Virus record (IMG/VR): IMGVR_UViG_3300009788_000006
Coordinates: 18,022 to 82,021 of that record
From: a virus
Direction: 5' to 3' (one strand)
DNA: 64,000 nucleotides
Shown here: positions 1 to 64,000 of the stretch, in pieces
How positions within the stretch are numbered: position 1 is the stretch's first letter
How the letters are laid out: every line of letters starts with the position of its first letter
Notes under the pieces: model-generated
Told to the model about the DNA's origin: nothing
Databases searched by the model: none
Seen by the model: the letters and a program-made list of their open reading frames with translations, nothing else
Translations under genes and position numbers: made by a program

Positions 1-37
1 ATGATGTACGCGCCGGCGGTTGCTTCAGGGGTTTGCA

Positions 38-2188
38 TCAGGATTCTTCGTCGATTGCGATCCGGTAGGCCACGCGATACTCATCGCCCGCCACCTTGGC
101 GAACATATCGCGGCCAGTCTCAGACGGGCTCAACCGGCCGTGGATGACCGCCAGCTTCTGTCCAACGATATCGTTCGTTTTCGAGCCGACCACCACCACT
201 TCAGCGCGACGGGCAGCAAGAGCAAGGACGCGGGCGGCCTCTTGCAACGTCAGCCAGACCGTGAAGCTCAGCTGGCGCCGCGGGTTCCGCCCCGTTCCTG
301 GCTGGACATCTACGTGGCCCATATCTCGCCCCATCGGGCCGCGGGATCCAGAGACACCCTCGAAGAGGCGCGCCGAGCGCACGGCGATGAAGCCGTCGGC
401 GGTGGCCGGGTCCCATACCCGGATCTTGAGCTCGTTGACATCGGCGGCGGTGTCATAAGGCACCACCACCTTCTGCCCGTAGAGCTCCGGCAGAGCCTCG
501 AGCCGGGTCTGGCTGTTGGGGACTTCCTGGTCTGTCAAAAACGTCGAGTCCGTGACTGTGAGGTTGAGCGCCTCGGCGCCGTGGTCAAGGACTCCGTCTG
601 TGGCATCGGATAGGGTATAAGCGAGACGGATACGTGGGTCGAACTCGTTGGACAGCGGCGCGCCGCTGCATAGCGTTTGCGCCTCGGCCGTGGTGAGGAT
701 GCCGCCGACTACGACGACAGGCCCCATGATGTCTACCCGCGCCTCGTTGAAGTTCGGGCTCTGCGCTCCTAGTAGCAGCTTGGCGACGGCACTTGCGGCA
801 AATGCCGACAACCCTGTTGCTGTAGCCTCCAGGGTGGTACCGGAGTAGAGTTTTAGCTCGCTATTGCGCTCGTCGATTGTGATCAGGATCGGGCCGTGCC
901 AGGACCCATCAGCGAAAGTAGAGGTCGAGTTCGCTGTTTTTTGCGTAGATCCGCGTGTTGTGGAGATCTGAAGCTTCCCTGTTGAGAGTATGGTCAGTGC
1001 TATGTCGCGAGTGGCGAACACCGGACCCCAAAGCGCCAACATAGCGCTCTGGGGTGTGGGCGGGAATCGGACGCCACCAAAGACCATCGAGCAATTTTCC
1101 AGGATGTCGGCGGTAGCCGCGGTTACGGCATCTGCGTTTGACCCCTCACCGCCGAAGCTGAGCGCCGTTCGGCGTGCCATCGGCCCGAAGACGGGCTCTT
1201 CCCACCTTAGCGGGGCGAACGGGTTTCTCCGCTCTACCCAGGCGTTCGGTGCCGTACCGGCGTGATTCCCCGCTGCGTCAGTCAACGTGGTGGTGCCGGA
1301 ATCGGCAGCCAGCATTTGCCAGCTCATTTGCAGCCCGTCGAACGGGTGGGCGTCGTGCATATCGTCGATGATGGCGTCGAGCTCGGCCGCCGTCAACTCG
1401 GCGGTCACGAAGAATTGCGGGCCGACTTCCAACGCGGTGTAGGTCGGCGACGTTGCGTTATCGTTTCCGATAGTGATCGTCTCGGTCGATGTCGAGACGT
1501 GCGCCGGGATCGTAGCCGAACCCTCGGACGCGAAGTTGCCGCCAGCGACCCGCACGTACAGATTGCCCGTCGTCGAGCCGTCACAGGTGATGGCCACAGC
1601 GAAGATTTGGCCATGGTCGACGCGGGTGGTGCCGGTAATCGTGGTTGCGGCCGCTCCGTTGTAGCGGTGAAAATTCCCCGTAACCAAGCCGGTGGCGGTG
1701 GCGATGCCGATGTACCAGTCCACCGTCGTATTCGCGAATCCGTCGGTGGCGCCAGAGCCGAACCAGGCCAGGAGTGGAATCGCCGAGAGCTTAATCTGGG
1801 GACGATAGCGGAAGATGCCGAGGTAGGAAAATGCTGCCGAGGTCGTCAAGTCCGCTGAGCTGACGATATCCGTCGACGAGCCGTCGAGAAAAACCACATT
1901 AAGTTCGGCCGGCGCCCCCGCGTCGCAAGTCAGGACCGTCTCACGGGCAGCATTGGCGAAGTCAACCACCGCGCCCCGGGCGTTGCGGGCGGCTGAGCTC
2001 GTGTTCTTTCTCAGGGCTTGGGTGTTCGCCGCGGCCGCGTCGTTTGTCCGCCAGCCGGCGCCGACTAGGTTGTCAAGCTCAGTGGCCTCGAAGGTTGCGA
2101 GCTCGTCCACCGCTTCCTCGGCGGAGTTCTTATGCCAGGTGCCGCCGGTGTCGTCGGGGTGGGGGCGGTAGAGGAGCTGCCAGGTCAT
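38..2188 (-). CDS. Minor tail protein with two LamG/concanavalin-A-like domains
   Basis: Thr/Ala/Gly-rich beta protein with LamG-type motifs (ITIGNDN..., LTAAELDAI; FADGSWHG..., LTTAEAQTL). GGAGG precedes ATG 2188 (MTWQLLYRP). Confidence 0.7.
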   Translation of the reverse strand: MTWQLLYRPHPDDTGGTWHKNSAEEAVDELATFEATELDNLVGAGWRTNDAAAANTQALRKNTSSAARNARGAVVDFANAARETVLTCDAGAPAELNVVFLDGSSTDIVSSADLTTSAAFSYLGIFRYRPQIKLSAIPLLAWFGSGATDGFANTTVDWYIGIATATGLVTGNFHRYNGAAATTITGTTRVDHGQIFAVAITCDGSTTGNLYVRVAGGNFASEGSATIPAHVSTSTETITIGNDNATSPTYTALEVGPQFFVTAELTAAELDAIIDDMHDAHPFDGLQMSWQMLAADSGTTTLTDAAGNHAGTAPNAWVERRNPFAPLRWEEPVFGPMARRTALSFGGEGSNADAVTAATADILENCSMVFGGVRFPPTPQSAMLALWGPVFATRDIALTILSTGKLQISTTRGSTQKTANSTSTFADGSWHGPILITIDERNSELKLYSGTTLEATATGLSAFAASAVAKLLLGAQSPNFNEARVDIMGPVVVVGGILTTAEAQTLCSGAPLSNEFDPRIRLAYTLSDATDGVLDHGAEALNLTVTDSTFLTDQEVPNSQTRLEALPELYGQKVVVPYDTAADVNELKIRVWDPATADGFIAVRSARLFEGVSGSRGPMGRDMGHVDVQPGTGRNPRRQLSFTVWLTLQEAARVLALAARRAEVVVVGSKTNDIVGQKLAVIHGRLSPSETGRDMFAKVAGDEYRVAYRIAIDEES

Positions 2189-2313
2189 GAGCTCGCCTCC
2201 GACTGCACCAACTGAAGTGCGACTATGTGCGCCGCAACAAGCCAGAGCGAGGGCGCTATACACGCCATGATCACGATGCCGAGCAGTCGGTCGTCGAGGT
2301 CGTCATCTCTCAT
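2185..2313 (-). CDS. 42-aa single-TM protein
   Basis: MRDDDLDDRLLGIVIMACIAPSLWLVAAHIVALQLVQSEASS; ATGA overlaps at both ends. Confidence 0.55.
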   Translation of the reverse strand: MRDDDLDDRLLGIVIMACIAPSLWLVAAHIVALQLVQSEASS

Positions 2314-2525
2314 GGCTCAACCCTGTCTGCCGGGACACCGTCGATTGTCAAGACACCGCTTTGCGAGTCAAAGGCCAGGTGATGAGATGCGCCGTCGTCG
2401 GCGCGCATGAAGAACGCAACGCCGTTGCAGACAATCTCAAGGCCGCGGTCCGTCCACTTAGCATCCATGCTGTAATCGTCTCCGGAGATTGTGACATCGA
2501 CGATGTTGGGATTGAGGTGGGCCAC
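2310..2525 (-). CDS. Hypothetical protein
   Basis: GTG start after GGGGGAA; stop overlaps the next ATG. Confidence 0.55.
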   Translation of the reverse strand: MAHLNPNIVDVTISGDDYSMDAKWTDRGLEIVCNGVAFFMRADDGASHHLAFDSQSGVLTIDGVPADRVEP

Positions 2526-2538
2526 TGGAGTTCCCCCG

Positions 2539-2820
2539 TCAGGCTCCGACTTTCTCAAGGCGCCGAGCTGCTGCCCCCAGCTCAAGGACGTCTGCCTCAG
2601 ACGGCTCTTGACTCGGCGCGGCGTCATAGATCTCGCGCGCTCGCGCAAGGATCTCCGGAAGCTCATCGCAGACCTTGGGCATGTCTATTTCGAGCGTCCG
2701 GCCGCGCTGATCCGCCTTCGCGGACCCACCCATCACCATGCTCCTGGCCTCTTTTATGCAGTCAATCCACAGGTCATTGCTGACTTGTTCTATCTTCGAC
2801 ACTAGTCCCACTTCGTCCAT
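2539..2820 (-). CDS. Hypothetical protein
   Basis: ORF with AAGGAGG RBS. Confidence 0.65.
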   Translation of the reverse strand: MDEVGLVSKIEQVSNDLWIDCIKEARSMVMGGSAKADQRGRTLEIDMPKVCDELPEILARAREIYDAAPSQEPSEADVLELGAAARRLEKVGA

Positions 2821-3034
2821 CTGACTTCCTCCTTATCTCTGACAACGGCGGGCCGGCGGCACGACGCTTATTTTGAGAGCAGATCCAGCACGAACACCAG
2901 CGACGGACCCCGGCCATAATTCCGACCGTTCTGGGGTTCGCCTCGATCTCCCAGAGCTGACACAGTCTCCGGGCTCGTTGCTTCGCCCTGTGCCCCTGTT
3001 GCCTCTTGTAGGCTAAGCCTCTGCTGGAACTCAC
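2774..3034 (-). CDS. Small basic Cys-motif protein (CSCWIC)
   Basis: GTGA overlap with the upstream stop; CSCxxC motif seen in small phage proteins. Confidence 0.5.
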   Translation of the reverse strand: MSSSRGLAYKRQQGHRAKQRARRLCQLWEIEANPRTVGIMAGVRRWCSCWICSQNKRRAAGPPLSEIRRKSDGRSGTSVEDRTSQQ

Positions 3035-3255
3035 GGCGCCACCGCCTCTCCCATCATCCGGCGAGCGGCACGCTCTGCGGTCGACTTCCGTCGGTACGCG
3101 CCAAGCCACCAGCCAGGGGAGCCAGGATCGAAGACCGGGTAAAGATCGTCCCCCGACTCGTCGGACTGGTCTCCGGCTACGATGACCGGGGCAGCAAGGA
3201 CGCGGCGGCGCCATTCAGCATAGCCGGGGCTGCTGAGTTCAGTCCTCGCGCTCAT
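3031..3255 (-). CDS. Hypothetical protein
   Basis: GGAG RBS; coupled in operon. Confidence 0.6.
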   Translation of the reverse strand: MSARTELSSPGYAEWRRRVLAAPVIVAGDQSDESGDDLYPVFDPGSPGWWLGAYRRKSTAERAARRMMGEAVAP

Positions 3256-3499
3256 TGGACTCTCCGGCCTCGGACTCGGGGCAGCGGGTGGTGATCGATG
3301 ATTTTTGCTCAGTCGTCTCTGACCCCGTTAGGGTCGCTGGCCACCCCAGTTCAGTGCCGCCGATGCTAAGCATTTTCTCGGGCCAGCCGGGAACTCCGGG
3401 AGTACGCGGCGACGTGTTCATTAGCGGCTCTAGTGAGCTGTCGGGCGCTTTGATGCCATCCTTGCGGAGCCTCTCTATGAGGCGCGGTTTACCATTCAT
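3239..3499 (-). CDS. Hypothetical protein
   Basis: ORF packed in the minus-strand operon. Confidence 0.45.
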   Translation of the reverse strand: MNGKPRLIERLRKDGIKAPDSSLEPLMNTSPRTPGVPGWPEKMLSIGGTELGWPATLTGSETTEQKSSITTRCPESEAGESNERED

Positions 3500-3887
3500 A
3501 GAGCGGCCTCGCATTTCGCCGAGAAGACATGAATGCGTCGTATTCAAGAATCGCCGGCTCGCGGTTACTGGGCCGTTTCGCCCACTTCTTGCGGATTCTT
3601 CGTCGCTTGGACCGCGGGAAGCGGTTCTGGATCGTGACGGCATGGCTGACGTAGACTTTAGCGCCTAGAAATCCAGCAAGCTCTAAGCGGTGCGCAACGG
3701 CCGGGTGAGCGAAGTAGGTTCTCGGCGGGTCTGGGATCAATCGAAAGCGGACGGTACCGGAGGCCAGCCCGGCGAGATAGTCAACAGACTCGGCTGGCGA
3801 AGGCGTTGCGCACGACGCACTTTGCATCCATGGGCTGACATCTTTGCCGTCGATAGTGAGGCCAGTGATGGGGGCGATGATGCTCAC
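3489..3887 (-). CDS. Hypothetical protein with basic RFPRSKRRRIRKKWAK motif
   Basis: GTG start with GGAG; basic motif seen in small phage proteins. Confidence 0.55.
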   Translation of the reverse strand: MSIIAPITGLTIDGKDVSPWMQSASCATPSPAESVDYLAGLASGTVRFRLIPDPPRTYFAHPAVAHRLELAGFLGAKVYVSHAVTIQNRFPRSKRRRIRKKWAKRPSNREPAILEYDAFMSSRRNARPLYEW

Positions 3888-3999
3888 GGCAACATCTCCC
3901 AGAGGAATACGGCGAGTATAGCCAAGGCTAACAGGTCGTGCGGCTCCCAGATAAGGTCGCTCCACCGCTTGCCGATCTCGGGGGCTCCAGGGCGAACTC

Positions 4000-4440
4000 T
4001 CATGGCGCCTCCGATCGTTCGACAAGCACCCGTAGGCCGTCCTCACTACCGTCCTCAAGCTTCCAGGACTCGAAGTCGGCGAAGATCTCAGGGTCACTGA
4101 GGTCGACGCGATGCGTAAGCTTGAGCACCCACCCTGGCAGAGAAGGAAGGTGATGGGCTGTCAGCCCGGGGGTGGAGATGCTGACAGCGCCGGCGGCCGC
4201 CGCCCTAGCCATCAACTCCGCCGGCCCCCATCCGAACCCCGCCGCGATCGCCATCCCTTGCGCGTGGCTCCATTGCCGGGCCTTGCCGGGGTCGAGAAGC
4301 CGCGGCAGGACCCGCTTGTCGAGCCGGGTGCGGCGCTGGAACTCGTCAATCCCGTGCTCAGCCACCAGCTCGGCGGCTAGGGCCGAGAGCAGCCGGTGGA
4401 GCTCCAGGCGGTACGCGCTGACTTTCTCTCCGTGGCTCAT
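4000..4440 (-). CDS. Putative HTH DNA-binding protein
   Basis: XRE-like helical pattern (IDEFQRRTRLDKRVLPRLL...IAAGFGWGPAELM); TGnTATCAT 6 nt upstream of ATG. Confidence 0.5.
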   Translation of the reverse strand: MSHGEKVSAYRLELHRLLSALAAELVAEHGIDEFQRRTRLDKRVLPRLLDPGKARQWSHAQGMAIAAGFGWGPAELMARAAAAGAVSISTPGLTAHHLPSLPGWVLKLTHRVDLSDPEIFADFESWKLEDGSEDGLRVLVERSEAP

Positions 4441-4455
4441 GTGGGGATGATACCA

Positions 4456-5094
4456 TTATCGGCCGCGTCCTGTCTTGAGACTTTGCTCCACAGAGTCCAA
4501 GGACCGCTCAAGATCTTCAATCTTGTCGGCGAACGTCCCCCGCTGACGACGCTCCTCGCAGAGCATCAACACTGCCGCGGCCAAGCTGCGCTCACGAGCT
4601 GTGGCGGTCGGGTCAAACTGCGCTTCCCGGCCGAAGGTTTCCGCTAGCTCGGCAGTCTGGTCGAAGTCGAGCGCCCCGCAGTCACCACCGTCGATCACGT
4701 GAGTATGGTGTGTCCGGATCGGGGATCGGTCCATCGGAGCGCCCGAAGTCTCAACATCTGGAGGCGGCGCATCTTTGGTTTTCAAGCTCCTGCCAATAGG
4801 ACTCGTAAGCCTCTCGATGATCGCCAGCAGTTCGCTGGTCTCGGCTGATGCACCAACGAAGGCGGTTTTACAGGCGAGATTTTCCTCTTCGGTCAGCTGA
4901 GCTCGATCATCGTCGTCGCACGGATCTACAGACCACAGCCTTGGGTAGCCGTCGCTTTTGAATCTCCCCATCGGCTCACCGGCTTGGAAAGCAGCGTCTC
5001 GGGCATCGTAGGCCGCAACGATCACAGAACAAGGCTTTGCATCTACGCTGCGCTTGACGTGCCACTCGACGAGGTATCTCCTAGCAGCATTCAT
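4456..5094 (-). CDS. Hypothetical protein
   Basis: 212-aa ORF with ATGA overlap. Confidence 0.65.
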   Translation of the reverse strand: MNAARRYLVEWHVKRSVDAKPCSVIVAAYDARDAAFQAGEPMGRFKSDGYPRLWSVDPCDDDDRAQLTEEENLACKTAFVGASAETSELLAIIERLTSPIGRSLKTKDAPPPDVETSGAPMDRSPIRTHHTHVIDGGDCGALDFDQTAELAETFGREAQFDPTATARERSLAAAVLMLCEERRQRGTFADKIEDLERSLDSVEQSLKTGRGR

Positions 5095-5324
5095 TCCAGC
5101 GTCTCCGCAATCGCCGCCGCCGTCTCGTCGTCGATCACTCCATCATCGCGCAACCGCACCAACTCGCGGAGCATGTCGGCCTTCGCAAGCAATAGGCCCA
5201 GGTCCGGTCCTTCGTCGTGCGTCGGGAAGATCCTGACTAGAAGCCACGCCACAGCGAAGGCGCCAACGATCAGAACGACTATCGCCACCTCGCTGACGGC
5301 AACCACTTTCCACAGGTCAGCCAT
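5091..5324 (-). CDS. Membrane protein with SHOCT-like C-terminus
   Basis: N-terminal TM; LRELVRLRDDGVIDDE resembles SHOCT. Confidence 0.6.
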   Translation of the reverse strand: MADLWKVVAVSEVAIVVLIVGAFAVAWLLVRIFPTHDEGPDLGLLLAKADMLRELVRLRDDGVIDDETAAAIAETLE

Positions 5325-5342
5325 CCCGCCTCTCTCTATCCT

Positions 5343-5663
5343 TCATTTCCCCCTCCTTCGCATCGCCAGCCTTCGCTCTCGTCCGAAGCTCCGCAGCCTC
5401 ATGTGCTCCAGATAGGCGTCATCCACCGCCCCTATCGGCCACGTCAGGGCAGCCCAGAATAGCAGAGCGCGAAGCTTGATTTGGAGCTTGGCCCGCTGCC
5501 ACCATGACAGCTTCGGGACGTAGAGCTCTAGGGAGAAGGTTGCGGGCGACGTGACCCCGGCAGAATCTACAACCAGGCGAACCCACTGCGGCGGAGGAGC
5601 GTTGGTTGGTGAACCCGGCGCGGCCGGCGTAACTATCGTTCGGGTCACGGTTCGGGAGGTCAC
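5343..5663 (-). CDS. Hypothetical protein
   Basis: GTGA-coupled ORF. Confidence 0.55.
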   Translation of the reverse strand: MTSRTVTRTIVTPAAPGSPTNAPPPQWVRLVVDSAGVTSPATFSLELYVPKLSWWQRAKLQIKLRALLFWAALTWPIGAVDDAYLEHMRLRSFGRERRLAMRRRGK

Positions 5664-5860
5664 TGCCGCGCCCCCTTGCGGATCTTAGCGGGTTGCCAGA
5701 ATACGCAATCGCGGACACCTGGGATCGAGGTCCCTCTCGCCTCTACAGCCTCATCGCTGACACACCACCAGCTCACCGCCGCCTGTAGATGGCAACAGTC
5801 CGCGCAACAGCGGCGACCAGCGTCGGGGTTCTCTCCGCAAGAGAGTACGTTCTCAATCAT
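5660..5860 (-). CDS. Cys-rich small protein
   Basis: CADCCH...WWC...C..W pattern. Confidence 0.55.
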   Translation of the reverse strand: MIENVLSCGENPDAGRRCCADCCHLQAAVSWWCVSDEAVEARGTSIPGVRDCVFWQPAKIRKGARQ

Positions 5861-5903
5861 GGCGGCGCGTCCGTCAGGGGCTGCATTATGTCTCGAAGGT
5901 CGG

Positions 5904-6162
5904 TCACTGCCACTCCCCCGTGTCACCGTTCGCCTCATCTGCACCAAGGCCGTTCGCGGCAGCCGCCTTCATCATTTCCATGATGTCTCCAGAGGCAATC
6001 GCTCTCTCGGTTTGCCTGATCAACCCCTTGGTGATCGCCTTTGTCTACGTCTAGGCCAGCACCAGACCCCGGCAAAATCTTTGCCGTCTCTTCTATCTCG
6101 CGGATGAACTGACGCGATTCCTCGTTGGCTTTCAGAAGCCCTTCGACAAGATTCATTCCCAT
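5904..6162 (-). pseudogene. Small helical phage protein with apparent +1 frameshift near 6045
   Basis: MNLVEGLLKANEESRQFIREIE... continues as TKAITKGLIRQTERAIASGDIMEMMKAAAAN... in the +1 frame to TGA at 5904; span 259 nt = 3n+1. Confidence 0.55.
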
Positions 6163-7994
6163 TCTCCTGTGTCGCCAGTCTCAAACCCGCTTTCGAATAT
6201 CAAGCCCTCATCCGGCGGCGCCACATGCTCCGGCATCCGGTGCCCGTCGAGCACCCCGAACGCCGCGCGGTAGAAGATATCCCCGACGAAGCTCCCGCGG
6301 TGAGGGAGGACGTTGCGTGTGCCGAGATCGTTTGCCGGGTACATGTAGCCCCAGTAGTCGACCTGCTGGCCGCTGCACGGGTCCGTGAACGTTTCGCCCC
6401 TCGGTAGCATGGTGATCGTCGGGGCTTGCGAGACGTCGAAGAAGCGCTCGCGGTAACCTCCTGCCAGCCGGCCGGCGCCGGCGAAGGTGGTGGCGGGCGC
6501 GTAGTACACCCATCCCTCACCGTAGGACAGATAGTCTTTGGTCGCGAACGGGGTTCCGGAAACGTCGAAGCTGCCGATCTGCAATCCTCCGGCGCTGAAG
6601 TCGTAGACTTTGACGGTCCGCGTCGGACCCTGGGCGATCACCATCGCGCCCCACAGGCTGACGCCGTCCGACCACAGCGTGACCCCGCGGGCGGGCTCGG
6701 TGGTGCTCCAGATCAGCTCACTGCTGGTCGGGTCTTCGAGGTTGACGCGCCAGAGCTCGGCGGAAAAGCTGGTGCCGGCGAGCAAGTAGATGGCGCCACC
6801 GTGGACCGCGGCGCGGCTGTAGATAGTCGCCTCCAGCGAAGCGAGCTCCCAAAGGACCGCGGCGATGCGGTGACGGGTTCCGGCCGCCTCGGCGACCTTC
6901 CCCTGAGCTTCCTGCGTGGCAACGAGCCATCTCAATATCTCGACGGGTTCCTCAAGTTCTGCGGCTCGGAAAACAGCGAACGGGTCGGACGTTCCGCCAT
7001 CTTCCGAGTCTACATCCGGCGACCCACTTCTGCGTCCGTCGTCTCGAACTCGTAGGGGCTCACTGCGCATCACCTCCTGTTGTGCGGTCAACGAACTCAC
7101 TACTGCGAAGGATTCCCCGTCCCCGATCTCGCCCAGCCGCACCCCGCAAGAGCCTGTATAACTTCCGGGGTGTCGCTCCGGAAGCAGCTGGGCATTTTCA
7201 GCTAATTCTGTCAAGTTATCGTCCAGGCACGGCGCCGGCAGCGCCAATGCTGCGTCCGCGTCGTAGACGTGGCAGCCCAGCACGCCACAGGCGACGGCGT
7301 ACCGGCCGCCGAGCTCGACCAGGTCCACGGCTGTCGACCGGCTGGCGACGTCCTGGTAGAGGATGCGCAGCCGCTCATCGGCCGCTGGTGCTTCGAGGCG
7401 CCAGAGGGACGCGCCGACGGTGGAACGGCCGGAGGCGGCGATCACGGCTTCGCCAGAGGGCAGATACACGGCTTCGGCTTCGTCTAGGTAGAATGCGTTT
7501 TCGCCATACTCGGGAAAAGCAAGCCAGCATCCGTCTTGCCCCGACTCCTGGCAGATGTTATCCCACCCGGTGGCGTTCCGAAGTGGCACCGGCCGCCCCT
7601 CGATTAGATCGGTTCGCCACACCCCGATCGTGGCGTTTCTCGTGACGATGCATCTCGCGGACGACGGACAAGTAACAGCCTCGAATAGATCTTCGCGAGT
7701 CGTCGAGACCCACTGCGAACGATCTCTCGCCGCCGGCAAAGGCGGGCACTGCGCCCCGGAGCAAAAATCCATAGGTTGAAACTGAGTCCACAAATCCGCC
7801 CCGAGGTGGTGATTCGGCGCCGGCCGCGCCGGGCTGTTGTCGCCACACACTACGCTACTGCTCAGCGGTGCAGTCGCCGCAGCCCTTCGCAAGTCGCAGG
7901 GGCCTTCGTCGAATCCGAGACAGCACCCGGTCAGCACGAGCGCGGTGGCAATGGTCGCTATTCGTCCGACACCTTGCGCTCCGGCATGCGTCAC
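6153..7994 (-). CDS. Putative lipoprotein / secreted beta-rich protein with IFxxGFExGD C-terminal motif
   Basis: GTG start overlaps the upstream TGA; hydrophobic stretch followed by lipobox LTGC; ends GLIFESGFETGDTGEWE. Confidence 0.7.
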   Translation of the reverse strand: MTHAGAQGVGRIATIATALVLTGCCLGFDEGPCDLRRAAATAPLSSSVVCGDNSPARPAPNHHLGADLWTQFQPMDFCSGAQCPPLPAARDRSQWVSTTREDLFEAVTCPSSARCIVTRNATIGVWRTDLIEGRPVPLRNATGWDNICQESGQDGCWLAFPEYGENAFYLDEAEAVYLPSGEAVIAASGRSTVGASLWRLEAPAADERLRILYQDVASRSTAVDLVELGGRYAVACGVLGCHVYDADAALALPAPCLDDNLTELAENAQLLPERHPGSYTGSCGVRLGEIGDGESFAVVSSLTAQQEVMRSEPLRVRDDGRRSGSPDVDSEDGGTSDPFAVFRAAELEEPVEILRWLVATQEAQGKVAEAAGTRHRIAAVLWELASLEATIYSRAAVHGGAIYLLAGTSFSAELWRVNLEDPTSSELIWSTTEPARGVTLWSDGVSLWGAMVIAQGPTRTVKVYDFSAGGLQIGSFDVSGTPFATKDYLSYGEGWVYYAPATTFAGAGRLAGGYRERFFDVSQAPTITMLPRGETFTDPCSGQQVDYWGYMYPANDLGTRNVLPHRGSFVGDIFYRAAFGVLDGHRMPEHVAPPDEGLIFESGFETGDTGEWE

Positions 7995-8191
7995 GTGTTG
8001 GCCTCCGATCTGCGCAACCCCTGCGCCTTCCGCCGAAGATTCTGAATCGGCATCCATATGCGGGTCCGCCCGTTGGTCAGGCAGCCAGGCTCAAGCTGAG
8101 GGAATTCCTTGAAAATCCCCGCGCGCTCCTGGCGCTCTTTTTTACCCCTTGCGGTCGCCTCTTCTCTAAGTTGGCACAGTTTCTTTTTCAC
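7991..8191 (-). CDS. Hypothetical basic protein
   Basis: Coupled ORF with GAGG RBS. Confidence 0.5.
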   Translation of the reverse strand: MKKKLCQLREEATARGKKERQERAGIFKEFPQLEPGCLTNGRTRIWMPIQNLRRKAQGLRRSEANT

Positions 8192-8208
8192 GTGTTGGCC
8201 TCATTTAG

Positions 8209-8466
8209 TCAGGCACCTTGCTGCCGTGCTCTCGCTGCCACTGTTCCATTGTGACCGCAAGCCCAGAAGCCTCGCTGAGCTTGCCCATCTTGACCCCGTG
8301 GGTCCTCGCAAAAGCTACCCACGTCTTGACCAGCGCCGGCGCGAGAATGTCTCGGGCGCGGAGTATGAAGACCGGCTCTGAATCCTGTGTTTTGTTCCAG
8401 GTCGATCTTCTTCATCGCCGTAGACACTTCGAACACGTAACCGCCGCCGGGTCTGTAGTCGTTCAT
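8209..8466 (-). CDS. Hypothetical protein
   Basis: GGAG plus ATGA overlap; C-terminal half looks uncertain. Confidence 0.4.
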   Translation of the reverse strand: MNDYRPGGGYVFEVSTAMKKIDLEQNTGFRAGLHTPRPRHSRAGAGQDVGSFCEDPRGQDGQAQRGFWACGHNGTVAARARQQGA

Positions 8467-8924
8467 TCTCCAGCCCCTTCGGCCCGCGCTTCTTTTGGCC
8501 CTTTTTCGTCGACGGGCTCGATCCTGTTGGGCGAGTTGTCGATACAGATGGCGCGGGAAGTCTCGATGCATCGATCGCAGATGCAAACAGGGTCAGCCAT
8601 GACAAGAAAAGTAGCCTGGCTCCGTTGGCGGTGACAGAATGAGCAATTATAGAGAGGCTTCTTGATCATCTGGTTATGGGCGTACGCTGCCCGGCGTAGC
8701 ACGGCCTCGGCCTTGTAGTTCGGCAACCCGTCGTCGTCGAGTTCCTCGCGAGGATAGACGGCACAGAAGCAACTCCCGTCCCTGCTCCTTATCGCAGTGC
8801 GCCACCACTTGCCGTCCCAAAGCTCCCGCTCGACTCTCCACGGGCCGAGGCCGATGCCCGGGTATTTATCCGGGGCAGCCTGCGGCGGCAGGTCTTCTTT
8901 CGTAATCTCAGGCGGCTTGCTCAT
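8463..8924 (-). CDS. ClpX C4-type zinc-finger domain protein
   Basis: CSFCHRQRSQATFLVMADPVCICDRCI matches the zf-C4_ClpX pattern CSFC-x18-ICxxC. Confidence 0.75.
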   Translation of the reverse strand: MSKPPEITKEDLPPQAAPDKYPGIGLGPWRVERELWDGKWWRTAIRSRDGSCFCAVYPREELDDDGLPNYKAEAVLRRAAYAHNQMIKKPLYNCSFCHRQRSQATFLVMADPVCICDRCIETSRAICIDNSPNRIEPVDEKGPKEARAEGAGE

Positions 8925-9109
8925 GCGCTCATTCTCCTATAGTTGGCCTGCCGTGTTGCCGGGGCGACCGTTGCCCTTTTGACTTCGTCGAGCACAGAAA
9001 CCACCATCAGATGGGCATCCGCTCCCTGCTGCGTTGGCGCCACAGCCGCCGAGAGCACGTGATCATCTCGGATCTTGGCCAGACGTAGCCGCAGGCTTTC
9101 GACGGTCAT
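8921..9109 (-). CDS. Hypothetical protein
   Basis: ATGA-coupled ORF. Confidence 0.5.
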   Translation of the reverse strand: MTVESLRLRLAKIRDDHVLSAAVAPTQQGADAHLMVVSVLDEVKRATVAPATRQANYRRMSA

Positions 9110-9429
9110 GGTACCTTGCTTTCGTGCTCTCGCCGCTCGAAGCACCTCCACCCGCCGCACCACCACGGCTCATCCCGCGGCGTCCGCATACAGGCCAGCT
9201 GGCCGCGCTCCCAGCGGTGAGCCACGCAGGTGATGAGGCGCCCGTCGATTTCAGCAGACATCTCCGTGCCTGCTGCGCCCCGAGCCCATCCGCCGATTTC
9301 CTGGATGCCGATTGTCGGCTCCATGTCGCTGTCGAGGACGGCGAGCCGCAGCACCTGACTGGAGCAGCTAGCGAACAAAAGGCCGAGGAGGCCAAAAACA
9401 ACGATACTCCTCCGGGCCTCGTCCATCAC
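9106..9429 (-). CDS. Membrane-anchored or lipoprotein-like protein
   Basis: IVVFGLLGLLFASC N-terminus. Confidence 0.55.
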   Translation of the reverse strand: MMDEARRSIVVFGLLGLLFASCSSQVLRLAVLDSDMEPTIGIQEIGGWARGAAGTEMSAEIDGRLITCVAHRWERGQLACMRTPRDEPWWCGGWRCFERREHESKVP

Positions 9430-9995
9430 TTCCCCATAAGGGACTCGTCAATCCCGGGGTCTGTTACGTCGATCCCGGCGAGGCTCGCGTCTTGCGCAAT
9501 GCATGGCGGCGTCTTGAGCTCTTCGAGAAGACTGGGACCCTGCGGGATGCCGGGCGCCATTCCAGGATGATCCAGCCAGCGCAGCAACGTCGCACCGGGA
9601 TTCGTCCCGACGATGATTTTACAGCCGAACTTGCCGCCTCCGATGCCGATCTTGGTGATCAGCGGACGAAGAGTCAGGCGGGAGACGAAATACTCCCGAA
9701 GCGCTATCCTCGCCGCCGCCCAAATCGAAACGCCGGAAGCGGCAGCATATCGGGGGTCAGACAGAAACCCATGAAGAATTGGCCCCATGTAGGTCCAATT
9801 GGTCACTACAGCCTTTTCAAATCCGACTCCGGTCTCGTAGTTATCGCGCCAGATCTTGGCTAGAGCACTTCCAAGTTCGGTATCGGGTTCGTGGTTTGGG
9901 GGCGGCTCCACTTCGGTTGTACTGAGGGAACCTAGGTCCACGAACTCGAACGCATCCGCCAATCGATCGAAGCGGATTCCAATTGTGTCGCTCAT
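9426..9995 (-). CDS. Hypothetical protein
   Basis: 189-aa ORF with AAGGAG RBS. Confidence 0.65.
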   Translation of the reverse strand: MSDTIGIRFDRLADAFEFVDLGSLSTTEVEPPPNHEPDTELGSALAKIWRDNYETGVGFEKAVVTNWTYMGPILHGFLSDPRYAAASGVSIWAAARIALREYFVSRLTLRPLITKIGIGGGKFGCKIIVGTNPGATLLRWLDHPGMAPGIPQGPSLLEELKTPPCIAQDASLAGIDVTDPGIDESLMGK

Positions 9996-10018
9996 CGAAT
10001 ATCTCCTTCTAGTCTTGG

Positions 10019-10066
10019 AAAAAAGACGGCCGCCGGAACCCAGGGAGGACCAGTCCGGCGACCGGT
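10019..10066 (-). terminator. Probable intrinsic terminator
   Basis: GGTCGCCGGA...TCCGGCGGCC stem followed by a T-run on minus. Confidence 0.55.
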
Positions 10067-10075
10067 TTGAGAAGC

Positions 10076-10393
10076 TTACTTGTGGCGCGCCGCGGTGGTC
10101 ATCGGCAACCGGAGCCCGACTCCCTTGCGCTTGTTCCAGATGGCTTTGGCCGCTCCACCGAGGTGCTCAATCGCCTTGTGTAGCGCGGCAGCGAACGCGC
10201 CAAGGAAAAGCGCCAGAGCCGGCGTCACGTTGTCGGCGCCGACCTGGACAAGCATCCAGTTCGCGACCAGCCCGAGCAACGGGAGCACGACGGGAACCAT
10301 CAGCGCTTTTGGGACTTTGCCGACGGCCCAGATCATGATCCAGGCGAGCACGGTGGTCAGACCGGGGATCAGTAACAGATTGACCTGTTCCAT
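10076..10393 (-). CDS. Three-TM membrane protein, holin candidate
   Basis: Three hydrophobic segments and a basic C-terminus; GAGGTG RBS. Confidence 0.6.
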   Translation of the reverse strand: MEQVNLLLIPGLTTVLAWIMIWAVGKVPKALMVPVVLPLLGLVANWMLVQVGADNVTPALALFLGAFAAALHKAIEHLGGAAKAIWNKRKGVGLRLPMTTAARHK

Positions 10394-10399
10394 TTTTTC

Positions 10400-10980
10400 A
10401 CCTCAGAAGGTTAAAGCGGCTCCGGTCCACCAGCACGCCCCCGACACAACGCCGAGAGCTTCGCGGTCCATCTGAATCCAGAGCCGTCAACCAGGAGCCG
10501 GAGGAGGAACCCGCTACGACCAAGCGAGACACAACCGATGCGGATACTCCGGCCCCTGGTTCAGGGCTCGGCAATTGCAGGGAGTAGAGCCGCCAGCTGC
10601 AAGCCGGGGCGACAGGCGCCAGCCGTCGCACCATCCGACTGAGCCGGGAAGGTCTCCGGCTTGCAGCTCATGGCTCTGGTCTCGAATCTCTCGCAGCCCC
10701 CGAGGGACTTATGCACGGAATCGCCAGCTAACCTTAGACCAGCCGTTACCGATCTACTCTTCGCTGAACACGCCCCTCGATTCCCCACCATGCTAACCGG
10801 GGCGGCCGGCTTCTCAACCGTGCCGGGGCCTGCCAAAGATTCGAGAATCCGGCTTCTCGAGGACTTCATGACAGCGACCCCTGGCTCAGCCAGGATTATG
10901 CGATCGGCCACGCCGACGTTACTCGCCATTCGTCCGGTCAAGATTGAGCTTTTGCTCCGGGGCCGGTCTCCGGAATTCCA
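10400..10980 (-). ncRNA. Candidate large structured RNA (family unknown)
   Basis: 13-bp perfect helix 10595-10607/10656-10668; 14-bp helix 10490-10503/10547-10560; G-U wobbles favour minus; no credible protein. Confidence 0.6.
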
Positions 10981-10982
10981 GA

Positions 10983-11159
10983 CTATCGAAACGCCCCGAG
11001 AGGCGTGAAATCCTCCCACCGGTTCCGGTACGGGCTGTTCGGCGGATAGTCGCCGCTGATCTTTCGCGCATAGGCCGATCTGCGACCAGGGGCGCTCATC
11101 GCGCGCTCCTTGGCGGCCTTCCGTTTTGCTCTTTCCTTCAAACGTTTCTCGCTCTTCAT
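10983..11159 (-). CDS. 58-aa Lys/Arg-rich peptide (not in ORF track)
   Basis: MKSEKRLKERAKRKAAKERAMSAPGRRSAYARKISGDYPPNSPYRNRWEDFTPLGAFR; RBS CCAAGGGAGACAGC. Confidence 0.7.
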   Translation of the reverse strand: MKSEKRLKERAKRKAAKERAMSAPGRRSAYARKISGDYPPNSPYRNRWEDFTPLGAFR

Positions 11160-11174
11160 GCTGTCTCCCTTGGG

Positions 11175-11567
11175 GATTGCCGGCCCGTGCTACCGTAGCG
11201 GGCCAGCGGTGGGTCGGTTGGGAAGGAGTCACGCCCCTGGTAGCTCGGAGCGGTGAGAAGGCGAGGCCAGGCCCTTGGGGTCGCGCCTGGAAAACTACCA
11301 GGTCTCGGCGGGTCAACGAAACCGCGTGCAAGCCGCAGCAGCGAGGCACCGGATCGATCACTATGGGTAGCTCGCCGAGGTTGGGCTCGCACACTATCGC
11401 CGATGCTTGCGTCGACGATATGCCGGTCGCCCTTTCGCTTGGCGTTGCCGCCAGGCGCGCGCCCAAAGGCCCGCTATTTAGCTGGCGCTCCAGGAGGCCG
11501 CCGCCAACCCTCTCGACCGGAACGGCTGAGAGAGCACATTGCCGACGGCGGTCTGCTGCAACGTCAG
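11175..11567 (-). ncRNA. Candidate structured RNA, tandem copy 2
   Basis: Starts CTGACGTTGCAGCAGACCGCCG and pairs with GCGGCGGCCTCCTGGAGCGCCA; homologous to copy 1; 3' end approximate. Confidence 0.6.
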
Positions 11568-11918
11568 AATAGTGACGGGATTGCACCGCCCCGCGGTCTC
11601 TCACCGCTTGGCCTGGGTTACGACCAGTCCCACGGACACCTCCATCTACGTGCCGCGCGGATAAGGCGCCGTCAGCCCCGCGCGTACGCCGACCATTGCT
11701 CCACCAGGGCGATTTGCCGCTGTCGGTCCTGGTTTCATCGCCTTCACAACGGGCCGCCAGCCTACCGGAGCTTACGCTTGATCGGTGGTCTCCTCCGGCT
11801 CTACCACTCAGCAATGCCAGGCTGTACGGCGACCCTTTCACGCAATGACGCTCCACGCGACCGCCGCTGGCAGGGAGGCTTTTCCCATGCAATCCGCGGC
11901 GGTCGCGTGCAACGTCAG
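11568..11918 (-). ncRNA. Candidate structured RNA, tandem copy 1
   Basis: ~22-bp 5' helix (11846-11917, 14 bp perfect), nested helices and a 3' T-arm-like hairpin GGCGG-TGCAATC-CCGTC. Confidence 0.65.
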
Positions 11919-12129
11919 TCATGCCGCCGCCCAATCGATTGGATTCGTGCGGGCTGGTGTGTAGGCTCCAGTCTAGCGACCCCTCGCTCCCACAGGGAAC
12001 GTCGCAAGCCTCCCAGTCAGCCTCGGGGCTTTCGAAGGTACAAGTCTTGCCGAGGTCCGGCGGTGACCCATCAAGTGCCGCTATTCCGTCGACGCGAATC
12101 ACGGCCGCTACGTGTGTCCAGATACTCAC
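11919..12129 (-). pseudogene. N-terminal fragment of a conserved phage protein (MSIWTHVAA...PCGSEGSL)
   Basis: Protein-like for ~65 aa, then the frame runs into the RNA region with non-protein-like composition. Confidence 0.45.
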
Positions 12130-12467
12130 GGGTCAACTTCTTCATCTGGTTCTGGGGCAGGCCCGAGAACACTGACTCGGTCGCCGGGCTTCAGCACGCA
12201 CTCAGGGCATGGAATCAACGTATCGAATTGGCGATCCGGATCCCGGACGATGAATAAGAAACCGCACTGAGGACACTTCTTCTTTCTTGTGGGCCGCTGC
12301 GGGAATTCGGCGCGCGTCTCCCACCCCAGATCCGCAATCACGAGCCCCCGGACGTAGGCCGAGAACGTCATCTCTCTGACCCGGGCCTCTCTCTGTGCAT
12401 TGCGCAGAATACCGCTCGGCATACTGACGCTGGTCTTGACCGCGGGTCCGTTGGGGTTCGTCGCCAT
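12126..12467 (-). CDS. Ribbon-helix-helix protein with C-terminal zinc ribbon
   Basis: KTSVSMP...MTFSAYVRGLV plus CPQC...CPEC. Confidence 0.7.
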   Translation of the reverse strand: MATNPNGPAVKTSVSMPSGILRNAQREARVREMTFSAYVRGLVIADLGWETRAEFPQRPTRKKKCPQCGFLFIVRDPDRQFDTLIPCPECVLKPGDRVSVLGPAPEPDEEVDP

Positions 12468-12556
12468 GCCCTGTATCTTTTCACACCGCGGGCCGGGGTG
12501 TCAAGAACTATTTTCACACCTTCGCCCGTTCTGCCCGTGTGCTACCATCGCCACCC

Positions 12557-12997
12557 ATGGCGGACGATCCCATCCAGATAGCACTCCTCGAAGAAGTCAG
12601 GAAGCTCATCGAAGCAAAGTTCGCGGCGTCCCAGGCCGCCTCGGAAGCGGCAGTGGAAGCTTCCGAGAACGCTACGACCGCCGTGGCCGTGATGGGCAAG
12701 CAAATCCAAGGCGAGCTCCACGAGCTATCAGACCGGCTTCTGGAGCTTCTCGCGATGATCCGGGAAGACAGGGCACGGGAGGGAGCGTCAGCTTCGGGTA
12801 TCGAGGCCATCGCGACTGCCTTCAAAGCCGCCGGCGCCGACCGCGAGAGAATCGGCAAGATCGAAGGCCGCCTCGACGGCGAGACGCTCCGCTTAGACGG
12901 ACGCATCGGCAAGCAAGCGATACAGTTGGTAATCATCTGGGGCTTTATCGTCATCTTGGGGCTCAGGGTAGCTGCCGAAATCCTGGGAATTCCCTAA
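12557..12997 (+). CDS. Coiled-coil protein with C-terminal TM (possible lysis or membrane protein)
   Basis: Ala/Glu-rich helices and C-terminal LVIIWGFIVILGL. Confidence 0.65.
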   Translation: MADDPIQIALLEEVRKLIEAKFAASQAASEAAVEASENATTAVAVMGKQIQGELHELSDRLLELLAMIREDRAREGASASGIEAIATAFKAAGADRERIGKIEGRLDGETLRLDGRIGKQAIQLVIIWGFIVILGLRVAAEILGIP

Positions 12998-13051
12998 CCT
13001 TAGTCCTTTTCGCTTGCGGCCCGGGCAAGCATTCTGCTAAGATTCCCGCCC

Positions 13052-13267
13052 ATGAAAAGGGACAGGGCGGCCGAGTACTTCAGCGGGCTTCGAGCTCACC
13101 TAGAAGAGTACCGAAGTCGCTACTCCGAGCAGAATGGAGAGATAGCTGCCGCGCTTGACCGGCTCCAAGAGATCCAGAGCCAGCACGGTACGGCCTCCAC
13201 ACCTGAGGACCGCCACCAGGTCCACGAGAGTCTGCGCTGTTTCATCGCGTGGCTTGAAGGGCTATAG
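13052..13267 (+). CDS. Hypothetical protein
   Basis: TGcTAAGAT 8 nt upstream of ATG. Confidence 0.6.
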   Translation: MKRDRAAEYFSGLRAHLEEYRSRYSEQNGEIAAALDRLQEIQSQHGTASTPEDRHQVHESLRCFIAWLEGL

Positions 13268-13287
13268 CGCGGACTCCCAGCACCAGG

Positions 13288-13776
13288 ATGGACGCCGAGG
13301 GCTTCAGGGTTGCGCGCCAGCACCGGCGCGGTCAGAATCGTCAGGTGCCTATTGAGTTCAAAATCATCACCGCCGTTCTCGCACTTGGCGCCGGCCTCAG
13401 TCTCACCTCCTGGCCGTGGTCCTGGACTCGCTGGCTGTGGTCGGCCACCTGTATCTGTGCGGCGCTGACCTTCGCTCGGCCGGTGATCGAGGCGCTTGGC
13501 GGTGTCGACCCGGTCATCCCGCGCTGGGCTCTGCTGGTGCTCGGCCCCGCGTCTATCGCGACACTGCTCGACATCTGGCGCCGGACATCTCGACGGCTGC
13601 CGCGCCGCCTGACACTTGCTGCCGCTGCGGCGCTCAGCTGCGCCCTTGTGGCCTGGCCGTTGTACGCCGTGGCGCCGAAGACGGCGGCCGTGCTGTGCTA
13701 TCTGCCGCTCTGGGTTCTCTTCGGGTCCGTGATACGGTGGAGGCTCATCCCACCAAAGGAGAAAGTCCATGCCTGA
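13288..13776 (+). CDS. Multi-pass membrane protein
   Basis: 4-5 hydrophobic segments; start uncertain. Confidence 0.6.
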   Translation: MDAEGFRVARQHRRGQNRQVPIEFKIITAVLALGAGLSLTSWPWSWTRWLWSATCICAALTFARPVIEALGGVDPVIPRWALLVLGPASIATLLDIWRRTSRRLPRRLTLAAAAALSCALVAWPLYAVAPKTAAVLCYLPLWVLFGSVIRWRLIPPKEKVHA

Positions 13777-14179
13777 CCCCGCCTTTTACGCCGCCGCCCT
13801 TATCGATCGCATCGAGGCCCGCGGAGTCAACGTCGACGTCCCCGCCCAGGACCTTATCTTCGGCTACGCCACCACGCTCCACGCCGAGCTCGAGGAGCAC
13901 TGGGACGGCGCGTCCGGCAAGGCGGTCCGTGCCGGGATCGACGACTACGCCTGGCTCCCCGCTGTCACCGCCCGGCAGGTCTTCGAGTTCTTTTTGATGA
14001 TGGGCGCCAAGTCGGAGCGGCTGCGCCAAGCCGAGCTCGCGTCGGCCCTCTCTCAGCACCGAGACGAGGTGGCGAGACTCGAGGAAGGCGGGAATGATCT
14101 CGGGGTGCTCGAGCAGCTAGCCGCGACTATCACCGCAGTGGGTCCGACGGGGCTCTGCTTTTCCGACCCCGGTCCCTGA
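13769..14179 (+). CDS. Hypothetical protein
   Basis: AAGGAG RBS; high GC3. Confidence 0.7.
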   Translation: MPDPAFYAAALIDRIEARGVNVDVPAQDLIFGYATTLHAELEEHWDGASGKAVRAGIDDYAWLPAVTARQVFEFFLMMGAKSERLRQAELASALSQHRDEVARLEEGGNDLGVLEQLAATITAVGPTGLCFSDPGP

Positions 14180-14187
14180 CCACTTCA

Positions 14188-14263
14188 GCTCCGATAGCTC
14201 AGCCGGAAGAGCGGCTGCCTCGTAAGCAGCGGGTCGGCGGTTCGAATCCGTCTCGGAGCTCCA
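14188..14263 (+). tRNA. tRNA-Thr(CGT)
   Basis: GCTCCGA/TCGGAGC acceptor, GCTGC-CTCGTAA-GCAGC anticodon arm, TTCGAAT T-loop, encoded CCA. Confidence 0.95.
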
Positions 14264-14272
14264 GGATTATAG

Positions 14273-14503
14273 TCAAGGGCGGGCCGTCCTTGGCCTGCGG
14301 ATCGAAACAACCCGGCCGGTACGGTACGCCTCGAACGTGTCGCGGGCGATTCTCATCGCTTCGTCGAGCATGTCCATCTCTTCGTGGCTGGCACTCGGGG
14401 CGACTTGAGCTACCGACCGGCCTACTGCTGAGCACTCTCCAGGGGTCTTCGCTCGCTTCGCTTGGGCGAGAACTAATTCGGCCTTGCTGCTAGGCGTAGA
14501 CAT
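14273..14503 (-). CDS. Hypothetical protein
   Basis: Short ORF at the end of the minus operon. Confidence 0.45.
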   Translation of the reverse strand: MSTPSSKAELVLAQAKRAKTPGECSAVGRSVAQVAPSASHEEMDMLDEAMRIARDTFEAYRTGRVVSIRRPRTARP

Positions 14504-14777
14504 CTTCGTCCATGACCCCGGCGAGCGTCGAGCTCATCCCTGACCCCGGCGGTGGAACTGGCGCGGCGCGCATCCGCAACAGATCGCCCATCAGGTTGGC
14601 CGGCAGACCCTCCGACGCGCGGACCTGGTTGCCGTCCTGGTCGACGGCCGGCTTCTCGGTGCGGTAGCAGTCGAGGGCGCCGCAGAAGAGCCCGGTCCCC
14701 GTCCAGAGCCGCGACTGCCGGGAGTGGCAGAATGGGCAGAACGGGTGCATCAGGGCGAAGATCTCGAAGTGGCTCAC
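14490..14777 (-). CDS. Zn-finger-like small protein
   Basis: CPFC...FCGALDC; GTGA overlap. Confidence 0.55.
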   Translation of the reverse strand: MSHFEIFALMHPFCPFCHSRQSRLWTGTGLFCGALDCYRTEKPAVDQDGNQVRASEGLPANLMGDLLRMRAAPVPPPGSGMSSTLAGVMDEDVYA

Positions 14778-15319
14778 GGCGTCACCTTCGCTGTTCTCTT
14801 TTCGTAATCGGCAACACAGCACCAGCCGCCCACCGGCTGACCGAAGCCTCTCCCGCAGACTCCGAGCCGCAAACCCGGCTGTAGTGACGGATCATCTTCC
14901 GCGTTCGTCACCCGCGTCTCGGCCCACCAGCGGCAGCTTTCGCAGTTCTCGATCGCCTTCGCGGAACCACCATGCGCTCGCCCCGCCTGTCGCTCGATCC
15001 ATCCAAGGAAGTCTCGGACGCCCTTCCGCCATTGCGGCCCGTGGGCTATATCTCTCTGGTTCACAAGGCTCCAGCCTTCTTCGAGGACCCGTTCAACGGT
15101 TAGGCCCGGACTCGCGCCCCGGCCCTGCTGGATCTGATCGAGAGCTTGCTCCGCCTTTCTCCCAATTTCGTGGGCGACTGGCGCCAGCACGGAGCTCCTC
15201 AAGATGCTGAGCGCTGACCGAACGATCTCGAACGACACGGCGACCTCGGTAGCATCTTCAGCGGCGGCGGTCCGCCGCGCGATCGCGTCGAGCTCCTGCC
15301 GGGACATCTTGGTCTTCAC
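14774..15319 (-). CDS. Hypothetical protein with C-terminal Cys motif
   Basis: CESCRWW...GVCG...WCC. Confidence 0.65.
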   Translation of the reverse strand: MKTKMSRQELDAIARRTAAAEDATEVAVSFEIVRSALSILRSSVLAPVAHEIGRKAEQALDQIQQGRGASPGLTVERVLEEGWSLVNQRDIAHGPQWRKGVRDFLGWIERQAGRAHGGSAKAIENCESCRWWAETRVTNAEDDPSLQPGLRLGVCGRGFGQPVGGWCCVADYEKRTAKVTP

Positions 15320-15681
15320 TCCGCTACCTCCGTTTCGGTTTCAAGCTCGAGCTCCACAAGACGGCCTCCGCAGAACGGGCAGAACTTCATCCCGTTCTCG
15401 GTCGGCGTCTTTCCGTCGATGATGCTATAGGCATCGCCGCAGCCGGTGTCCCAGCCTAAGTCGTCATCGTCGCCCATGCGGTTCCACTTGCAGACGGGCC
15501 GGCTGCCCTTGTCGAGCAGACGCCGCAAAGCTACGCCCTGGGTCTTTAGCCGTTCCGAGCGGGGCTCGGTGATCTCCTCGGGGTCGAGCCAAGCTTCGCG
15601 GATCAGGGTCGCTGCCGCCCCCATCACAGCGCGGTACATGGCGGCGGACCCCCCGAGCTCTGGTACTGGAATCGTGTTCAT
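15316..15681 (-). CDS. Zinc-ribbon phage protein
   Basis: WDTGCG...MKFCPFCGGRL. Confidence 0.7.
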   Translation of the reverse strand: MNTIPVPELGGSAAMYRAVMGAAATLIREAWLDPEEITEPRSERLKTQGVALRRLLDKGSRPVCKWNRMGDDDDLGWDTGCGDAYSIIDGKTPTENGMKFCPFCGGRLVELELETETEVAE

Positions 15682-15881
15682 GGCATGGTCCCCTTCGAGG
15701 ACGGGGCGGGGTCGCCGAGTCCTTTGAGAAGCTGGTTGAATTCCTCCACCTCTGCGGCTCGTTTCTCGCGCATCTCGTAGCTTTCCAAGATGTCCACAAC
15801 CACCGGAGTTTCACAAACCGCGCAGAGCGTTCCGAGCTTCTTGGCGTTGTACAGAAGCCGCAGCCAGGGCAAGCCGTACAT
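15678..15881 (-). CDS. Hypothetical protein
   Basis: ATGA-coupled; start uncertain. Confidence 0.45.
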   Translation of the reverse strand: MYGLPWLRLLYNAKKLGTLCAVCETPVVVDILESYEMREKRAAEVEEFNQLLKGLGDPAPSSKGTMP

Positions 15882-15999
15882 AATTTCATTACGGCGCCAC
15901 CTCCGCCTCTTTGTCCCGGATCTTGATCGTAGTGGTTTCACCGACCAGAATGGTAATCCGTGCATCGATCTTCATCTAATGGCATGAGCAAGAGGGGAC

Positions 16000-17013
16000 C
16001 TATCCGGCTGCCGTTTCCCAGATGTCACACTGTCGGTTCTCATCATCGACGAACTTGTTCTCAGCAGCAGCCTGGACGTAGATTTCCGACTGGTCGTAAT
16101 AGCCCGGCTTGAGCTCCCAACCCATCCCGATGCGACCGAGAGATACCGCAGAATATGGCACGGAGCCAACACCGTGAAACGGGTCAACCACGATCTCCCC
16201 AGGGTTGGTTTTCAACTGGATGGCGCGCTCGCACACGTCGAGCGGAAGCGGGTGCGGGTGAGCCGGGCTGGCGCCGCTGAAGGTCTCATCGTCCGGATCG
16301 GTGTATTTCGGCAGGCAGCGATCATAGCGGATATCTCTCCAGTCTCCGGCCGCGTACCTCTGCCAGATCCATTGTGAGTAATCATTGTAGATCTGGTTGC
16401 CTTCCATGCCCTGGCGAGCCAGAAGCTCGGCGGGAATCTTCTCTGACCCTGAATAGTTGAGCAACCCGGTAGGATGTTCGACTGGCACCGGATTCTCTCC
16501 GGGTTTCCGGAATACTAGCACCTGGTCGCACACAGCGACGCCAGCCGCTGCGCTGTCCTCGCAAAGGTTCTTGTGGAATAGAGCCTTGACCATCGTGGCG
16601 TTACGGACGACAAGGGCGTTGCGCCAGATGACATGTCGGCCGCCGTAGATCCATCCGACCCGTTGATATAAGCGGATGATGTCGCCGGGAAAGTCAGTGT
16701 ACGTGTCGGCTCCGCTATTATCGTTGACGATGTCGCAGCAGTGTGGCATAGACACGCGGCCCGGCATAGTGATCCGGAACATCTCCTGAACAAAATACTC
16801 GAAGTGCTCAAAGAACTCCTTGTAGTTGGCTGAGTTAGAGAGGTCCCGCGGATCACTGCCGTAGTGATACAGTGCGCCCCGCCCCTCGCTGGCGAACGGT
16901 GAAGAGTAATGAGTGAAATGGACGGACTTGTCTGGAAGGTCTTTCATGCCCTCAACAGCGTCGCCGCAGTAAAGGGCGAACTTGTCAGTGACGAGCTGCT
17001 TTGCTACAGCCAT
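16000..17013 (-). CDS. DNA methyltransferase, N4-C/N6-A beta class
   Basis: Motif IV variant YSSPF near the N-terminus; HPHPL; motif I DPFHGVGS. Confidence 0.9.
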   Translation of the reverse strand: MAVAKQLVTDKFALYCGDAVEGMKDLPDKSVHFTHYSSPFASEGRGALYHYGSDPRDLSNSANYKEFFEHFEYFVQEMFRITMPGRVSMPHCCDIVNDNSGADTYTDFPGDIIRLYQRVGWIYGGRHVIWRNALVVRNATMVKALFHKNLCEDSAAAGVAVCDQVLVFRKPGENPVPVEHPTGLLNYSGSEKIPAELLARQGMEGNQIYNDYSQWIWQRYAAGDWRDIRYDRCLPKYTDPDDETFSGASPAHPHPLPLDVCERAIQLKTNPGEIVVDPFHGVGSVPYSAVSLGRIGMGWELKPGYYDQSEIYVQAAAENKFVDDENRQCDIWETAAG

Positions 17014-18467
17014 GCCGGAACCTCCATTCCCTGGGTGTAAATGTCTGGTTGACTGACGCCCTCGGCGTCGTTCATATAACCGACCAGCTTTCCGAACATG
17101 TAATCGGCGCGCTTCTGCTTTGCGAGAAGATTGGACAGAACTCGCGACTCCCCGGAGGTGGTGATCAGGTCCACGATGACCTCATGCGCCTGACCGAAGC
17201 GCCAACATCTGCGGATCGCCTGGTACCACGCCTCGAAGGAATTCATGGCGCCGAGGAAAACCATCCGGTGACAGTTCTGAAGATTGAGCCCCCACGCGCA
17301 GATTTTCGGCTTGGTGATCAGGACGCGGATCTCTCCGTGCTCAAATGCCAGGATCGCCGCTTCCTTCTGGATGTGGATGTCACCCTTTGGAGCTCGCCAT
17401 GCAACCGTGCTTCCATACCGAACCGCCTGGCCGGCTACTTCGACAGCGCCAGGAATTACCTGGACAAGGTGTTCTCCTTCGGGGTTCAGCTCGCACCAGA
17501 TGATCGCCTGCTCTTTGTGGTCGGTGAGCTCGGCCGCCTTATCGCACCGTGCCACCATTGTTGTGCGGCGCTCCGCCCGTTGCTCACTCACCCCGCGGGC
17601 TTGGGGTGGAATAAGCAAACGCTGGCCGTCCCCATCGATCAAGGGCTTTTCACACTTGACGCCGTGCTCTCGCTGTATCAGTCCTGGCAGCTCATAGAGG
17701 TGGTCTTCATGCGGAAATCCGAGTTCGCCAGGCTTGCGGGCGCTCCGCGACCAGCTCGAAACGAATTTCCAGAACGGCTCTTCGGCGTGACCGCGAAAGC
17801 GCCACCCTTGAGCGTGCATGTCGGCTCTGCCGCTGTGCCGTTGTCCCTTTGACCATCGCGCGATTGTCGGCCCGTCGACTTGTCGGAAGAAGCGTTCCTT
17901 GACCTGATCTTCGCGCAGTCGCCCCAGCGCCTCAGAGAAAGTGCCGAGCTCGATAAACGCGTTTGGCGCCGGCGTCCCGCTGTAGAGCGATCGATACCGG
18001 ACCCGGTTCATCATTCTTTGGATTAGGCGGCGTGTCTTACCGATCACGTTCTTGAGGACGGATCCTTCATCGATCAGAATGCCGACGAATGCGCTGGCGT
18101 CGAAGTGCTGGAGACGCTGGAAGTTCGTGACCACCACGCGGGGGCCTGGCGGGTACTTGCCGTCGATAGAGCGGACCGCGTCAATGCCGAACTTCTCGGC
18201 CTCAAGAATCGTTTGGTGCGAAACGGCGAAAGGCGTTGCCAACAAAACAGGTTTGTTCGTGTGTCTTACGACATTATCCCCGACTGTGAGTTGTATTGCG
18301 CTCTTGCCCAAACCACATTCTATCAGGTTCGCCGCGCACCCCTCGGCGAGTGTCCACTCGACTAGATGATTCTGGAAGTCATAGAGGCAGTCCGGCATCC
18401 AGTAAGGGGCGAACCCGTCACCGGCCGGCAGTTGCAACTTGCGGGCTACGAAGTCCCGATAGCTCAT
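17004..18467 (-). CDS. SNF2-like superfamily 2 helicase
   Basis: CGLGKS, ILIDEGS, SGTPAPN, WGLNLQ, QAIRRCWRFGQ. Confidence 0.9.
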   Translation of the reverse strand: MSYRDFVARKLQLPAGDGFAPYWMPDCLYDFQNHLVEWTLAEGCAANLIECGLGKSAIQLTVGDNVVRHTNKPVLLATPFAVSHQTILEAEKFGIDAVRSIDGKYPPGPRVVVTNFQRLQHFDASAFVGILIDEGSVLKNVIGKTRRLIQRMMNRVRYRSLYSGTPAPNAFIELGTFSEALGRLREDQVKERFFRQVDGPTIARWSKGQRHSGRADMHAQGWRFRGHAEEPFWKFVSSWSRSARKPGELGFPHEDHLYELPGLIQREHGVKCEKPLIDGDGQRLLIPPQARGVSEQRAERRTTMVARCDKAAELTDHKEQAIIWCELNPEGEHLVQVIPGAVEVAGQAVRYGSTVAWRAPKGDIHIQKEAAILAFEHGEIRVLITKPKICAWGLNLQNCHRMVFLGAMNSFEAWYQAIRRCWRFGQAHEVIVDLITTSGESRVLSNLLAKQKRADYMFGKLVGYMNDAEGVSQPDIYTQGMEVPAWL

Positions 18468-18976
18468 TGCCCGTCCGCTGAGGGCCGAGCCACCCGCTCA
18501 TCGGGCCGCGACTTGATCACCGACCAGCGCCGAGCAACTACCGCTTGCCAGTCGAAACCAAGTCCGTCAATATCAGCGGCCAGCCCTTCGAAAACGTGAG
18601 TGGCAGCCCGCTCGAGCCCGTCGAGCACTTGCCGCAACGGCACTGCTCCAGCACCATCCTGCCCTGACTCGTGGATTAGCTGGCGGTCAAGATCTAGCGA
18701 AACCAGGCGGCAGAGAGCTACAGTAGTGACCAAAAAGCCATCCGCTTCGCACCTAACCGCTCTCCCGAGTCGACCGCAATAAGCCGCCAACGCTATGAAA
18801 ACGTCGGCCGCTTCCTCGGCCTTGAGAGGCGGAAGAGCAGCTGACAACATCTCGCCGAGCTCGCCGACCGCTTTCATTAGGGCGTGCTCCGGGAAGCACT
18901 CGAAGTGCTCCAGGTGCCAGGCGAGGACCTCGGCCTGAAACTCTGCAAGATCGACTGTGGTAGGCTTGGATTCCAT
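18464..18976 (-). CDS. MazG-like NTP pyrophosphohydrolase
   Basis: LMKAVGELGEML...EEAADVFIAL. Confidence 0.65.
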   Translation of the reverse strand: MESKPTTVDLAEFQAEVLAWHLEHFECFPEHALMKAVGELGEMLSAALPPLKAEEAADVFIALAAYCGRLGRAVRCEADGFLVTTVALCRLVSLDLDRQLIHESGQDGAGAVPLRQVLDGLERAATHVFEGLAADIDGLGFDWQAVVARRWSVIKSRPDERVARPSADGQ

Positions 18977-19065
18977 TTGGCAGCTCCTTTGCCGGTGGGT
19001 GGCGCCGTGGCGGTGACTCGTCTCGGCGCTCTTGTATTCTACCCGCTAGCGCAGTCGGTTGCAAG

Positions 19066-19458
19066 TCACCCCGACGGACAAGCCAGGTCCCTGAGATCGC
19101 CCAGCAGCACTTCGCCGAAGCCGACCAGATCCTCGTCCTCCGGGGTCGTCCCCCAATACCAGAACACCTGATCCGGATCACACTCGGCGGTCCCGTCCAT
19201 GACCTGGAGCGCGAAGCCTAGGAGCTCGACCTCTCGCCGGGTCTTCATGCGGTCGTCATCGCGGCGGATGGCGATGAGCTGCTCCAGCCTATTCCGGTCC
19301 GGGACTTCGCCGCTATCGGCACCGCGGGCGCCGGCCAGGTCGAAGGGCTCCGTGTTGGCCGTCCAGGCGAAGCCCAGCATTTCACCGACGGCGTCCGTCC
19401 AGCGGCGGAGTAGGACGATGCGGCGCTGGCCGCATCCGGGGGTAAGCGAGGTGGTCAT
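19066..19458 (-). CDS. Hypothetical protein
   Basis: 130-aa ORF with GGAG RBS. Confidence 0.6.
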   Translation of the reverse strand: MTTSLTPGCGQRRIVLLRRWTDAVGEMLGFAWTANTEPFDLAGARGADSGEVPDRNRLEQLIAIRRDDDRMKTRREVELLGFALQVMDGTAECDPDQVFWYWGTTPEDEDLVGFGEVLLGDLRDLACPSG

Positions 19459-19662
19459 TCAGTAATTCTCCGATGAGGTAACGATCACCCGCAGCACCTC
19501 GGTAGCAGCGCTTACAAGGGCCGACGGGTGAGCCTTCGCCTGTCCGTAGAGATAGGCGCCAAGCTCGTCGAGCTCATCGTCAGATAGCTTCGGCAGCCAG
19601 GCAAGCGCAGAGGCGAGCTCTGAGGCGATAGCGGCGGGGAGGTTGTTGGGGTCGGGCATCAT
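19459..19662 (-). CDS. Hypothetical protein
   Basis: GAGGAG RBS. Confidence 0.55.
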   Translation of the reverse strand: MMPDPNNLPAAIASELASALAWLPKLSDDELDELGAYLYGQAKAHPSALVSAATEVLRVIVTSSENY

Positions 19663-19673
19663 CTCAAATCTCC

Positions 19674-20258
19674 TCAGATTCCGAACGCTGGATTGTTGTC
19701 GTCCTCGGCCCGGACGAAAGCGCCGTCGGCACGGTCGCGGGCGACCGAGGCGGCGAGGTTGCGGAATGCCTGGCTGGTAGGCTGGCCACAGTCCGCGCAG
19801 AAGCCGTTGACCGGTAGGTGGTTCCCTTGCTCGCACCCGGCGATCCGGCGGGCCAGCAGGACGCCTACTTTGCCGGCCGTTGGAGACTCGCGCCAACCCG
19901 CGAAGACGTCCACGTCCTCGAGCTGGTTCGTCGGATCGTTGATGAGCTCGGCCAGCGCCAGCAGGCCGTGATAGCAGATTCCGTACCTACCGCTCTCGCA
20001 CGGGCAGCTCAGGCGGTTCGCCCGGTTGCGGGTCGCGACCGTGACCGGGTAGGTCTTGGCGCTCCCCTTGACGGCGACTGTCCGGCAGCGGACCCCGAGT
20101 TTGAGAAGCAGATCCAACGTGGTGTTGGCGATCGAGTCCAGCGTGGCCGTCTCGGGCGTGCCGAGTGCGCCAACGAGTTCCGGGTGGTCTTCGGTTCGAT
20201 CGCAGAGCGTCTTCAGAAGTTGCTCGAGGGCGCTGGCCTGGTTGGCGCTGATCTTCAT
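19674..20258 (-). CDS. SWIM zinc-finger protein
   Basis: SCPCESGRYGICYH (CxC..CxH) plus CADC. Confidence 0.75.
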   Translation of the reverse strand: MKISANQASALEQLLKTLCDRTEDHPELVGALGTPETATLDSIANTTLDLLLKLGVRCRTVAVKGSAKTYPVTVATRNRANRLSCPCESGRYGICYHGLLALAELINDPTNQLEDVDVFAGWRESPTAGKVGVLLARRIAGCEQGNHLPVNGFCADCGQPTSQAFRNLAASVARDRADGAFVRAEDDNNPAFGI

Positions 20259-20321
20259 GGTCGTCTCCTCGGTTGGTCGGTCTCCGTCAGCCCTCCGTGA
20301 GGACTCGCGGGGGCCGGTCAA

Positions 20322-20794
20322 GCGGATCGAGGTCGGGTAGCAGGGGCGGCCTTTCGGCCGGCCGTCTGCTAACTGAATTGAGCATCAAGAAGGTCGCGCC
20401 GTTCTAAGTACGGGCGGCCATTGTCGCGACAGAAGTCGCCGATCATCGACGGGAGTTTCGAGAATTCCCGCCAGTCTGCCGGTCTGTTGCCAGGGCGTCG
20501 CATCTTCAGTGCGTCCAGCGCACGATAGACTAGGGAATAATCGACCCGGTTGGCCTTGCGCCAAGCCTTGGTGACCATGTCAGCCCAGTAACTTGGCGCC
20601 TTCGTCCGTTTGATGATGGCGGCGAGCGCGTTCCCGGGCATGCCTTTCAGGGCTTGCTCGTCGACCGTGCCGTCCTCGCCAAGCAGAAGCGCGATACCCT
20701 CGGGAGTCATGTTCGTGATGTCGAAAGTCTGCATTGTGCTCTCCAGATTCGCAGGAGCGGTTGATCCCGCCCCTCCTATCCGACCTCGATTCGT
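20322..20794. repeat. 28-bp imperfect inverted repeats flanking one gene
   Basis: 20322-20349 matches the reverse complement of 20767-20794 at 24/28. Confidence 0.8.
20369..20734 (-). CDS. Hypothetical protein
   Basis: GGAG RBS; 121 aa. Confidence 0.65.
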   Translation of the reverse strand: MQTFDITNMTPEGIALLLGEDGTVDEQALKGMPGNALAAIIKRTKAPSYWADMVTKAWRKANRVDYSLVYRALDALKMRRPGNRPADWREFSKLPSMIGDFCRDNGRPYLERRDLLDAQFS

Positions 20795-20892
20795 TCGTGG
20801 CCCTTATTCTCGCCTACCAAGACTCGAAGCATGGCTGCCGGCGGTTTCGGGTGAGTTGTCAAAGGGTTCTTTCTCGGTCGCCTATTAGAACT

Positions 20893-20908
20893 TGCAAACC
20901 CTATGCCA
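20893..20908 (-). promoter_or_regulatory. sigma54 (RpoN) -24/-12 promoter
   Basis: TGGCAT-AGGGT-TTGCA. Confidence 0.65.
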
Positions 20909-21014
20909 GAATTATGAACACAGCCCCATGAAAGGTTGGTGGGCCTTAAACGTAAGCATGTCACCACTTACGCCGAATGCCGCCGGGCCAGAGGCCCGGG
21001 CCGCTGACCCGGAA

Positions 21015-21053
21015 TGTCCAGAATTCCGTACATTGTATCCACAATTCTGGACA
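21015..21053. promoter_or_regulatory. Dyad operator or possible upstream activator site
   Basis: TGTCCAGAATT-N17-AATTCTGGACA. Confidence 0.55.
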
Positions 21054-21082
21054 CGGGCCGATAAGCGCTTACGGGTCAACAC

Positions 21083-21316
21083 TTACGAGCCCTTGATTTG
21101 TTCAGAATTCTGGATCAGAGGTGAGTCGAGCGCGCGGAGTAGGTTGAGCACGGCCACGGCCGATCCGAGGTTGTCGCCCTGCTCCCAGGCCCACAGCCTG
21201 GTGCGGACGATGTCCAGGTCAACGGCAGCGGCCTTAGAGCTGCGCCCCGTCGCTTGTCGTAGGCTGCGGATGTGGGCGCCGAGGTCCTTGGGAGTGATGT
21301 CGTGGTGTGTTTTCAT
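21083..21316 (-). CDS. XRE-family HTH regulator
   Basis: LGAHIRSLRQATGRSSKAAAVDLDIVRTRLWAWEQG. Confidence 0.8.
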   Translation of the reverse strand: MKTHHDITPKDLGAHIRSLRQATGRSSKAAAVDLDIVRTRLWAWEQGDNLGSAVAVLNLLRALDSPLIQNSEQIKGS

Positions 21317-21329
21317 GGTCTCAGGTGAT

Positions 21330-21345
21330 TGCAAACCGCGTGCCG
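21330..21345 (-). promoter_or_regulatory. sigma54 (RpoN) -24/-12 promoter
   Basis: CGGCAC-GCGGT-TTGCA just upstream of the XRE gene. Confidence 0.65.
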
Positions 21346-21359
21346 CGGACGAAAGTCCA

Positions 21360-21638
21360 TCATTCATCGCGACCACGGAAACCGAACACCGAATCGGCGC
21401 CGACCAGCTCCTGCGGCGAGCCCAGCCTCGCCTCCAGATATTCGTGAGCACGGCAGAATGTTGCACCCCTCATTGGGCGGCAGCGACACTGCCTCAGAGT
21501 CCAACTCATTTCAAAGCCGCTCGGCGTCCTACCGGTCCTACGCAAGCAATCACGCTCCGCGACCTCGGCCGGACAGAATCCCTCTTTCGGGTTATCTACA
21601 CTGCTACAGGCGGACTCATATGGACCATAGATGCCCAT
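21360..21638 (-). CDS. Cys/His-motif small protein
   Basis: RQCRCRPMRGATFCRAH. Confidence 0.55.
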   Translation of the reverse strand: MGIYGPYESACSSVDNPKEGFCPAEVAERDCLRRTGRTPSGFEMSWTLRQCRCRPMRGATFCRAHEYLEARLGSPQELVGADSVFGFRGRDE

Positions 21639-21952
21639 CAGAGCTCCCTCGGCGGCTCTGGCCGCCGCGCCTCGGCCAGCGTCAGTGGCACGGAGAGCAC
21701 GGAAGCTTTCCGCCGACACATCTCGGTGAACATCGCGTCGAAGAGACCGCCGGGAAGATGGGTAGCAAGGGCGTCAACAACCTCGGCCGCTTTGCCATGA
21801 TAGGCACCGCGAGCGAAATCCCCCGGGCGGTCCCCCTGCCACAGATCCGGATCGGGGACTTCTTCGTCGAAGCGCAAGATCAGGTTCGCGGGCTCAGGGT
21901 CGCCGGGGAGCTGCTGGGCTTTCCAGCTATGTAGCTCGTGAGTCTCGGTCAT
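21638..21952 (-). CDS. Hypothetical protein
   Basis: AAGGAG RBS. Confidence 0.65.
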   Translation of the reverse strand: MTETHELHSWKAQQLPGDPEPANLILRFDEEVPDPDLWQGDRPGDFARGAYHGKAAEVVDALATHLPGGLFDAMFTEMCRRKASVLSVPLTLAEARRPEPPREL

Positions 21953-22430
21953 TTGCTTCTCCTTTTGCTGCGCGGTCGGCTGCTTTCCACCACGCTCTGA
22001 ATTCAGGGTCGGGGTCCGGGATCTGCCACTCCAACCGCTCGCGAGCTATCAGCCGGACACTTTCGACGTACTCGTAGAAGGCGGTCGAGTTGAGCTGGGC
22101 CGTGGACGGGTCGTCGATCACGGTTACCTTCCGGTCCATCACCACCTCTTGCCGGGCCGTAGTCGGCAGTAGCGTATCCCGGAAGTGCGCGTGGATCGCA
22201 TCACAGGACGCGGCCGGCATGCCAGCGGCATCAAGCCCGCGCTGGAATTCTGGATAGACCAGGCCCCACAGGTAGGCATTAGCTTGCAGGCTCCGGACCG
22301 GCGGGCTGATCGTGATCGCCACCGGGCGGCCGGCGTAGAGCTGGAGCTCGTCGTTGATCTGATCGACTGTCGACTGCGGAAGCTCGCCCTGGCCGCTGAC
22401 GAGGCAGATCTTGGTGACCCGCTGGGGCAT
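21927..22430 (-). CDS. NinB/Orf-like recombination accessory protein
   Basis: RSLQANAYLWG...STAQLNSTAFYEYVE. Confidence 0.75.
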   Translation of the reverse strand: MPQRVTKICLVSGQGELPQSTVDQINDELQLYAGRPVAITISPPVRSLQANAYLWGLVYPEFQRGLDAAGMPAASCDAIHAHFRDTLLPTTARQEVVMDRKVTVIDDPSTAQLNSTAFYEYVESVRLIARERLEWQIPDPDPEFRAWWKAADRAAKGEANDRDSRAT

Positions 22431-22792
22431 CAGACTACCGCCTCCGCTGCAACTTTCCCGCACTCTTCCTGGAGTGCAGAGATCCTGCCGAGCAGCTCGC
22501 GAACGTCTGTAACGGCCACCCCGAGGCGGCGCTCGATGTCCTCTCGCCACTCCCTGACGGCCTCGGGGTCTAATGGTCTCGGTGCGTGTCCGCGGCCGTG
22601 GCAGTCCTCACAGAGAGTCTCGAGCAGTCGCGGCGGCGTATCCCATGGATCTGAGCCGACGTAGCTTCGGTGGTGGACATGCAGCGTCTTGTCCTCAGCC
22701 CCACACTGCCGGCATTTCCACTCGTCCCGGCTCATGACTTCGAGGCGGACCCGTTGCCACCTGGGATCGAGAAGCTTGTCGGCGTAGGTCAC
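22430..22792 (-). CDS. HNH endonuclease
   Basis: DPRWQRVRLEVMSRDEWKCRQC...LHVHH...LETLCEDCH. Confidence 0.85.
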   Translation of the reverse strand: MTYADKLLDPRWQRVRLEVMSRDEWKCRQCGAEDKTLHVHHRSYVGSDPWDTPPRLLETLCEDCHGRGHAPRPLDPEAVREWREDIERRLGVAVTDVRELLGRISALQEECGKVAAEAVV

Positions 22793-24108
22793 TGTCTCGG
22801 CTCCGGCTGCCGGGCGACATCTGCGAACCTCATCAGCTCTCCGATCCATCCTACGTGGCACGTTCCGGCCGGCACGCCGTCTCGATTCTTCCGGATGATA
22901 ATTTCGGCAACTCCGGGATCTTCAGACTCGTCGACCACTGAGGTGATGAACGTCATCAGAACGACATCTGCATCCTGGCCAACCGCGCCGCTGTATTTGA
23001 GATGGACCAGTAGCGGCCGATCCGCCTTCTGCCCTTCGTTGGCCAGCTGGTGGAGAAGGACCACGGCCACGTCGAGCTCTTTGGCGGCCAGCTTGCAACG
23101 GCGGGCAATCCGGGAGATTCGAATCTCTTGATTTTCCTTCGGGTCGCTGGTCTCGATCAGGCTCAGATAGTCGATCGCCAGCACCTGTATCTCTCGCTCA
23201 GCCTTGAGCCGGCGAGCCCTGGCGATGATAGCGTCGATCGTCTGAATCGGAGTGTAATCGACCCAGAGCGGCATATTCATCAGCGTATTCCGAGCCGCGT
23301 CGATCCGCTGGCGCTGATCGGCCGACAGCTGCGCTGTCTGGATCGACCGGTGAGGGATTCCGGTGACCTGAGACAATAGGCGTCCGGTGATCTGAGCTCT
23401 AGACATCTCGAGCGACACCATCGCGCACGGGTGGCCGGCGAGCGCCGCGGCGCGGAGCATTCCGAGCGCCAGCGATGTCTTGCCGTGACCGGTGATGCCG
23501 CCGATGACGTAGAGATGGCCGGGCAGTAGGCCGATGATCTCTTCGTCGAGGGCGTGGATGCCGGTAGAGATCCCGACCCTCTCTTCGGGTCCGCGGTCCA
23601 GCCTCAAGTCCTCGAAGCCGTCGGCCGCGTGGACATACTCGAAGCTTCGCGCGTCGGTCTCCAGATCGAGGAGCTCGGCGCCAGCCCTTCCGATCGTCTC
23701 CGATACGTCCGTACCGTTCTGGGCCGCGGCCGCAAGCCGGGAGCCCATTTCGATCAACTGCCGGCGGCGCCATCGGTCGAGGATGATCGTAGCGTAGCGC
23801 TCGAGCCCGCCGAGGTCGGGGAGGTCGAGATCAAGCCCGGCGAGGTAGGCCAAGCCGCCCACCTCTTCGAATTTCCCCGCGCGCTCGATCTCGGCTTGCA
23901 GTGTCCGGAGGTCGATGCCGCGGGCGCCCTCGGCATGCTCGACCCAGATATCCCACATTGCTCGCCAGATGATCTTGTGGCGGTTGGTGTAGAAGTGGCG
24001 CTCATCGAGATGGCCGGCGGCGATCGAGATATCTTCTGGGCGCAGAAGACAGCAGGCGAGCACGGCGCGCTCCGCCTCTTCGGCGTGGGGTAAGGATTCG
24101 GGATTCAT
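22789..24108 (-). CDS. dnaB: Replicative DNA helicase
   Basis: PHAEEAERAVL N-terminus, Walker A GGITGHGKT, SLEMS, IDYLSL, QDADVV, IRKNRDG. Confidence 0.95.
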   Translation of the reverse strand: MNPESLPHAEEAERAVLACCLLRPEDISIAAGHLDERHFYTNRHKIIWRAMWDIWVEHAEGARGIDLRTLQAEIERAGKFEEVGGLAYLAGLDLDLPDLGGLERYATIILDRWRRRQLIEMGSRLAAAAQNGTDVSETIGRAGAELLDLETDARSFEYVHAADGFEDLRLDRGPEERVGISTGIHALDEEIIGLLPGHLYVIGGITGHGKTSLALGMLRAAALAGHPCAMVSLEMSRAQITGRLLSQVTGIPHRSIQTAQLSADQRQRIDAARNTLMNMPLWVDYTPIQTIDAIIARARRLKAEREIQVLAIDYLSLIETSDPKENQEIRISRIARRCKLAAKELDVAVVLLHQLANEGQKADRPLLVHLKYSGAVGQDADVVLMTFITSVVDESEDPGVAEIIIRKNRDGVPAGTCHVGWIGELMRFADVARQPEPRQ

Positions 24109-25097
24109 ACCAGCGGCTCTGCCGCGAACTCCGGCGGCGGTTTACGGTCGGCAGTCGATGGTGGGCGGGCCTTTCGTCTCTCCGCGGCGCTCGGCGGTCG
24201 TTGCCGCGCGCCGAGAGAGGACTCGGCCATCCGGCCGGCCGTGCCGTCGGTGATCGCCCTATTCAGGATCTTGTTGACGTAGGCGGTTGATTTGGCGTCG
24301 CCGTTCTCGCAGATATACCGGAGGTCGGCCAGTAGCTTCTCGTGTGGAATCTTGGCGCGGCGGTACTTCGCCACCCACCCGCGGGCGCGGTCGGCGTCGG
24401 CCCGGTTCGGCATCCCGCTACCGCCGAGGAAAGACCCGGTCATCGGATCGCCACCCCCGGAGAGGACGGACAGGCACTCGGCGCCGCGTTCCATGTCCGT
24501 GAGCTTGGCGGAAAGATCGCGCGCGGGAGGCGCCGCTCCGGCTCCCTCTTCCTGCTCTTGTTCCTGATCCTGATCCTGCTCCTGAGTGCAGGCCCCGTCT
24601 AACGGGGCGTCTAACGGGGCGTCTAACGGGGCGTCTAACGCTCCCAGCAGGTAAGGGTAGGACGGTCCGTGGCGATCGATAAAAGCGCGATAAAGGCCGC
24701 TTCCGTGCGCTTCCGCGAGCAACTGGCGCACGAGAGGCAGCCGCGAATCTTCCTTCTTGCCGTCATCGTGCCGCCGGGCTGGGTCTGCTCCGAACTCATG
24801 CCGGAATAAGTCCAGAACCCACACCCACTCCGTCTTCCGGTCGTACCGTATGAGGCCCCGTTCCCCCAGTAGAGACAGGGCGTCATACGCCCCGTCTAAC
24901 GCCCAGTCTCGGTCCGCCATCACGTAGCCGACGGGAAGGAAGAACAACCCGATAGCGTTGCCGTGCGGGCAGCTCACCAGATAGCCGGCGAGGCTCTGGG
25001 CTCGAAGGTTCTGGATGTCTTCGCCGCGGATCGACCGGCCGAAAGAGCCGGTGTGGAGACGTGGACCGACCTTGCAGTAGGGTCTACCTCTCGCCAT
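24105..25097 (-). CDS. Phage replication initiator protein
   Basis: Directly upstream of dnaB; PHGNAIGLFFLP motif, QEQDQDQEQEQE linker and internal iterons. Confidence 0.75.
   Translation of the reverse strand: MARGRPYCKVGPRLHTGSFGRSIRGEDIQNLRAQSLAGYLVSCPHGNAIGLFFLPVGYVMADRDWALDGAYDALSLLGERGLIRYDRKTEWVWVLDLFRHEFGADPARRHDDGKKEDSRLPLVRQLLAEAHGSGLYRAFIDRHGPSYPYLLGALDAPLDAPLDAPLDGACTQEQDQDQEQEQEEGAGAAPPARDLSAKLTDMERGAECLSVLSGGGDPMTGSFLGGSGMPNRADADRARGWVAKYRRAKIPHEKLLADLRYICENGDAKSTAYVNKILNRAITDGTAGRMAESSLGARQRPPSAAERRKARPPSTADRKPPPEFAAEPLV
24596..24640. repeat. 12-bp tandem iterons CGTCTAACGGGG (probable origin)
   Basis: Three full copies and one partial copy; another CGTCTAACG at 24893-24901. 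Confidence 0.8.
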
Positions 25098-25101
25098 TGG
25101 T

Positions 25102-25395
25102 TCAACTCGCGGACGGAATGCTGTACAGCATCGGTTTCCTGCCGGGCTGGTCCTCCCGGTCGAGAAGCCCTATTTCCCACAATCTGCCGAGTCGCATAGC
25201 CGCTGCGGTCCTACTGAGACCGAGTCGCTGGGCAAGATCCCCCGTTGTCCTCGCACCCGTCTTGACCGCGTCGAGGGTTTCTTGGGTCGTCGCGCGCTCC
25301 TCGACTGACCGAAAACCCATCTTGCGCGAGCAGACTTCAAACGCTCTTTGAGTATCCATAACGCCGAGAATATCCCGTCTTGTAACGTCTGTCAA
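25102..25395 (-). CDS. Winged-helix DNA-binding protein
   Basis: TTGDLAQRLGLSRTAAAMRLGRLWEIGLLDRE. Confidence 0.75.
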   Translation of the reverse strand: MTDVTRRDILGVMDTQRAFEVCSRKMGFRSVEERATTQETLDAVKTGARTTGDLAQRLGLSRTAAAMRLGRLWEIGLLDREDQPGRKPMLYSIPSAS

Positions 25396-25411
25396 GAGGC
25401 TAAGTGACCCA

Positions 25412-25597
25412 TTACCCTCCAGTGATCACCGCCGACTTGAAAGGCCGGTAGCTCCTCGCCGCCGTCAGCGCTTTCGCCGCCGCCTTCATGCTTGAGAACC
25501 TCTTCGCGTCCGCTTCGGTCAGCGTCTGGCCAGGGACCCGTCTTCCGTGCAGCGGCGCCAGCCAGACACCGGGCTCGAGCTCGACGATGTAGCTCAC
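25412..25597 (-). CDS. Hypothetical protein
   Basis: GTGA-coupled; YIVELEPGVWLAP. Confidence 0.6.
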   Translation of the reverse strand: MSYIVELEPGVWLAPLHGRRVPGQTLTEADAKRFSSMKAAAKALTAARSYRPFKSAVITGG

Positions 25598-25818
25598 GGC
25601 GCCACCTCGGCCGTTGCCGCCGGCGTCGCTGGGCGGTCCAGTCGGGCGAGCCGACGAATCTCCTGGTTGCATCGCCAGGCTTCCCACTCTTTGCAGTGGG
25701 CCTCGTAGACGGCGAGCGCTCGCTCGATAACGGCGCCGTGGCTGCGCCCTTGGTCGGCGGCGATCCTGGATAGGACACCGTGCGCCGACTCGGGGATTCT
25801 GACTTGCTTGGTGCTCAT
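25594..25818 (-). CDS. Ribbon-helix-helix protein
   Basis: KQVRIPESAHGVLSRIAADQGRSHGAVIERAL. Confidence 0.7.
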   Translation of the reverse strand: MSTKQVRIPESAHGVLSRIAADQGRSHGAVIERALAVYEAHCKEWEAWRCNQEIRRLARLDRPATPAATAEVAP

Positions 25819-25824
25819 CCTCAT

Positions 25825-25853
25825 AGCGTATTCCTATGTCGGCCAGTTGTCAA
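25825..25853 (-). promoter_or_regulatory. sigma70-type promoter
   Basis: TTGACA-17-TACGCT. Confidence 0.65.
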
Positions 25854-26137
25854 CCGTTTCGGATTCCGGCAGCGGTTTTTTTACCGGTCCCGAACTTGAT
25901 CTCGGCCATCGGCTCGCCGAGGTAGTTCAGCGTGTCGGCGTAGGGCACGAGATATCTCAGGCGCTCGGTCCGGTAGACCCAGCCGTACCCCCGGCCTCGG
26001 TACCACCGCATGACCAGCACGTCCCCGTCGATGATCGCCCGGACTTCGTAGGGTAGCCGGGGCACCCCGAAGCGCAGCCGGTCGCCCGGCCGGATCTTGT
26101 CGACGTCGGAGGCGGTGAGCTGGCGATAGGTGGCCAT
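25850..26137 (-). CDS. Hypothetical protein
   Basis: Coupled ORF. Confidence 0.6.
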   Translation of the reverse strand: MATYRQLTASDVDKIRPGDRLRFGVPRLPYEVRAIIDGDVLVMRWYRGRGYGWVYRTERLRYLVPYADTLNYLGEPMAEIKFGTGKKTAAGIRNG

Positions 26138-26352
26138 CAGGCCAAGGGGTAGACATAATCAGGACCCTCGGCTCCGCATGCTGGGCAGACTACCCGGGCG
26201 GAGCAAGGCACGCCGACAGCGAAATGCGTCACCGGATCTTCGACAAGCCGCGGCTCATAGCCGCAAAACGGGCAACGCCGAAGAGCGGTCAGATCGCGAA
26301 GACGGTCGGCCTCTGCTTTCTTTGCCGCCAAGAGCTGGGCGATGCCGATCAT
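26137..26352 (-). CDS. Lar-like restriction-alleviation zinc-ribbon protein
   Basis: LRRCPFCG...VVCPACGAEGP. Confidence 0.65.
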   Translation of the reverse strand: MIGIAQLLAAKKAEADRLRDLTALRRCPFCGYEPRLVEDPVTHFAVGVPCSARVVCPACGAEGPDYVYPLA

Positions 26353-26552
26353 GTTCCGTCACTCCTGCCGGTCCAGTTCGCGCACGGCTCTAGGCGATCT
26401 TCACGGATGCGGACCCAACCCTCGGAGCAGGTGTCCGGGTAGCTGAACAGCCGGCGCTCGCAGTCCTCACAGGTGCCGCCGACCCCGGGCTCGAAACGGG
26501 CAAACGCCTTGCCCTTGGCGATGAAGTATGCAGCGAGGTCACCCGTTGGCAT
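26349..26552 (-). CDS. Cys-rich small protein
   Basis: TCEDCE...TC...PCANW. Confidence 0.5.
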   Translation of the reverse strand: MPTGDLAAYFIAKGKAFARFEPGVGGTCEDCERRLFSYPDTCSEGWVRIREDRLEPCANWTGRSDGT

Positions 26553-26787
26553 CTTCACTCCTTCGCTCAAGCAAATTCTCATCGGTCAGGCGGCCGGTCT
26601 TGGCATAGTGTCTTTGTGCCTCACTGACATCGCCGTGACGGGGACACACTCCCTTTTCGAGACGGAACCAGCAGCGTCCGACCGAAACGCCGTCGGCAGT
26701 TCTCAAAAGAATAGCGCAGTTTCCTGGAGCTATCGCGGAATCTTTTCCAACGCCGCGGCCGCCAGCAAGCTTTTTGCTCATGATCAC
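26539..26787 (-). CDS. Hypothetical protein
   Basis: Coupled ORF; GRCW...CPRHG. Confidence 0.55.
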   Translation of the reverse strand: MIMSKKLAGGRGVGKDSAIAPGNCAILLRTADGVSVGRCWFRLEKGVCPRHGDVSEAQRHYAKTGRLTDENLLERRSEDANG

Positions 26788-26996
26788 AGCCCCCGCTCTC
26801 GCCGAAGATCAGCAATCCGCTTCTCGGCCCGCTCGCGGAGTTCTAGGACAAGCACGGTCTGTCGCAGGTCGCTAAGGTCCCTCAGGATTGTCGAGGCGAC
26901 CTCAAGGCCGATCTCGACGCCTTCGTCCACGTAGGGCCGCATCGCGTCCCGGATTGCGGTGTCGATCTTGTCGTCCGCTGGGGTGGTCATGGACAT
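26784..26996 (-). CDS. Hypothetical protein
   Basis: GGAG RBS. Confidence 0.55.
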   Translation of the reverse strand: MSMTTPADDKIDTAIRDAMRPYVDEGVEIGLEVASTILRDLSDLRQTVLVLELRERAEKRIADLRRERGL

Positions 26997-27126
26997 ATGC
27001 ACTCCACCAGGACGGTACGATGGCACGCGGGGCACCGGCGCTCACGAGCCCAGTCGGGCGAGGGTAGGCCGGCGGCCCGGTAGCGAGCCACTGCGGCCTT
27101 CAGGTGCTCGAGCAGCTCAGCCGGGG

Positions 27127-28152
27127 TCATCGCTTTCCGGCTTTCATCTTGCCAACCTCAGCCAACAGCTTGCCGCGGGTCATGCTGTGTGCCTCCCAGG
27201 TGTCCGGCGGACCCATGCGCTCGACGAACGCTGGCCAGTCGACGCCGGCGCCAGTGCAAGCGGCGCGGATCTCCTTCTCTAGATCAACCTCTGTCGCGGC
27301 TGCTGGCTCAACTTCCGCCGGGGGCTCGGCGGCCTTCGCCAGAATCTTGATAGCTGCGTCAAACTTCGCGGGGTCCAAGTCGCCGAGCCCCTTGCCGCTC
27401 TTCAGCAGATCCTCAGCCACAAGAATCTCGACGGCGTCAGAAGCAGCCAGCTTCGGCGCGTTCTGCGCCAGCCACGCGGCGATGGACGGAGCACCATTCA
27501 CCGCGACCACCTCCACGTCGATGACGGTATCCACCTCCCCTTCGGGCAGTGATGACCCGGTTAGGTGCGTCATGATCGCGTGATACATCTTCCGCTCGGC
27601 CTTCCCGAGAATCGCATCGGAGCCCTGGTATTTATTCACCTTAACGGCAAACGTCCTCTTGATGTGGTCAGCGCGGCCGCTGATCTGCCATTCTGCCTGG
27701 TAGTCCACCAGCGCCCCGCCGTCCTTCATTCGGGGCACCGACGGCTGCATGCGCAGGCCGGACAGACCGGGATGCTCGGCAACCTTGCGGCGCAGGCCAT
27801 TCTTGGCGCCGTAAAAGTTCCCGGCGATAATGTTGAACTCGTTGTTCGTGACGCGAAAACCGTTCAAGGCGGCGGTGATCACCACTCGGCGGACCGCGGT
27901 GAGCGGATAGCCACCGTCCTTGTCCTTGTCAGTCCGAAAGCCGAGAATCGACCCCTGGAGCGGCATCACCAGCTCTTTCATCGTCTCGTCGTCCAGGGCC
28001 TCTTCAAGGGCCTTGATCCCGCGAGCACACCGGAGCATACCGGAAAACGGTCCGCCATCCTCCACCGTCGCTAGCTGGTTGTCCGTGGCGATCTGGTCCA
28101 GCTGTGCCGCCCGGTCATCGAGTTTCGCAAGAGCCGTGGTCGTCATATCCAT
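27127..28152 (-). CDS. Conserved phage protein, candidate ssDNA-annealing protein
   Basis: Overlaps the Exo VIII gene in the recombinase position; LGFRTDKD, NEFNIIAG and GKAERK motifs. Confidence 0.6.
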   Translation of the reverse strand: MDMTTTALAKLDDRAAQLDQIATDNQLATVEDGGPFSGMLRCARGIKALEEALDDETMKELVMPLQGSILGFRTDKDKDGGYPLTAVRRVVITAALNGFRVTNNEFNIIAGNFYGAKNGLRRKVAEHPGLSGLRMQPSVPRMKDGGALVDYQAEWQISGRADHIKRTFAVKVNKYQGSDAILGKAERKMYHAIMTHLTGSSLPEGEVDTVIDVEVVAVNGAPSIAAWLAQNAPKLAASDAVEILVAEDLLKSGKGLGDLDPAKFDAAIKILAKAAEPPAEVEPAAATEVDLEKEIRAACTGAGVDWPAFVERMGPPDTWEAHSMTRGKLLAEVGKMKAGKR

Positions 28153-29024
28153 ATCCTTTCTTCATGTTTCCGCCGCCACCACGCCGGGAGGCTAGCGGAC
28201 TGTGATTCATCAGCAGCGCGGCGCCACCATTTATCGTTCTCATAGCACCAAGACAGCTCGGCCAAATCCCTGCCAACTTGTCGCCGGGCGATGGCGATAT
28301 CCTCGGCGTCGATCTCGAAGCATCCCCACTCGTAGGGCGGCTCCTTCGACGCAACGAGGTGGAAGATCTTCTCGGCTGGCAACCCGGTAGCGGACTCGAA
28401 GCCGAGATCATAGAGGCCAAGCTGATAGATGCCGCCGAAGCGTGCCAGCCCGTCGCCGTAGCGTTCGGCTGGCGGAATCGGCCGACCGTAGCTCTTGATG
28501 TCGGCGAACCAGGCATCGCCGCGAAGGTCATGCTTCGACCGGCATTCTAGCCCGCTCTCGTGCCGCCAGAACACCTCGGCCTCTCGTGCCGTAGCGGTCC
28601 GGATGAGGTCGGCGGCTTGTTCCTCCATCGGCGTTCGAGGTGTGAGGAGGGACAGGTACAGATTCAGGGCCAGGGCGCGCTCATGGGCAAGGATCACCCC
28701 GCCGGGTCCGTGCTCTGCTACAGCGGCGTCCCAGGTGGCGCCTTGTCGGCGGCCGAGCGGCTTGCCGCGGTATTCTACCGTGGTCAGCCGGGACCGGCCG
28801 ATAGGACTCTCGCCGGGTTGGCCATCGAGCCCCCACCCTTCGACCATTTCATGCAGCGCGATCCCGATGGCCAGATTCGCGTCCGCTTCTCGTGGCGGCA
28901 GATCGCGGGTCACGTACCGGCCGCGGTAGATCAAAGGTCCATCATCACGGAAGCACGCGAGCGCTGTTGACCCGATCGCGGCCGATGAATAGTAGCCGCC
29001 TTGGCTGCTCCCGGTGGTCGCCAT
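28143..29024 (-). CDS. Exonuclease VIII / RecE-like PD-(D/E)XK nuclease (DUF3799-like)
   Basis: IGIALHEMVE, CRSKHD, ADIKS, YQLGLY, LVASKEPPY. Confidence 0.8.
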   Translation of the reverse strand: MATTGSSQGGYYSSAAIGSTALACFRDDGPLIYRGRYVTRDLPPREADANLAIGIALHEMVEGWGLDGQPGESPIGRSRLTTVEYRGKPLGRRQGATWDAAVAEHGPGGVILAHERALALNLYLSLLTPRTPMEEQAADLIRTATAREAEVFWRHESGLECRSKHDLRGDAWFADIKSYGRPIPPAERYGDGLARFGGIYQLGLYDLGFESATGLPAEKIFHLVASKEPPYEWGCFEIDAEDIAIARRQVGRDLAELSWCYENDKWWRRAADESQSASLPAWWRRKHEERIWI

Positions 29025-29389
29025 CAGGCGGCATCCTTCGCGCACGGCGGGCAGATCAGCACGCCGTCCACGTCGACGCGTTCCTCGGCATGGCGGCCGC
29101 ACGCCGGGCACAGTAGCTCCAGCGCTCGCGCAGCCTCGGCCTGGTGGAAGAAGACCGCAACGTGTTCGCCACGTGATATGGCCAGGGCTTGCATGTCCGC
29201 CATCTGCCAGCGGAACGGGAAGCAATCGGCAGCCCCTACAAGCCAAGCCCTGGCGAGATTCGAGAATCTGGCCGCCGACATTCCGATCTTGGCGGCGTAT
29301 GCCACGTCGGTGACGCACCCGCTACGCTCTCGACTCGCACGGAGCAGGGCCGACAGCTCGGCGCTGGTCTTGTCTGCCCATGTCATCAT
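29024..29389 (-). CDS. HTH plus Zn-finger protein
   Basis: LLRASRERSG...YAAKIGMS; CPAC...CPPC. Confidence 0.6.
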   Translation of the reverse strand: MMTWADKTSAELSALLRASRERSGCVTDVAYAAKIGMSAARFSNLARAWLVGAADCFPFRWQMADMQALAISRGEHVAVFFHQAEAARALELLCPACGRHAEERVDVDGVLICPPCAKDAA

Positions 29390-29733
29390 CAGTAGTCTCC
29401 AAACATGGCTTTGAATACCTTATGGCGCCCATAACTCTCTTTGAGAGAATCCGCCATCTGGGTGACCATAGCCTCCGAAAGCATCTCGGAAATCGTGCCC
29501 GCGCACTTGACCGCCGACGACACTAGGGAATCCTTGTTGGAACTCAGGGCCTCCTCGATCTCTGGGACCAGGTTTTCCGCGCACCACTCGGTAACAGTAG
29601 TTCGCACCTGGTCTGCAACGTCGCTTCTGAGCCCTTCAAGCATCGACTGCCGTAGCTCCGCTTTGAGGCTTTCCACGATTGACGGAGTGGCCTCGGCCAG
29701 CATTGTCGTGACTTGATCTTCGGTTAGTTTCAT
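29389..29733 (-). CDS. Hypothetical helical protein
   Basis: Coupled ORF. Confidence 0.65.
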   Translation of the reverse strand: MKLTEDQVTTMLAEATPSIVESLKAELRQSMLEGLRSDVADQVRTTVTEWCAENLVPEIEEALSSNKDSLVSSAVKCAGTISEMLSEAMVTQMADSLKESYGRHKVFKAMFGDY

Positions 29734-30098
29734 GAGCCCGTCTCGAGAATCTCGTCGGTTTCGTCCTCGATAAAACCGAACGGGTTATGTCCTGAGATCG
29801 TGAAGGAATCGAATGGTGTCCATTTGTCTCTGATGTTGCGACCAGCGCTTTCGATGGCCACAACGACGACCGGGTCAGCCGAGACCTCCTTGCAGTTCTC
29901 AGCGGAAAGCTCAAGGGAGATATCGGAGTGCTTCCCGGAGATCTCACCGAACCAGATGGTCCACCCATAGAGTCTTTCAATGTCTTCGACATGGGCCGTG
30001 AACAGAGCTTCGACGCCGAAACCCCTCCCGGAGTCTTCGTCGATGCGGTACAGACGCCGCGGGGTGTCGTGCTGGTTCTCAGCTTCCTTGCTGCTCAT
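29730..30098 (-). CDS. Conserved phage hypothetical protein
   Basis: GVEALF...FGEISGKHSDI...SGHNPF motif. Confidence 0.7.
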   Translation of the reverse strand: MSSKEAENQHDTPRRLYRIDEDSGRGFGVEALFTAHVEDIERLYGWTIWFGEISGKHSDISLELSAENCKEVSADPVVVVAIESAGRNIRDKWTPFDSFTISGHNPFGFIEDETDEILETGS

Positions 30099-30140
30099 CT
30101 GTGCTATCCTTTCCCCGGCAAGTTTAGCGCCGGAAGTTGA

Positions 30141-30169
30141 ATCTTACACGACCCGCTTGCCTTTGTCAA
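30141..30169 (-). promoter_or_regulatory. sigma70-type promoter
   Basis: TTGACA-17-TAAGAT. Confidence 0.7.
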
Positions 30170-30177
30170 ATGCTATC

Positions 30178-30609
30178 ATGAAACCCTCGTCGCTCATCCG
30201 CAAAACCGGCCTCAAAGCCCGCAAGCCGTGGCGCCCCAAGCGCAAGCCGGTCCGGCGCCGCAACCCCGAGCGCGCGGCAGCTGCCCTACTGAGTGACTAC
30301 GGCCCGCCAGAGCGTCGCGAGTGGTTCACCTCGCAACCGTGCGCGTTCTGTCAACGTGAGGACGACACCATCGTCCAGGCCCACGTCCGCGGCAAAGGAC
30401 GGCCGGGCTGTGAGCGGGAAATCGTACCGGCGTGCTTCCGGTGTCACCTGCTGATGCATGAGGGGATCGAGAGCTTCGCCGCGGGGCAGGAGGTGACGGT
30501 GGAGGGGTTGCTGGAGCTCTCCGAGCGCTATGCGCGGGACTGGGGCGTCAACCCAGAAGGCGAGAACGTCCACCGCAACCCACCCCAAGCGTCATCGACA
30601 CGAAGATGA
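30178..30609 (+). CDS. HNH-like nuclease (Ref/DUF968-like)
   Basis: PCAFC...QAHVR...IVPACFRCHLLMH; basic N-terminus. Confidence 0.7.
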   Translation: MKPSSLIRKTGLKARKPWRPKRKPVRRRNPERAAAALLSDYGPPERREWFTSQPCAFCQREDDTIVQAHVRGKGRPGCEREIVPACFRCHLLMHEGIESFAAGQEVTVEGLLELSERYARDWGVNPEGENVHRNPPQASSTRR

Positions 30610-30734
30610 AGACCACGACCAGCCAGGCTACTATTTCTATACAGCTCATCCGGTATCTCCTTTTCCTTCTTTCTCGCAAGCGTCCAGAAACTCGCCGAGG
30701 GCTATGCGGTGGGGTGGGACGTCTTAGCTGTCGA

Positions 30735-31445
30735 TCAGTAGGCTATGCCTTCGTTCTGTGTTTCGTTGACCTGCTCCCAGAATACCTTCTTCTCCTCTTT
30801 GTAGCTCCATGAGGGATGTACCGTCATGGCCCAGGCGCCCTTGGACCCTGGGTGGATATCAGAAGGAACGTCCTCGATCTTACTCTGCCGGATCGCCGCC
30901 AACATGCAAGCAGGGCAGCCTTCGCAAAAGTTCCGCAGCTGATCGAGCTCTGCCTGGGTTCCCTTGCTAAGCACCTTGACCGCGTCGACCACTGGACCGC
31001 CGTGACCAGTGCCGGATACTCCGCACATCCCGCACTTGCGGTTCGGGTTGGCGGTGCAATGCTCCTGGTGGCGGGACATCGAAGCGGCCGAGCAATTCGA
31101 CTTTCGGCAGAATCCGCAATGGTAGCGCCAAACACGCTCGCGGCGCACGGGCACGGCCGCCACCTTCCCGTCAGAGGGTAGTACTTTCAGTTCGCGATCG
31201 AGCGCTGCACGAAGCCGGCGCCGAGCGAGGTAGAGCAGAGGGCGGACTGTCTGCCGCTCCGCGAGCGGTAGCCGGCACAGATCGCACGGGCCATCATCGT
31301 ACTGATCTATCTCGAGGCGCGCCGCCTCGCGGCATGGCATATCGTCCTCGGACTCGTTGCGGCAGCCCGCCGGTCGCATCGCGTAGCGGACGCGCTCCAG
31401 CGTCCGCACGGTCAGCGCTAGAGAAAGAATTGATTCGGCGTTCAT
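30735..31445 (-). CDS. Cys-rich Zn-binding protein
   Basis: YHCGFCRK...HQEHCTANPNRKCGMC...CPACMLAAIRQ. Confidence 0.7.
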   Translation of the reverse strand: MNAESILSLALTVRTLERVRYAMRPAGCRNESEDDMPCREAARLEIDQYDDGPCDLCRLPLAERQTVRPLLYLARRRLRAALDRELKVLPSDGKVAAVPVRRERVWRYHCGFCRKSNCSAASMSRHQEHCTANPNRKCGMCGVSGTGHGGPVVDAVKVLSKGTQAELDQLRNFCEGCPACMLAAIRQSKIEDVPSDIHPGSKGAWAMTVHPSWSYKEEKKVFWEQVNETQNEGIAY

Positions 31446-31705
31446 GGCCCGACGCTTCCTTGATCTCGCGCTCGGGCGTCGGCCGCCAGCTGCAAAGCGA
31501 TCTGGGCGTACCCGTTAATTTTGACCAGGTCGACCAAGCCGCCGACACCGTCGAGATTCTCAGGCCACTGGTCGGCATAGAACGCGGCAACGATGTGTAG
31601 CAGGTCGGCGATCGTGACAGGTCGCTCCGCCTGGATATCGAGTTCTCCCGACCAGTCGGAATTGTGGTGAACTCGCAAGTCGTCATCGATAGTCAGCGTA
31701 TGCAT
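31442..31705 (-). CDS. Hypothetical protein
   Basis: HHNSDWSG motif; AAGGA RBS. Confidence 0.6.
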   Translation of the reverse strand: MHTLTIDDDLRVHHNSDWSGELDIQAERPVTIADLLHIVAAFYADQWPENLDGVGGLVDLVKINGYAQIALQLAADARARDQGSVGP

Positions 31706-31987
31706 TATTTTCTATCCTTGTCTGGATCGTAGGGGAATCGGTCATCTGGAATAAGATGCGCCCACGCTCCGCCGCTGTTGCCAGCGGTCCAGGTGCAACC
31801 GTGCGTAGAACAGCGAAAAGTGGGTCGCGGCGGGGTCTTTGATATAGTCGTCCCCGACGTACTCTGCTCCCGAGCTCTGATGTCGGCTACAAGTGTTCAG
31901 CTTCATTGGAACCCACTCCTGGGAGCAAGATCGAGATGCCAAGGCAAAGGATGATGAATCCTGCGAATTGAGACCTGTAGCGCTTCG

Positions 31988-32407
31988 TCATGGCCGCGCC
32001 CCTGCCTCGTAGAGAAACGCCGCCGTCTCAGCATAGGCAGCGTCGAAGTGATGGAGCGCCCACAGCTCGAAGCAGCGCGGGAGCGCCTTCCCGTCTTCCG
32101 GGTCGCGGCCGTTGCTGGCGACCCACTCGGCCTTGATTGCAGAGATCCAGGCGAGCCATTCTTCGGTTCCCATCTCGCTACACATGCCGAGAAACTCATC
32201 AGGGACGCCGTCTAGCGGTGGGCCGGCGTTGCCCATCTGCCCGGCCGCCATGTCCCGGAGCCGATCGGCCAGCCGCAGTCCGGCGCCAATGGCCGCGAGC
32301 TCGGCGGTCGAGCCGTGCAGGCGATCGACCTCGATGCTGAGCTTCTGGTTTGTTTCCTCGGCCGCGGCGATGCGGTCGGCGAGTGATGCTTTGCTGGTGT
32401 TGCTCAT
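31988..32407 (-). CDS. Hypothetical protein
   Basis: GAGG RBS. Confidence 0.65.
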   Translation of the reverse strand: MSNTSKASLADRIAAAEETNQKLSIEVDRLHGSTAELAAIGAGLRLADRLRDMAAGQMGNAGPPLDGVPDEFLGMCSEMGTEEWLAWISAIKAEWVASNGRDPEDGKALPRCFELWALHHFDAAYAETAAFLYEAGARP

Positions 32408-32610
32408 GATTCCTCTCCTGTGTCGTTGAACTTGACGCGCACTTCGATAGCTGTCGACGAGGTGTCGGTGTATTCTCCGCGCAGAGCAACCAGCAGCGGC
32501 AAAGCCCGATTGACGACCGTTGCCGGGGATTCATCCTCGCCGTGGCACCTGACGACAATCCGCGCGGTACCGTTGCGAAACAGGTCTACGGACAGACGCG
32601 GGTGCTTCAC
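32404..32610 (-). CDS. Hypothetical protein
   Basis: GTGA-coupled. Confidence 0.5.
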   Translation of the reverse strand: MKHPRLSVDLFRNGTARIVVRCHGEDESPATVVNRALPLLVALRGEYTDTSSTAIEVRVKFNDTGEES

Positions 32611-32765
32611 GTCACCCCGCCCCAAATCTTGTAGACAACGAACAGGGCGGCGAAAACCATCACGACCACGGTCGGACAGCCGATCTTGACGAATGCCCAC
32701 ATCATGCGCTGCTGATCGCGCACAATCTTCTGAGTTTCCTCGAACTGTCTATCGAAGCCGTCCAT
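32607..32765 (-). CDS. Small single-TM protein
   Basis: AAGGAGG RBS; hydrophobic C-terminus. Confidence 0.6.
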   Translation of the reverse strand: MDGFDRQFEETQKIVRDQQRMMWAFVKIGCPTVVVMVFAALFVVYKIWGGVT

Positions 32766-32794
32766 CGGCTGGCCTCCTTCTTTGGGATTCGGCG

Positions 32795-33382
32795 TTACTC
32801 GGCAGGAGAGATTCCGTAGTGCTCCGGCGTACGTTTTTCGGCTATGTCTTCTTGTGTGGCTTTGCTCAGTGCGGCCCGCACGTCGCGCACTAGATAGCAC
32901 TTTCCTGCTATCTGGAGCTGTCGCGCGCCATGCTCCACGTTGAGATGTGAACTCTCGTAGCCTTTGAAGACACCGCGCAACGGGACGGCGTCTTTCCAGC
33001 CATCGCCGATGTAGACCAGCTCGAATTCCTCTTCCATGACGGCGGCGAGCCCTAGCGTGATGTCGACGTAGTCGCTGCCAGCCTCTCCGAGCTGTCTATA
33101 GATGCCAGGAGCGTCCTCGCCTGGGACATCTTCCGTCTCGGCATAGTCGCCGATGATGGCGATCCTGTCGCCACTCCACCGCCCGACGAACCGCGCGGGA
33201 TTGCCGCGTCCTTCCATATAGTCACCGCCCCCTCGGCCCGAAGATGCCGAGAGCAACAGATGGAGCGCGCTCGCGACGCTCCCTTCGCCGTGTTGTTCGA
33301 GCAGCTTCGCGCCACATCCGAGGAGGTAGTTGTCGAGGTACTCTTTCTTGTCCAGGTTGACTGCTTTGTGGTACTGGCCCAT
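32795..33382 (-). CDS. Conserved phage hypothetical protein
   Basis: MGQYHKAVNLDKKEYL...GRGGGD...GRWSGDRIAIIGDY. Confidence 0.75.
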   Translation of the reverse strand: MGQYHKAVNLDKKEYLDNYLLGCGAKLLEQHGEGSVASALHLLLSASSGRGGGDYMEGRGNPARFVGRWSGDRIAIIGDYAETEDVPGEDAPGIYRQLGEAGSDYVDITLGLAAVMEEEFELVYIGDGWKDAVPLRGVFKGYESSHLNVEHGARQLQIAGKCYLVRDVRAALSKATQEDIAEKRTPEHYGISPAE

Positions 33383-33437
33383 GATCCTCTTCCTTTCACG
33401 GTGTTCCGGCCGGCGCCCATCGCCAGCCGATGGGAAA

Positions 33438-33506
33438 AGCATAAACCAAATCGGGGGCGAAGTCAAGAAGAAAGTTGTTGACAATTTCTTCGCTACACGG
33501 TACAGT
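33438..33506. promoter_or_regulatory. Back-to-back sigma70 promoters
   Basis: Minus TTGACT-17-TATGCT (33438-33466); plus TTGACA-17-TACAGT (33478-33506). Confidence 0.75.
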
Positions 33507-33513
33507 CTTACCC

Positions 33514-33804
33514 ATGAACGGGAAAACAATCACCTTACAAGAGCTCCGCGCTCTGGCATTGGAGCGGGATTACGTCCTCAAGTCGCTGCCGCCGACGGTG
33601 CTCGCGACACGCGACGCGGTCCTCGCCGGAGCATGCACAGCCTCAAAGCTGGCGGCGAGCGCCGGCATCCTTCGCAGTACCGCGTCGGAGCGGCTGCGGG
33701 CGGCAAAGCGCCTCGGAGTGCTCGACGCCGTCAAGCCACCGGGGCACGAAGAGATGATCTACATGGAGCCGCGGCAGACACCAGAAAGGGACGAAAAATG
33801 CTAA
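33514..33804 (+). CDS. Winged-helix DNA-binding protein
   Basis: TASKLAASAGILRSTASERLRAAKRLGVL. Confidence 0.7.
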   Translation: MNGKTITLQELRALALERDYVLKSLPPTVLATRDAVLAGACTASKLAASAGILRSTASERLRAAKRLGVLDAVKPPGHEEMIYMEPRQTPERDEKC

Positions 33805-34067
33805 GGCCGAGACCATGGAAGCACAGAATCGACGTCGCTGACGCCTGGAAGACGCAAAAATTCAAGGCTGTGGCGACGTCCGCTAAGCAGCAACTGGGGC
33901 GACTTCAGAGCCAACACTTCAACGACGATTCGACGCTCGCCGAGCTCATCGACGAGCTCGAAGCCATCGCCCACTGCTGGGACTCCACCGTCGACGATTT
34001 CGACGACGTCTGGGGTCAGCTCTACGACTGGGCTGACCGCGAGCGGGTATGGCTGGGGACGGTATGA
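33798..34067 (+). CDS. Conserved phage hypothetical protein
   Basis: DDFDDVWGQLYDWADRERVWL. Confidence 0.7.
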   Translation: MLRPRPWKHRIDVADAWKTQKFKAVATSAKQQLGRLQSQHFNDDSTLAELIDELEAIAHCWDSTVDDFDDVWGQLYDWADRERVWLGTV

Positions 34068-34519
34068 TGGACACCCCCTACGCCGAGGATCTCAACTACT
34101 GGAAGACCAGCCGTTCCGACGCGGACACCTGGCTCGAGAAAGCCGAGCGCGTCGTGGAAGGCTACGGCGCTACGGTCACCCACCGCGCCATGTTCCGCGA
34201 ACACGGCCGGGAGGCCATGTTGCTCCAGTTCGAGATTGACGGCGAAGCGTTCCGTTTGGCTTGGCCGGTGCTCGAATCGAAGACCGGCGACGAACGATCA
34301 GCACGTCGGCAAGCGGCCACGATGCTCTATCACGATGCGAAGGCGCGCGGGTTGCTCTTGGCCGTCTTCGGGGCGCGTTTTGCGTTCCTGGCTGAGAAGA
34401 TGCTCGCCGATGGTCGGACCGTGGCGCAGTTGGCGGACGTCGAGCTGGACGATCAACTACCAGCGCTGATGACGACGGGCGATGGTCCGCGGCTTTTGGC
34501 GACGATCGGAGGGGAGTGA
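34064..34519 (+). CDS. Hypothetical protein
   Basis: ATGA-coupled; high GC3. Confidence 0.7.
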   Translation: MMDTPYAEDLNYWKTSRSDADTWLEKAERVVEGYGATVTHRAMFREHGREAMLLQFEIDGEAFRLAWPVLESKTGDERSARRQAATMLYHDAKARGLLLAVFGARFAFLAEKMLADGRTVAQLADVELDDQLPALMTTGDGPRLLATIGGE

Positions 34520-34520
34520 A

Positions 34521-34949
34521 ATGGCGGGACCGCTCAACTCATTGCCGGATCTGTCGTCGGGCTGCTGGTATGACGACGACAACGAACAGGACGGCGACCT
34601 TGCCGGCGGCGCTCAGGTAGCCGACGTTCGCGGACCTCTGCCGCGAGACCTCGACACCGGCTGGCAGACCTGCCTGGCGGCCCTCGGTGAGCGGGCGGCA
34701 TTGGCCGAGCCCTTCACCGGGCTGCCGGCGCCGACGGACTCCGGACTCACAGAATCCGGGATCATCCTCGTGTGGGACGACGGCGTCCGGTATTGCGAAG
34801 TCGAGTGCGTTGGTGGCGACGTCTACGAGTGGTTCTACCTGGATCGACCTACGGACGCCTACCATGGCTCTGAGGGCGCCGCTGATGAAGCTGTGCAAGG
34901 CGTCACCGAAATGCTGACCGCGGCCGGATTCATCGCGGAGAAACCATGA
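34521..34949 (+). CDS. Acidic hypothetical protein
   Basis: GGGGAG RBS. Confidence 0.65.
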   Translation: MAGPLNSLPDLSSGCWYDDDNEQDGDLAGGAQVADVRGPLPRDLDTGWQTCLAALGERAALAEPFTGLPAPTDSGLTESGIILVWDDGVRYCEVECVGGDVYEWFYLDRPTDAYHGSEGAADEAVQGVTEMLTAAGFIAEKP

Positions 34950-35620
34950 ACGATCAGAACTGGCTGGCGTCCCACAGCCTCACCGCCCGCCTAATGAGCT
35001 TCGCCAAAACCGTGCGGCAATATGAGGACGGGTCGAAGACCGTCACCCGGCGCGGTGGCCCGGAACCGACGTGGCAAATCCTGCGACCTGGCGATCTCGT
35101 CCGGGGTGTGGAGTGGTCGCCGCGAGTTGGGCGACGCTACGTGTGCGAAAAGTGCGGATCTTTGGGCGGAGCCAAGTTTCACCCGGGCTCAGTGGCGCTA
35201 TGCGGAGGAGAGTGTCCAGATTCCGGCCAGGTTAGGTATCGCTTGCCTCGCCGGCTCGGTCTTGCGGTCATCCTCGACGTCCGTGAAGAGAGCCTAGGCG
35301 ACATCACCGCCGAGGAGGTGGCGCGGGAGGGGTTCCCAGATCTGAGCCCATCCGGATTCATCCTTCTCTATACTGGTTTCAAGGTGACCTGCGCTTACTC
35401 ATCAAAGCCGGGGCCGATTCAGCGAGCCCTCAACTGGCGCGTCAACCGGATCGAATTCGCGCGGATCATCGACCAGGACGGCGAGCGAGTCGTCAGGATG
35501 CCGCGCTCTGACGGTCCCCTGCGGGTTACGTGGTCTTTCCGCGGCATGGTTGGAAGAATCGGCGCTCTCGACGCGGTCAGCATGGCGCGGCGGGGTGTAT
35601 GGACAACGGAGGCAACATGA
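34946..35620 (+). CDS. ASCH-domain protein with inserted Zn finger
   Basis: GSKTVTRR...LRPGD...ESLGDITAEEVAREGF...VNRIEF. Confidence 0.8.
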   Translation: MNDQNWLASHSLTARLMSFAKTVRQYEDGSKTVTRRGGPEPTWQILRPGDLVRGVEWSPRVGRRYVCEKCGSLGGAKFHPGSVALCGGECPDSGQVRYRLPRRLGLAVILDVREESLGDITAEEVAREGFPDLSPSGFILLYTGFKVTCAYSSKPGPIQRALNWRVNRIEFARIIDQDGERVVRMPRSDGPLRVTWSFRGMVGRIGALDAVSMARRGVWTTEAT

Positions 35621-36636
35621 GCGACACGAGTATCCAGTGGGTTCACCTTCCTGGCCACGTCCCCGTCAGCTGGAATCCAATCCGCGGATGCTCTCGCGTC
35701 AGCCCCGGGTGCGGCGGTGGCACCCCCGGAGGCGGGGGCGGCTGCTACGCCGAGTCCATCGCCGGCCGGTTCTGTGGACCTGGCCAGCCCTTCGAGGGGT
35801 TCGCCACGCGGACCAAGGCTGGCGCTCGCTGGACGGGCAAGGTCGAGCTCTTGCCAGCCAAACTGGCCGAGCCGCTGTCCTGGCGCAAGCCCCGCTGCTG
35901 TTTCGTCAACTCGATGTCGGACCTGTTCCACGAGTCGCTGAGCTTCGAGGAAATCGCAGCCGTTATCGGGGTGATCGCCGCTTGCCCAGAGTCGAAGTTC
36001 CTTACGCTGACGAAACGCTCGGCGCGGATGCTGGAGTGGTTCGAGTGGATCGGGGAATCGGCATGGCCAGCAGGGCATCTTGCTGAGCGAGCCAGGTCGC
36101 TATCTCAAGAAGTTCGAAACAGGGTTCGCTTCATTGACGAAAGGGTGCCGGGATGCAGAGCTGGTGAAGTTGGATGGCCGCTCCCGAATCTCTGGCTCGG
36201 AGTCTCCACCGAGGATCAGCAGCGGTGGGACGAGCGCGTTCCAGACCTGCTGAGGTGCCCGGCGGCAGTGCGGTTCGTAAGTGCCGAGCCCCTGATTTCC
36301 AGTATCCGGCTATGGGGTTGGTGTGAAGGGTGCGGCGCGGCGGTCGATCCCGGTGATTTCGTTTCCGGGGGTCATGCCATCGCCGTTCCGCCAGATGGCG
36401 ACGCAGAACTATGCGGTCCGGTGAAGTTTCCGGATCAGGTTATTGTCGGCTCTGAATCTGGCCCCGGAGCCCGGCCGATGGACATCGAGTGGGTGCGCTC
36501 GATCCGCGACCAGTGCAAAGCGGCTGGCGTCGCTTTTTTCATGAAGCAGCTCAGCACGTCCAGCGGGAAGAAGATCACCGACCCGGAGAAGTGGCCGGAG
36601 GATCTGCGGATCAGGGAGTGGCCCGATGGGCATTGA
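35617..36636 (+). CDS. Phage Gp37/Gp68 (DUF5131) family protein
   Basis: WNPIRGCSRVSPGC...CYA, FVNSMSDLFHE, LTKR, NLWLGVS, RFVSAEPL, GSESG..ARPM, FFMKQ. Confidence 0.9.
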   Translation: MSDTSIQWVHLPGHVPVSWNPIRGCSRVSPGCGGGTPGGGGGCYAESIAGRFCGPGQPFEGFATRTKAGARWTGKVELLPAKLAEPLSWRKPRCCFVNSMSDLFHESLSFEEIAAVIGVIAACPESKFLTLTKRSARMLEWFEWIGESAWPAGHLAERARSLSQEVRNRVRFIDERVPGCRAGEVGWPLPNLWLGVSTEDQQRWDERVPDLLRCPAAVRFVSAEPLISSIRLWGWCEGCGAAVDPGDFVSGGHAIAVPPDGDAELCGPVKFPDQVIVGSESGPGARPMDIEWVRSIRDQCKAAGVAFFMKQLSTSSGKKITDPEKWPEDLRIREWPDGH

Positions 36637-37099
36637 CCCTGCCAGCCTCGGCCCGGCCTACAAAAAGGCTCTGGCGGCAAAGCGAGATTCTCAGCACCCG
36701 AAGCGCGGCAATAGCGGCCTGGAGTGGGAGTTCCTGTGCCACCTTCGCCAGCTCGGGGTGCCGGAAGCGTTGCGGGATCAGCGACTGCCGGAGCTCGGTA
36801 AGCACGAAGCTGACTTTCTGTGGACGGATACCCACTTCTACCCGACCGCGGATTACAAGGGTCCGGACATCCGTTCACTGGCGGTCTTCATCGACGGCGG
36901 AGCGCACGGGATCAAGGGCCGATACGACGCCACCCTGCGCTGTGTCAACCTCTGTCACCTGCTGTTGCCGCCCACCTATACCGTCCTGCGCTTTGGCCAC
37001 GGGCAGATCGAGATGGGCGCTCGGGTGGTCAAAGCGTGGTGGGACGGCGATGTCGACAAAATGGTCCATCTGATCAGACAGCGAAAGGCTAAGCCATGA
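36626..37099 (+). CDS. Putative Vsr/DUF559-like endonuclease
   Basis: EADFLW...LAVFIDGGAHG...YTVLRF. Confidence 0.65.
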   Translation: MGIDPASLGPAYKKALAAKRDSQHPKRGNSGLEWEFLCHLRQLGVPEALRDQRLPELGKHEADFLWTDTHFYPTADYKGPDIRSLAVFIDGGAHGIKGRYDATLRCVNLCHLLLPPTYTVLRFGHGQIEMGARVVKAWWDGDVDKMVHLIRQRKAKP

Positions 37100-37262
37100 A
37101 ACGGGGCCGGGCCGCAGCAAGCCACCAGGGACCGCTGTACGCCCTCAGAGGGGCGACCTACCCTACCGACTGGACTGGGAAGAAAGATCACCACAAGGCT
37201 GCCCTGGCGGCCGTCTGCTATGCGGCGGCGGTTTGGCGCGGCGAAACCGGCGGAGGTACGCC

Positions 37263-37589
37263 ATGATCAAGCTCAACCTGAATTCGGAATACGCTTCGGC
37301 CCGTCTTGCCCTGATGGCCTTGCGCGTCGAACTCGAACGCGTTGCCCTGCTGGAGTTCGACCCCGGCGCCGTTCCCGGGTCAGTGCTGGTCGACTTCAAC
37401 CGCCACTGGCCGGATGGTTGGTATTGGGACACAGAGGGGCTCTGGGATGAAGATGACAAGGGGAACACCAGCCTTGAGCGCGGCCGTCTCTACGACACCC
37501 AGGATTGGTTTCTCGTGGACGATGACGGGGCCGAGGAGGAGCTAAGCAGTTTTATTCAGCGGTTCATTGAAGGGCAGGGGACCGACTGA
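37263..37589 (+). CDS. Acidic hypothetical protein
   Basis: GGAGG RBS. Confidence 0.65.
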   Translation: MIKLNLNSEYASARLALMALRVELERVALLEFDPGAVPGSVLVDFNRHWPDGWYWDTEGLWDEDDKGNTSLERGRLYDTQDWFLVDDDGAEEELSSFIQRFIEGQGTD

Positions 37590-37600
37590 TCGATAGGTGC

Positions 37601-37828
37601 TCACAACCCGATGCCGAGGGGCGCGTCCTCGTCGCAGTCCTCGCAGACCTCTTCCAAGGTGACGAGGCCGCGGAACAGGCCGCCGCGGTCGGTCGTCTTG
37701 TAGCACTGCGGGCACCATCGGGCGGGGCGCCGCATCGACTGGGACAGCGGCACGAGGGCTGCGCGGTACAGCCAGATGAAGCCGAGTGCCATCATCAGGG
37801 TGCCGATCCAGATTCCGGCGGTGGTCAT
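37601..37828 (-). CDS. TM plus Zn-finger small protein
   Basis: N-terminal TM; CPQC...CEDC. Confidence 0.6.
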   Translation of the reverse strand: MTTAGIWIGTLMMALGFIWLYRAALVPLSQSMRRPARWCPQCYKTTDRGGLFRGLVTLEEVCEDCDEDAPLGIGL

Positions 37829-38508
37829 GATTCACCGCCGCGCAGAACCTTAGCGGCGCCAGGCCCGCCAGCGGCCAGCGTGCGAAGCTTGCCGCGCGCG
37901 GGCACGGAGTACACCCGCCAGCCATCAGGCCAGCGGTGCTTGCGCGCCTCGCCCCATTCCCTGGCCTCGTCTTGAGACAGAAAGACGCGGTGCGTGTCCC
38001 ACCATTCGACGATGCTCTCGGAATCGGTCTCGACGAGCTCGTGGTATCCCAGTGGGGTAGGATCGTCATTGGGCTCGTCCTCCCACACGTAATACTCTCC
38101 GTCGTAAACAACGCCAGGGGGGATGTATGCCAGAAACCACCGCCGGGTCTGCAACAACGCCAGCGGCTCATCGGTGGCGGTCCTTGCTCGCTCGTGATCG
38201 CGCTGGGATTCGTAGATCGCCGGGTGGTATTCGATCATCTTTTCCGGTCCGCAGTGGCTGGTGCGGCTCCAGGCGTCCTTGAGCGTGTAGATGCCGGCCG
38301 TGTCGAATCCAACATAGCCGCCACCGTTTGGGCCCCAGTACCATCCGTGTTCACTGCTCCAGATCCGCACCAGCTTCTCGCCGTGCTCGGCGAGGATCGA
38401 CGGGCGGGCTCTTCCCTCGTCGTCCTGGCAGGTGTCGCCCTTGATCGTCTGATGAAGGATTCTGGTGTCGTCAGGCCAGGCGAGAGAGGTGGCGGGGTCG
38501 GCGCTCAT
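37825..38508 (-). CDS. Trp-rich hypothetical protein
   Basis: IWSSEHGWYWGPNGGGY...AGIY. Confidence 0.7.
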   Translation of the reverse strand: MSADPATSLAWPDDTRILHQTIKGDTCQDDEGRARPSILAEHGEKLVRIWSSEHGWYWGPNGGGYVGFDTAGIYTLKDAWSRTSHCGPEKMIEYHPAIYESQRDHERARTATDEPLALLQTRRWFLAYIPPGVVYDGEYYVWEDEPNDDPTPLGYHELVETDSESIVEWWDTHRVFLSQDEAREWGEARKHRWPDGWRVYSVPARGKLRTLAAGGPGAAKVLRGGES

Positions 38509-38987
38509 GGCTTGGCCCCCGGCAGGTCGTCAACCGACAGCACCAACGCGCGACAGAATACCTGGACGCCCGCCATCAAATCGAAGTGGTGGCCGATGTC
38601 TCCGGGCGCGGTGATGAGCCAGGATTCCCGGGTCGGCTTCGCCCACCACCGGGCGGTGATCTTGACCGACCCGCCGAAGCGCGTTCGGACCCAATCTCTC
38701 ACAGCGAGCTTGGTCGTTTCATCGTTCTCACCCGCGAGGCGGCCGGCCAATTCGGAGATCTCCGGGACCACACCGCCTCTGCCGATCATGAATACGGGGC
38801 GGGCGCCGCTACCGATGTCGTGACTGTCGACTCCGTAGACTCTGACGCTGTCATCCGAGACGATGACGAACAAGCCGGCATCTTTCCACCTCTGCTGTTC
38901 TTCGGCCGATGGGCGGAGCGGGTACTGACGGCCGTCGAGCTCGGCGGCGGTGATGGCTGCGGTGTCGAGGGGTTCGGTGTCGCTCAT
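38505..38987 (-). CDS. Conserved phage protein, paralog of 44198-44674
   Basis: ELDGRQYP...SDDSV...SWLITA...FCRALV. Confidence 0.7.
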   Translation of the reverse strand: MSDTEPLDTAAITAAELDGRQYPLRPSAEEQQRWKDAGLFVIVSDDSVRVYGVDSHDIGSGARPVFMIGRGGVVPEISELAGRLAGENDETTKLAVRDWVRTRFGGSVKITARWWAKPTRESWLITAPGDIGHHFDLMAGVQVFCRALVLSVDDLPGAKP

Positions 38988-39295
38988 GACGCCACCATAA
39001 ACTGCTGGACGCACCACCCCATGGCGAGGATAAGAAGCGGATACCATATCGAGTGTAGCGTCGCCTTGATGATTGATTCCCACAGGTCGCTGCCCTCCGG
39101 CGTGTCGATGTATTGGTGAGTGAGATACGCGATCACGATGGCCACGCCGATAGCTGCTGGCAGAGCGAGCGCGGGCAGACCAAAGGTCGGGACCATGAAC
39201 CAGCCCCACAGCTTCGACAGAACCCAACCGTTGAAGATGGCCTGAAACGGCGTGATCAGGATAGCAAAAAGGCACCCGGATGCCGTCTTATTCAT
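38984..39295 (-). CDS. Membrane protein
   Basis: VLSKLWGWFMVPTFGLP plus three TMs. Confidence 0.7.
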   Translation of the reverse strand: MNKTASGCLFAILITPFQAIFNGWVLSKLWGWFMVPTFGLPALALPAAIGVAIVIAYLTHQYIDTPEGSDLWESIIKATLHSIWYPLLILAMGWCVQQFMVAS

Positions 39296-39591
39296 GTCGC
39301 CCTCCGGAGTATCTCTTCGAGAGTCGCAATCAGCTCCGCGCTGTCGTCCGCGCGCATATTGCCGGCGGTCTCAGGGTCAACGAGCGCGGCCAGCCACAAA
39401 GGGCTGTCGCCGAGGTTGATTGCGGCCACCAAGGAAATGCCGAGTGCCTGAAGCTCTCCCTCTTCGTAGTTGTCAAAGCGGTTTTGGCGGAACCCTCGCC
39501 GCCCTTGGAGCTCTTCAGCCACCGCAACCGCTGCGCGCTCCGAGGCAGACTTGGCCCCGGCCGGGAACATCTCGTCGTGAATCCAACTCAT
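39292..39591 (-). CDS. Hypothetical protein
   Basis: GGAGG RBS. Confidence 0.65.
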   Translation of the reverse strand: MSWIHDEMFPAGAKSASERAAVAVAEELQGRRGFRQNRFDNYEEGELQALGISLVAAINLGDSPLWLAALVDPETAGNMRADDSAELIATLEEILRRAT

Positions 39592-39741
39592 GTCGTCCTC
39601 CGTTTTTGTCGTTCCGTTCTGTCGCTCACCACTACCAGAGGCCCCGGCTCGGTGACTCGGCGTGGGTCCTGGCGGGATTCTGGGGTCTGCGGGGGTCTTG
39701 GCAAGGCCGAGGCCCCTGATGGTGGTGAGCGGGTTGGTGAT

Positions 39742-40026
39742 TTACGCGCCGGCGAAGAATTCCTCGCGGGCCTTCTCCGTCATGAACTCTGGCCGAGCGA
39801 AGTGCTTTGGCTCGTTCTCATCAAGCCACGCCAGCGTCTCCGCTTTGGCGGTGAGCATCGCGCCCACCTTGAACTTTTCGTCATAGTCGCCGATGTCTTT
39901 GCCGAAGATCGCGACGAGCTCGGGGCAATTGCCGCCATTGATCATCGTTTCAATTACCTTCTCGGCCTCTTTGGGCCAGAGCCCCTTACTGGCCAGTTGC
40001 TCGGCAATCCAATCCCTGGTCTTCAT
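39742..40026 (-). CDS. Hypothetical protein
   Basis: WLDENEPKHFARPEF; AAGGA RBS. Confidence 0.65.
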   Translation of the reverse strand: MKTRDWIAEQLASKGLWPKEAEKVIETMINGGNCPELVAIFGKDIGDYDEKFKVGAMLTAKAETLAWLDENEPKHFARPEFMTEKAREEFFAGA

Positions 40027-40232
40027 TTTGAATTTCCTTTCCCGGTTGAATTGTCGACCACCACCGCCCTCAGCCCTTCGAGACGCTGGCGGATGTCTAT
40101 GATCAGCCCCGTGTCGCCGGCCTCGATCGCGGCATCCAACACCGCGAATATCGGGGCGGCGGTTCTTCGGGCGGCGGCTTGGGCCTGGAGCAGCAGCCAC
40201 GCAGCGTCGGATTCGGTCTGTCGGTCTTTCAT
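40023..40232 (-). CDS. Hypothetical protein
   Basis: Coupled ORF. Confidence 0.55.
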   Translation of the reverse strand: MKDRQTESDAAWLLLQAQAAARRTAAPIFAVLDAAIEAGDTGLIIDIRQRLEGLRAVVVDNSTGKGNSK

Positions 40233-40384
40233 AACTGCGCCTCGTCTTCGTCGTCGAGATCGGTCAGGAGGTCCCACGGCTCTAAATGGTACCCGCACTC
40301 TGGCGGGGGATCGGTGTCGAGGATTTTGTCCGCGAGCATCGCGGCGTAGTCGAGGGCGTCTTGTTCTGTGGCGGTGAGGATCAT
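40229..40384 (-). CDS. Small acidic protein
   Basis: CCAAGGGAGACA RBS downstream of a consensus promoter. Confidence 0.6.
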   Translation of the reverse strand: MILTATEQDALDYAAMLADKILDTDPPPECGYHLEPWDLLTDLDDEDEAQL

Positions 40385-40421
40385 GGCTTGTCTCCCTTGG
40401 TCGTTCACTTGATCTGAAGAC

Positions 40422-40450
40422 AGTATAGGCAACGGCTTGCCGCATGTCAA
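40422..40450 (-). promoter_or_regulatory. sigma70-type promoter
   Basis: TTGACA-17-TATACT. Confidence 0.8.
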
Positions 40451-40528
40451 GGCAATTCCTTGCCCTATGTCGTTGGTCTTTTCGGGCAACGGGTTGCCTT
40501 ATGGGGCGAGGTGCGGTATTGTCGACGG

Positions 40529-40861
40529 ATGAAGAACGCACGCAGCACGCTTACCGCCCCGATCTCCTTTCGAGCTCTCCCGGTAGAGGATCGCGATTAC
40601 GATTACGCCCGTCGAGCGCTTGACGCAGCTCTCCCGGTTCGGCAGTGGGTCGTATCCTTGGCCTGGTGGCCCATCGGCAAAGTCCTGTCGTTCACAGATC
40701 CCTGGGTCGGCAGGATCTACAGGGTCAAGCGGGTCAACTCAGCGCGGTACGAGATAGTGCCGTGGTCTGAGCGCCTTGGCCGCCAACGCAAGAACGAAAA
40801 CCCGCGCGCGGTGAACTCCATCCCGGGTTACTGGGAAACCGAATCCGGATACGACGGATGA
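40529..40861 (+). CDS. Hypothetical protein
   Basis: TATTGT 6 nt upstream of ATG. Confidence 0.55.
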   Translation: MKNARSTLTAPISFRALPVEDRDYDYARRALDAALPVRQWVVSLAWWPIGKVLSFTDPWVGRIYRVKRVNSARYEIVPWSERLGRQRKNENPRAVNSIPGYWETESGYDG

Positions 40862-41130
40862 AGAGCATCCGAGACATCCTCCGGCCGGCCGCCTTGGCCG
40901 AACTCAACCGCGACGGTCGCCGGCATCGTCTCGCCCGCATCTGGCGCGAGTACCACGGCCTCACCAACGAGGAGGCCGCAGCGATCTGCGGCGTGGAGCC
41001 CTACAGCTTCAGCCGCTTTGGGACCCACCGACAGCGACCGGAAGCGGGGCGGCTGGTGGCCAAGGGGATCGGGCTCGACAGCAGCACCCGGCCGTGGAAG
41101 GCGGCGGTCGCTGGCACCATCCTAGCGTAG
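40858..41130 (+). CDS. XRE-like HTH protein
   Basis: WREYHGLTNEEAAAICGVEPYSFSRF. Confidence 0.7.
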   Translation: MKSIRDILRPAALAELNRDGRRHRLARIWREYHGLTNEEAAAICGVEPYSFSRFGTHRQRPEAGRLVAKGIGLDSSTRPWKAAVAGTILA

Positions 41131-41186
41131 CTCAGACGGCAGAGCGCTCGGAGAGGTCGCGGGTTCGAGCCCCGCCGGACCTACCA
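41121..41186 (+). ncRNA. tRNA-like element lacking the anticodon arm (pseudo-tRNA or mimic)
   Basis: TA-GCTC-AGACGGCA-GAGC D arm, CTC-GGA-GAG mini-hairpin, GCGGG-TTCGAGC-CCCGC T arm, ACCA; acceptor stem mostly unpaired. Confidence 0.7.
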
Positions 41187-41585
41187 GCAAGCGGGAGGGG
41201 CGCACCTCGGGCTCTTCCCCCGGTTAGGGGTTGCCTGAGACCACGCAGAGGGTGAGAGCCTTCGACTATTCCCGTTGACCAGGGTGCGGGCCGTGTCGCT
41301 CGCTAACTGAGCACAGAGCCTGGATTTCCGCCGAACCTCTCGGCCGGTCAGGTGAAACCGGCATCCCCGCGACGCAAGACGCAAGCGCGTCCCCGTCTCC
41401 TCTGCGTGACTTTGTCCGGCCACCGCGCGCCGACATCTTTGGGAGTATCTTTTCCCCGCCTGCCCAGTTGGTGACCCGGTGGGCTGGTTTCGCGTAACCC
41501 GGGATACCGGCTGTCCGGTGCGGCTGCACCCCTGCTCGGCCACCGAAGAGGCGGAGCGCTTGTGAGAAGCTCGAGGGGTGGGCGG
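41187..41585 (+). ncRNA. Candidate structured RNA
   Basis: 10-bp helix 41242-41251/41399-41408; G-U-rich closing helix from ~41187 to ~41463; no credible protein. Confidence 0.45.
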
Positions 41586-41730
41586 CTGGATCTTCGCCGC
41601 CTGCTGTAATCATGGGATCAGTCTATACGACTCCGCCCCGGCTTTGCAACCGGAGCGGCGACGATGATTACAGAGGCAGCCCGGAATCCAAGCGGGCGGA
41701 TTTCATCCTACCGCGCCGAGGTAGTGCGGG

Positions 41731-42396
41731 TCAAGCGTGACCGGCGAAGCTAAGAATCTTCCGCATCTCCGCCGCCGATTCCGGCCGGTTGCCCTGCTGA
41801 CAGGAGACAGAATAAGCGTCGAGAACCCGCTTCTTCCCGTAGTCTATGTAGAGCGTTTCTGGATCGAACGCCATCGGCTGACTTTCTGGGGTCGCATCGC
41901 GGAATCCCAGGACGCGGCGCTCCTCTCTCTGGGCCGTGAGTTGAATCTCGTCGAAAGTCTCACGCGGCAACATTTCCCGAGCCTTCTCACAAAAACACCG
42001 AAAATACAAAGACCTCCGCTCACTTCGCTTCTTTTGGATCGCCTCATTCACCAGGGCGATAGAGGCTCCGATCTCTAAGGCTTTCTCGGGGTAGTCGACT
42101 TGCAGGCCGATCAACTTCCGGCGGATTGTCGTCAGCTTTCCAAGGTCGGCGCCGGTCATTTCTTCCTTGACGGACGGAAGCCACGTCGGGGCCTTTTTCG
42201 CCGCCATGAGCCGCCGGAGCTCCTTAGTTTGGTGGGCAGTCACCATCGCGGCGTGCTTCACTCTCGACCAGTGCGGGAAATCAGCCGTGCCCTCGCCGTC
42301 ATTCCCGGCACACCGCTCCTTCTTTCTAGCCTTGCAGGATGGACACTCGAAGCCAAGAGTTTGAATCTTGACGGCATAACGACTATGTTCGGCCAC
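41731..42396 (-). CDS. Hypothetical protein with N-terminal Zn-finger
   Basis: CPSCKA...C...FPHWSR; AAGGAG RBS. Confidence 0.65.
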   Translation of the reverse strand: MAEHSRYAVKIQTLGFECPSCKARKKERCAGNDGEGTADFPHWSRVKHAAMVTAHQTKELRRLMAAKKAPTWLPSVKEEMTGADLGKLTTIRRKLIGLQVDYPEKALEIGASIALVNEAIQKKRSERRSLYFRCFCEKAREMLPRETFDEIQLTAQREERRVLGFRDATPESQPMAFDPETLYIDYGKKRVLDAYSVSCQQGNRPESAAEMRKILSFAGHA

Positions 42397-42494
42397 GTTT
42401 TCTCCTTACGGGCGCCGGCGAAGTTCTTTCCTCGACGGCGTCAGCGTAATTCTATACGACTTGCGGCCGGTCTTGCAACCGGCCGCGAGTCAAG

Positions 42495-42571
42495 TGGTGG
42501 CCCCGGCGGGATTCGAACCCGCAATAACCGGATTTTGAGGCCGGCGCCTTTTCCGTTTAGACCACGGAGCC
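42495..42571 (-). tRNA. tRNA with CAA anticodon (Leu), short variable loop
   Basis: GGCTCCG/CGGGGCC acceptor, CCGGC-CTCAAAA-TCCGG, TTATT variable loop, ACCA. Confidence 0.85.
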
Positions 42572-42573
42572 AT

Positions 42574-42661
42574 TGGTGCCAGGGGTAGGATTCGAACCTA
42601 CGATGGGATCTTTCGAGACCGGATTTACAGTCCGGCGCTTTCACCGCTCGGCCACCCTGGC
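42574..42661 (-). tRNA. tRNA-Tyr(GTA)
   Basis: GCCAGGG/CCCTGGC, CCGGA-CTGTAAA-TCCGG, long variable arm, ACCA. Confidence 0.95.
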
Positions 42662-42667
42662 TGAAGT

Positions 42668-42742
42668 TGGTAGACCCCTTCGGATTCGAACCGAAAATCT
42701 TCAGATCCTAAATCTGACCGTTGCCATTTAGCCTAGAGGTCC
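42668..42742 (-). tRNA. tRNA with TAG anticodon (Leu), short variable loop, weak D stem
   Basis: GGACCTC/GGGGTCT (G1-U72), TCAGA-TTTAGGA-TCTGA, TTCGG-TTCGAAT-CCGAA, ACCA. Confidence 0.8.
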
Positions 42743-42879
42743 TGAAACGCGAAACGGCCCCCGGAGTCATCCAGGGGCCGCAAGCTCTCTCGCTGATCTG
42801 CCGCGCTTACACGGCGACGCCCCTGGCGAATGCCAGCGGATACAAGCCGGTGAGGAGTAAGCGTTGCATGCCCGAGACC

Positions 42880-43332
42880 CTATCTGAGGTTGCTGGCGGT
42901 GTCAAACACGGCCCCGCCGGTGTCACCCTTGTCTTCCCAGGTGGTAGGCTGATCTGGCGCGGTTGCGCCGGCTCTCTCCTTGCGCGCCTTCTCGGCCCGG
43001 TAGAGGAAGATCCCGGCGTCCACCCGCTTCTCGAGGGAACGGGGAAGGTCCTCGCCTGTCTCAGAGTCCCTGTAGAGCATCGGGGTTGTAAAGCCGGGGT
43101 CGTTGCCAATTTCTTTGCTTCTGCTGTACAGGTAGATCCTGCCGTCGATGTTCGCCCGAGGGAACCCGGTCTGGGAATCGATAGAGATGGTAGCGGGGTC
43201 CGCGGTCTTGGCCAGCTTTTCGTCGAGGCGGTTGCCTAGCCATCGGTTCACAAGCTCGGTTACGCTGCAATCCTCGGCAGCAGCCTCCGTCTTCAGCCGG
43301 GCGTGTAGGTCGTCGTCAATCCGTGGCCGCAT
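42880..43332 (-). CDS. Arc/RHH-domain protein
   Basis: RIDDDLHARLKTEAAAEDCSVTELVNRWL. Confidence 0.7.
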   Translation of the reverse strand: MRPRIDDDLHARLKTEAAAEDCSVTELVNRWLGNRLDEKLAKTADPATISIDSQTGFPRANIDGRIYLYSRSKEIGNDPGFTTPMLYRDSETGEDLPRSLEKRVDAGIFLYRAEKARKERAGATAPDQPTTWEDKGDTGGAVFDTASNLR

Positions 43333-43358
43333 GGTGTCTCCTTGGTTATTATGGACCA

Positions 43359-43387
43359 ATGGTACACCGGAACCACGGCAATGTCAA
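43359..43387 (-). promoter_or_regulatory. sigma70-type promoter
   Basis: TTGACA-17-TACCAT. Confidence 0.75.
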
Positions 43388-43725
43388 GCCCTCGCCGCGA
43401 CCTCTCCCGCCGCCGGCAGCCACACGGACAGCGACCGGCCGCAAAAGCACCGCGCGCTGTAGACCCGGCGTCCGTCATCGACCCGGAACATGGGGACCCC
43501 GTTCAGGCACTCGACCTCGATTGCGGCGCCGCAGCACTCCGACTTGCCGAAAAGATCCGTCTCGAGATAGGCCACGGGAGCGTGACGCGCGATGGCAGCC
43601 CATGTCGTCTCCCTGTCCGGGATCGGTATCCGCGCGGGTGCTCCCCGTCGCTTGCGGCTGGCCTTCTTCATTTTGGAGCTGCTCCCCTCTATCGCCGCTG
43701 CTTCACTGTTCGATCCTATAGCCAT
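43384..43725 (-). CDS. Cys-motif hypothetical protein
   Basis: SECCGA...ARCFCGR; start uncertain. Confidence 0.5.
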   Translation of the reverse strand: MAIGSNSEAAAIEGSSSKMKKASRKRRGAPARIPIPDRETTWAAIARHAPVAYLETDLFGKSECCGAAIEVECLNGVPMFRVDDGRRVYSARCFCGRSLSVWLPAAGEVAARA

Positions 43726-44116
43726 CCCGCCCCAGGGCTTCTTGCAGAAAGCAGAAGCCGACATTGCTGCCTAGCCACTGAATCATCGTGGCGACTAACC
43801 GGCGTTCTCGTCGAGTCAGCGGCAATTCGAATCCCGGCATGTTCTTCATCAGCATGTCGGGTAAAGACCGCGGGCGATGTTCGTGATAGCCCTGGTCGTT
43901 CTCTGCCCGCCACTGTTCGGCGAAGGCGCGCTCGAGAAGCGCGTGCTCGCTCCAGGTTCGACGTTCGAAGTATCCAACGTGTTCATCTGACGCCTGACAG
44001 TCGTGCGCCCAGGGCATTCCGTCAACGCGCTTGGCAACATCTTTGCCGCACCGAGGGCAGCTAATGCGCTTTAGTGGGCCGCCTTGGCGGGCGGTTGCTG
44101 TAGAATCTGTGCTCAT
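43703..44116 (-). CDS. Hypothetical protein
   Basis: ATMIQWLGSNVGFCFL motif; AAGGAGG RBS. Confidence 0.7.
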   Translation of the reverse strand: MSTDSTATARQGGPLKRISCPRCGKDVAKRVDGMPWAHDCQASDEHVGYFERRTWSEHALLERAFAEQWRAENDQGYHEHRPRSLPDMLMKNMPGFELPLTRRERRLVATMIQWLGSNVGFCFLQEALGRDGYRIEQ

Positions 44117-44138
44117 CGTTCGATCCTCCTTGATCGTT

Positions 44139-44183
44139 CGGTGGTGGGTCGCTGGCTCTTCACCGGCCAGCGGCCCGATTATA
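44139..44183 (-). repeat. Promoter plus 5'-leader hairpin repeat, copy 1
   Basis: TATAATCGGGCCGCTGGCC...GCCAGCGACCC-ACCACCGA; second copy at 45791-45840. Confidence 0.75.
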
Positions 44184-44197
44184 GCACGCGGTAGTAG

Positions 44198-44674
44198 CTA
44201 GGTGCCGGCCGGAAAGTTAGCGACGGTGAGCACCAGCCCGCGGCAGAAGATCTCACCGTCCTCCATGATGTTGAACGCTGCCCCGCCGACGCCTTCTGCC
44301 GTGATCAGCCAGGACTCGCCGGACGGTGGGCACCACGTCGACTCGATCTTGACGGCGTTGCGTCGAGCAGCAAGCCAAGGTTCTACCGCCGCCACCACCT
44401 GGTCGTCGCTTGCCCAGTCGTCGAGCTCGCCGCTTACCTCGCTCCAAGGCCGACAAGGTCCGGCACGTCCCAGCAAGAAAGATCCCGGGCCGCCCACCTC
44501 TTCGCGGTCGACTCCATAGATCTCGACGAGATCATCGGAGGCTCCGCAGATCACGAAGAGGTCGGCGCCTTTCCACGCCTCCTGGTCTTGTCGGGACGGA
44601 TTGAAAGGGTACGCCGCTCCGTCGAGGGCGGCGGCCACGGTTGCGGCAGTGATAAGATTCTCAGTGTCGGGCAT
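44198..44674 (-). CDS. Conserved phage protein (GASDDL motif)
   Basis: VICGASDDLVEIYG...FNIMEDGEIFCRGLV. Confidence 0.75.
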   Translation of the reverse strand: MPDTENLITAATVAAALDGAAYPFNPSRQDQEAWKGADLFVICGASDDLVEIYGVDREEVGGPGSFLLGRAGPCRPWSEVSGELDDWASDDQVVAAVEPWLAARRNAVKIESTWCPPSGESWLITAEGVGGAAFNIMEDGEIFCRGLVLTVANFPAGT

Positions 44675-44736
44675 CGGTGTCTCCTCGTAGACGTTGATGT
44701 GGCGGGTTGCGGTCTCAGCCGCTGCCCGTCTTCCGA

Positions 44737-45222
44737 CTATAGCACATTCTGCCCGGACAGAACGGCATCCCTGTTCGAAGCCTCTGCTATCTCTTGAGCT
44801 CTTTCTTCATTTCGCCGCCTAGTGCCGAGATCAGCCGTTGCTGGCACTTTCGCCCCGTGGACTAGAGCGTCAACGGCCGCCAGGTTCCATCGCGGAGTCC
44901 AGCGGATTACGATCGCCACCGCCCGGCCATGGACCAAGGCGCGGACACGGTTCTCTACCGAACCCGAAGGACCGCCGGTCGCCACTCTTTCGGCTGAACC
45001 CTGGCAGTCGGTCCACGCGGTCACAGAATCCGGACCGAGCTGGAGAGCTGCCAGGATGCCTCTCTCCAGCGCCCCGAGCTCGGCAACGTCGCTGGAAGCT
45101 CGCGGGGCAAGGCGCAGGCCGTGAGAAATCACCGCCCCGTCTGAGTCGCGGACGATGAACGCGGTATAGGCATTGCGCCCAACGGTGCCCGCATCCACGT
45201 CCACATGTAAGTCAGCAGTCAT
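44737..45222 (-). CDS. RNase H-like (RNase HI fold) protein
   Basis: VDVDAG, DVAELGAL, WTDCQ, IRWTPR..AAVDAL give the D-E-D-D catalytic set. Confidence 0.8.
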   Translation of the reverse strand: MTADLHVDVDAGTVGRNAYTAFIVRDSDGAVISHGLRLAPRASSDVAELGALERGILAALQLGPDSVTAWTDCQGSAERVATGGPSGSVENRVRALVHGRAVAIVIRWTPRWNLAAVDALVHGAKVPATADLGTRRRNEERAQEIAEASNRDAVLSGQNVL

Positions 45223-45442
45223 GATGTACTGCCGGTAGCTCCTCCAGCCGCTTGCAGTGGTCCCAAATCAGCTCGCCCAGAGTAGGGAGACTGACTCCCC
45301 ACTTGCGAGCCAGGCCACCGAAGGTCAGGCCGCGCGTGTGGATCTCGTGGCAGAGGATCTCGCCGAAGCTTGCGCCGCAATCGGTTGGGTGGTCAGCGTA
45401 CTGCCGCTCGATCTCGTCGCGGAATATCTCCAGAAATGCCAT
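45212..45442 (-). CDS. Small HTH-like protein
   Basis: GLTFGGLARKWGVSLPTLGELI. Confidence 0.55.
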   Translation of the reverse strand: MAFLEIFRDEIERQYADHPTDCGASFGEILCHEIHTRGLTFGGLARKWGVSLPTLGELIWDHCKRLEELPAVHHDC

Positions 45443-45490
45443 TGCTTCACAGGTCTTCGCGGTGCTGAAGCTGATGGGGCGAGATGGCCA

Positions 45491-45778
45491 TCACAGCTTG
45501 CCGTACTGAGCATCCAGCGGATTATCCCAGCCGGCCGCTAGAGAGTCGGCCGAGGACAGCGCCGCTTGCTCGACAATCCGTTCGTGCTCTTGCTCGATGA
45601 GCTCTTGCTCTGAAAGGTCGCGTGGCGCTTCTCTTTCCGGGTGACCTTCGCGAAAGAAGTTGGCGATCATTTCCGGCGTCTGAGGCCAGCGGTTGGCTTC
45701 GCCGAACCACTCGCCGCCGTCTGCGTCCTTGAACCCGTGCCAGATGAGGTCCGGCCAGTCGCTATGTCTGGGGTTCAT
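45491..45778 (-). CDS. Hypothetical protein
   Basis: Follows repeat copy 2. Confidence 0.6.
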   Translation of the reverse strand: MNPRHSDWPDLIWHGFKDADGGEWFGEANRWPQTPEMIANFFREGHPEREAPRDLSEQELIEQEHERIVEQAALSSADSLAAGWDNPLDAQYGKL

Positions 45779-45790
45779 AAGGCTTCTCGA

Positions 45791-45840
45791 TCGGTGGTGA
45801 AGGGCTGCTGGCTAATTCACTGGCCAGCGGCCCGATTATG
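45791..45840 (-). repeat. Promoter plus 5'-leader hairpin repeat, copy 2
   Basis: CATAATCGGGCCGCTGGCC...GCCAGCAGCCC..ACCACCGA. Confidence 0.75.
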
Positions 45841-45844
45841 CTAA

Positions 45845-45918
45845 GAGGGCGGGGTCGGACTCGAACCGACATTTCCCCGTTAGAGGCACATGCCCATTAC
45901 CATGTTGCTCTCGCCCTC
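45845..45918 (-). ncRNA. Cloverleaf tRNA mimic without a canonical anticodon arm
   Basis: GAGGGCGAG/CCCGCCCTC closing stem, ACATG-GTAATGGG-CATGT, CCTC-TAAC-GGGG, GTCGG-TTCGAGT-CCGAC; TGaTATAGT 7 nt upstream. Confidence 0.7.
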
Positions 45919-45931
45919 GACTCCGACTATA

Positions 45932-46264
45932 TCACACCGCCACCCCCAACAGAATCAGGCTCTTCTCAAATCCCCGGCGCCCGCCCTTGAGTTTCGACTC
46001 CACCACCAGATCAAGCGCTTCGCCTAGCCGTTCCTGGAGCTCGACCGCAATCACCAGATCTTCGACCGTAGATACGGCAACACCCATCCGAATTGCTACC
46101 GGCTTGAGTAGATCTTCATCATCCTCAAAAAGTCGGTAAGCCAACCGCGTCAGAGTGCCCGGCAATCCCCGCCTGCCAGTCCGCCGGGCATTGCCCACCA
46201 ATGCTCGAACCGCCTCGATTCTTTCAGCTGAGTCAACGCCGGCGCTTTCCAGGCGTGTGCTCAT
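45932..46264 (-). CDS. Hypothetical protein sharing its C-terminal 24 aa with the tail protein
   Basis: Ends VVESKLKGGRRGFEKSLILLGVAV. Confidence 0.6.
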   Translation of the reverse strand: MSTRLESAGVDSAERIEAVRALVGNARRTGRRGLPGTLTRLAYRLFEDDEDLLKPVAIRMGVAVSTVEDLVIAVELQERLGEALDLVVESKLKGGRRGFEKSLILLGVAV

Positions 46265-46443
46265 GGCTTGGCCTCTTCAGCTCTGATCGTGATTTTCCCC
46301 TCCGGGGTGATCGTCACCTCGACCGAGTGGCCGAGATATGCAAACTGATAGGGATGTGTGCCACAGAGAGTCTCGGTCAGGTCTTCCAGAGTTTCGCAGC
46401 GGAACACCTCGGACTCCAGCGCCTGTAGTGGTCCTTCGTGCAT
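46261..46443 (-). CDS. Hypothetical protein
   Basis: Coupled between the tail gene and the 45932 gene. Confidence 0.55.
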   Translation of the reverse strand: MHEGPLQALESEVFRCETLEDLTETLCGTHPYQFAYLGHSVEVTITPEGKITIRAEEAKP

Positions 46444-46444
46444 C

Positions 46445-49400
46445 CTACACCGCTACTCCCAGCAAGATCAAGCTCTTCTCGAACCCGCCCCGGCCGCCCT
46501 TGAGCTTTGACTCCACCACCACCCCGCGCACCTCCCCGCCCTCGACACCCGGCGCAACGACCGCGATGATCGTTCCCGCGGGCGTTGCCGTCAGCCAGTC
46601 GGAAGTCACCAGCGTGTACTTCCGCGGCGCCCGGCCCAACTTGGTGGCCAGCGATGCCGCCGAGGTGGCTGCGGCGGACAAGCTCACGAACGCGGCATCG
46701 TAGCGGGCTTCGCGGCTCGAGAGCAGGTAGGTATTCGTGGCGCCGGCGATCTCGCGGCGCTGATAGCGAATCGGCTTCTGGACGAATCCGCGCCGCTCAT
46801 CATCAGCACCCAACAGCGGGTCGGGCTGCACCAGGCCGATGAGGTCGAAGCCGACGGACGCTGCCCAAGGTGGATCGGACCGTGCCCCCATCTGGATGGT
46901 TTGCAGAGCGCGGTCGTCGTTGATGGTCACCGTCGCCGTGGCCGTCGTCAGATCCTCAAAGGCCGTCCAGGTAGCCAGGCCCGCTTCGCCGTCCCAGACG
47001 ATCCAGCCCTCCGGCATGCGCAGCAGATCGATGACGTCCTGGACGGCCTGGTCACCGGCCATAGGGAGGCCGCGTGGCTCGTCCGGGAGGTCGACAGCAG
47101 CTGAGAGATCTTGCTGCGCGTCCGTCATGCCAGCCCGAAGGACCAGCGCATGGGCGGCAATGCATGGCATGTTTCCGACCGGGACCGGCTTGTTCCATTC
47201 ACCAGAGGTCACTACGAGGTCTTGCCCTCCAGTTGCTCCGGTATCAGGCCATACTGCCGGGTCAACATCTACACCAGCCTCTGACCAGCGATGCTCTGCC
47301 GCGCCTCCTGTTGGAGCAAAGTCGGGATCGACGAACAGCTCAAAGACTTCGGCGGCGGTCAGAACAGAATCATGAAGTTGGTTTTCGTTTGTGATCGTAT
47401 CCCGTAAGAATGTGGCAGGCGTTTGAATGCCGAAAGTCAAGTCCGTTGTCGGCGTCGACAGCTGCCCGGAAATAGCCGTGGTGTTTTTTAGAATTCCATT
47501 GATATAGATCTTAAGCTCTACGTTCGACGCGTCAATCTCGTCGGCCGTCACAGCCCAAAAATAGGGCTGTTCGAACGGGGTTGTAGCGACCGCGGTGTCG
47601 GTAGTTGACGTAGTTTCTAGACTAGCCGTTAATTGAGCCTCTCCTAAAATATTGAGCATGTTCAAAGACGCAAATTCGCTTGTAAACAATCTCCCGTCTG
47701 CTGTGGTCGCTGTTGTGAAAACCCATCCAGATAGGGTGTAACCCGATGTCAGAATAGAGCTGAAAGTAGCGTTAGAATCTGCCCAGGTCGCGGAGCCGTC
47801 GTAATGCATCCCGTGATCCCAGAAGCTCTCCCCCCAGGTATCACAGGTCACGGCTGCGGATGGCGCTGTGCCGAATCGGATATACTGCGCGTTCGTGGTA
47901 TACTTCCCGGCCCCCACAGCCGTCTGAAAGAAGTCCATCAGGTTGTCGATCTGGCCGCTGGTATCGAGCGCGACAACCGTGGCGCCGTCGAAGACGCCGG
48001 TCAGTGGGCCAGCGGTGTTCTCGGAGTTCGACCACATGAGGAAGTCGCTGAAGGCTTGTACGCCTGAAGCCACCGCCGAGCTGTGGACGTTCTTGGCCAG
48101 CCCGTAGGACACCGGGGGGCGCGTCCCCGCGAGCGTGACGCCGCCCTGGAGCCCGTGCGCTACGGCCGCTTCGGTGGTCGTGATCTCGGTTGCTTCGGCC
48201 ACGGACGTCGGGGTAGCGCCAGCGTCCAGCGGGTGAGCAAACCAGGTATCCCCGGTCGAGTCGATATCGTCGCTCCACTCGAAGGTCACGCCCGCGTCGT
48301 TCTCGGTCAGGCGTCGGCGGATCAGCGCGGTCCGGACGTCGTTGTCGGCGGGGAGCACCCCGGTACCGACGCCGATGGCGATCTGCGAAACGATGCCCTC
48401 GAAGAGCAGCGTATTACCCGGCGGATCAGCCCCTATCGTGAGCTGAGTCGCCGTCGCGGTGTAGGCGCCTGTTACCGAGCCCGTGGCCGAGCCCGCGGTC
48501 ATTGGGCGGGCACGATCCGACCAGTTCATCAGAAAGCCTTGAAGGGTGTTGGCCGTGGTGTCGAACTCGAAACGCGCCGAGTACCAGTTCTCGAGCCGGG
48601 GGACCGCCGGAGTCGACGCCTCGAACTTCACCGAATTGATATGGATGAACATCGTGAAGACCAGAGCTGAAGAATCGAAAGTGACGCCGTATGAGCCCCC
48701 GTCTGCCAAGGCAATCGCCCCGTTCGCGATGATGTAATGGTGTTTTGTCTGCCCGCGGTACTGCTCGGGAATGAACACTCTGCCGATCTGGATCACCATG
48801 TGATCCGATGCGCCGGGGTCGAGCCCCGCGGGCCGCGCTGAGTCCGTGTGGTAGTAGGCGCCGGCGTCGAACAAGATCGCGGCTCCGAATCCCGCGTACG
48901 GGAGCGCCAGCGGCTGCGTCCAGCCGATCACCGGCGGACGGACACCCAAGGTCAAGCGGTTGTTGGCCAGGTCGACGTGCTCGCTGTCTGTCAGCCCGTC
49001 CTTGAACAGGTAGCCAGGGGACGCCCACGTCACCCGGGAGCCGTCTTGCAGCGCACCGGTATAGCGGAGCTCGGCAGTCCGCCCGCTGGCGCTGTAGGCC
49101 ATGTAGGTCGCGGCAATCGACCGCGGCGTCTCGGGATGGGTCAGGATCTTGGCATCGTCCGACCAGCCGCCGGACGGAGCCGCGGGCCAGAACGGCAGCG
49201 CGGCGATCACGCCCGACCCGTTGGCGGTCGTGTCCTCGAGCACCACCCGCCACGCTTTTGGGCCGTCACCGGCGACGTGGAAGCGGTCGCCGCGGTGGAT
49301 GATGTGATTGGCTGGCAGCCCGTCACACGCCAGGGTGTAGACATCGGCCGAGACCGCGCCGTTGATCAACCCGCCGGCGCGGTGGAAGCCACCGAGGTCG

Positions 49401-49744
49401 GCAGACGTGTTCTCAAAGTTGATCTTCAGCTTCCCGACATCCAACTCGGTCTTGGCGACTAGCAAGCCGGCCAGCCCTTCATCCGCTTTCCCGCTGACGG
49501 CATTGGCTGCCGCGGATACTAGCGGGTGTTGCTGGCCCTTGGTGAGCTTCGAGGTGAGCGAGGTTACCTCTAAGCCTTCGCACAGGCTATCAGCGGTAGC
49601 AACGTCCGCGGGGATCACCGAGCAGAAGCGGTGGGTCTCGTCAACGCCGGTATCGATCCGGCGCATGGTCGTCGACAGCGTCAGCTCGACGCGGGCCGTT
49701 TTTCCGGCGGCGATCTCGGCGGCAAGGTCTGCGGCGGTAGCCAT
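46445..49744 (-). CDS. Large tail / baseplate-hub-like protein with LamG domains
   Basis: GTRPPVSYGLAKNV hub-type motif; LamG motifs (YTLSGWV...LKIYING...VLTAAEV); start at MATAADL uncertain. Confidence 0.75.
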   Translation of the reverse strand: MATAADLAAEIAAGKTARVELTLSTTMRRIDTGVDETHRFCSVIPADVATADSLCEGLEVTSLTSKLTKGQQHPLVSAAANAVSGKADEGLAGLLVAKTELDVGKLKINFENTSADLGGFHRAGGLINGAVSADVYTLACDGLPANHIIHRGDRFHVAGDGPKAWRVVLEDTTANGSGVIAALPFWPAAPSGGWSDDAKILTHPETPRSIAATYMAYSASGRTAELRYTGALQDGSRVTWASPGYLFKDGLTDSEHVDLANNRLTLGVRPPVIGWTQPLALPYAGFGAAILFDAGAYYHTDSARPAGLDPGASDHMVIQIGRVFIPEQYRGQTKHHYIIANGAIALADGGSYGVTFDSSALVFTMFIHINSVKFEASTPAVPRLENWYSARFEFDTTANTLQGFLMNWSDRARPMTAGSATGSVTGAYTATATQLTIGADPPGNTLLFEGIVSQIAIGVGTGVLPADNDVRTALIRRRLTENDAGVTFEWSDDIDSTGDTWFAHPLDAGATPTSVAEATEITTTEAAVAHGLQGGVTLAGTRPPVSYGLAKNVHSSAVASGVQAFSDFLMWSNSENTAGPLTGVFDGATVVALDTSGQIDNLMDFFQTAVGAGKYTTNAQYIRFGTAPSAAVTCDTWGESFWDHGMHYDGSATWADSNATFSSILTSGYTLSGWVFTTATTADGRLFTSEFASLNMLNILGEAQLTASLETTSTTDTAVATTPFEQPYFWAVTADEIDASNVELKIYINGILKNTTAISGQLSTPTTDLTFGIQTPATFLRDTITNENQLHDSVLTAAEVFELFVDPDFAPTGGAAEHRWSEAGVDVDPAVWPDTGATGGQDLVVTSGEWNKPVPVGNMPCIAAHALVLRAGMTDAQQDLSAAVDLPDEPRGLPMAGDQAVQDVIDLLRMPEGWIVWDGEAGLATWTAFEDLTTATATVTINDDRALQTIQMGARSDPPWAASVGFDLIGLVQPDPLLGADDERRGFVQKPIRYQRREIAGATNTYLLSSREARYDAAFVSLSAAATSAASLATKLGRAPRKYTLVTSDWLTATPAGTIIAVVAPGVEGGEVRGVVVESKLKGGRGGFEKSLILLGVAV

Positions 49745-50111
49745 AGCTACCGAGGATAGCACGACGGCGAAGACAAAGGCGCGGAACGGCGCCCAGACGT
49801 GGTAGGATCTCATGGTAACCTCCTTGGACGTGGGGCGCCGGCGGGCTGAGAGACTCGCTGGCGCCTATTTTTCGGACAGCGCCAACCAGAGGCGCCCCTT
49901 CGCTTCCCCGGAACGCCCCCGTCTCACTCTCACACTTCCGAGGGTAGGCAGAGCCTACCCAATCAGGTGGGATAAATCAACTACCCGCCACGGCTTTGTC
50001 TCTGTGGTGGGGTTCGCGAGAAGTCAAGGACTATTTTCAGGACCTTCGAGGCCATGGGAAAAGACGGGACGGCGCCCGGGTACTGTGGCGATAGTGGTGT
50101 AGAATGCGCCT

Positions 50112-50666
50112 ATGGCAGAACCGGAAGAGCTCACGCTTCGATACGTGCCCCTCGATGAGTGCCGCCGGTGGCCGAGCAATCCCAAAACTCACGACCTCGA
50201 CAAGCTCCAGGAATCGATGCGCCGCCACGGCTTCGTTGACCCGGCGAAGTTCGACACCGCCCTCGGCGCGCTGGTCTACGGGAATGGGCGGACCGAGGCC
50301 CTCGAGATCATGCGCGACGCCGGCGAAGAGCCGCCCCGCGGCGTCCATGTCGATGAGTCCGGCGTCTGGATGGTGCCGGTCCAGTACGGCGTCGACCAGG
50401 AGAGTCGGCAGATGGCCGAGGCGCTGGCGGTGGACCACAACTCACTGACCGCCGCTGGCTTGCCTGTCGAGCAAGTGGCGCTGATGTTCGACGCGGAGCT
50501 GCTAGCCGAGCTGATGGGCGGGGAGAATGCTCCAGAGCTGCTGCTGGATCTGGCGAGCGCGCTTGCTGACGTTGAGCCACCGGATGAGTTTCCTGATGTC
50601 GACGAGAATCTGCCGACCGAGCACCAGTGCCCGGAGTGCGGCTACAAATGGAGCGGCGGCGGATGA
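50112..50666 (+). CDS. ParB-like N-terminal domain protein
   Basis: NPKTHD...SMRRHGFVDP...GNGRTEAL...ALAVDHN; C-terminal CPECGYKW. Confidence 0.8.
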   Translation: MAEPEELTLRYVPLDECRRWPSNPKTHDLDKLQESMRRHGFVDPAKFDTALGALVYGNGRTEALEIMRDAGEEPPRGVHVDESGVWMVPVQYGVDQESRQMAEALAVDHNSLTAAGLPVEQVALMFDAELLAELMGGENAPELLLDLASALADVEPPDEFPDVDENLPTEHQCPECGYKWSGGG

Positions 50667-51907
50667 TCGAGGTTGAGGGCGCCAACGGGTTCAACCGCCA
50701 CCGCTTCGAGAATCGGGGGGGGGGGCAACCTATGGCGACGATTCAGGCGAAACGGCCGGTCAAGATCCGCGTGAGCGGTGAGCTGGACGCGGCGGGTACC
50801 TACTCCACCCCGACCATGGCCGAGGTCAACGCTGCCCGCGGGTCAAGCGGCCTTCGCGGCGTCTCTCTCTTCGCTGGCGGTGGCGGCTCGTCAACTGGCT
50901 GGGCGCTGGCGGGCTTCTCCGTGCTGTGGGCGAACGAATTTACCCGGCATGCCGCGGCGACCTACCGCGCCAACCACGCCGAGACGATCGTTGACGAGCG
51001 CTCTATCCGCGACGTGAAGCCGGAAGAGATCCTCGAAGTCCTCAGCCTCAAGCCTGGTGAGCTCGACTTCTTGGATGGGAGCCCGCCCTGCGACGCCTTC
51101 AGCACCGCCGGCAAGCGGGACAAGGGGTGGGGCAAGAAAAAGGCGTACTACACCGGCCAACACCGGCAGCGGACCGACGATCTGTTCTTTGAGTATATCC
51201 GCATCCTCGAAGGCTTGCGCCCGCGGGCATTCATCGCCGAGAACGTCTCTGGCCTGATCAAGGGTCGCGCGAAAGGTCGATTCATCCAGATCGTGAAGGC
51301 GCTCAAGGCCATCGGCTATCGCGTCGAGGTCAAGGTGTTGGACGCGCAATGGCTCGGCGTGCCGCAGTGCCGACAGCGAGTGATCTTCCAGGGGTCGCGG
51401 GATGGCAGGGAGCTGCGGTGGCCGAAGCCGCATACGAAGCGGATCTCGATGCGAGAAGCAATCGGAACGGAACGCGGATTAGTCGGCGTGGCGCCGAAGC
51501 GGTGGACAAGCGGCAAACGGTTCCATTCAAGCAATCCGGCGCCGGTAGTGATGAAAGACGGGATCGCCGGATCGGCCCGCCACCAGGTTCTTCTTGAAGC
51601 TGGTCACGAGCCTCTGCCACCGTCAAGACGCAAGGCATACGAAAGGCGGCGAGGCGTTCAACTTCACCAAGCTGTCGCCGGTGAGCCGGCGCCGACGATC
51701 ACAATCAGCAGCCCGGGGAACGATGTCGGGCACTGGGAAGGGCCGCGCAAGCTCACCATTCCAGAGCTCAAGGCCATCTGCTCATTCCCCGCAGACTACA
51801 AGCTTCTCGGGTCCTATGCCGAGCAGTGGGCCATCTGCGGGATGAGCGTGCCGCCGCTGATGATGTTCGAGATCGCGAAGTGTGTCAGGGAGGGGCTCGG
51901 CAGCTGA
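50663..51907 (+). CDS. DNA (cytosine-5)-methyltransferase
   Basis: SLFAGGGG, GSPPC, ENV, QCRQRV, SFP, GMSVPP. Confidence 0.95.
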   Translation: MIEVEGANGFNRHRFENRGGGQPMATIQAKRPVKIRVSGELDAAGTYSTPTMAEVNAARGSSGLRGVSLFAGGGGSSTGWALAGFSVLWANEFTRHAAATYRANHAETIVDERSIRDVKPEEILEVLSLKPGELDFLDGSPPCDAFSTAGKRDKGWGKKKAYYTGQHRQRTDDLFFEYIRILEGLRPRAFIAENVSGLIKGRAKGRFIQIVKALKAIGYRVEVKVLDAQWLGVPQCRQRVIFQGSRDGRELRWPKPHTKRISMREAIGTERGLVGVAPKRWTSGKRFHSSNPAPVVMKDGIAGSARHQVLLEAGHEPLPPSRRKAYERRRGVQLHQAVAGEPAPTITISSPGNDVGHWEGPRKLTIPELKAICSFPADYKLLGSYAEQWAICGMSVPPLMMFEIAKCVREGLGS

Positions 51908-52017
51908 CTACGGAATCTAAGCCGCCGTGCTAAATTCCGCCCCTTAAACCACAAACCCGCTACCAGAGCGGCTCTGTGGCGTTTGCGACCCCGCAATGAT
52001 TCCGCTATGATACCGCC

Positions 52018-53094
52018 GTGAGTAGCTGTAATACCGCATGCGCGAAGATCAGGAAGACGAAGAGCGGGGAGCTGCGCCACGCCTATGCCCTGCTGGCCGC
52101 AGCGAATCCGGAGCTCAAGGACGATACCGCCCTCAGAGTCAGGCTCTGGCGTCAAGCGGGCTTCGGTGGTGAATCGAATGACGAGAGCGTCCGCCGGGCA
52201 TCGCTTGCCGCGCTGAAGAAGCCGGCGCTGATGACGGTGATCCAGCACCACCGGCCGGACATGCTTCGAGCTCAGGACCCAGAGCCAATAGAGCAGCCAC
52301 CAGAGAGTCCGGAGAACCAGGAGTACCGCAGTGGCCTAGCTCGTGAGCTGATTCACCGCCTCGACGAGATCAAAGGGCTCAGCACCTTGGTCAATACCGG
52401 CAACCCCGAGGCGGATGGCAAGCAGACGAAGAAGAACCGAGCGAAGATGAATGTCCTCGCCGCGGGCTATATGGAGTGGACTCGCGAGAAGCTCCCCCCG
52501 GCCCTCGAAGGTGATCAAGGGCTATGTGGCCCGCCGTGCTTCGGTCTCAGTGAGAGGAAATTCGATATCCACTTGCTGCTCCTGGCCAGGGTCTCGGCTA
52601 CGGAGGCATACGCACGGACCGCCAACGGCAGCAGCCCGTCCCGGTCGACGTGCCAGAAGAAGGGTCCGGAGATCGCCAAAGGGGACGATGTCCAGGCGGC
52701 GATTACGTGGCACCGGCAACTACGCACCGGAGCCGTGTTGTCGAAGGCCGCGAAGCTTGAAGAGAAATACTGGTCCTACATGGATGACTCGAGGCCCGAG
52801 GCGACGCGGGATCGGATCGCCGCCGGCAAGGAGATCGCCAACCTGAACGGGCTCAATGCCCCCGAGCGCATCCAGCTCGATCAGATCAGCTGGCTATCCG
52901 ATGTCCTTCGCAACGCTGCCAAGACCGCCGACTTCGTCCAGGCCAACGGTAGCCCATCTGCCGCCGAGGTCGAAGAGCTCCACGGCATCCTGCGCGCTGT
53001 CGGCGCCCATGTCCGCGCCCAGAGCGGCTTGCCTGCGGAGCTCGGGCAGAAGGTGATTGAGCTTACGGTCGAGACCTCTTCCAGCGACGCCTGA
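52018..53094 (+). CDS. Probable terminase small subunit
   Basis: ATEAYART...DVQAAI...DRIAAGKEIANLNGLNAPERI; located upstream of TerL. Confidence 0.6.
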   Translation: MSSCNTACAKIRKTKSGELRHAYALLAAANPELKDDTALRVRLWRQAGFGGESNDESVRRASLAALKKPALMTVIQHHRPDMLRAQDPEPIEQPPESPENQEYRSGLARELIHRLDEIKGLSTLVNTGNPEADGKQTKKNRAKMNVLAAGYMEWTREKLPPALEGDQGLCGPPCFGLSERKFDIHLLLLARVSATEAYARTANGSSPSRSTCQKKGPEIAKGDDVQAAITWHRQLRTGAVLSKAAKLEEKYWSYMDDSRPEATRDRIAAGKEIANLNGLNAPERIQLDQISWLSDVLRNAAKTADFVQANGSPSAAEVEELHGILRAVGAHVRAQSGLPAELGQKVIELTVETSSSDA

Positions 53095-53189
53095 AAAAAC
53101 CGAAGGCCCGGGGCTTGCCCGGGCCTCGGGAGTCGTATAGACTCTCAGGTACCATGCTGATAAGGAAATCCTATCCTACAGCCGGACCG

Positions 53190-53654
53190 ATGTCTAGTCG
53201 GTCCGTACCGCCGGACCCGATCGAGACAATCCGTTGCGGCCTGCACTGCGCCATTAGCGAGTATGACGGCTGCGAGCGGCTGCCGGACGAGCTCAAGGAC
53301 GCGGTTGCGGCCCTCGATCAGATCCACCAAGGCCGGGGAGCGATCCCGCGGGGCCTGAGCGTTGAAGAGATCCAAGAAGAGCTGGCCCGCCGGGCAGAGG
53401 TGATTCTCGAAAAGATCACCCCGGCTGTGCAAGTCTGTCAGCCTGAGCTCGAACAGATGCTCAACCAAAGCCTCGGTGAATTGGAGTCCTTTGAGGACTG
53501 GATCTCAGAACGTCTCGAAGCCAAAACCGAGCGTATCGGGGAGCCGCAAGGCTCGAGCGGCCAGGCGGTGGCCGATGGAGCTACGAGAGACATAGAGGGG
53601 CCGTCAGACCCAGACGGCAAGCAGGAAGCGGAAACCCTGGCAACGGGCGAGTAG
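53190..53654 (+). CDS. Hypothetical protein
   Basis: Shares ALDQIxQGRGA motif with 14774-15319; start uncertain. Confidence 0.6.
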   Translation: MSSRSVPPDPIETIRCGLHCAISEYDGCERLPDELKDAVAALDQIHQGRGAIPRGLSVEEIQEELARRAEVILEKITPAVQVCQPELEQMLNQSLGELESFEDWISERLEAKTERIGEPQGSSGQAVADGATRDIEGPSDPDGKQEAETLATGE

Positions 53655-53960
53655 TCGATCTCGCCGGCACCGGTCCGACTCCGGCGCCGCTCTGACGTCC
53701 AGGTCCCTTGGGGGCAAGGGGAACGCTTGAGCTTACTCTCGCAAGGACTCCGGATCTGGGACCCGCAAGGGGAGCCCAGCCCCCTACCAAGGGGATAGCC
53801 GGGGTCCGTGTGGGGGAATCTCCCGCCCCCATCCCTCGTCCCTGCCCAGTAGTTACACCGGTTGCGCCCGCCCGCTAAATTCACTCCGGGGTCTAACTCT
53901 GTGTCCGGGATCCCCCGGTTCTGCAATTCCTGCCAGCCTGAACTTTCTTCTGGAAATACC

Positions 53961-53989
53961 TTGACACGGGTCGAAGGCTTGGCTATACT
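53961..53989 (+). promoter_or_regulatory. sigma70-type promoter
   Basis: TTGACA-17-TATACT. Confidence 0.8.
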
Positions 53990-54028
53990 GTGTTCAGAAG
54001 TTAGGACACCGACCAAGGAGACAAGATC

Positions 54029-54554
54029 ATGACCACCAACACCGTCCACCCTTTCAATCACATCTGCCCCGGACCCTACCGGTTTCTCGGAGTCTCTACG
54101 GTTGAATCCCGCGCCACCATCCCAGCGCGAAGCCGCTGGGATGGTGTTCACCACGAACCTGTGCGGCGGAACCTGTGACCACTGCGGCACGGCGATCTCT
54201 AACGTCTTTCGCTTCGAGGGCTCCGATGGAACGCGCTTCAAGGTCGGCTCGGTCTGCGTTGACAAGGCCGCGAAGGTGCTCGGCTCTGCCGCCCGCGCCG
54301 ATCGGGCAATCGAGAAGGCCAAGAGTGAAGCGCGCAACGCCGCGAAGGCTGGCCGTCACGCCCGGGAGGCTGCCAAGATTGAAGAGGCGGAAGCGTGGAT
54401 TACGGACCACCGCGACGAGCTGGCCTCTTGCCCTCACCCGCGCGGATTCGAGGGCCAAAGCCTGATCGACAGCATCAACTGGATGTGGGGAAACGCTGGC
54501 GTGTCCGGCAAGCTCAGAACCTACAAAGCCGCAAGGATCGCACTCGCCGCCTAA
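54029..54554 (+). pseudogene. Zn-binding phage protein with apparent +1 frameshift near 54121
   Basis: AAGGAG-preceded MTTNTVHPF...GPYRFLG is out of frame with GGTCDHCGTAI...FKVGSVCV. Confidence 0.6.
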
Positions 54555-54566
54555 AGGGAGCCAACC

Positions 54567-54866
54567 ATGAAGACCACTGCCACCCAGCTCGACAGCGCCA
54601 TCGACAACCACAGCGCCGCCATCGACAATTTCATCGGCTACGCCACCATCGACCCGGCCGGCTCGGCAGCGCGGCTGCGCTCGACCGGTGACCGGCTGAT
54701 GACGCTCTTGGCCCAGGACATGCGCGCCACGGTCGACCCGGAGATGGTCCGGATGGCCGAGTCCATGGTCGACCGCTCGGCGAAGATGCTGGACGGTTCC
54801 GGGCGCCGCTCCAACCCGCACGCGGACGCCCTCGAAACAGCCCGCGTATGGAAGAACTCGATATGA
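54567..54866 (+). CDS. Hypothetical protein
   Basis: AAGGGAG RBS. Confidence 0.65.
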   Translation: MKTTATQLDSAIDNHSAAIDNFIGYATIDPAGSAARLRSTGDRLMTLLAQDMRATVDPEMVRMAESMVDRSAKMLDGSGRRSNPHADALETARVWKNSI

Positions 54867-55303
54867 CCGATCGCGAAAAAGCTCTCAAGTTCCGCGTCAA
54901 CGGCGCCACCTACGCGGCCATCGCCGCCGCCCTCGGTTGCTCCCAGGGCAAGGCGTACTCGCTGGTCAAAAGCGACCGCCAACCAGCAGAGCCGCTGCCG
55001 CCGACGCGCCAGGCTCGTATACATCTGGCGCATGAGACCTTGGCCAAGCTGCCGGCCTACCGTGCCCCGGGGCGAGGTCGGCGATCCCAGCGCGGGAAGA
55101 TCCTGGATGCCGCCCTGGAGCTGATATCGACCTGGCATTCCCGGGAAGAGCTACGCCCCGGGAAGGAACTACGGCCATGGGTGCCGTGCGAGCTCCTCGA
55201 CGTCGCCCGCCGCCGGGTGATAGAAATCCACGGCAAGGGCCACAGCTTCCCCCGTGTTCTGGGGTGGGCGGTGGCCGAGGTTCTGAAGGAGGATCTGAGA
55301 TGA
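54863..55303 (+). CDS. HTH protein
   Basis: GATYAAIAAALGCSQGKAYSLV. Confidence 0.7.
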   Translation: MTDREKALKFRVNGATYAAIAAALGCSQGKAYSLVKSDRQPAEPLPPTRQARIHLAHETLAKLPAYRAPGRGRRSQRGKILDAALELISTWHSREELRPGKELRPWVPCELLDVARRRVIEIHGKGHSFPRVLGWAVAEVLKEDLR

Positions 55304-55539
55304 GCATTGAACGTGAAATCGGACAGGACGAGCGCGCTTGCGCCAAAGTTGCAGGCCAGAGGTGCGGCAGCGGCAAATTCGTTGACCCGCGCCATAGGTG
55401 TGGCTTGCCCACCGAGACGGAAATGAGAAGTTACGGCCTGACGATCAGAACTGCATGGCGGTGCGACTGCGGGCGGCAGTTCGAATGGGGTTGCAGCTTA
55501 GCTGACAGGGCTGCCCATTGGATAGAGTGGTCCTCATGA
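55300..55539 (+). CDS. Cys-rich small protein
   Basis: HRC...AWRCDCGRQFEW. Confidence 0.55.
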   Translation: MSIEREIGQDERACAKVAGQRCGSGKFVDPRHRCGLPTETEMRSYGLTIRTAWRCDCGRQFEWGCSLADRAAHWIEWSS

Positions 55540-56129
55540 GCACTCAAGGCGACACCCACAGCCCCGCGGCGCGGTACCTGGAGAGGTACGCAGACGTTTT
55601 AGAGCGCCGTCTTCGGCAGGCGAACGTTAGGCGAACGACAGCATGGTCTACGGAAGAGGAAGAATGGGACCAAGGTGCTGCCGAGTGCCGGGCGCTCGCC
55701 GCCCAGCTGGGATCTCAGGAGCCGGCGACCGGGGTCGATCCAGAGACCGGAATCAAGCTGACGCACCAAAGCAGGCGCGAGCGGTGGTTCGAAGACGGGA
55801 CCTGCATCAACGGCGAGGCCATGCTACACGAAGAGTGGCACAAAAACCCTCTGGCCCAGGTGGAGCGGCCTGCCGACGGCTGGGTCTACACGGACCCCGA
55901 CAGCTCGCCGCCGGACGGCTGGTACAGGTTCCGCTGGGCGACGGGTGAAGAGGTCCGCGTCAAAGAGGCCAGGACCGTCGATGGCGTCGCTGTAGTCTAC
56001 GGTATCGCCCAGCGGTGCTCGTGGAGCAGCTTTGTCGAGAACGAGGGCCGCCAGATGTGGCCGGTCCCGGTTGAGATGTACGAAGACGAGCCGATGGCCG
56101 AAGGCGGAACCGAGCACGGAGGCCGATGA
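55536..56129 (+). CDS. Hypothetical protein
   Basis: ATGA-coupled to TerL. Confidence 0.65.
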   Translation: MSTQGDTHSPAARYLERYADVLERRLRQANVRRTTAWSTEEEEWDQGAAECRALAAQLGSQEPATGVDPETGIKLTHQSRRERWFEDGTCINGEAMLHEEWHKNPLAQVERPADGWVYTDPDSSPPDGWYRFRWATGEEVRVKEARTVDGVAVVYGIAQRCSWSSFVENEGRQMWPVPVEMYEDEPMAEGGTEHGGR

Positions 56130-57760
56130 CTGAGCTCAGCTTCACTGACTCCGTCCTATCGGACTGGCGAGGAGCGCAAGCGGGGCCGCAGGCAATGTCG
56201 CCTGTCTCCCTGGCGGATCACCTACGGGAGGTTGATCCAGGTCCGCATCTAGATTGGTGGCACGTCGGCGCCATGGTCGAGGTGTGTCAGGCGGTGCTTG
56301 ATGGCGAGCTTGATCGCCTCATGATCCACGCTCCGCCGCGGTATTTCAAGTCGAGGGTAGTAGTTCAGGGGCTTGGATCGTGCTGGGTTCGCAACCACCC
56401 GGACCAGTTCGTGGCGCTGCTATTCGCGTCTGACAAGCTGGCGAAATTCCACTCGATGCACACCCGCGAAGCGGTCGAGCGTGCCGGGGTCAAGCTCCGA
56501 ACAGATTCGCACGACAAAGGGCTGTGGATGGTCGACGGCAGCCACGGCGGTCTGTGGCTGACGACGATTCGCGGGAAGCCATTGGGTTTCGGCTGGCGCC
56601 TTGGAATCGTCGATGATCCTCTAGGCAGTTACGAAGAGGCCCAAGGCGTCACCGGCCAGGAGATCGCGGAGCGCGCGTTCGACTCATTCGTGGAGCGGCA
56701 GGAAAAAGGCCAGCCGAAGCCCGTGCTGGTAGTCATGCACCAACGGTTGGCAGCTCTGGACCTGGCGGGCCGGCTCTACCAGAGGGAGATTGATAGCCGT
56801 CGGGCAGAGGGGTGGACGGTGCTCGAAATGGCAGCGGAGCGACGTCCGCGCAGGGTGGCGATGCCGGGCAGCTGCACAGTGGTTCAAGATCCGCGCGAAA
56901 ACGGTGAGGCGCTGTGTCCCGATCTCGAAGGGGTCGACGAGATCCAAGCTCGGCAGGAGCGCGACCCGGTCCGCGCCGCATCGGTAGACGGCCAGGAGCC
57001 GCTAGAGATGATGGGCGGCGGCATCTTCCGGCAATCGTGGTTCCGCCTGGTCGGCATTGGTCGAGATGATTTGGGCCGAGGTCCGCGCTTCAACGACCAG
57101 CTTGCTGTATTGAATACTCTTGTATCAGAGGGGGTTATCGCGCCCATCCGCATGCTGTTGCGAGGACATGATTTCTCGGCCGGCGGCAAGGATACGACCA
57201 CGTCGGTAGGGCTTGCGGTTCTTGAGCCGGGCCAAGGGCTCGAATATCTCTGGTTCGACATGACCGAGGATTCCCCCGCAGCCGCTGCGGTCGAAGGTAA
57301 AGCGTTGAGCAACGCATTGCGCGACGATACGGACGTAGAGCAGGTGATCCCGAACGAAGTCGGCACCGGCGGCACCTTGTCCGCGTCGCTTGCCGGCCAG
57401 ATGCGAAAGCTTCGCTACACCGTCCACGTTCAGCCGCAGCGCCGCGGCAAGCGCGTCCGGGCAATGCCGCATGCCGGCGCAGCTGCGCCCCTGTGCCGTG
57501 GCTGCGGAGCCTTGGTGGTGTCGCCAGCGGAACGCCGCTCGATGTCTGGATCAGATCTTTGTGGCTGTGGTTCGCCGGACGTGACTCTTGGGAAGGTCGG
57601 CGTCTTGTCCGGCCCGCTGGCCGACCGGTTCGTCTCGGAGCACCACGAATTTACTGGCGAGGAAGGCGGCCGAGACAATCTGGTGGACGCTGCCGCGTTG
57701 GCCTACCTCGTTGCTATCTCAGTGCCCGCGGTCAAGCCCCGTGACTGGAGCAGCTTTTGA
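56126..57760 (+). CDS. terL: Terminase large subunit
   Basis: RLMIHAPPRYFKS Walker A, GIVDDP Walker B, VVMHQR coupling motif, HDFSA and DNLVDA nuclease residues. Confidence 0.9.
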   Translation: MTELSFTDSVLSDWRGAQAGPQAMSPVSLADHLREVDPGPHLDWWHVGAMVEVCQAVLDGELDRLMIHAPPRYFKSRVVVQGLGSCWVRNHPDQFVALLFASDKLAKFHSMHTREAVERAGVKLRTDSHDKGLWMVDGSHGGLWLTTIRGKPLGFGWRLGIVDDPLGSYEEAQGVTGQEIAERAFDSFVERQEKGQPKPVLVVMHQRLAALDLAGRLYQREIDSRRAEGWTVLEMAAERRPRRVAMPGSCTVVQDPRENGEALCPDLEGVDEIQARQERDPVRAASVDGQEPLEMMGGGIFRQSWFRLVGIGRDDLGRGPRFNDQLAVLNTLVSEGVIAPIRMLLRGHDFSAGGKDTTTSVGLAVLEPGQGLEYLWFDMTEDSPAAAAVEGKALSNALRDDTDVEQVIPNEVGTGGTLSASLAGQMRKLRYTVHVQPQRRGKRVRAMPHAGAAAPLCRGCGALVVSPAERRSMSGSDLCGCGSPDVTLGKVGVLSGPLADRFVSEHHEFTGEEGGRDNLVDAAALAYLVAISVPAVKPRDWSSF

Positions 57761-57785
57761 CGCGCCGCGGTGAACCTGTTACAAT
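57757..57785 (+). promoter_or_regulatory. sigma70-type promoter (leaderless gene)
   Basis: TTGACG-17-TACAAT with ATG 6 nt downstream. Confidence 0.7.
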
Positions 57786-57791
57786 CTCACC

Positions 57792-58196
57792 ATGAAAGAG
57801 ATTAAGCTTAAGGTCCGCTCCGGGATGCCCGGCGCCTCCAAGGCGGACAGCCAAGCGGACGTGGTCGAAAAGATCGCCCAGTTCGTGGAAGATTCCGACT
57901 ATGATCGCCGGTCTGCGGACAAAGGAGAGTGGAGTTGTCACTCGCTGGCAGAAGAGATCCGCGAGAGGTGGGCTGGCAATTCTCAGATCACGCCGGGCCA
58001 CCTACAGGGATATCTCGGCGTCAATGGCTGGGAGTGGCTCGGAGAAATCTGGAGGACCGGGGGGATATTCGGTCCACAGGTGGCGGTCACTTCACACCAA
58101 GAGGATGTAGAGCGGGAGATTTTCATACTCGCGAAAGCTGAAGGCAGGACGGTCGCCGATCTCAAAGCCGCTATCCGGACGGTGACCAGGACATAA
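57792..58196 (+). CDS. Hypothetical protein
   Basis: Follows the promoter. Confidence 0.6.
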   Translation: MKEIKLKVRSGMPGASKADSQADVVEKIAQFVEDSDYDRRSADKGEWSCHSLAEEIRERWAGNSQITPGHLQGYLGVNGWEWLGEIWRTGGIFGPQVAVTSHQEDVEREIFILAKAEGRTVADLKAAIRTVTRT

Positions 58197-58219
58197 CGCC
58201 CGCCCATTGAGGAGGAAGA

Positions 58220-58588
58220 ATGAGCACCATCACAGAAGGCAAGAAAAAGAAGGGCGCGCAGAATAACCCGCCGCCGACACGGCGCCCGGCGCCGCCAGTT
58301 GGCCAGGATGGGTTGGGGCGCGACCTGGAGGAGTCCTTCATCCATTCAAACCCCAGGCCCTCCTCAAAGGCGCCGTTGGGATACCAGCCAACGTCAGCGC
58401 CTACGAACCCGGCTCCCCCTAGAGGTGGTTCGGGGGCGGTGCGCGATCCAGAAAAGTCCTCATCCACAAGCCGGGAAGCCGTCATAGATGAGGTGGCAAT
58501 CTGGCTGGGGACGTCCTATAGTCTCGATGCGGAGCGAGCGGTCCGTGGGCACTTCGGACGTCCACAGCGTGGGTGCTTGGTCAGATGA
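58220..58588 (+). CDS. Pro-rich hypothetical protein
   Basis: GAGGAGG RBS. Confidence 0.55.
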   Translation: MSTITEGKKKKGAQNNPPPTRRPAPPVGQDGLGRDLEESFIHSNPRPSSKAPLGYQPTSAPTNPAPPRGGSGAVRDPEKSSSTSREAVIDEVAIWLGTSYSLDAERAVRGHFGRPQRGCLVR

Positions 58589-58824
58589 AGAGCGCAACCG
58601 GCAAGACCGGATACCGCCTCGTCCTCCAGCTGATCGAGGAGAAGGGGTCTTCGCGGACCGAGATTCTCCACCGCGAACTGGCCGTTTTCCCGCAACGAAA
58701 AGATGGCAAAGACGCAGAGCAATACCGCTGGGTGGCGACCGACTGTTTCTGGGAGGTTGCGAGCCCGATTGAGCGCTGTGAGAGCGCTCAGAACTACCCC
58801 GGAGCCTACGTTCCGCCATGTTGA
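58585..58824 (+). CDS. Hypothetical protein
   Basis: ATGA-coupled. Confidence 0.5.
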   Translation: MKSATGKTGYRLVLQLIEEKGSSRTEILHRELAVFPQRKDGKDAEQYRWVATDCFWEVASPIERCESAQNYPGAYVPPC

Positions 58825-59024
58825 CTGCCGCTCTGATCCTGCTGCTCGTCGGCGGTCTCGCCCTGGTCGCATGGGCGCTGGTGGCCGTGACCGGCTGGTG
58901 GATGTGGCCGCTCTGCGGCGGCGCGGTGAGCATCGCGCTTGCCCTGATCGTCATCGGGCGGGACAGGCTTCGGACGATCTGGGCGCAAGGGCTGCGCGCC
59001 GTGATCCGAGGAGAGAAGCGATGA
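58818..59024 (+). CDS. Two-TM membrane protein
   Basis: Two hydrophobic helices. Confidence 0.6.
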   Translation: MLTAALILLLVGGLALVAWALVAVTGWWMWPLCGGAVSIALALIVIGRDRLRTIWAQGLRAVIRGEKR

Positions 59025-59209
59025 AAGTTTCATATGAAACGTCGATAGGGGCTGTGACTGAATTCACGGTAGCGGGCCGTCGAGAAACTGGCGAGATTCT
59101 CAAATCCAACTCGCTGACGGTGTGGGTTCGGTGGCAAGGCAAGGCGATCAAGCGACACCGGAGGAAGCATGGTGTCGCCACCGCTCTGCCGCTGTCGCGG
59201 AAGGTGTAG
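59021..59209 (+). CDS. Small basic protein
   Basis: GAGGAG RBS; TVWVR...IKRHRRKH. Confidence 0.55.
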   Translation: MKVSYETSIGAVTEFTVAGRRETGEILKSNSLTVWVRWQGKAIKRHRRKHGVATALPLSRKV

Positions 59210-59221
59210 TACACTGGGCTC

Positions 59222-60583
59222 ATGCCATTCTGGAAAAACCTCGACGCCGCCACCGCAGAATACAAAGCTGGCTCTGCGTATGTTCCCCGTACTACATTCT
59301 TAGGTGTTGGGGAGAAAACCGTCCTCAAGGGAGATCTAGGCGACGGCAAGAAGGCGATCAAGGAAGGTTATCTAGGATCGACCTGGGTCTATCGGTGCGT
59401 CCGCCGGAAGCAGGACATGGTGGCGAAGCTCCGCTGGATGGTCCGGACCTACGCCGCCGACGGCACGTTCACCGACGATTTCGAGCACGCTGCCGGCATG
59501 AAGATCAACCACATGGGGCTCGCTCTCCCTTCGTGGCACAACATGCACCGGGCAACCGGTTTCCTGTCCGTCACCGGGAACTCGATCTTCGGGCTCTTCG
59601 GTCCCGGGATCAGCAGCGATGGAGCATCCTTTGACCCGGTGGAATTCAGGGAATCCCCGCGCTCCGAGATGCGTACAGAGTCGCCTGTCGGGGTCGACCC
59701 CATCGAAGATGATAGCGGCGGGGTCCTAGAGTACAAGCTCAACCCACCTCGCGGGCCGGCCGGGAGGATTAAATCGTGGTCTCCCGAGACGATTTTGCAT
59801 GTGATGCTCCCGAGCTTGTCCGACACGGGCCTCTGGGGGCAGTCTGAGCTGGAGGCCTTGGCGCTGGCGGTCGACACCGACGCCGCCGGCCATCAGTGGA
59901 ACCTCGACAGCTACGGCGCTGGCGGCATGCCTGCCTGGATGATGGTCGACTACTCGCTGGCAGAGGGCAGCGTCAAGAAAGCCCGCGCCGACCTCGAAGA
60001 CCGATTCAGGAGTCGTGGCCGGTCGCGCATCCCTTGGCTGGTCGGTGGCCAGCGCGACCAGAGCGGGAAGCCGGACATCGAGCTCCACAAGCTTGGCGCC
60101 GATGCGCAGGAAATGGACTGGCTCAACGGCCTGGGCTTGGCTCGCGATGAGATCGTCGGTGGGTTGGGCTTCCACCCCGCATCGTTCTCGAAGGAACACA
60201 CGACGCGCGACAACGCCCGCCAGGCCAACCGGCAAGCCTGGGAGCAAGGCGCATTCCCGTTGATCGAGGCGTTCTCGGCCTGGTTCTCGATGAAGCTCCT
60301 CACGCCCGAGGAGCGGCTTTCGGGCATGGTCATCGTCCCGGATATCCGGGGCGTCCGCGAGCTCCAGGAGGATGCCGCGATCGTCGCCACGGCGTTCTCG
60401 AATCTCGTCGGCCCGAACAAGCTCAGCCCGGCCGACGGTGCGAAGGTCACTGGCTTGACGCTCGACACGGACGAACACCCGGAGTATGAAGAGCCGCTCC
60501 GGACGCTGAATGCGAAGCCGCTTGCTGATCCGGGCGGCGGCCCGCCCCCGATCCCAGACGAGGAGGGTACGGCAGGTGGCTGA
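59222..60583 (+). CDS. Portal protein (HK97-like)
   Basis: STWVYRCV, TGNS, ETILH, GQSELEAL, EMDWL...RDEIVGGLG. Confidence 0.85.
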   Translation: MPFWKNLDAATAEYKAGSAYVPRTTFLGVGEKTVLKGDLGDGKKAIKEGYLGSTWVYRCVRRKQDMVAKLRWMVRTYAADGTFTDDFEHAAGMKINHMGLALPSWHNMHRATGFLSVTGNSIFGLFGPGISSDGASFDPVEFRESPRSEMRTESPVGVDPIEDDSGGVLEYKLNPPRGPAGRIKSWSPETILHVMLPSLSDTGLWGQSELEALALAVDTDAAGHQWNLDSYGAGGMPAWMMVDYSLAEGSVKKARADLEDRFRSRGRSRIPWLVGGQRDQSGKPDIELHKLGADAQEMDWLNGLGLARDEIVGGLGFHPASFSKEHTTRDNARQANRQAWEQGAFPLIEAFSAWFSMKLLTPEERLSGMVIVPDIRGVRELQEDAAIVATAFSNLVGPNKLSPADGAKVTGLTLDTDEHPEYEEPLRTLNAKPLADPGGGPPPIPDEEGTAGG

Positions 60584-60691
60584 AACCGACTGCACGGCGC
60601 GGGTCTTCGTCGCGCGGTGTCTTCGGACGATATCAACGCCAGAGTCCACCATTCCGACGTCCGTGAAATTCTTCACCGCAGGGGAAAAGCC

Positions 60692-60910
60692 ATGACAACA
60701 AGCAATGCCGAAGCCGCGTCGATGACGGTCGGCCTGTTGATTCTGGCGAAGTCCAGGCCGCGGATTCTGAGCCGCCAGCTCTTCCGCCTTCTGGCGGTCG
60801 CCGTAGAGAAGGAGATGCCCGGCAGCGTCAAGCTCGACCCGAAGAGGATCGAGTGGCCCGAGGGCGCCGCCACCTACTGCGCGCAGCCTCTCCCAGAATG
60901 GACGATGTAG
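60692..60910 (+). CDS. Hypothetical protein
   Basis: AGGGGA RBS. Confidence 0.5.
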   Translation: MTTSNAEAASMTVGLLILAKSRPRILSRQLFRLLAVAVEKEMPGSVKLDPKRIEWPEGAATYCAQPLPEWTM

Positions 60911-60923
60911 AGAAGGAGATGAG

Positions 60924-61241
60924 GTGAAGGTCAAGCCATGGCAGCCCGTCTTCCTTGACGAAGCAGACCGGAAGCCGGCTGGATGGATGACGGGTTATGT
61001 TGATTCGCGGGCCAGTTCCTTCTATTGGCACAAACAAGAGTCGGCCGATATTGGAATTCTTCGGCGGGGTCAAGATCCGGCTCCGTTGCCGGCCGCAAAG
61101 TCTATGCTCAGAACCACGAGATACCACAGCACCGGCGAGGCGGTTCGCCCGGTGGATTGCTGGATAGCCGCCAAGGGCGTGCCGGACGACGCCAGATTCT
61201 ACAGGCCCAGCGGGTCGAGGAGGATCTATGGGCGGTGTTAA
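60924..61241 (+). CDS. Hypothetical protein
   Basis: AAGGAG/GAGG RBS. Confidence 0.5.
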   Translation: MKVKPWQPVFLDEADRKPAGWMTGYVDSRASSFYWHKQESADIGILRRGQDPAPLPAAKSMLRTTRYHSTGEAVRPVDCWIAAKGVPDDARFYRPSGSRRIYGRC

Positions 61242-61482
61242 GATCGCCAGGTGCAAGAGGTGTAGGTCTTCGCGATGCCCTGGGCGTTTTGGTGACGTAC
61301 TGGCTACGTGCTGGACGGCTCGTGGCTTCATCCGTATCGCCGGCATGTTCCAGGCGGACAGCGAATACTGCCCGATCACTACGATCCATGACCCACCTCT
61401 GCGGGATACGTGCGGCAGCGAGGCCCAGGCTATCTACGACAAACTCTACGAGGACCACCCGGTCTTTCAACAGCGCCGGTAA
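61228..61482 (+). CDS. Cys-rich hypothetical protein
   Basis: GAGGAG RBS; CKRC...C. Confidence 0.5.
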   Translation: MGGVKIARCKRCRSSRCPGRFGDVLATCWTARGFIRIAGMFQADSEYCPITTIHDPPLRDTCGSEAQAIYDKLYEDHPVFQQRR

Positions 61483-61496
61483 AAAGGGGGCTCGCG

Positions 61497-62492
61497 GTGG
61501 CCGCTGTAGACTACGCCGAGGACGCCGCCCACTTTGAGCTGCTGCTGGGCTTGATCGCCCAGCTCGTCGAGGACGAAATGGCGATCATCGCCCGCGAGAT
61601 CAGCAAGCGTCAGCGGGCCGCGACTCTTGCTGACCTCGCCGCGGTCTTCGAGACCGGCCGCAAGAGCTTCGACCCCGCGCTGATCTGGGAGAGGCTCCGC
61701 GAGTTGCTGTCACCAGCTCAAGCGGGCGCCGCTGTCGGGCTCGTGATCGGGAACGCCGTTGAACGCACGGTCGAAGTCACCGGTCCGCCGATGACCGCGT
61801 TTACCGTTGGACGCACCGGCGTTGACCTGGACTTCGAGGATATCGCTGAGTCGGCCCGGCTGTGGGCGGTGGCACAGTCTCGGAATCTGATCGCCGAGAT
61901 GTCCGCCGCGCAACCCGGCTTGCTCAGGGCCATGCTCGATCTCATCGCGGCCGAGGATCTCGATCCGGTTGACGCCGCGCGGCTGATCCGCGGGGCGCTG
62001 GGTCTGAGCGCCTCTCAGGCACAGGCACTCTTCAACGCCAATCAGGACTGGATGGCGATGCAGGCCGCCGGCAAGATCACCACCACCAAGCGGCGGCAAC
62101 TTCTCGCGACCTACAGGGAGCGGCTCATCGCCCACCGGTCCGAACGGCTGGCCAAGGATTGGGTGGCGCGCGCGGCCAACGAAGGGCAGCGGCGGATCTG
62201 GACCGGTATGGCCACGGCTGCTCCCGAGCTCGCCAGCGCATGGGAGCGGCGTAGCGTCGGCATCCTGAGCGGCAACATCTGCCCGTACTGCTACGAGCGC
62301 CACGGCTGGCGGGCACCGATCGGCGGAGCGTATGAGGACGGGTCGAACGGCCCGCCCTGGCCGCATGCCGCTGGCGGTGGTACTTACGGCTGCCGCTGTA
62401 CCGAGGAGCTCGTCGAGGTCGGGTCTTCCGAGGACGGCAAACCGCCGTTTATCACGCCTAGCGGTGGCGGGTCCTTGCGGCCGATGGTTTAG
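61497..62492 (+). CDS. Head morphogenesis (MuF-like) protein
   Basis: RSERLAK...ANEGQR...ICPYC...PPWPH...GCRC. Confidence 0.8.
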   Translation: MAAVDYAEDAAHFELLLGLIAQLVEDEMAIIAREISKRQRAATLADLAAVFETGRKSFDPALIWERLRELLSPAQAGAAVGLVIGNAVERTVEVTGPPMTAFTVGRTGVDLDFEDIAESARLWAVAQSRNLIAEMSAAQPGLLRAMLDLIAAEDLDPVDAARLIRGALGLSASQAQALFNANQDWMAMQAAGKITTTKRRQLLATYRERLIAHRSERLAKDWVARAANEGQRRIWTGMATAAPELASAWERRSVGILSGNICPYCYERHGWRAPIGGAYEDGSNGPPWPHAAGGGTYGCRCTEELVEVGSSEDGKPPFITPSGGGSLRPMV

Positions 62493-62519
62493 ACTCAGGT
62501 CACCAGAAGGAGAAAAGGT

Positions 62520-62795
62520 ATGAAGCAGATCAGGCTTTTCGACGTCCCAATCAGCTGCCCGGCGGCAGCGTTTCTGAGCGGTTGGATTGGCGGCTTGCTT
62601 TTCGTTGCAGGGCTTACAGTCTCAGGCTGGCTCCTTATTCCAGGCTCGGCCTTGGCGGGCATCGGATGCTGGATGACGCTTTTCGCCGAAACCCAGATCG
62701 AAGACGGCTGGAAGGCAATCCACGGCGATGCCTGCCCTCTCGTCGGTTTCGGTTCTGAGCCTTGGCGAACGGGCCGCTCGGTCCCGGGCGGGTAG
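62520..62795 (+). CDS. Two-TM membrane protein
   Basis: AAGGAG RBS; hydrophobic. Confidence 0.6.
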   Translation: MKQIRLFDVPISCPAAAFLSGWIGGLLFVAGLTVSGWLLIPGSALAGIGCWMTLFAETQIEDGWKAIHGDACPLVGFGSEPWRTGRSVPGG

Positions 62796-62862
62796 GGGCA
62801 GGTTTTCGCTTGCGTCCCGTGCTGGCGGTGCGCTACGGTCGAAGATCAAAGGAGGTCCAAGC

Positions 62863-63324
62863 ATGAACGACGAGTTGCTGTCTACGCGCCAGAAAGTCTT
62901 GTACGCGCTCACCTGCGGGACGGGTATTGCGTGGGGCATAGGTATCGTGGTGGTCTTGGCTGTCTTGATCTACGCCCTCGATGCCAAGGCCGTCATCCCC
63001 AGCACCCCGTCGATCGACGCCTTCACTGAGTCCGCGATCGACAACACGGACTCGCTGTGGTACCACCTCCGGGGCGAGTATGCGTGCTTCATCTGGGGCA
63101 CCTGGGACACTGCTACCGCTGGCATTGAGACCCTCGTTTCCGGCACGACCACCACACCGACCAAGCTGCTGGACGTTGCTCCGGCCGGCCTGGTCGGGCT
63201 CACCGCGGACATGACGGCGTTCGTAGCGCTCCGGGCAGGGATCGGATACTACCGCCTGAAAGTCGTCAACGGCAACGGCTCGGAATCTCTGAGCTTGCAG
63301 TGCCGGCTGATTCCTGTGGGGTGA
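62863..63324 (+). CDS. Membrane-anchored beta-sandwich protein
   Basis: N-terminal TM, then IWGTWDTATAGIE...YYRLKV. Confidence 0.65.
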   Translation: MNDELLSTRQKVLYALTCGTGIAWGIGIVVVLAVLIYALDAKAVIPSTPSIDAFTESAIDNTDSLWYHLRGEYACFIWGTWDTATAGIETLVSGTTTTPTKLLDVAPAGLVGLTADMTAFVALRAGIGYYRLKVVNGNGSESLSLQCRLIPVG

Positions 63325-63327
63325 GAA

Positions 63328-64000
63328 ATGAACTACAAGTGTAGGGCCTTGACCGTCATCGCCATCGTCATGATGGCGGCCCAGTTGGGCGCACAGACGA
63401 GTCCATCGGATCAGACCAATATCCCGATCCTCGATCTTGTCCGCGGGCTGTCTGCGGAATCCTACTGCGTGAGCAAATTCGGCAGCAACGCCGCAGTTCC
63501 AAGCGGCTCCCCTGAGCTCGTCTGGTCGCTGTCGTCCACCTACGTCTTCCCGACTACCTCCGAGACCGTGAGAGTCCAGGCCGGGGGCAATGCGGCCGAC
63601 ACCGCGCTCGGGGCTGGCGCAAGAAAGATCTTGGTGGAGGGTCTCGACGAGAACTGGGACCGTGCTACGTCAACTTTGGTCACTGCTGCCGCCGATGCGA
63701 GCTCGGCATCGACGACAACTTTCGTTCGCGTCAATCGGTGCTACCTTCCGGATGACGGCTCGGGCACCTACGGCGTTTCAACCGCATCTAGGGGGGCGAA
63801 TACGGCGGCGGTGACGATCGAGAATACAGCTGCGGGCCAGGATCTGTGCCACATCGGCGCCGGGCAGGGACAGAGCGAGATGGCCATCTACACAGTGCCC
63901 CGGGGATTCACCTGCTATCTGACCGGCGCCCGTGTTGACAACGATGCCAACAAGTCCGCGAACTTCACCTGGTGGCGTCGGCAGGCGGCTGACGATACTG
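63328..64000 (+). CDS. Virion-associated-type beta protein with signal peptide (partial, runs off window)
   Basis: MNYKCRALTVIAIVMMAAQLGA; KFGSN...GAGARKILVEGLDENW...FVRVNR...GQSEMAIYTVP. Confidence 0.7.
   Translation, partial: MNYKCRALTVIAIVMMAAQLGAQTSPSDQTNIPILDLVRGLSAESYCVSKFGSNAAVPSGSPELVWSLSSTYVFPTTSETVRVQAGGNAADTALGAGARKILVEGLDENWDRATSTLVTAAADASSASTTTFVRVNRCYLPDDGSGTYGVSTASRGANTAAVTIENTAAGQDLCHIGAGQGQSEMAIYTVPRGFTCYLTGARVDNDANKSANFTWWRRQAADDT

Follow-up and report, generated by a model that had tools for sequence, protein, structure and literature searches.

A stop-free phage reading frame in which a truncated conserved domain runs into a palindrome-rich tail of possible nucleic-acid function

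The minus strand of the window (the whole stretch of phage DNA that was analysed, 64,000 nt of an 82-kb genome) carries a stop-free frame, ORF522. Its homology to a family of small phage proteins is truncated after the N-terminal half, and what follows combines hairpins and exceptional folding of the sense strand with an uninterrupted reading frame. We tentatively favour the explanation, to which we give somewhat less than an even chance, that the gene has been remodelled and that its tail functions as nucleic acid while being kept open for ribosomes. The frame and its two parts are:

10561-12129, minus strand: ORF522, 522 codons, stop-free.
11932-12129, minus strand: conserved N-terminal half of a ~135-aa phage family, about aa 1-66 of ORF522.
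10561-11931, minus strand: orphan tail of ORF522, ~455 codons, stop-free and palindrome-rich.

The first ~66 codons of ORF522 correspond to the N-terminal half of a phage protein family that is widespread and has members of ~135 aa, the signature of which is MSxWTHV...CxVPCGSEGSL at the N-terminus and, across the full length, GSEGS followed by GDLRD. In a protein search, 81 other proteins matched ORF522, all of them over residues 2 to about 88 only, and the best identity between its N-terminal part and family members was 64%. The family HMM aligns to residues 3-65 (E 2.1e-27), and hhalign of the family profile against ORF522 gave a probability of 99.8 over profile columns 1-83 only, the alignment ending at residue 80. 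Residues 1-66 retain all those that are invariant in the N-terminal half of the family, with W4, R12, D14 and C-x-VP-x-GSEGS all present. In contrast, the near-invariant (I/V)(W/F)GDLRD and IRxG of the C-terminal half are missing from ORF522, which is 522 aa long compared with about 125-176 aa in the family. The C-terminal half with GDLRD was absent from the whole 82-kb genome when the family HMM was run in six frames (next-best E 6.9). A GDLRD string in a 130-aa ORF at 19066-19458 was considered and looks like chance.

Within the family, GDLR is present in 45 of 45 IMG/VR loci, read by eye, and 75 of the 80 metagenome loci match GD[LIVM]R, four others having ADLR or GNLR and one running off its contig. 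One short family protein (P0063, 83 aa) retains only LDLRG. The family was not found in Pfam or PHROGs, and GTDB genomes gave one distant member, in an Anaerolineae MAG. The genes adjoining ORF522 are common to no family locus.

ORF522 starts with a GTG that overlaps the TGA stop of an upstream 113-aa ORF (GTGA). Over 10400-12130 its frame contains no stops, whereas the other two minus-strand frames contain 23 and 27; about 25 would be expected in ORF522, or about 12 (11.6) from its own position-specific composition. Coding-like periodicity is weak and runs along the entire tail: at codon position 1, G and T make up 0.40 and 0.14 of ORF522, and G lies at 0.38-0.43 in all four segments of the tail. 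Markov coding scores per 150 nt were about -3 for the ORF522 frame and about -8 and -9.5 for the other two (window means), compared with +6.1 +/- 4.4 for true genes and -8.6 +/- 3.9 for wrong frames, and most tail windows score below the 5th percentile of true genes (-2.3). ORF522 ends 167 nt short of the next gene and is therefore not coupled to it. A plus-strand gene at this position was rejected, since no plus frame scores as coding, as was the idea that ORF522 merely shadows an antisense gene, because 16 stops occur in the plus frame that is in register with it.

The 522-aa protein is present as a record in several public collections. Its 90% cluster has three members, among which the representative (P0003) is 100% identical and P0004 is identical over its length. 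No Pfam domain was found in ORF522, its ESM Atlas model has a pLDDT of 0.20 and a pTM of 0.11, and there was no usable ESM Atlas feature match. The amino-acid composition of the tail is close to that of a random translation, and searches of 5.8 billion clustered proteins and of 1.84 billion representatives turned up no homologue of the tail. A word-based protein search with ORF522 returned only ORF522 itself, the metagenome collection held no relatives of it, and blastn against GenBank phages gave no match to the region. Likewise, no close IMG/VR relatives of the flanking 113-aa protein or of the DnaB-like helicase were found. The ~455-codon tail does not look like protein. Because no collection yielded a homologue of the folded part, any call of an RNA family is made from a single genome. 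The stretch is contained in one DNA sequencing run from a subsurface metagenome, possibly the source sample, and the contigs of that run gave no usable variation; in the same run, one 284-nt contig (depth 3) aligned with low likeness and a 494-nt skip, and is probably from another organism. No RNA sequencing run containing the stretch was listed.

Inside the ORF522 frame lies a repeated box with inverted partners. As the initial annotation had described, CTGACGTTGCA-NNN-GACCGCCG begins on the minus strand at 11918 and again at 11567, 351 nt apart. Its proposal that a first helix is closed in each unit was also correct, with inverted partners at 11846-11867 for box 1 and 11483-11503 for box 2. 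The box-bearing features are:

11845-11918, minus strand: hairpin A, with box 1 at 11897-11918 and anti-box 1 at 11846-11867.
11482-11568, minus strand: hairpin B, with box 2 at 11546-11567 and anti-box 2 at 11483-11503.
233-253, minus strand: lone third box, an exact copy inside a 741-aa ORF, in a different reading frame.

This 21-22-nt repeat with its inverted partners is real and beyond chance. A degenerate 21-mer box, allowing up to three mismatches, gave 6 matches against 0.98 expected, a number reached in none of 100 shuffles, and a stricter box gave 3 exact matches against 0.00 expected. The two box hairpins have stems of 22-24 bp and are 351 nt, or 117 codons, apart in frame. Hairpin A, with 22-nt arms that are 91% complementary, is the top-scoring inverted repeat of the 82-kb genome; its 22 stem positions form 21 pairs (one of them U.G) and one G.G mismatch. 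Hairpin B has the arms of hairpin A with four mismatches, and its loop is longer and different. The covariation previously claimed for the variable triplets holds for two of the three stem pairs, which change in a compensatory way from A to B (C-G to G-C and C-G to A-U), but the middle pair is broken in copy 2 (C.C). Similarly, the statement that wobbles are G-U on the minus strand is half true, as two of the four hairpin B mismatches are A.C on that strand (G.U if plus). Both of these are synonymous third-position changes in ORF522 (GGT to GGC and CGT to CGC), a hint that the frame counts for more than pairing at these two places in hairpin B.

The third box, 11.7 kb downstream, has neither an inverted partner nor local structure (z = +0.58). 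Because this copy sits in another gene and another frame, the box is a nucleic-acid motif rather than a peptide motif. By hand count over 21 box positions, anti-box 2 pairs at 18 with the distant third box and at 17 with its own partner. A covariance model of the box hairpin scored 98.9 bits for hairpin B and 89.3 bits for hairpin A, both being training hairpins, and had no matches in the 100 of 125 family loci that were searched. In IMG/VR, the box pattern had 30 single matches, which by a rough estimate is about the chance number, and none of them had an inverted partner.

The likeness between the two units does not extend beyond these hairpins. They had been taken for tandem homologous RNAs of 350-400 nt, but once the hairpins were removed, 447 of 500 shuffles scored at least as high as the real pair in local alignment, and the global z was 0.71. 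Since similarity outside the hairpins is at the level of shuffled sequence, the units are not tandem homologous RNAs. The RNAalifold consensus of the two was -52 kcal/mol compared with -174 and -189 for the single folds, with MAFFT misaligning the 3' arms. Nor did the second helix that both units were said to enter through GAAAGGG prove to be shared: this motif lies 82 nt from box 1 and 131 nt from box 2, in differing predicted contexts. What the units share is one hairpin element of ~75-86 nt, made of box and anti-box and occurring twice in frame; they are not paralogous RNAs.

The rest of the tail is also rich in predicted helices. Four of the genome's eight long inverted repeats fall within 1.45 kb in the tail area, and the most strongly folded sense-strand RNA of the genome is in the ORF522 tail. 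Fold z-scores of the minus (sense) strand were -3.1 to -4.45, compared with -0.40 +/- 0.87 for 15 control gene windows, and at 10394-10990 they were -4.45 on the minus strand and -2.29 on the plus strand. Eight windows across the region gave sense-strand values of -3.71, -3.75, -2.05, -0.83, -2.57, -0.81, -3.19 and -4.18. The further elements are:

11574-11590, minus strand: T-arm-like hairpin GGCGG-TGCAATC-CCGTC, read from the sequence.
11270-11471, minus strand: domain closed by a long-range 21-bp helix, arms 11270-11290 and 11451-11471, 86% complementary.
10983-11159, minus strand: putative 58-aa Lys/Arg-rich ORF, in another frame than ORF522.
10680-10846, minus strand: domain closed by a 23-bp helix, arms 10680-10702 and 10824-10846, 87% complementary.
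10586-10677, minus strand: hairpin C, 22-nt arms with a perfect 13-bp core.
10481-10569, minus strand: hairpin D, 23-nt arms, spanning the ORF522 stop codon.

The 11270-11471 domain contains three predicted hairpins and appears in both the minimum-energy and the centroid folds. A third closed domain, with a helix of about 16 bp, was read from the predicted fold, so that the folded architecture overall consists of three domains closed by ~16-23-bp helices together with four hairpins of at least 20 bp. Apart from the training hairpins, hairpin D matches the box-hairpin model best (10475-10574, 17.9 bits, rough E 0.015). The T-arm-like hairpin noticed in the initial annotation exists at 11574-11590; it is not separate in the minimum-energy fold, and ARAGORN calls no tRNA there. 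The ATG of the putative 58-aa ORF is preceded by AAGGGAGA and 4 nt, and this ORF sits in the least-folded segment (windows 10800 and 11000, z = -2.05 and -0.83). A promoter and terminator scan gave nothing useful, and no such sites bracket the folded blocks.

The earlier view that no known RNA family is represented here was upheld. At gathering thresholds, Rfam returned five tRNA matches only across the 64-kb window, and at E up to 10 in three sub-windows the best matches reached 19-20 bits, compared with gathering thresholds of 48-79 bits. The region thus did not qualify as a member of any Rfam family, GOLLD, ROOL, OLE, HEARO, RNase P, tmRNA, riboswitches and ribozymes included. The wider proposal of an undescribed phage RNA survives in part: the minus-strand folding is exceptional and has no Rfam counterpart, but the units are not homologous, the frame is free of stops and the N-terminal domain is conserved.

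Under the remodelled-gene explanation, ORF522 would be a copy of a common small phage gene of which only the first ~66 codons remain recognisable, and ~1.37 kb of palindrome-rich orphan sequence would have taken the place of the family's C-terminal half. Ribosomes probably run through the long frame, and the tail would function at the nucleic-acid level, not through a folded protein. Its amino-acid sequence would be barely constrained, because the composition is random-like, the pLDDT is 0.20 and no homologue was found. Stems of at least 20 bp may form double-stranded RNA elements of the operon transcript, for which RNase III-type processing or stability, ribosome pausing and box/anti-box pairing are candidate roles. 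The stop-free frame would let ribosomes arriving from the upstream gene through the GTGA overlap cross 1.5 kb of structured RNA, and translation through the tail would avoid a long untranslated stretch and Rho-dependent polarity on downstream genes. Structured RNA with G > C is already a poor Rho substrate, and the anti-polarity argument is therefore not compelling alone. Also against this explanation, the 58-aa ORF with its good ribosome-binding site overlaps the frame, which fits a rival gene model.

Two of these candidate roles have parallels among known phage RNAs. Hairpins cut by RNase III occur in phage early transcripts, such as T7 R0.3-R1.3, the lambda N leader and sib, and the stem-loops of the ORF522 tail are like them in several ways: they resemble one another, reach about 20 bp or more, contain internal mismatches and recur every few hundred nt along the sense strand of an early operon. 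Known RNase III sites are intergenic, whereas the ORF522 hairpins lie in an open frame; the likeness is one of stem length only, and RNase III processing of these stems is a guess from that length. RNA-based phage immunity, represented by the P4 CI RNA (seqA, seqC) and the P1 c4 RNA, likewise involves ~20-nt direct and complementary copies in one transcript, and a processed RNA from ORF522 could pair at a distance. Here, however, neither a terminator nor a target-gene logic was found, and this likeness is of layout only.

Several other explanations fit part of the evidence. The region may consist of one or more independent large non-coding RNAs to which the long open frame is irrelevant, which we consider rather unlikely. 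Sense-strand z-scores reaching -4.45 with a weaker plus strand, three long-helix domains (21, 23 and about 16 bp) with four long hairpins, and the region's unlikeness to protein are what such RNAs would show; the 58-aa ORF, with AAGGGAGA and 4 nt before its ATG in the least-folded segment, also agrees with it, and with no Rfam match such an RNA would be new if real. However, the absence of stops over ~455 codons, in the very frame set by the N-terminal domain, would then be very unlikely, and ribosomes from 12129 would traverse the RNA. In addition, no promoter- or terminator-like sites bracket it, the units are non-homologous and no homologue was found. GOLLD and ROOL are large ornate RNAs of phages and prophages (PMC12286853). 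The ORF522 stretch resembles them in being large, multi-domain, strongly folded and phage-encoded, with no known protein partner, but they are conserved covarying families, whereas this stretch matches none of 4227 Rfam families and is a singleton within a stop-free frame. GOLLD and ROOL RNAs are not known to be open reading frames. We are equally doubtful of a large ornate RNA of a kind not seen before (about 0.6-1.7 kb) that overwrites the gene's 3' half and stays an open frame, perhaps with the 58-aa peptide or with distant-box pairing.

The hairpins might instead be functionless by-products, the 3' half of the gene having been scrambled by fold-back or template-switch duplications or by in-frame palindromic (MITE- or RPE-like) invasion, the frame remaining open solely because stops would have polar effects or because little time has passed since the event; this too we hold to be unlikely. 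The box aligns, with low confidence, with codons of the family GDLRD motif, which suggests that it was copied from the gene itself to give two direct and two inverted copies, and the tail is random-like in composition and stands alone in each of the collections searched. Insertion of palindromes in frame is known from the Rickettsia RPEs, which PMC10969869 describes as hairpin-forming palindromes in frame within genes, translated with the host ORF, and ORF522 is similar in having two copies of a palindromic element with 22-nt arms, 117 codons apart. RPEs measure about 150 bp, are present in dozens of copies and code for a conserved peptide, and the host protein continues intact on either side of them; in contrast, ORF522 has only two full copies and one lone half copy, with no target-site duplications visible at the hairpin flanks, and its host protein never resumes but is followed by 1.4 kb of further unrelated hairpins. 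Phage genomes seldom retain as much junk as 1.4 kb, the extra folding is specific to one strand, and a decaying pseudogene would hardly have kept all invariant N-terminal residues unless the event was very recent. We give still less credence to a DNA-level element within the ORF, in which boxes and hairpins would serve as an origin of replication, as a place for single-strand priming or as a site of recombination, much as lambda ori is situated inside gene O. The 21-nt box is sequence-specific, with three direct and two inverted copies, the region is the densest inverted-repeat cluster of the genome, and the phage has genes for a DnaB-like helicase and for a loader of the DnaD-like type. Nevertheless, there is no GC-skew switch at the region, the replication genes are 11 kb distant, no AT-rich unwinding stretch is present, the boxes are not iteron-like in layout, and the stronger minus-strand folding is more in keeping with RNA or with a single strand. 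Most improbable is a self-splicing intron or mobile ribozyme of an unknown class placed just before the gene's most conserved motif, although homology does stop abruptly beside that motif, a typical homing site, and highly structured RNA follows the break. The open frame continues for 455 codons, and a second exon was absent by the six-frame family HMM search of the 82-kb genome described above, by tblastn with the 81 family proteins and by three-frame reading by eye; hhalign of the family against the 58-aa ORF gave a probability of 0.1. The missing exon largely refutes the intron. Rfam group I and II models gave no match at E up to 10 in 421- and 451-nt windows, and an apparent resemblance to a group I P3-P4 segment was not borne out by the Rfam intron models. 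An intein was also rejected, as ORF522 has no Pfam domain and the family sequence does not resume.

This analysis brings to light a widespread small phage family, MSxWTHV...GSEGS...GDLRD, that lies outside Pfam and PHROGs. It also calls for caution in annotation, since the recorded 522-aa 'protein' may mostly not be protein in the usual sense. If the frame and the folding are both selected, 1.4 kb would be constrained as RNA and as translatable sequence, but not as protein. If true, this would be relevant to the tolerance of phages for long structured inserts within operons and to the origin of new coding sequence or RNA from an old gene.

The window covers bases 18022-82021 of an IMG/VR virus record that is 82,021 bp long, with a 123-bp terminal repeat and 62.5% G+C. 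Structural genes (terminase, portal) lie on the plus strand. Among the genes of a long minus-strand operon are those for a DnaB-like helicase, a DnaD-like loader and another helicase. The stretch 11175-11918 belongs to this operon and lies within ORF522, a frame of 522 codons whose GTG start shares bases with the TGA stop of the gene upstream. The features of the region are:

10076-10393, 105-aa ORF, the other flanking gene, strongly coding
10561-12129, minus strand, ORF522 (tail, 10561-11931)
10983-11159, minus strand, putative Lys/Arg-rich 58-aa ORF, overlapping ORF522 in another frame
11482-11568, hairpin B (box 2 and anti-box 2)
11845-11918, hairpin A (box 1 and anti-box 1)
11932-12129, minus strand, N-terminal domain of ORF522
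12126-12467, 113-aa ORF, the upstream neighbour

No bracketing promoter or terminator was found in a promoter/terminator scan of the region, and no GC-skew switch occurs there. Elsewhere in the window, three tRNA genes (Leu-CAA, Tyr-GTA, Leu-TAG) cluster at 42495-42742 (minus strand), tRNA-Thr(CGT) stands apart at 14188-14263 (plus strand), and a weak tRNA-like Rfam match (41124-41183, plus strand, 30.4 bits) was not called by ARAGORN.

ORF522 has no stop in 522 codons, and 11.6 are expected from its own position-specific composition. Stops over 10400-12130 number 23 and 27 in the remaining minus frames, and 7, 5 and 16 in the three plus frames. A 402-aa ORF antisense to the portal gene and in register with it (59726-60934, minus strand) served as calibration, and shows that a shadow ORF of such length is possible in this G+C-rich phage. 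For ORF522, an antisense shadow of a G+C-rich gene was ruled out by the 16 stops in the in-register plus frame and the lack of any coding plus frame; a plus-strand gene was rejected on the same coding score. ORF522 shows weak coding-like periodicity throughout: in each of four segments, G makes up 0.38-0.43 and T 0.13-0.16 of first codon positions. For coding scores, 65 ORFs of the same phage served to train a 3-periodic Markov model. Averaged over windows, the ORF522 frame scored about -3 nats per 150 nt; the two remaining frames scored about -8 and -9.5. True genes give +6.1 +/- 4.4 (5th percentile -2.3) and their best wrong frame -8.6 +/- 3.9. The score lies between true genes and wrong frames, and the frame is therefore intermediate: clearly the favoured one, yet not a normal gene.

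The N-terminal part of ORF522 defines a family of small proteins that is widespread among phages. When 1.84 billion representatives were searched exhaustively with phmmer, 81 other proteins were returned, mostly of 100-190 aa and up to 64% identical, all 81 matching only within residues 2 to ~88. The HMM derived from these proteins hits residues 3-65 (E 2.1e-27); run against all six frames of the complete genome, it has no further match (next-best E 6.9). With hhalign, the alignment pairs profile columns 1-83 with residues 1-80, at low confidence over the final ~15 columns, and goes no further; homology ends immediately before box 1. Searches turned up 81 representatives of the family at 50% identity, along with 45 loci in IMG/VR and 126 stretches of metagenome sequence; its consensus is MSxWTHV..IRxD..LGxTCxF..W..CxVPCGSEGSL..IWGDLRDY..IRxG..VE over about 125-176 aa. 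Neither Pfam nor PHROGs contains the family, and GTDB genomes almost lack it (one locus). By eye, GDLR is present in all 45 IMG/VR loci (124-157 aa, one of 227 aa); GD[LIVM]R is present in 75 of 80 metagenome loci, four others having ADLR or GNLR and one running off its contig. Among the representatives, 73 of 81 carry the motif and seven of the remaining eight a one-residue variant. Family members outside this phage are intact. In P0063, a representative of 83 aa, the motif is reduced to LDLRG; this protein ends ...YGLDLRGPARLRRRR and looks like another G+C-rich copy disrupted in its second half. A GDLRD string also ends an otherwise unrelated 130-aa ORF (19066-19458, minus strand; ...LLGDLRDLACPSG), probably by chance.

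The 1.4-kb tail is exceptional as nucleic acid. The 82-kb genome has eight long inverted repeats, and four of them, including the strongest, fall within 10481-11917. When the whole genome was scanned for excess folding in 300-nt windows, those at 10480, 10630 and 11380 on the minus strand took ranks 1, 3 and 7, with nothing remarkable on the plus strand at these positions. Dinucleotide shuffles gave z = -4.45 (minus strand) and -2.29 (plus strand) for 10394-10990, z = -3.64 for 11160-12130, and -0.81 to -4.18 for eight 400-nt windows across the region, compared with -0.40 +/- 0.87 (minimum -2.36) for 15 control sense-strand windows in confident genes. The other windows to which the genome-wide scan gave strong excess folding are at 52930-53230 (z = -3.2) and 20830-21280 (z = -3.0), both on the minus strand.

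The initial annotation described 11175-11918 as a tandem pair of homologous, covarying RNAs of 350-400 nt, possibly a new phage RNA family. The repeated motif is present as described: the box CTGACGTTGCA-NNN-GACCGCCG occurs on the minus strand at 11897-11918 and 11546-11567, 351 nt apart, with inverted partners 28 or 42 nt downstream. The degenerate 21-mer has six matches (at most three mismatches; 0.98 expected) and the stricter box three exact ones (0.00 expected). In the 22-position stem of hairpin A, one pair is U.G and one position is a G.G mismatch; both recur in hairpin B, which has one C.C and two A.C mismatches besides. Of the three variable stem pairs, two are compensatory and the third is not. 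Hairpins A and B are real, mutually related and non-chance. The homology does not extend beyond them. With the hairpins removed, 447 of 500 shuffles matched or beat the local alignment of the units, the global z-score was 0.71, and no likeness appeared in translation (z = 0.9). Since the remainders are similar only at shuffle level, the claim of two homologous units fails; GAAAGGG, proposed as a common entry to a second helix, differs in offset and predicted context between them. The observation is thus confirmed in part: the feature is real and odd but not as described, and its interpretation as an RNA family is partly supported. No Rfam family matches the region. The hairpin model found a single weak third candidate in the window (hairpin D, 17.9 bits) and no relatives among the 100 of 125 family loci searched. 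The third exact box (233-253, minus strand) lies in a different reading frame within a 741-aa ORF (38-2263); it has no inverted partner, and the sequence around it is not structured (z = +0.58). Counted by hand, its pairing with anti-box 2 is no worse than that of box 2. There is a weak alignment between the box codons (T-D-V-A-R-D-R-R) and the family motif I-W-G-D-L-R-D, and the box may therefore derive from the gene itself.

Several other readings were considered. Group I and group II introns (no core, no second exon) and an intein (no domain, no C-extein) were ruled out, above all because the second exon or C-extein is missing. One main rival would place independent non-coding RNAs here, separated by a small basic peptide. 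The putative 58-aa ORF coincides with the least-folded part of the region, and AAGGGAGA plus 4 nt precedes its ATG; AAGGAGA, the phage's usual ribosome-binding site, is followed in 12 of its 20 occurrences by an ORF that is 40 aa or longer. The CCAAGGGAGACA leader has one more genome copy, ahead of a 51-aa ORF at ~40400 (minus strand).

The other main rivals are a DNA-level cluster of binding sites and, within a dispensable gene, either a palindromic expansion without function or MITE/RPE-like elements lying in frame. In all collections searched the tail is a singleton, and residues 70-522 have no homologues. Its amino-acid composition is near that expected from translating random sequence of the same local base composition, with Tyr depleted and Glu, Asp and Val slightly up, and the Atlas's own model of it has pLDDT 0.20 and pTM 0.11.

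Two signals coexist in this region: a frame kept open from a conserved start, and sense-strand RNA folded much more strongly than in ordinary genes. Neither appears to be accidental. The simplest account is that ORF522 is a remodelled gene, whose tail would be constrained as nucleic acid and as translatable sequence and hardly as protein. The nucleic-acid constraint would lie in the hairpins of at least 20 bp, with box and anti-box. The stems may act in cis at the RNA level, in processing, stability or pausing, and the frame may stay open so that ribosomes would cover the long structured stretch within the operon.

What the first reader, a model, noticed from the sequence alone, without database searches (positions are those of the whole stretch)
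45845..45931. Self-promoted cloverleaf RNA with its anticodon arm replaced by a UAAC mini-hairpin
Seen: an extended -10 (TGaTATAGT) sits 7 nt before a 74-nt cloverleaf. It has an 8/9-bp closing stem, a 5-bp D-like arm, a 4-bp CCTC-TAAC-GGGG hairpin, a perfect T arm with TTCGAGT loop and no CCA. All four stems pair, which argues against random decay. Inference: a tRNA elbow mimic that could act as a decoy for tRNA-targeting defences (anticodon nucleases, tRNA-modifying toxins) or be an RNase P/Z substrate.
Basis: partly seen in the sequence, partly recalled or inferred. Interest (0 to 1): 0.7.

Follow-up and report, generated by a model that had tools for sequence, protein, structure and literature searches.

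The report
Leucine tRNA relic lacking anticodon arm
A phage carries a leftover of a leucine tRNA gene that kept its top half and side arm but lost the part that reads codons, so it is most likely a decaying gene or a simple structured leader rather than a new kind of decoy RNA.

Summary
The sequence is real. It lies on the minus strand (45845-45918) in a 153-nt gap between two small genes of an 82-kb phage with terminal repeats.

Standard finders reject it. Default ARAGORN and the Rfam gathering threshold miss it, and Rfam tRNA scores 18.7 bits against a cut-off of 29.

Its acceptor stem and T arm match ordinary long-arm (class II) bacterial tRNA-Leu genes: 31 of 32 positions against their consensus, 32 of 32 against one of them. 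A tRNA-Leu covariance model aligns the "UAAC mini-hairpin" to the variable arm and deletes 13 anticodon-arm positions. So the anticodon arm is missing, not replaced.

The element also has A8, U73, a weak D stem and no CCA. All four real tRNAs of this phage encode CCA.

The promoter reading holds up. TGnTATA(A/G)TCGG occurs three times, all on this strand, each at a gene boundary within 1.8 kb.

I found no homologue in any collection searched, and no population variant in the one run laid.

Best reading: a non-decoding tRNA-Leu relic at the 5' end of a transcript. The untouched top half beside a changed D region (p about 1e-4 to 8e-4) leaves some room for a retained role.

The scan noted this same stretch once before in an overlapping window. 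It has not noted it on other DNA.

The parts
45923..45934 (-). Extended -10 promoter-like box TGATATAGTCGG. Its TGA is the stop codon of the upstream 110-aa frame.
   Evidence: Sequence. The motif TGNTATARTCGG has 3 exact copies in the window, all on the minus strand (45934, 44744, 44186), each at a gene boundary. With up to 1 mismatch there are 5 matches, against a shuffle mean of 0.56, and 0 of 100 shuffles reach 5.
45845..45918 (-). The whole 74-nt element: a tRNA-Leu-derived body (45845-45916) plus 2 extra closing pairs, G-C and A-U, made by bases -2/-1 with positions 74/73.
   Evidence: Rfam tRNA 18.7 bits. Relaxed ARAGORN gives 72 nt. tRNA-Leu model R1 gives 36.2 bits.
45910..45916 (-). 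5' acceptor strand GGGCGAG.
   Evidence: Identical to the first 7 bases of all 8 tRNA-Leu genes fetched.
45888..45909 (-). Degenerate D region (A8, G9, weak D stem, D-loop remnant AUGGUAA), followed by GGGCAUGU where the anticodon arm should begin. It can also fold as the hairpin ACAUG/CAUGU.
   Evidence: R1 alignment: 11 of 19 D-region positions match the tRNA-Leu consensus and 2 of 3 D-stem pairs are kept. Hairpin pair probability 0.99.
45875..45886 (-). Mini-hairpin CCUC-UAAC-GGGG, read here as the remnant of the class II variable arm.
   Evidence: R1 aligns it to the variable-arm positions and deletes 13 anticodon-arm positions, with posterior of only 0.3-0.5. MAFFT puts it opposite the variable arms of 6 tRNA-Leu genes, among them phage XbC2 tRNA-Leu(TAA), which reads GCC-TGTAAC-GGGC there.
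45854..45870 (-). T arm GUCGG-UUCGAGU-CCGAC.
   Evidence: Perfect stem; identical in all 8 tRNA-Leu genes. Pair probability 0.99 for 4 of 5 pairs.
45846..45853 (-). 3' acceptor strand CCCGCCC plus discriminator U. It is followed by CUU, not CCA.
   Evidence: The A6.C67 mismatch is shared with the genuine tRNA-Leu genes L016 and L022.
45802..45840 (-). CATAAT box plus a hairpin or palindrome, GGGCCGCTGGC...GCCAGCAGCCC. It is a second copy of the unit at about 44146-44186, where the box reads TGCTATAAT.
   Evidence: BLAST within the genome: 83% over 53 nt. An exact 18-mer occurs twice. Sequences; fold.
45491..45778 (-). Downstream 95-aa frame, the first gene the element's transcript would reach.
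   Evidence: ORF list. Third-position GC is 0.72. No Pfam or PHROG hit.
45932..46264 (-). Upstream 110-aa frame. Its last 24 codons repeat the end of the 1122-aa frame.
   Evidence: Translation. Its only relative among 5.8 billion proteins is itself.

Best explanation
The element is what remains of a class II (long variable arm) tRNA-Leu gene.

**Anatomy**
- It keeps the acceptor stem, the T arm, a short variable-arm hairpin and the GG-bearing D-loop.
- It has lost the anticodon arm; about 13 positions are missing.
- Its D stem is weakened, and it carries A8 instead of U8 and U73 instead of A73.
- It has no encoded CCA.
- It therefore cannot decode. By the published identity rules for bacterial LeuRS it is a poor candidate for charging.

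**How it most likely works (inferred, not shown)**
- Transcription starts about 7 nt after the TATAGT box, at the foot of the 9-pair closing stem.
- The relic is then the 5'-terminal folded domain of the mRNA for the 95-aa gene and its followers.
- The two neighbouring copies of the same promoter box are likewise followed at once by a 5' hairpin.
- The relic either stays there as a 5' end-protecting structure, or RNase P / RNase Z-type enzymes that recognise the acceptor/T-arm half clip it off.

**My odds**
- Derived from tRNA-Leu: about 0.85.
- Not a decoding tRNA: about 0.9.
- Any selected role at all: about 0.35.
For: **Origin from tRNA-Leu**
- A scan of 185,579 species genomes with the 3' 21-mer (one Y) gave 14 loci. 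In 8 of them the match lies in a tRNA, and all 8 are class II tRNA-Leu. Six are from MAGs titled Chloroflexota or placed in its classes (5 UAG carrying the match, plus L012 UAG) and 2 are cyanobacterial (CAA). All 8 begin GGGCGAG like the element.
- L016 and L022 share even the A6.C67 mismatch.
- Model R1, built from these 8, scores the element at 36.2 bits. It deletes 13 anticodon-arm positions and places the hairpin on the variable arm.
- MAFFT agrees on the hairpin's place, and phage XbC2 tRNA-Leu(TAA) has a similar variable arm.

**Not a working tRNA**
- Rfam tRNA scores 18.7 bits, below the cut-off of 29. Default ARAGORN is silent.
- The only anticodon stem on offer has two G.G mismatches.
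- The four real tRNAs and the other relic all encode CCA; this one has UCUU.
- LeuRS of A. aeolicus needs A73 (A73U drops activity 45-fold) and U8-A14 (PMC2377443, passages read).

**Decay is at work in this genome**
- A second tRNA relic at 41124-41186 has a 3-nt gap in its acceptor strand and an anticodon arm collapsed to 7 nt.

**Promoter and leader**
- Three exact copies of the box lie at successive gene boundaries.
- All three inferred leaders start with a hairpin, with z-scores of -2.2 to -2.3 for the two short ones.

**Standard genetic code**
- TAG ends 25 of 112 crude gene calls, and coverage under table 11 is 87%.
Against: **Uneven change argues against plain neutral decay**
- 32 of 32 acceptor and T-arm positions equal a living tRNA-Leu (L016), and 31 of 32 equal the consensus.
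- Only 11 of 19 D-region positions match.
- One-sided Fisher p = 1.2e-4 or 8e-4.
- This fits selection on the top half, or a single patch-like event, better than even decay.

**Other points**
- The two extra closing pairs, and the start of the stem exactly 7 nt after the -10 box, look tidy for a dead gene.
- The middle of the R1 alignment has low posterior (0.3-0.5), so 'hairpin = variable arm' is the best alignment, not a certain one.
- R1's seeds were chosen for sharing the element's 3' 21-mer, so its score is inflated by construction.
- The 5'-leader role rests on an inferred start site.
Confidence: 0.6

Rival explanations
1. A selected, anticodon-less tRNA-Leu mimic. The phage keeps the acceptor/T-arm half, the elbow and the variable arm so that the RNA binds a host factor that recognises tRNA-Leu shape. 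That factor could be a tRNA-cleaving defence nuclease, a modification enzyme, LeuRS or RNase P. The RNA would soak the factor up without entering translation.
For: - The top half is untouched (32 of 32) while the D region is changed (11 of 19), p about 1e-4.
- It has its own promoter box.
- The closing stem is lengthened by 2 pairs.
- The anticodon arm of tRNA-Leu is dispensable for LeuRS aminoacylation in A. aeolicus (PMC2377443 abstract).
- In S. coelicolor, A73 is not an identity element (PMC6614811).
- tRNA mimics without an anticodon exist in bacteria and phages: YrlA (PMC4201824 abstract).
Against: - No relative with this layout turned up in IMG/VR, JGI metagenomes or the species genomes.
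- A8, the weak D stem and the thermodynamically disfavoured hairpin make a tRNA-like elbow doubtful.
- The phage has no tRNA-related partner gene.
- The neighbours have no informative family.
- A second, clearly broken tRNA relic in the same genome shows that loss of anticodon loops happens here without design.
Confidence: 0.15
2. A scar of an old attachment site. A temperate ancestor integrated into a host tRNA-Leu gene. The perfect 3' part is the attP copy of the tRNA end, and the 5' part was picked up by faulty excision.
For: - A 22-nt stretch of the T arm and 3' strand is 100% identical to the feature annotated 'trnL-like' in Aeromonas phage phiO18P, E = 0.05 (H14 and H16).
- Identity to host-type tRNA-Leu is perfect in the 3' 25 nt.
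- The adjoining 513-bp cassette with a duplicated gene end shows recombination at this spot.
Against: - The 82-kb genome has no tyrosine or serine recombinase.
- An attP needs only the 3' part, yet the 5' acceptor strand and the D-loop are present at the right spacing.
- The discriminator and CCA, which attP copies normally keep, are changed.
Confidence: 0.07
3. A working but odd short-variable-loop tRNA with anticodon CUA, that is an amber suppressor, as relaxed ARAGORN reads it.
For: - ARAGORN at the 95% threshold calls a 72-nt 'tRNA-Pyl(cta)' with loop CU-CUA-AC, which has U33 and A37.
- The 1122-aa frame upstream ends in TAG.
Against: - The anticodon stem has 2 G.G mismatches among 5 pairs, the D stem has 2 good pairs, and the variable loop has 3 nt.
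- The score is below every curated threshold.
- The same relaxed setting adds one other doubtful call. At 80% it gives 110 calls in 82 kb.
- TAG ends 25 of 112 crude gene calls, and the genome is 87% covered under the standard code.
- There is no CCA, unlike the phage's real tRNAs.
Confidence: 0.03

Closest known systems
Bacterial class II tRNA-Leu (Rfam RF00005 tRNA), for example the UAG isoacceptors of the Chloroflexota MAG loci L010-L020 and the cyanobacterial CAA isoacceptors L022 and L023
   Same: Acceptor stem, including the A6.C67 mismatch of L016 and L022. The UGU junction, the T arm, a hairpin at the variable-arm position, and the D-loop AUGG.
   Different: No anticodon arm, A8 for U8, U73 for A73, a weak D stem, no CCA, and 72 nt instead of 82-88. 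Scores 18.7 bits, below the Rfam cut-off of 29.
tRNA relics or pseudogenes in phage genomes, such as the second one in this genome at 41124-41186
   Same: A tRNA-derived stretch with good T arm whose anticodon loop has been lost. Lies between genes.
   Different: The other relic keeps a perfect D arm and ACCA, but its 5' acceptor strand is broken. Here both acceptor strands are intact, and D arm and the 3' end are changed.
YrlA-type Y RNAs (Rfam RF02553; Chen et al. 2014, PMC4201824; abstract and outline seen)
   Same: A non-decoding RNA with a tRNA-like domain. Also encoded by some phages, and a substrate of tRNA enzymes.
   Different: YrlA genes lie near Ro60, and this phage has no TROVE/Ro60 gene. 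RF02553 is not among the 5 Rfam matches at E up to 10. From memory, not tested here: in YrlA the RNA ends lie in the Ro-binding stem, not in the acceptor stem.
tRNA-Leu-type attP sites of temperate phages (feature 'trnL-like' of Aeromonas phage phiO18P, hits H14 and H16)
   Same: A 22-nt exact match over the T arm and 3' acceptor strand.
   Different: The element also has the 5' half of the tRNA. No integrase was found in the genome.
Laboratory tRNA-Leu variants without anticodon arm (A. aeolicus LeuRS study, PMC2377443; abstract and passages seen)
   Same: The same idea of a tRNA-Leu body that lacks the anticodon arm. The abstract states that the arm is dispensable for aminoacylation.
   Different: Those variants keep A73, U8-A14 and CCA. 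This element lacks all three.

Membership tests
tRNA (Rfam RF00005; ARAGORN) | Score at or above the curated threshold | tested here: not met
   18.7 bits against a gathering score of 29. Not reported by default ARAGORN or by Rfam at gathering score.
tRNA (Rfam RF00005; ARAGORN) | Anticodon arm: 5-pair stem and 7-nt loop | tested here: not met
   The best candidate stem has 2 G.G mismatches. The tRNA-Leu model deletes 13 of its positions.
tRNA (Rfam RF00005; ARAGORN) | 7-pair acceptor stem and 5-pair T stem with a UUCGAnU-type loop | tested here: met
   Acceptor 6 of 7 pairs, with the same A.C as the genuine genes L016 and L022. T arm perfect.
tRNA (Rfam RF00005; ARAGORN) | Encoded 3' CCA, as in every other tRNA of this phage | tested here: not met
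   The 4 real tRNAs and the relic at 41124 end in CCA. The element is followed by CUU.
Leucine-accepting tRNA (bacterial LeuRS identity set as given in PMC2377443) | Discriminator A73 | tested here: not met
   U at 45846. The paper reports a 45-fold loss for A73U. In S. coelicolor A73 is not required.
Leucine-accepting tRNA (bacterial LeuRS identity set as given in PMC2377443) | U8-A14 tertiary pair and a folded D/T elbow (G18-U55, G19-C56) | tested here: inconclusive
   Position 8 is A. GG is present in the D-loop remnant and the T loop is intact, but tertiary folding cannot be tested with these tools.
Leucine-accepting tRNA (bacterial LeuRS identity set as given in PMC2377443) | Long variable arm in the proper place | tested here: inconclusive
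   A 4-pair hairpin aligns there. Alignment posterior is 0.3-0.5 and ensemble pair probability is 0.005.
YrlA / bacterial Y RNA (RF02553) | Match to the family model, and a Ro60 (TROVE) gene nearby | tested here: not met
   No RF02553 match at E up to 10. No TROVE domain in the phage genome.
attP of a tRNA-integrating phage | An integrase gene in the genome, and identity limited to the 3' part of the tRNA | tested here: not met
   No match to PF00589 or PF00239. The 5' acceptor strand and D-loop are also present.
Sigma-70-type extended -10 promoter | TGnTATAAT-like box upstream of a gene, in the gene's orientation | tested here: met
   TGATATAGT matches 8 of 9. Three exact copies of TGNTATARTCGG lie on the coding strand at gene boundaries. 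The generic two-hexamer scan did not list it.
Sigma-70-type extended -10 promoter | A mapped transcription start | not testable with these tools
   No RNA data could be laid on the site.

The most novel reading that the evidence does not exclude
The phage deliberately keeps an anticodon-less tRNA-Leu body, made of acceptor/T-arm half, elbow and variable arm, under its own promoter. Its job would be to act as a sponge or decoy for a host factor that recognises tRNA-Leu by shape, for instance a tRNA-Leu-cleaving defence nuclease or LeuRS. The second anticodon-less relic in the same genome would then be an older or alternative copy of the same strategy.
Probability: 0.13. Interest if true: 0.65.

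Novelty: new member of a known kind. Interest (0 to 1): 0.3.

Why it matters
If it is a relic, it mainly helps annotation. It shows how a phage tRNA gene dies, by loss of the anticodon arm first. It also shows that relaxed tRNA finders can turn such a relic into a false 'amber suppressor / tRNA-Pyl' call.

It also marks a small promoter family, TGnTATA(A/G)TCGG followed by a 5' hairpin, in an otherwise orphan subsurface phage.

Only if the intact top half proves to be under selection would it bear on a wider question: whether phages use non-decoding tRNA bodies against tRNA-directed host defences.

Tried and rejected
**Searches for relatives**
- The phage GenBank collection gave no match with 1.1 kb around the site at E 1e-5.
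- With the 74-nt element alone at E up to 10 there were only short, weak matches: 156 records, best E 0.05, and 0 covering 80% of the query.
- IMG/VR gave 0 stretches for the exact 3' 21-mer and 0 for the gapped acceptor-to-T-loop pattern.
- JGI metagenomes gave 0 for that gapped pattern and 0 for a 5'-half-to-T-loop pattern.
- These tools say that records of the window's own genome may be left out.
- A search for the variable-arm-plus-T-stem pattern (up to 3 mismatches) in 401 genomes of the phylum of L016 found 0 matches. This means not found in those searched, not absent.

**Neighbouring proteins as anchors**
- The 110-aa and 1122-aa proteins have only themselves among 5.8 billion proteins, in the length ranges searched.
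- The 1122-aa protein has no IMG/VR relative.
- The terminase found one distant phage at 41% identity (L003), which has no tRNA match at all.

**Expression and population data**
- Expression: no RNA holder listed. One DNA run of a subsurface metagenome, possibly the source of the record, holds the stretch.
- Population variants: the one run is kept as contigs. One 39-kb contig is identical across 44000-47500, and no variant lies in the element.

**Readings considered and dropped**
- Chance cloverleaf: rejected because of the identity to tRNA-Leu.
- tmRNA or permuted tmRNA: no Rfam match at the site.
- A permuted-core tRNA, with the D-loop after the anticodon arm as in earlier notes of this scan: the hairpin ACAUG/CAUGU has an 8-nt loop GUAAUGGG without the U33/R37 pattern, so I dropped it by inspection only.
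- Intrinsic terminator: none found in 44000-48000.
- Stop-codon recoding: not needed.

Supplementary files of the papers were not consulted.

Full report
**Where and what**

The window is bases 18022-82021 of an 82,021-bp virus record with direct terminal repeats, rated complete. The record encodes a terminase, a portal, a DnaB-type helicase and other phage proteins. The only sequencing run that holds it is a subsurface metagenome.

The finding lies on the minus strand. It sits in the 153-nt gap between the stop of a 110-aa frame (45932-46264) and the start of a 95-aa frame (45491-45778). Third-position GC supports the flanking minus-strand frames: 0.72 for the 95-aa frame, against 0.51 in the gap.

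**The observation**

TGATATAGT (45934-45926) overlaps the TGA stop of the 110-aa frame.

The standard tools are cool towards it:
- Default ARAGORN finds four tRNAs in the window and none here.
- Rfam at gathering score finds five tRNA matches and none here.
- In E-value mode the Rfam tRNA model gives 18.7 bits against a cut-off of 29. E is 0.4 for the 601 nt searched and 0.013 for the whole phage genome.
- ARAGORN at its 95% threshold calls a 72-nt 'tRNA-Pyl(cta)'. Its anticodon stem has two G.G mismatches and its D stem two good pairs. At 80% the program 'genes' in 82 kb, which shows how little a relaxed call means.

- The MFE is -31.3 kcal/mol (z = -2.6), and 4 of 200 shuffles fold as well.
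- In the ensemble the T arm, the outer six closing pairs and the ACAUG/CAUGU hairpin are near certain.
- The mini-hairpin pairs have probability 0.005.
- As a control, two of the phage's four real tRNAs also fail to give a full cloverleaf as their MFE fold, so this counts only weakly.

**What it comes from**

I scanned one genome for each of 185,579 prokaryote species with the 3' 21-mer, allowing C or T at the position opposite A6. This gave 14 loci.
- In 8 loci the match lies in a tRNA gene. All 8 are class II tRNA-Leu: six UAG isoacceptors from MAGs titled Chloroflexota or placed in its classes, and two CAA isoacceptors in cyanobacteria.
- In the other 6 loci no tRNA lies at the match, and they look like coding-sequence coincidences.
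- All 8 begin GGGCGAG like the element and share UGUCGGUUCGAGUCCGACC.
- Two of them (L016, L022) share even the A6.C67 mismatch.

I built a covariance model from these 8 genes (R1). It scores the element at 36.2 bits, E about 2e-6. It aligns the acceptor stem and T arm perfectly and keeps two of three D-stem pairs. It deletes 13 positions of the anticodon arm and lays GUGCCUCUAACGGGGAAA on the variable arm.

Two cautions apply to that result:
- The seeds were picked for sharing the element's 3' end, so the score is inflated.
- The posterior in the middle is only 0.3-0.5.

Independent support is modest. In the phage GenBank collection the longest match (35 nt, 85.7%, E 0.2) is to tRNA-Leu(TAA) of Xanthomonas phage XbC2. 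It covers the mini-hairpin plus the T arm. In a MAFFT alignment the element's GCC-UCUAAC-GGGG stands opposite that gene's variable arm GCC-UGUAAC-GGGC.

I therefore read the mini-hairpin as the variable arm and the anticodon arm as lost, not replaced.

**Why it is not a working tRNA**
- There is no anticodon arm.
- Position 8 is A and the discriminator is U.
- The sequence runs on as CUU. The phage's four real tRNAs and its other relic all encode CCA.
- In A. aeolicus the anticodon arm of tRNA-Leu is dispensable for aminoacylation. A73, U8-A14 and the elbow pairs are critical, and A73U costs 45-fold (PMC2377443, abstract and passages).
- In S. coelicolor A73 is not an identity element (PMC6614811, passages), so charging cannot be excluded outright.
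- The amber-suppressor reading fails on structure. It is also not needed: a crude gene call covers 87% of the genome under the standard code, and TAG ends 25 of 112 genes.

**Surroundings**

The box TGNTATARTCGG occurs exactly three times in the window, at 45934, 44744 and 44186. All three are on the minus strand within 1.8 kb, and each lies at or just after a stop codon and before the next gene. With one mismatch allowed there are 5 matches, against a shuffle mean of 0.56, and no shuffle of 100 reaches 5. The generic two-hexamer promoter scan did not list them.

The leaders inferred for the other two boxes begin with a hairpin at the first or second base. The leader of this box begins with the tRNA relic.

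Right after the relic comes CATAAT plus a palindromic hairpin. This is a weakened second copy of the unit at 44186, where the box reads TGCTATAAT.

Upstream, the last 24 residues of the 110-aa frame repeat the end of the 1122-aa frame, 23 of 24 identical.

The phage has none of the following:
- a tyrosine or serine recombinase;
- a CCA-adding enzyme, RtcB or Ro60.

The nine neighbouring proteins give only an RNase H-like hit, a zinc-finger hit and two PHROGs of unknown function.

**Decay or design?**

For decay:
- The element stands alone. No copy, full-length or truncated, was found in IMG/VR, JGI metagenomes or the species genomes.
- The genome holds a second, plainly broken tRNA relic at 41124-41186. 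Its anticodon arm is collapsed to 7 nt and its 5' acceptor strand has a 3-nt gap.

For some constraint:
- 32 of 32 acceptor and T-arm positions equal a living tRNA-Leu, and 31 of 32 equal the consensus.
- Only 11 of 19 D-region positions match. One-sided Fisher p = 1.2e-4, or 8e-4.
- The closing stem has gained two pairs and starts where the promoter box predicts the transcript to start.

Putting these together, I commit to a non-decoding tRNA-Leu relic that now forms the 5'-terminal structure of a phage transcript. I give about one chance in three that this structure is kept for a reason such as 5'-end protection or an RNase P/Z cleavage site.

**Comparison and verdict**

It works like, and is derived from, class II tRNA-Leu. 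It fails the membership tests for a tRNA gene on score, anticodon arm and CCA. It is not a YrlA RNA and not an attP site by the features I could test.

It is a new member of a known kind, a phage tRNA relic, with one mildly puzzling trait: the untouched top half. Interest is low to moderate.

Noticed in passing
window 41124-41186 (+): A second tRNA relic. It scores 30.4 bits on Rfam tRNA, just over the cut-off. It has a perfect D arm, a perfect T arm and an ACCA end. Its 5' acceptor strand lacks 3 nt and overlaps the TAG stop of a 90-aa frame. Its anticodon arm is reduced to 7 nt (CUCGGAG).
   Followed up: partly
window 42495-42571 (-) and 42668-42742 (-): The phage's tRNAs with leucine anticodons CAA and UAG have short variable loops (type I shape), though bacterial tRNA-Leu is almost always type II. 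The CAA one still scores 52.4 bits on the tRNA-Leu model with its 12 variable-arm positions deleted. A type I tRNA-Leu(CAA) is described for Streptomyces coelicolor (PMC6614811), which may hint at the host.
   Followed up: partly
window 45932-46520 (-): The 1122-aa frame ends ...VVESKLKGGRGGFEKSLILLGVAV-TAG. The 110-aa frame about 510 nt further on ends ...VVESKLKGGRRGFEKSLILLGVAV-TGA in the same reading frame. So a cassette holding a 60-aa and most of the 110-aa frame seems to have been inserted into the gene's 3' end.
   Followed up: partly
Among 5.8 billion proteins its only relative is itself. The 'tail' label is unsupported.
   Followed up: partly
window 44146-44186 (-) and 45802-45840 (-): A repeated unit: a -10 box (TGCTATAAT or CATAAT) directly followed by GGGCCGCTGGCC...GCCAGC..CCC. 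The palindrome overlaps the expected start site, so it could be an operator as well as a 5' hairpin.
   Followed up: partly
window 31840-31851 (+): TGATATAGTCGT is a one-mismatch copy of the promoter box, on the plus strand. I did not look at its context.
   Followed up: no
window 45990-46140 (-), inside the 110-aa frame: By eye, the stretch ...LLKPVAIRMGVAVSTVEDLV... resembles a helix-turn-helix motif. No family search hit it.
   Followed up: no
L023 1346-1746 (+), a Synechococcus MAG: ARAGORN calls a tmRNA whose 3' end coincides with the tRNA-Leu(CAA) gene. This is probably a false tmRNA call built on the tRNA.
   Followed up: no
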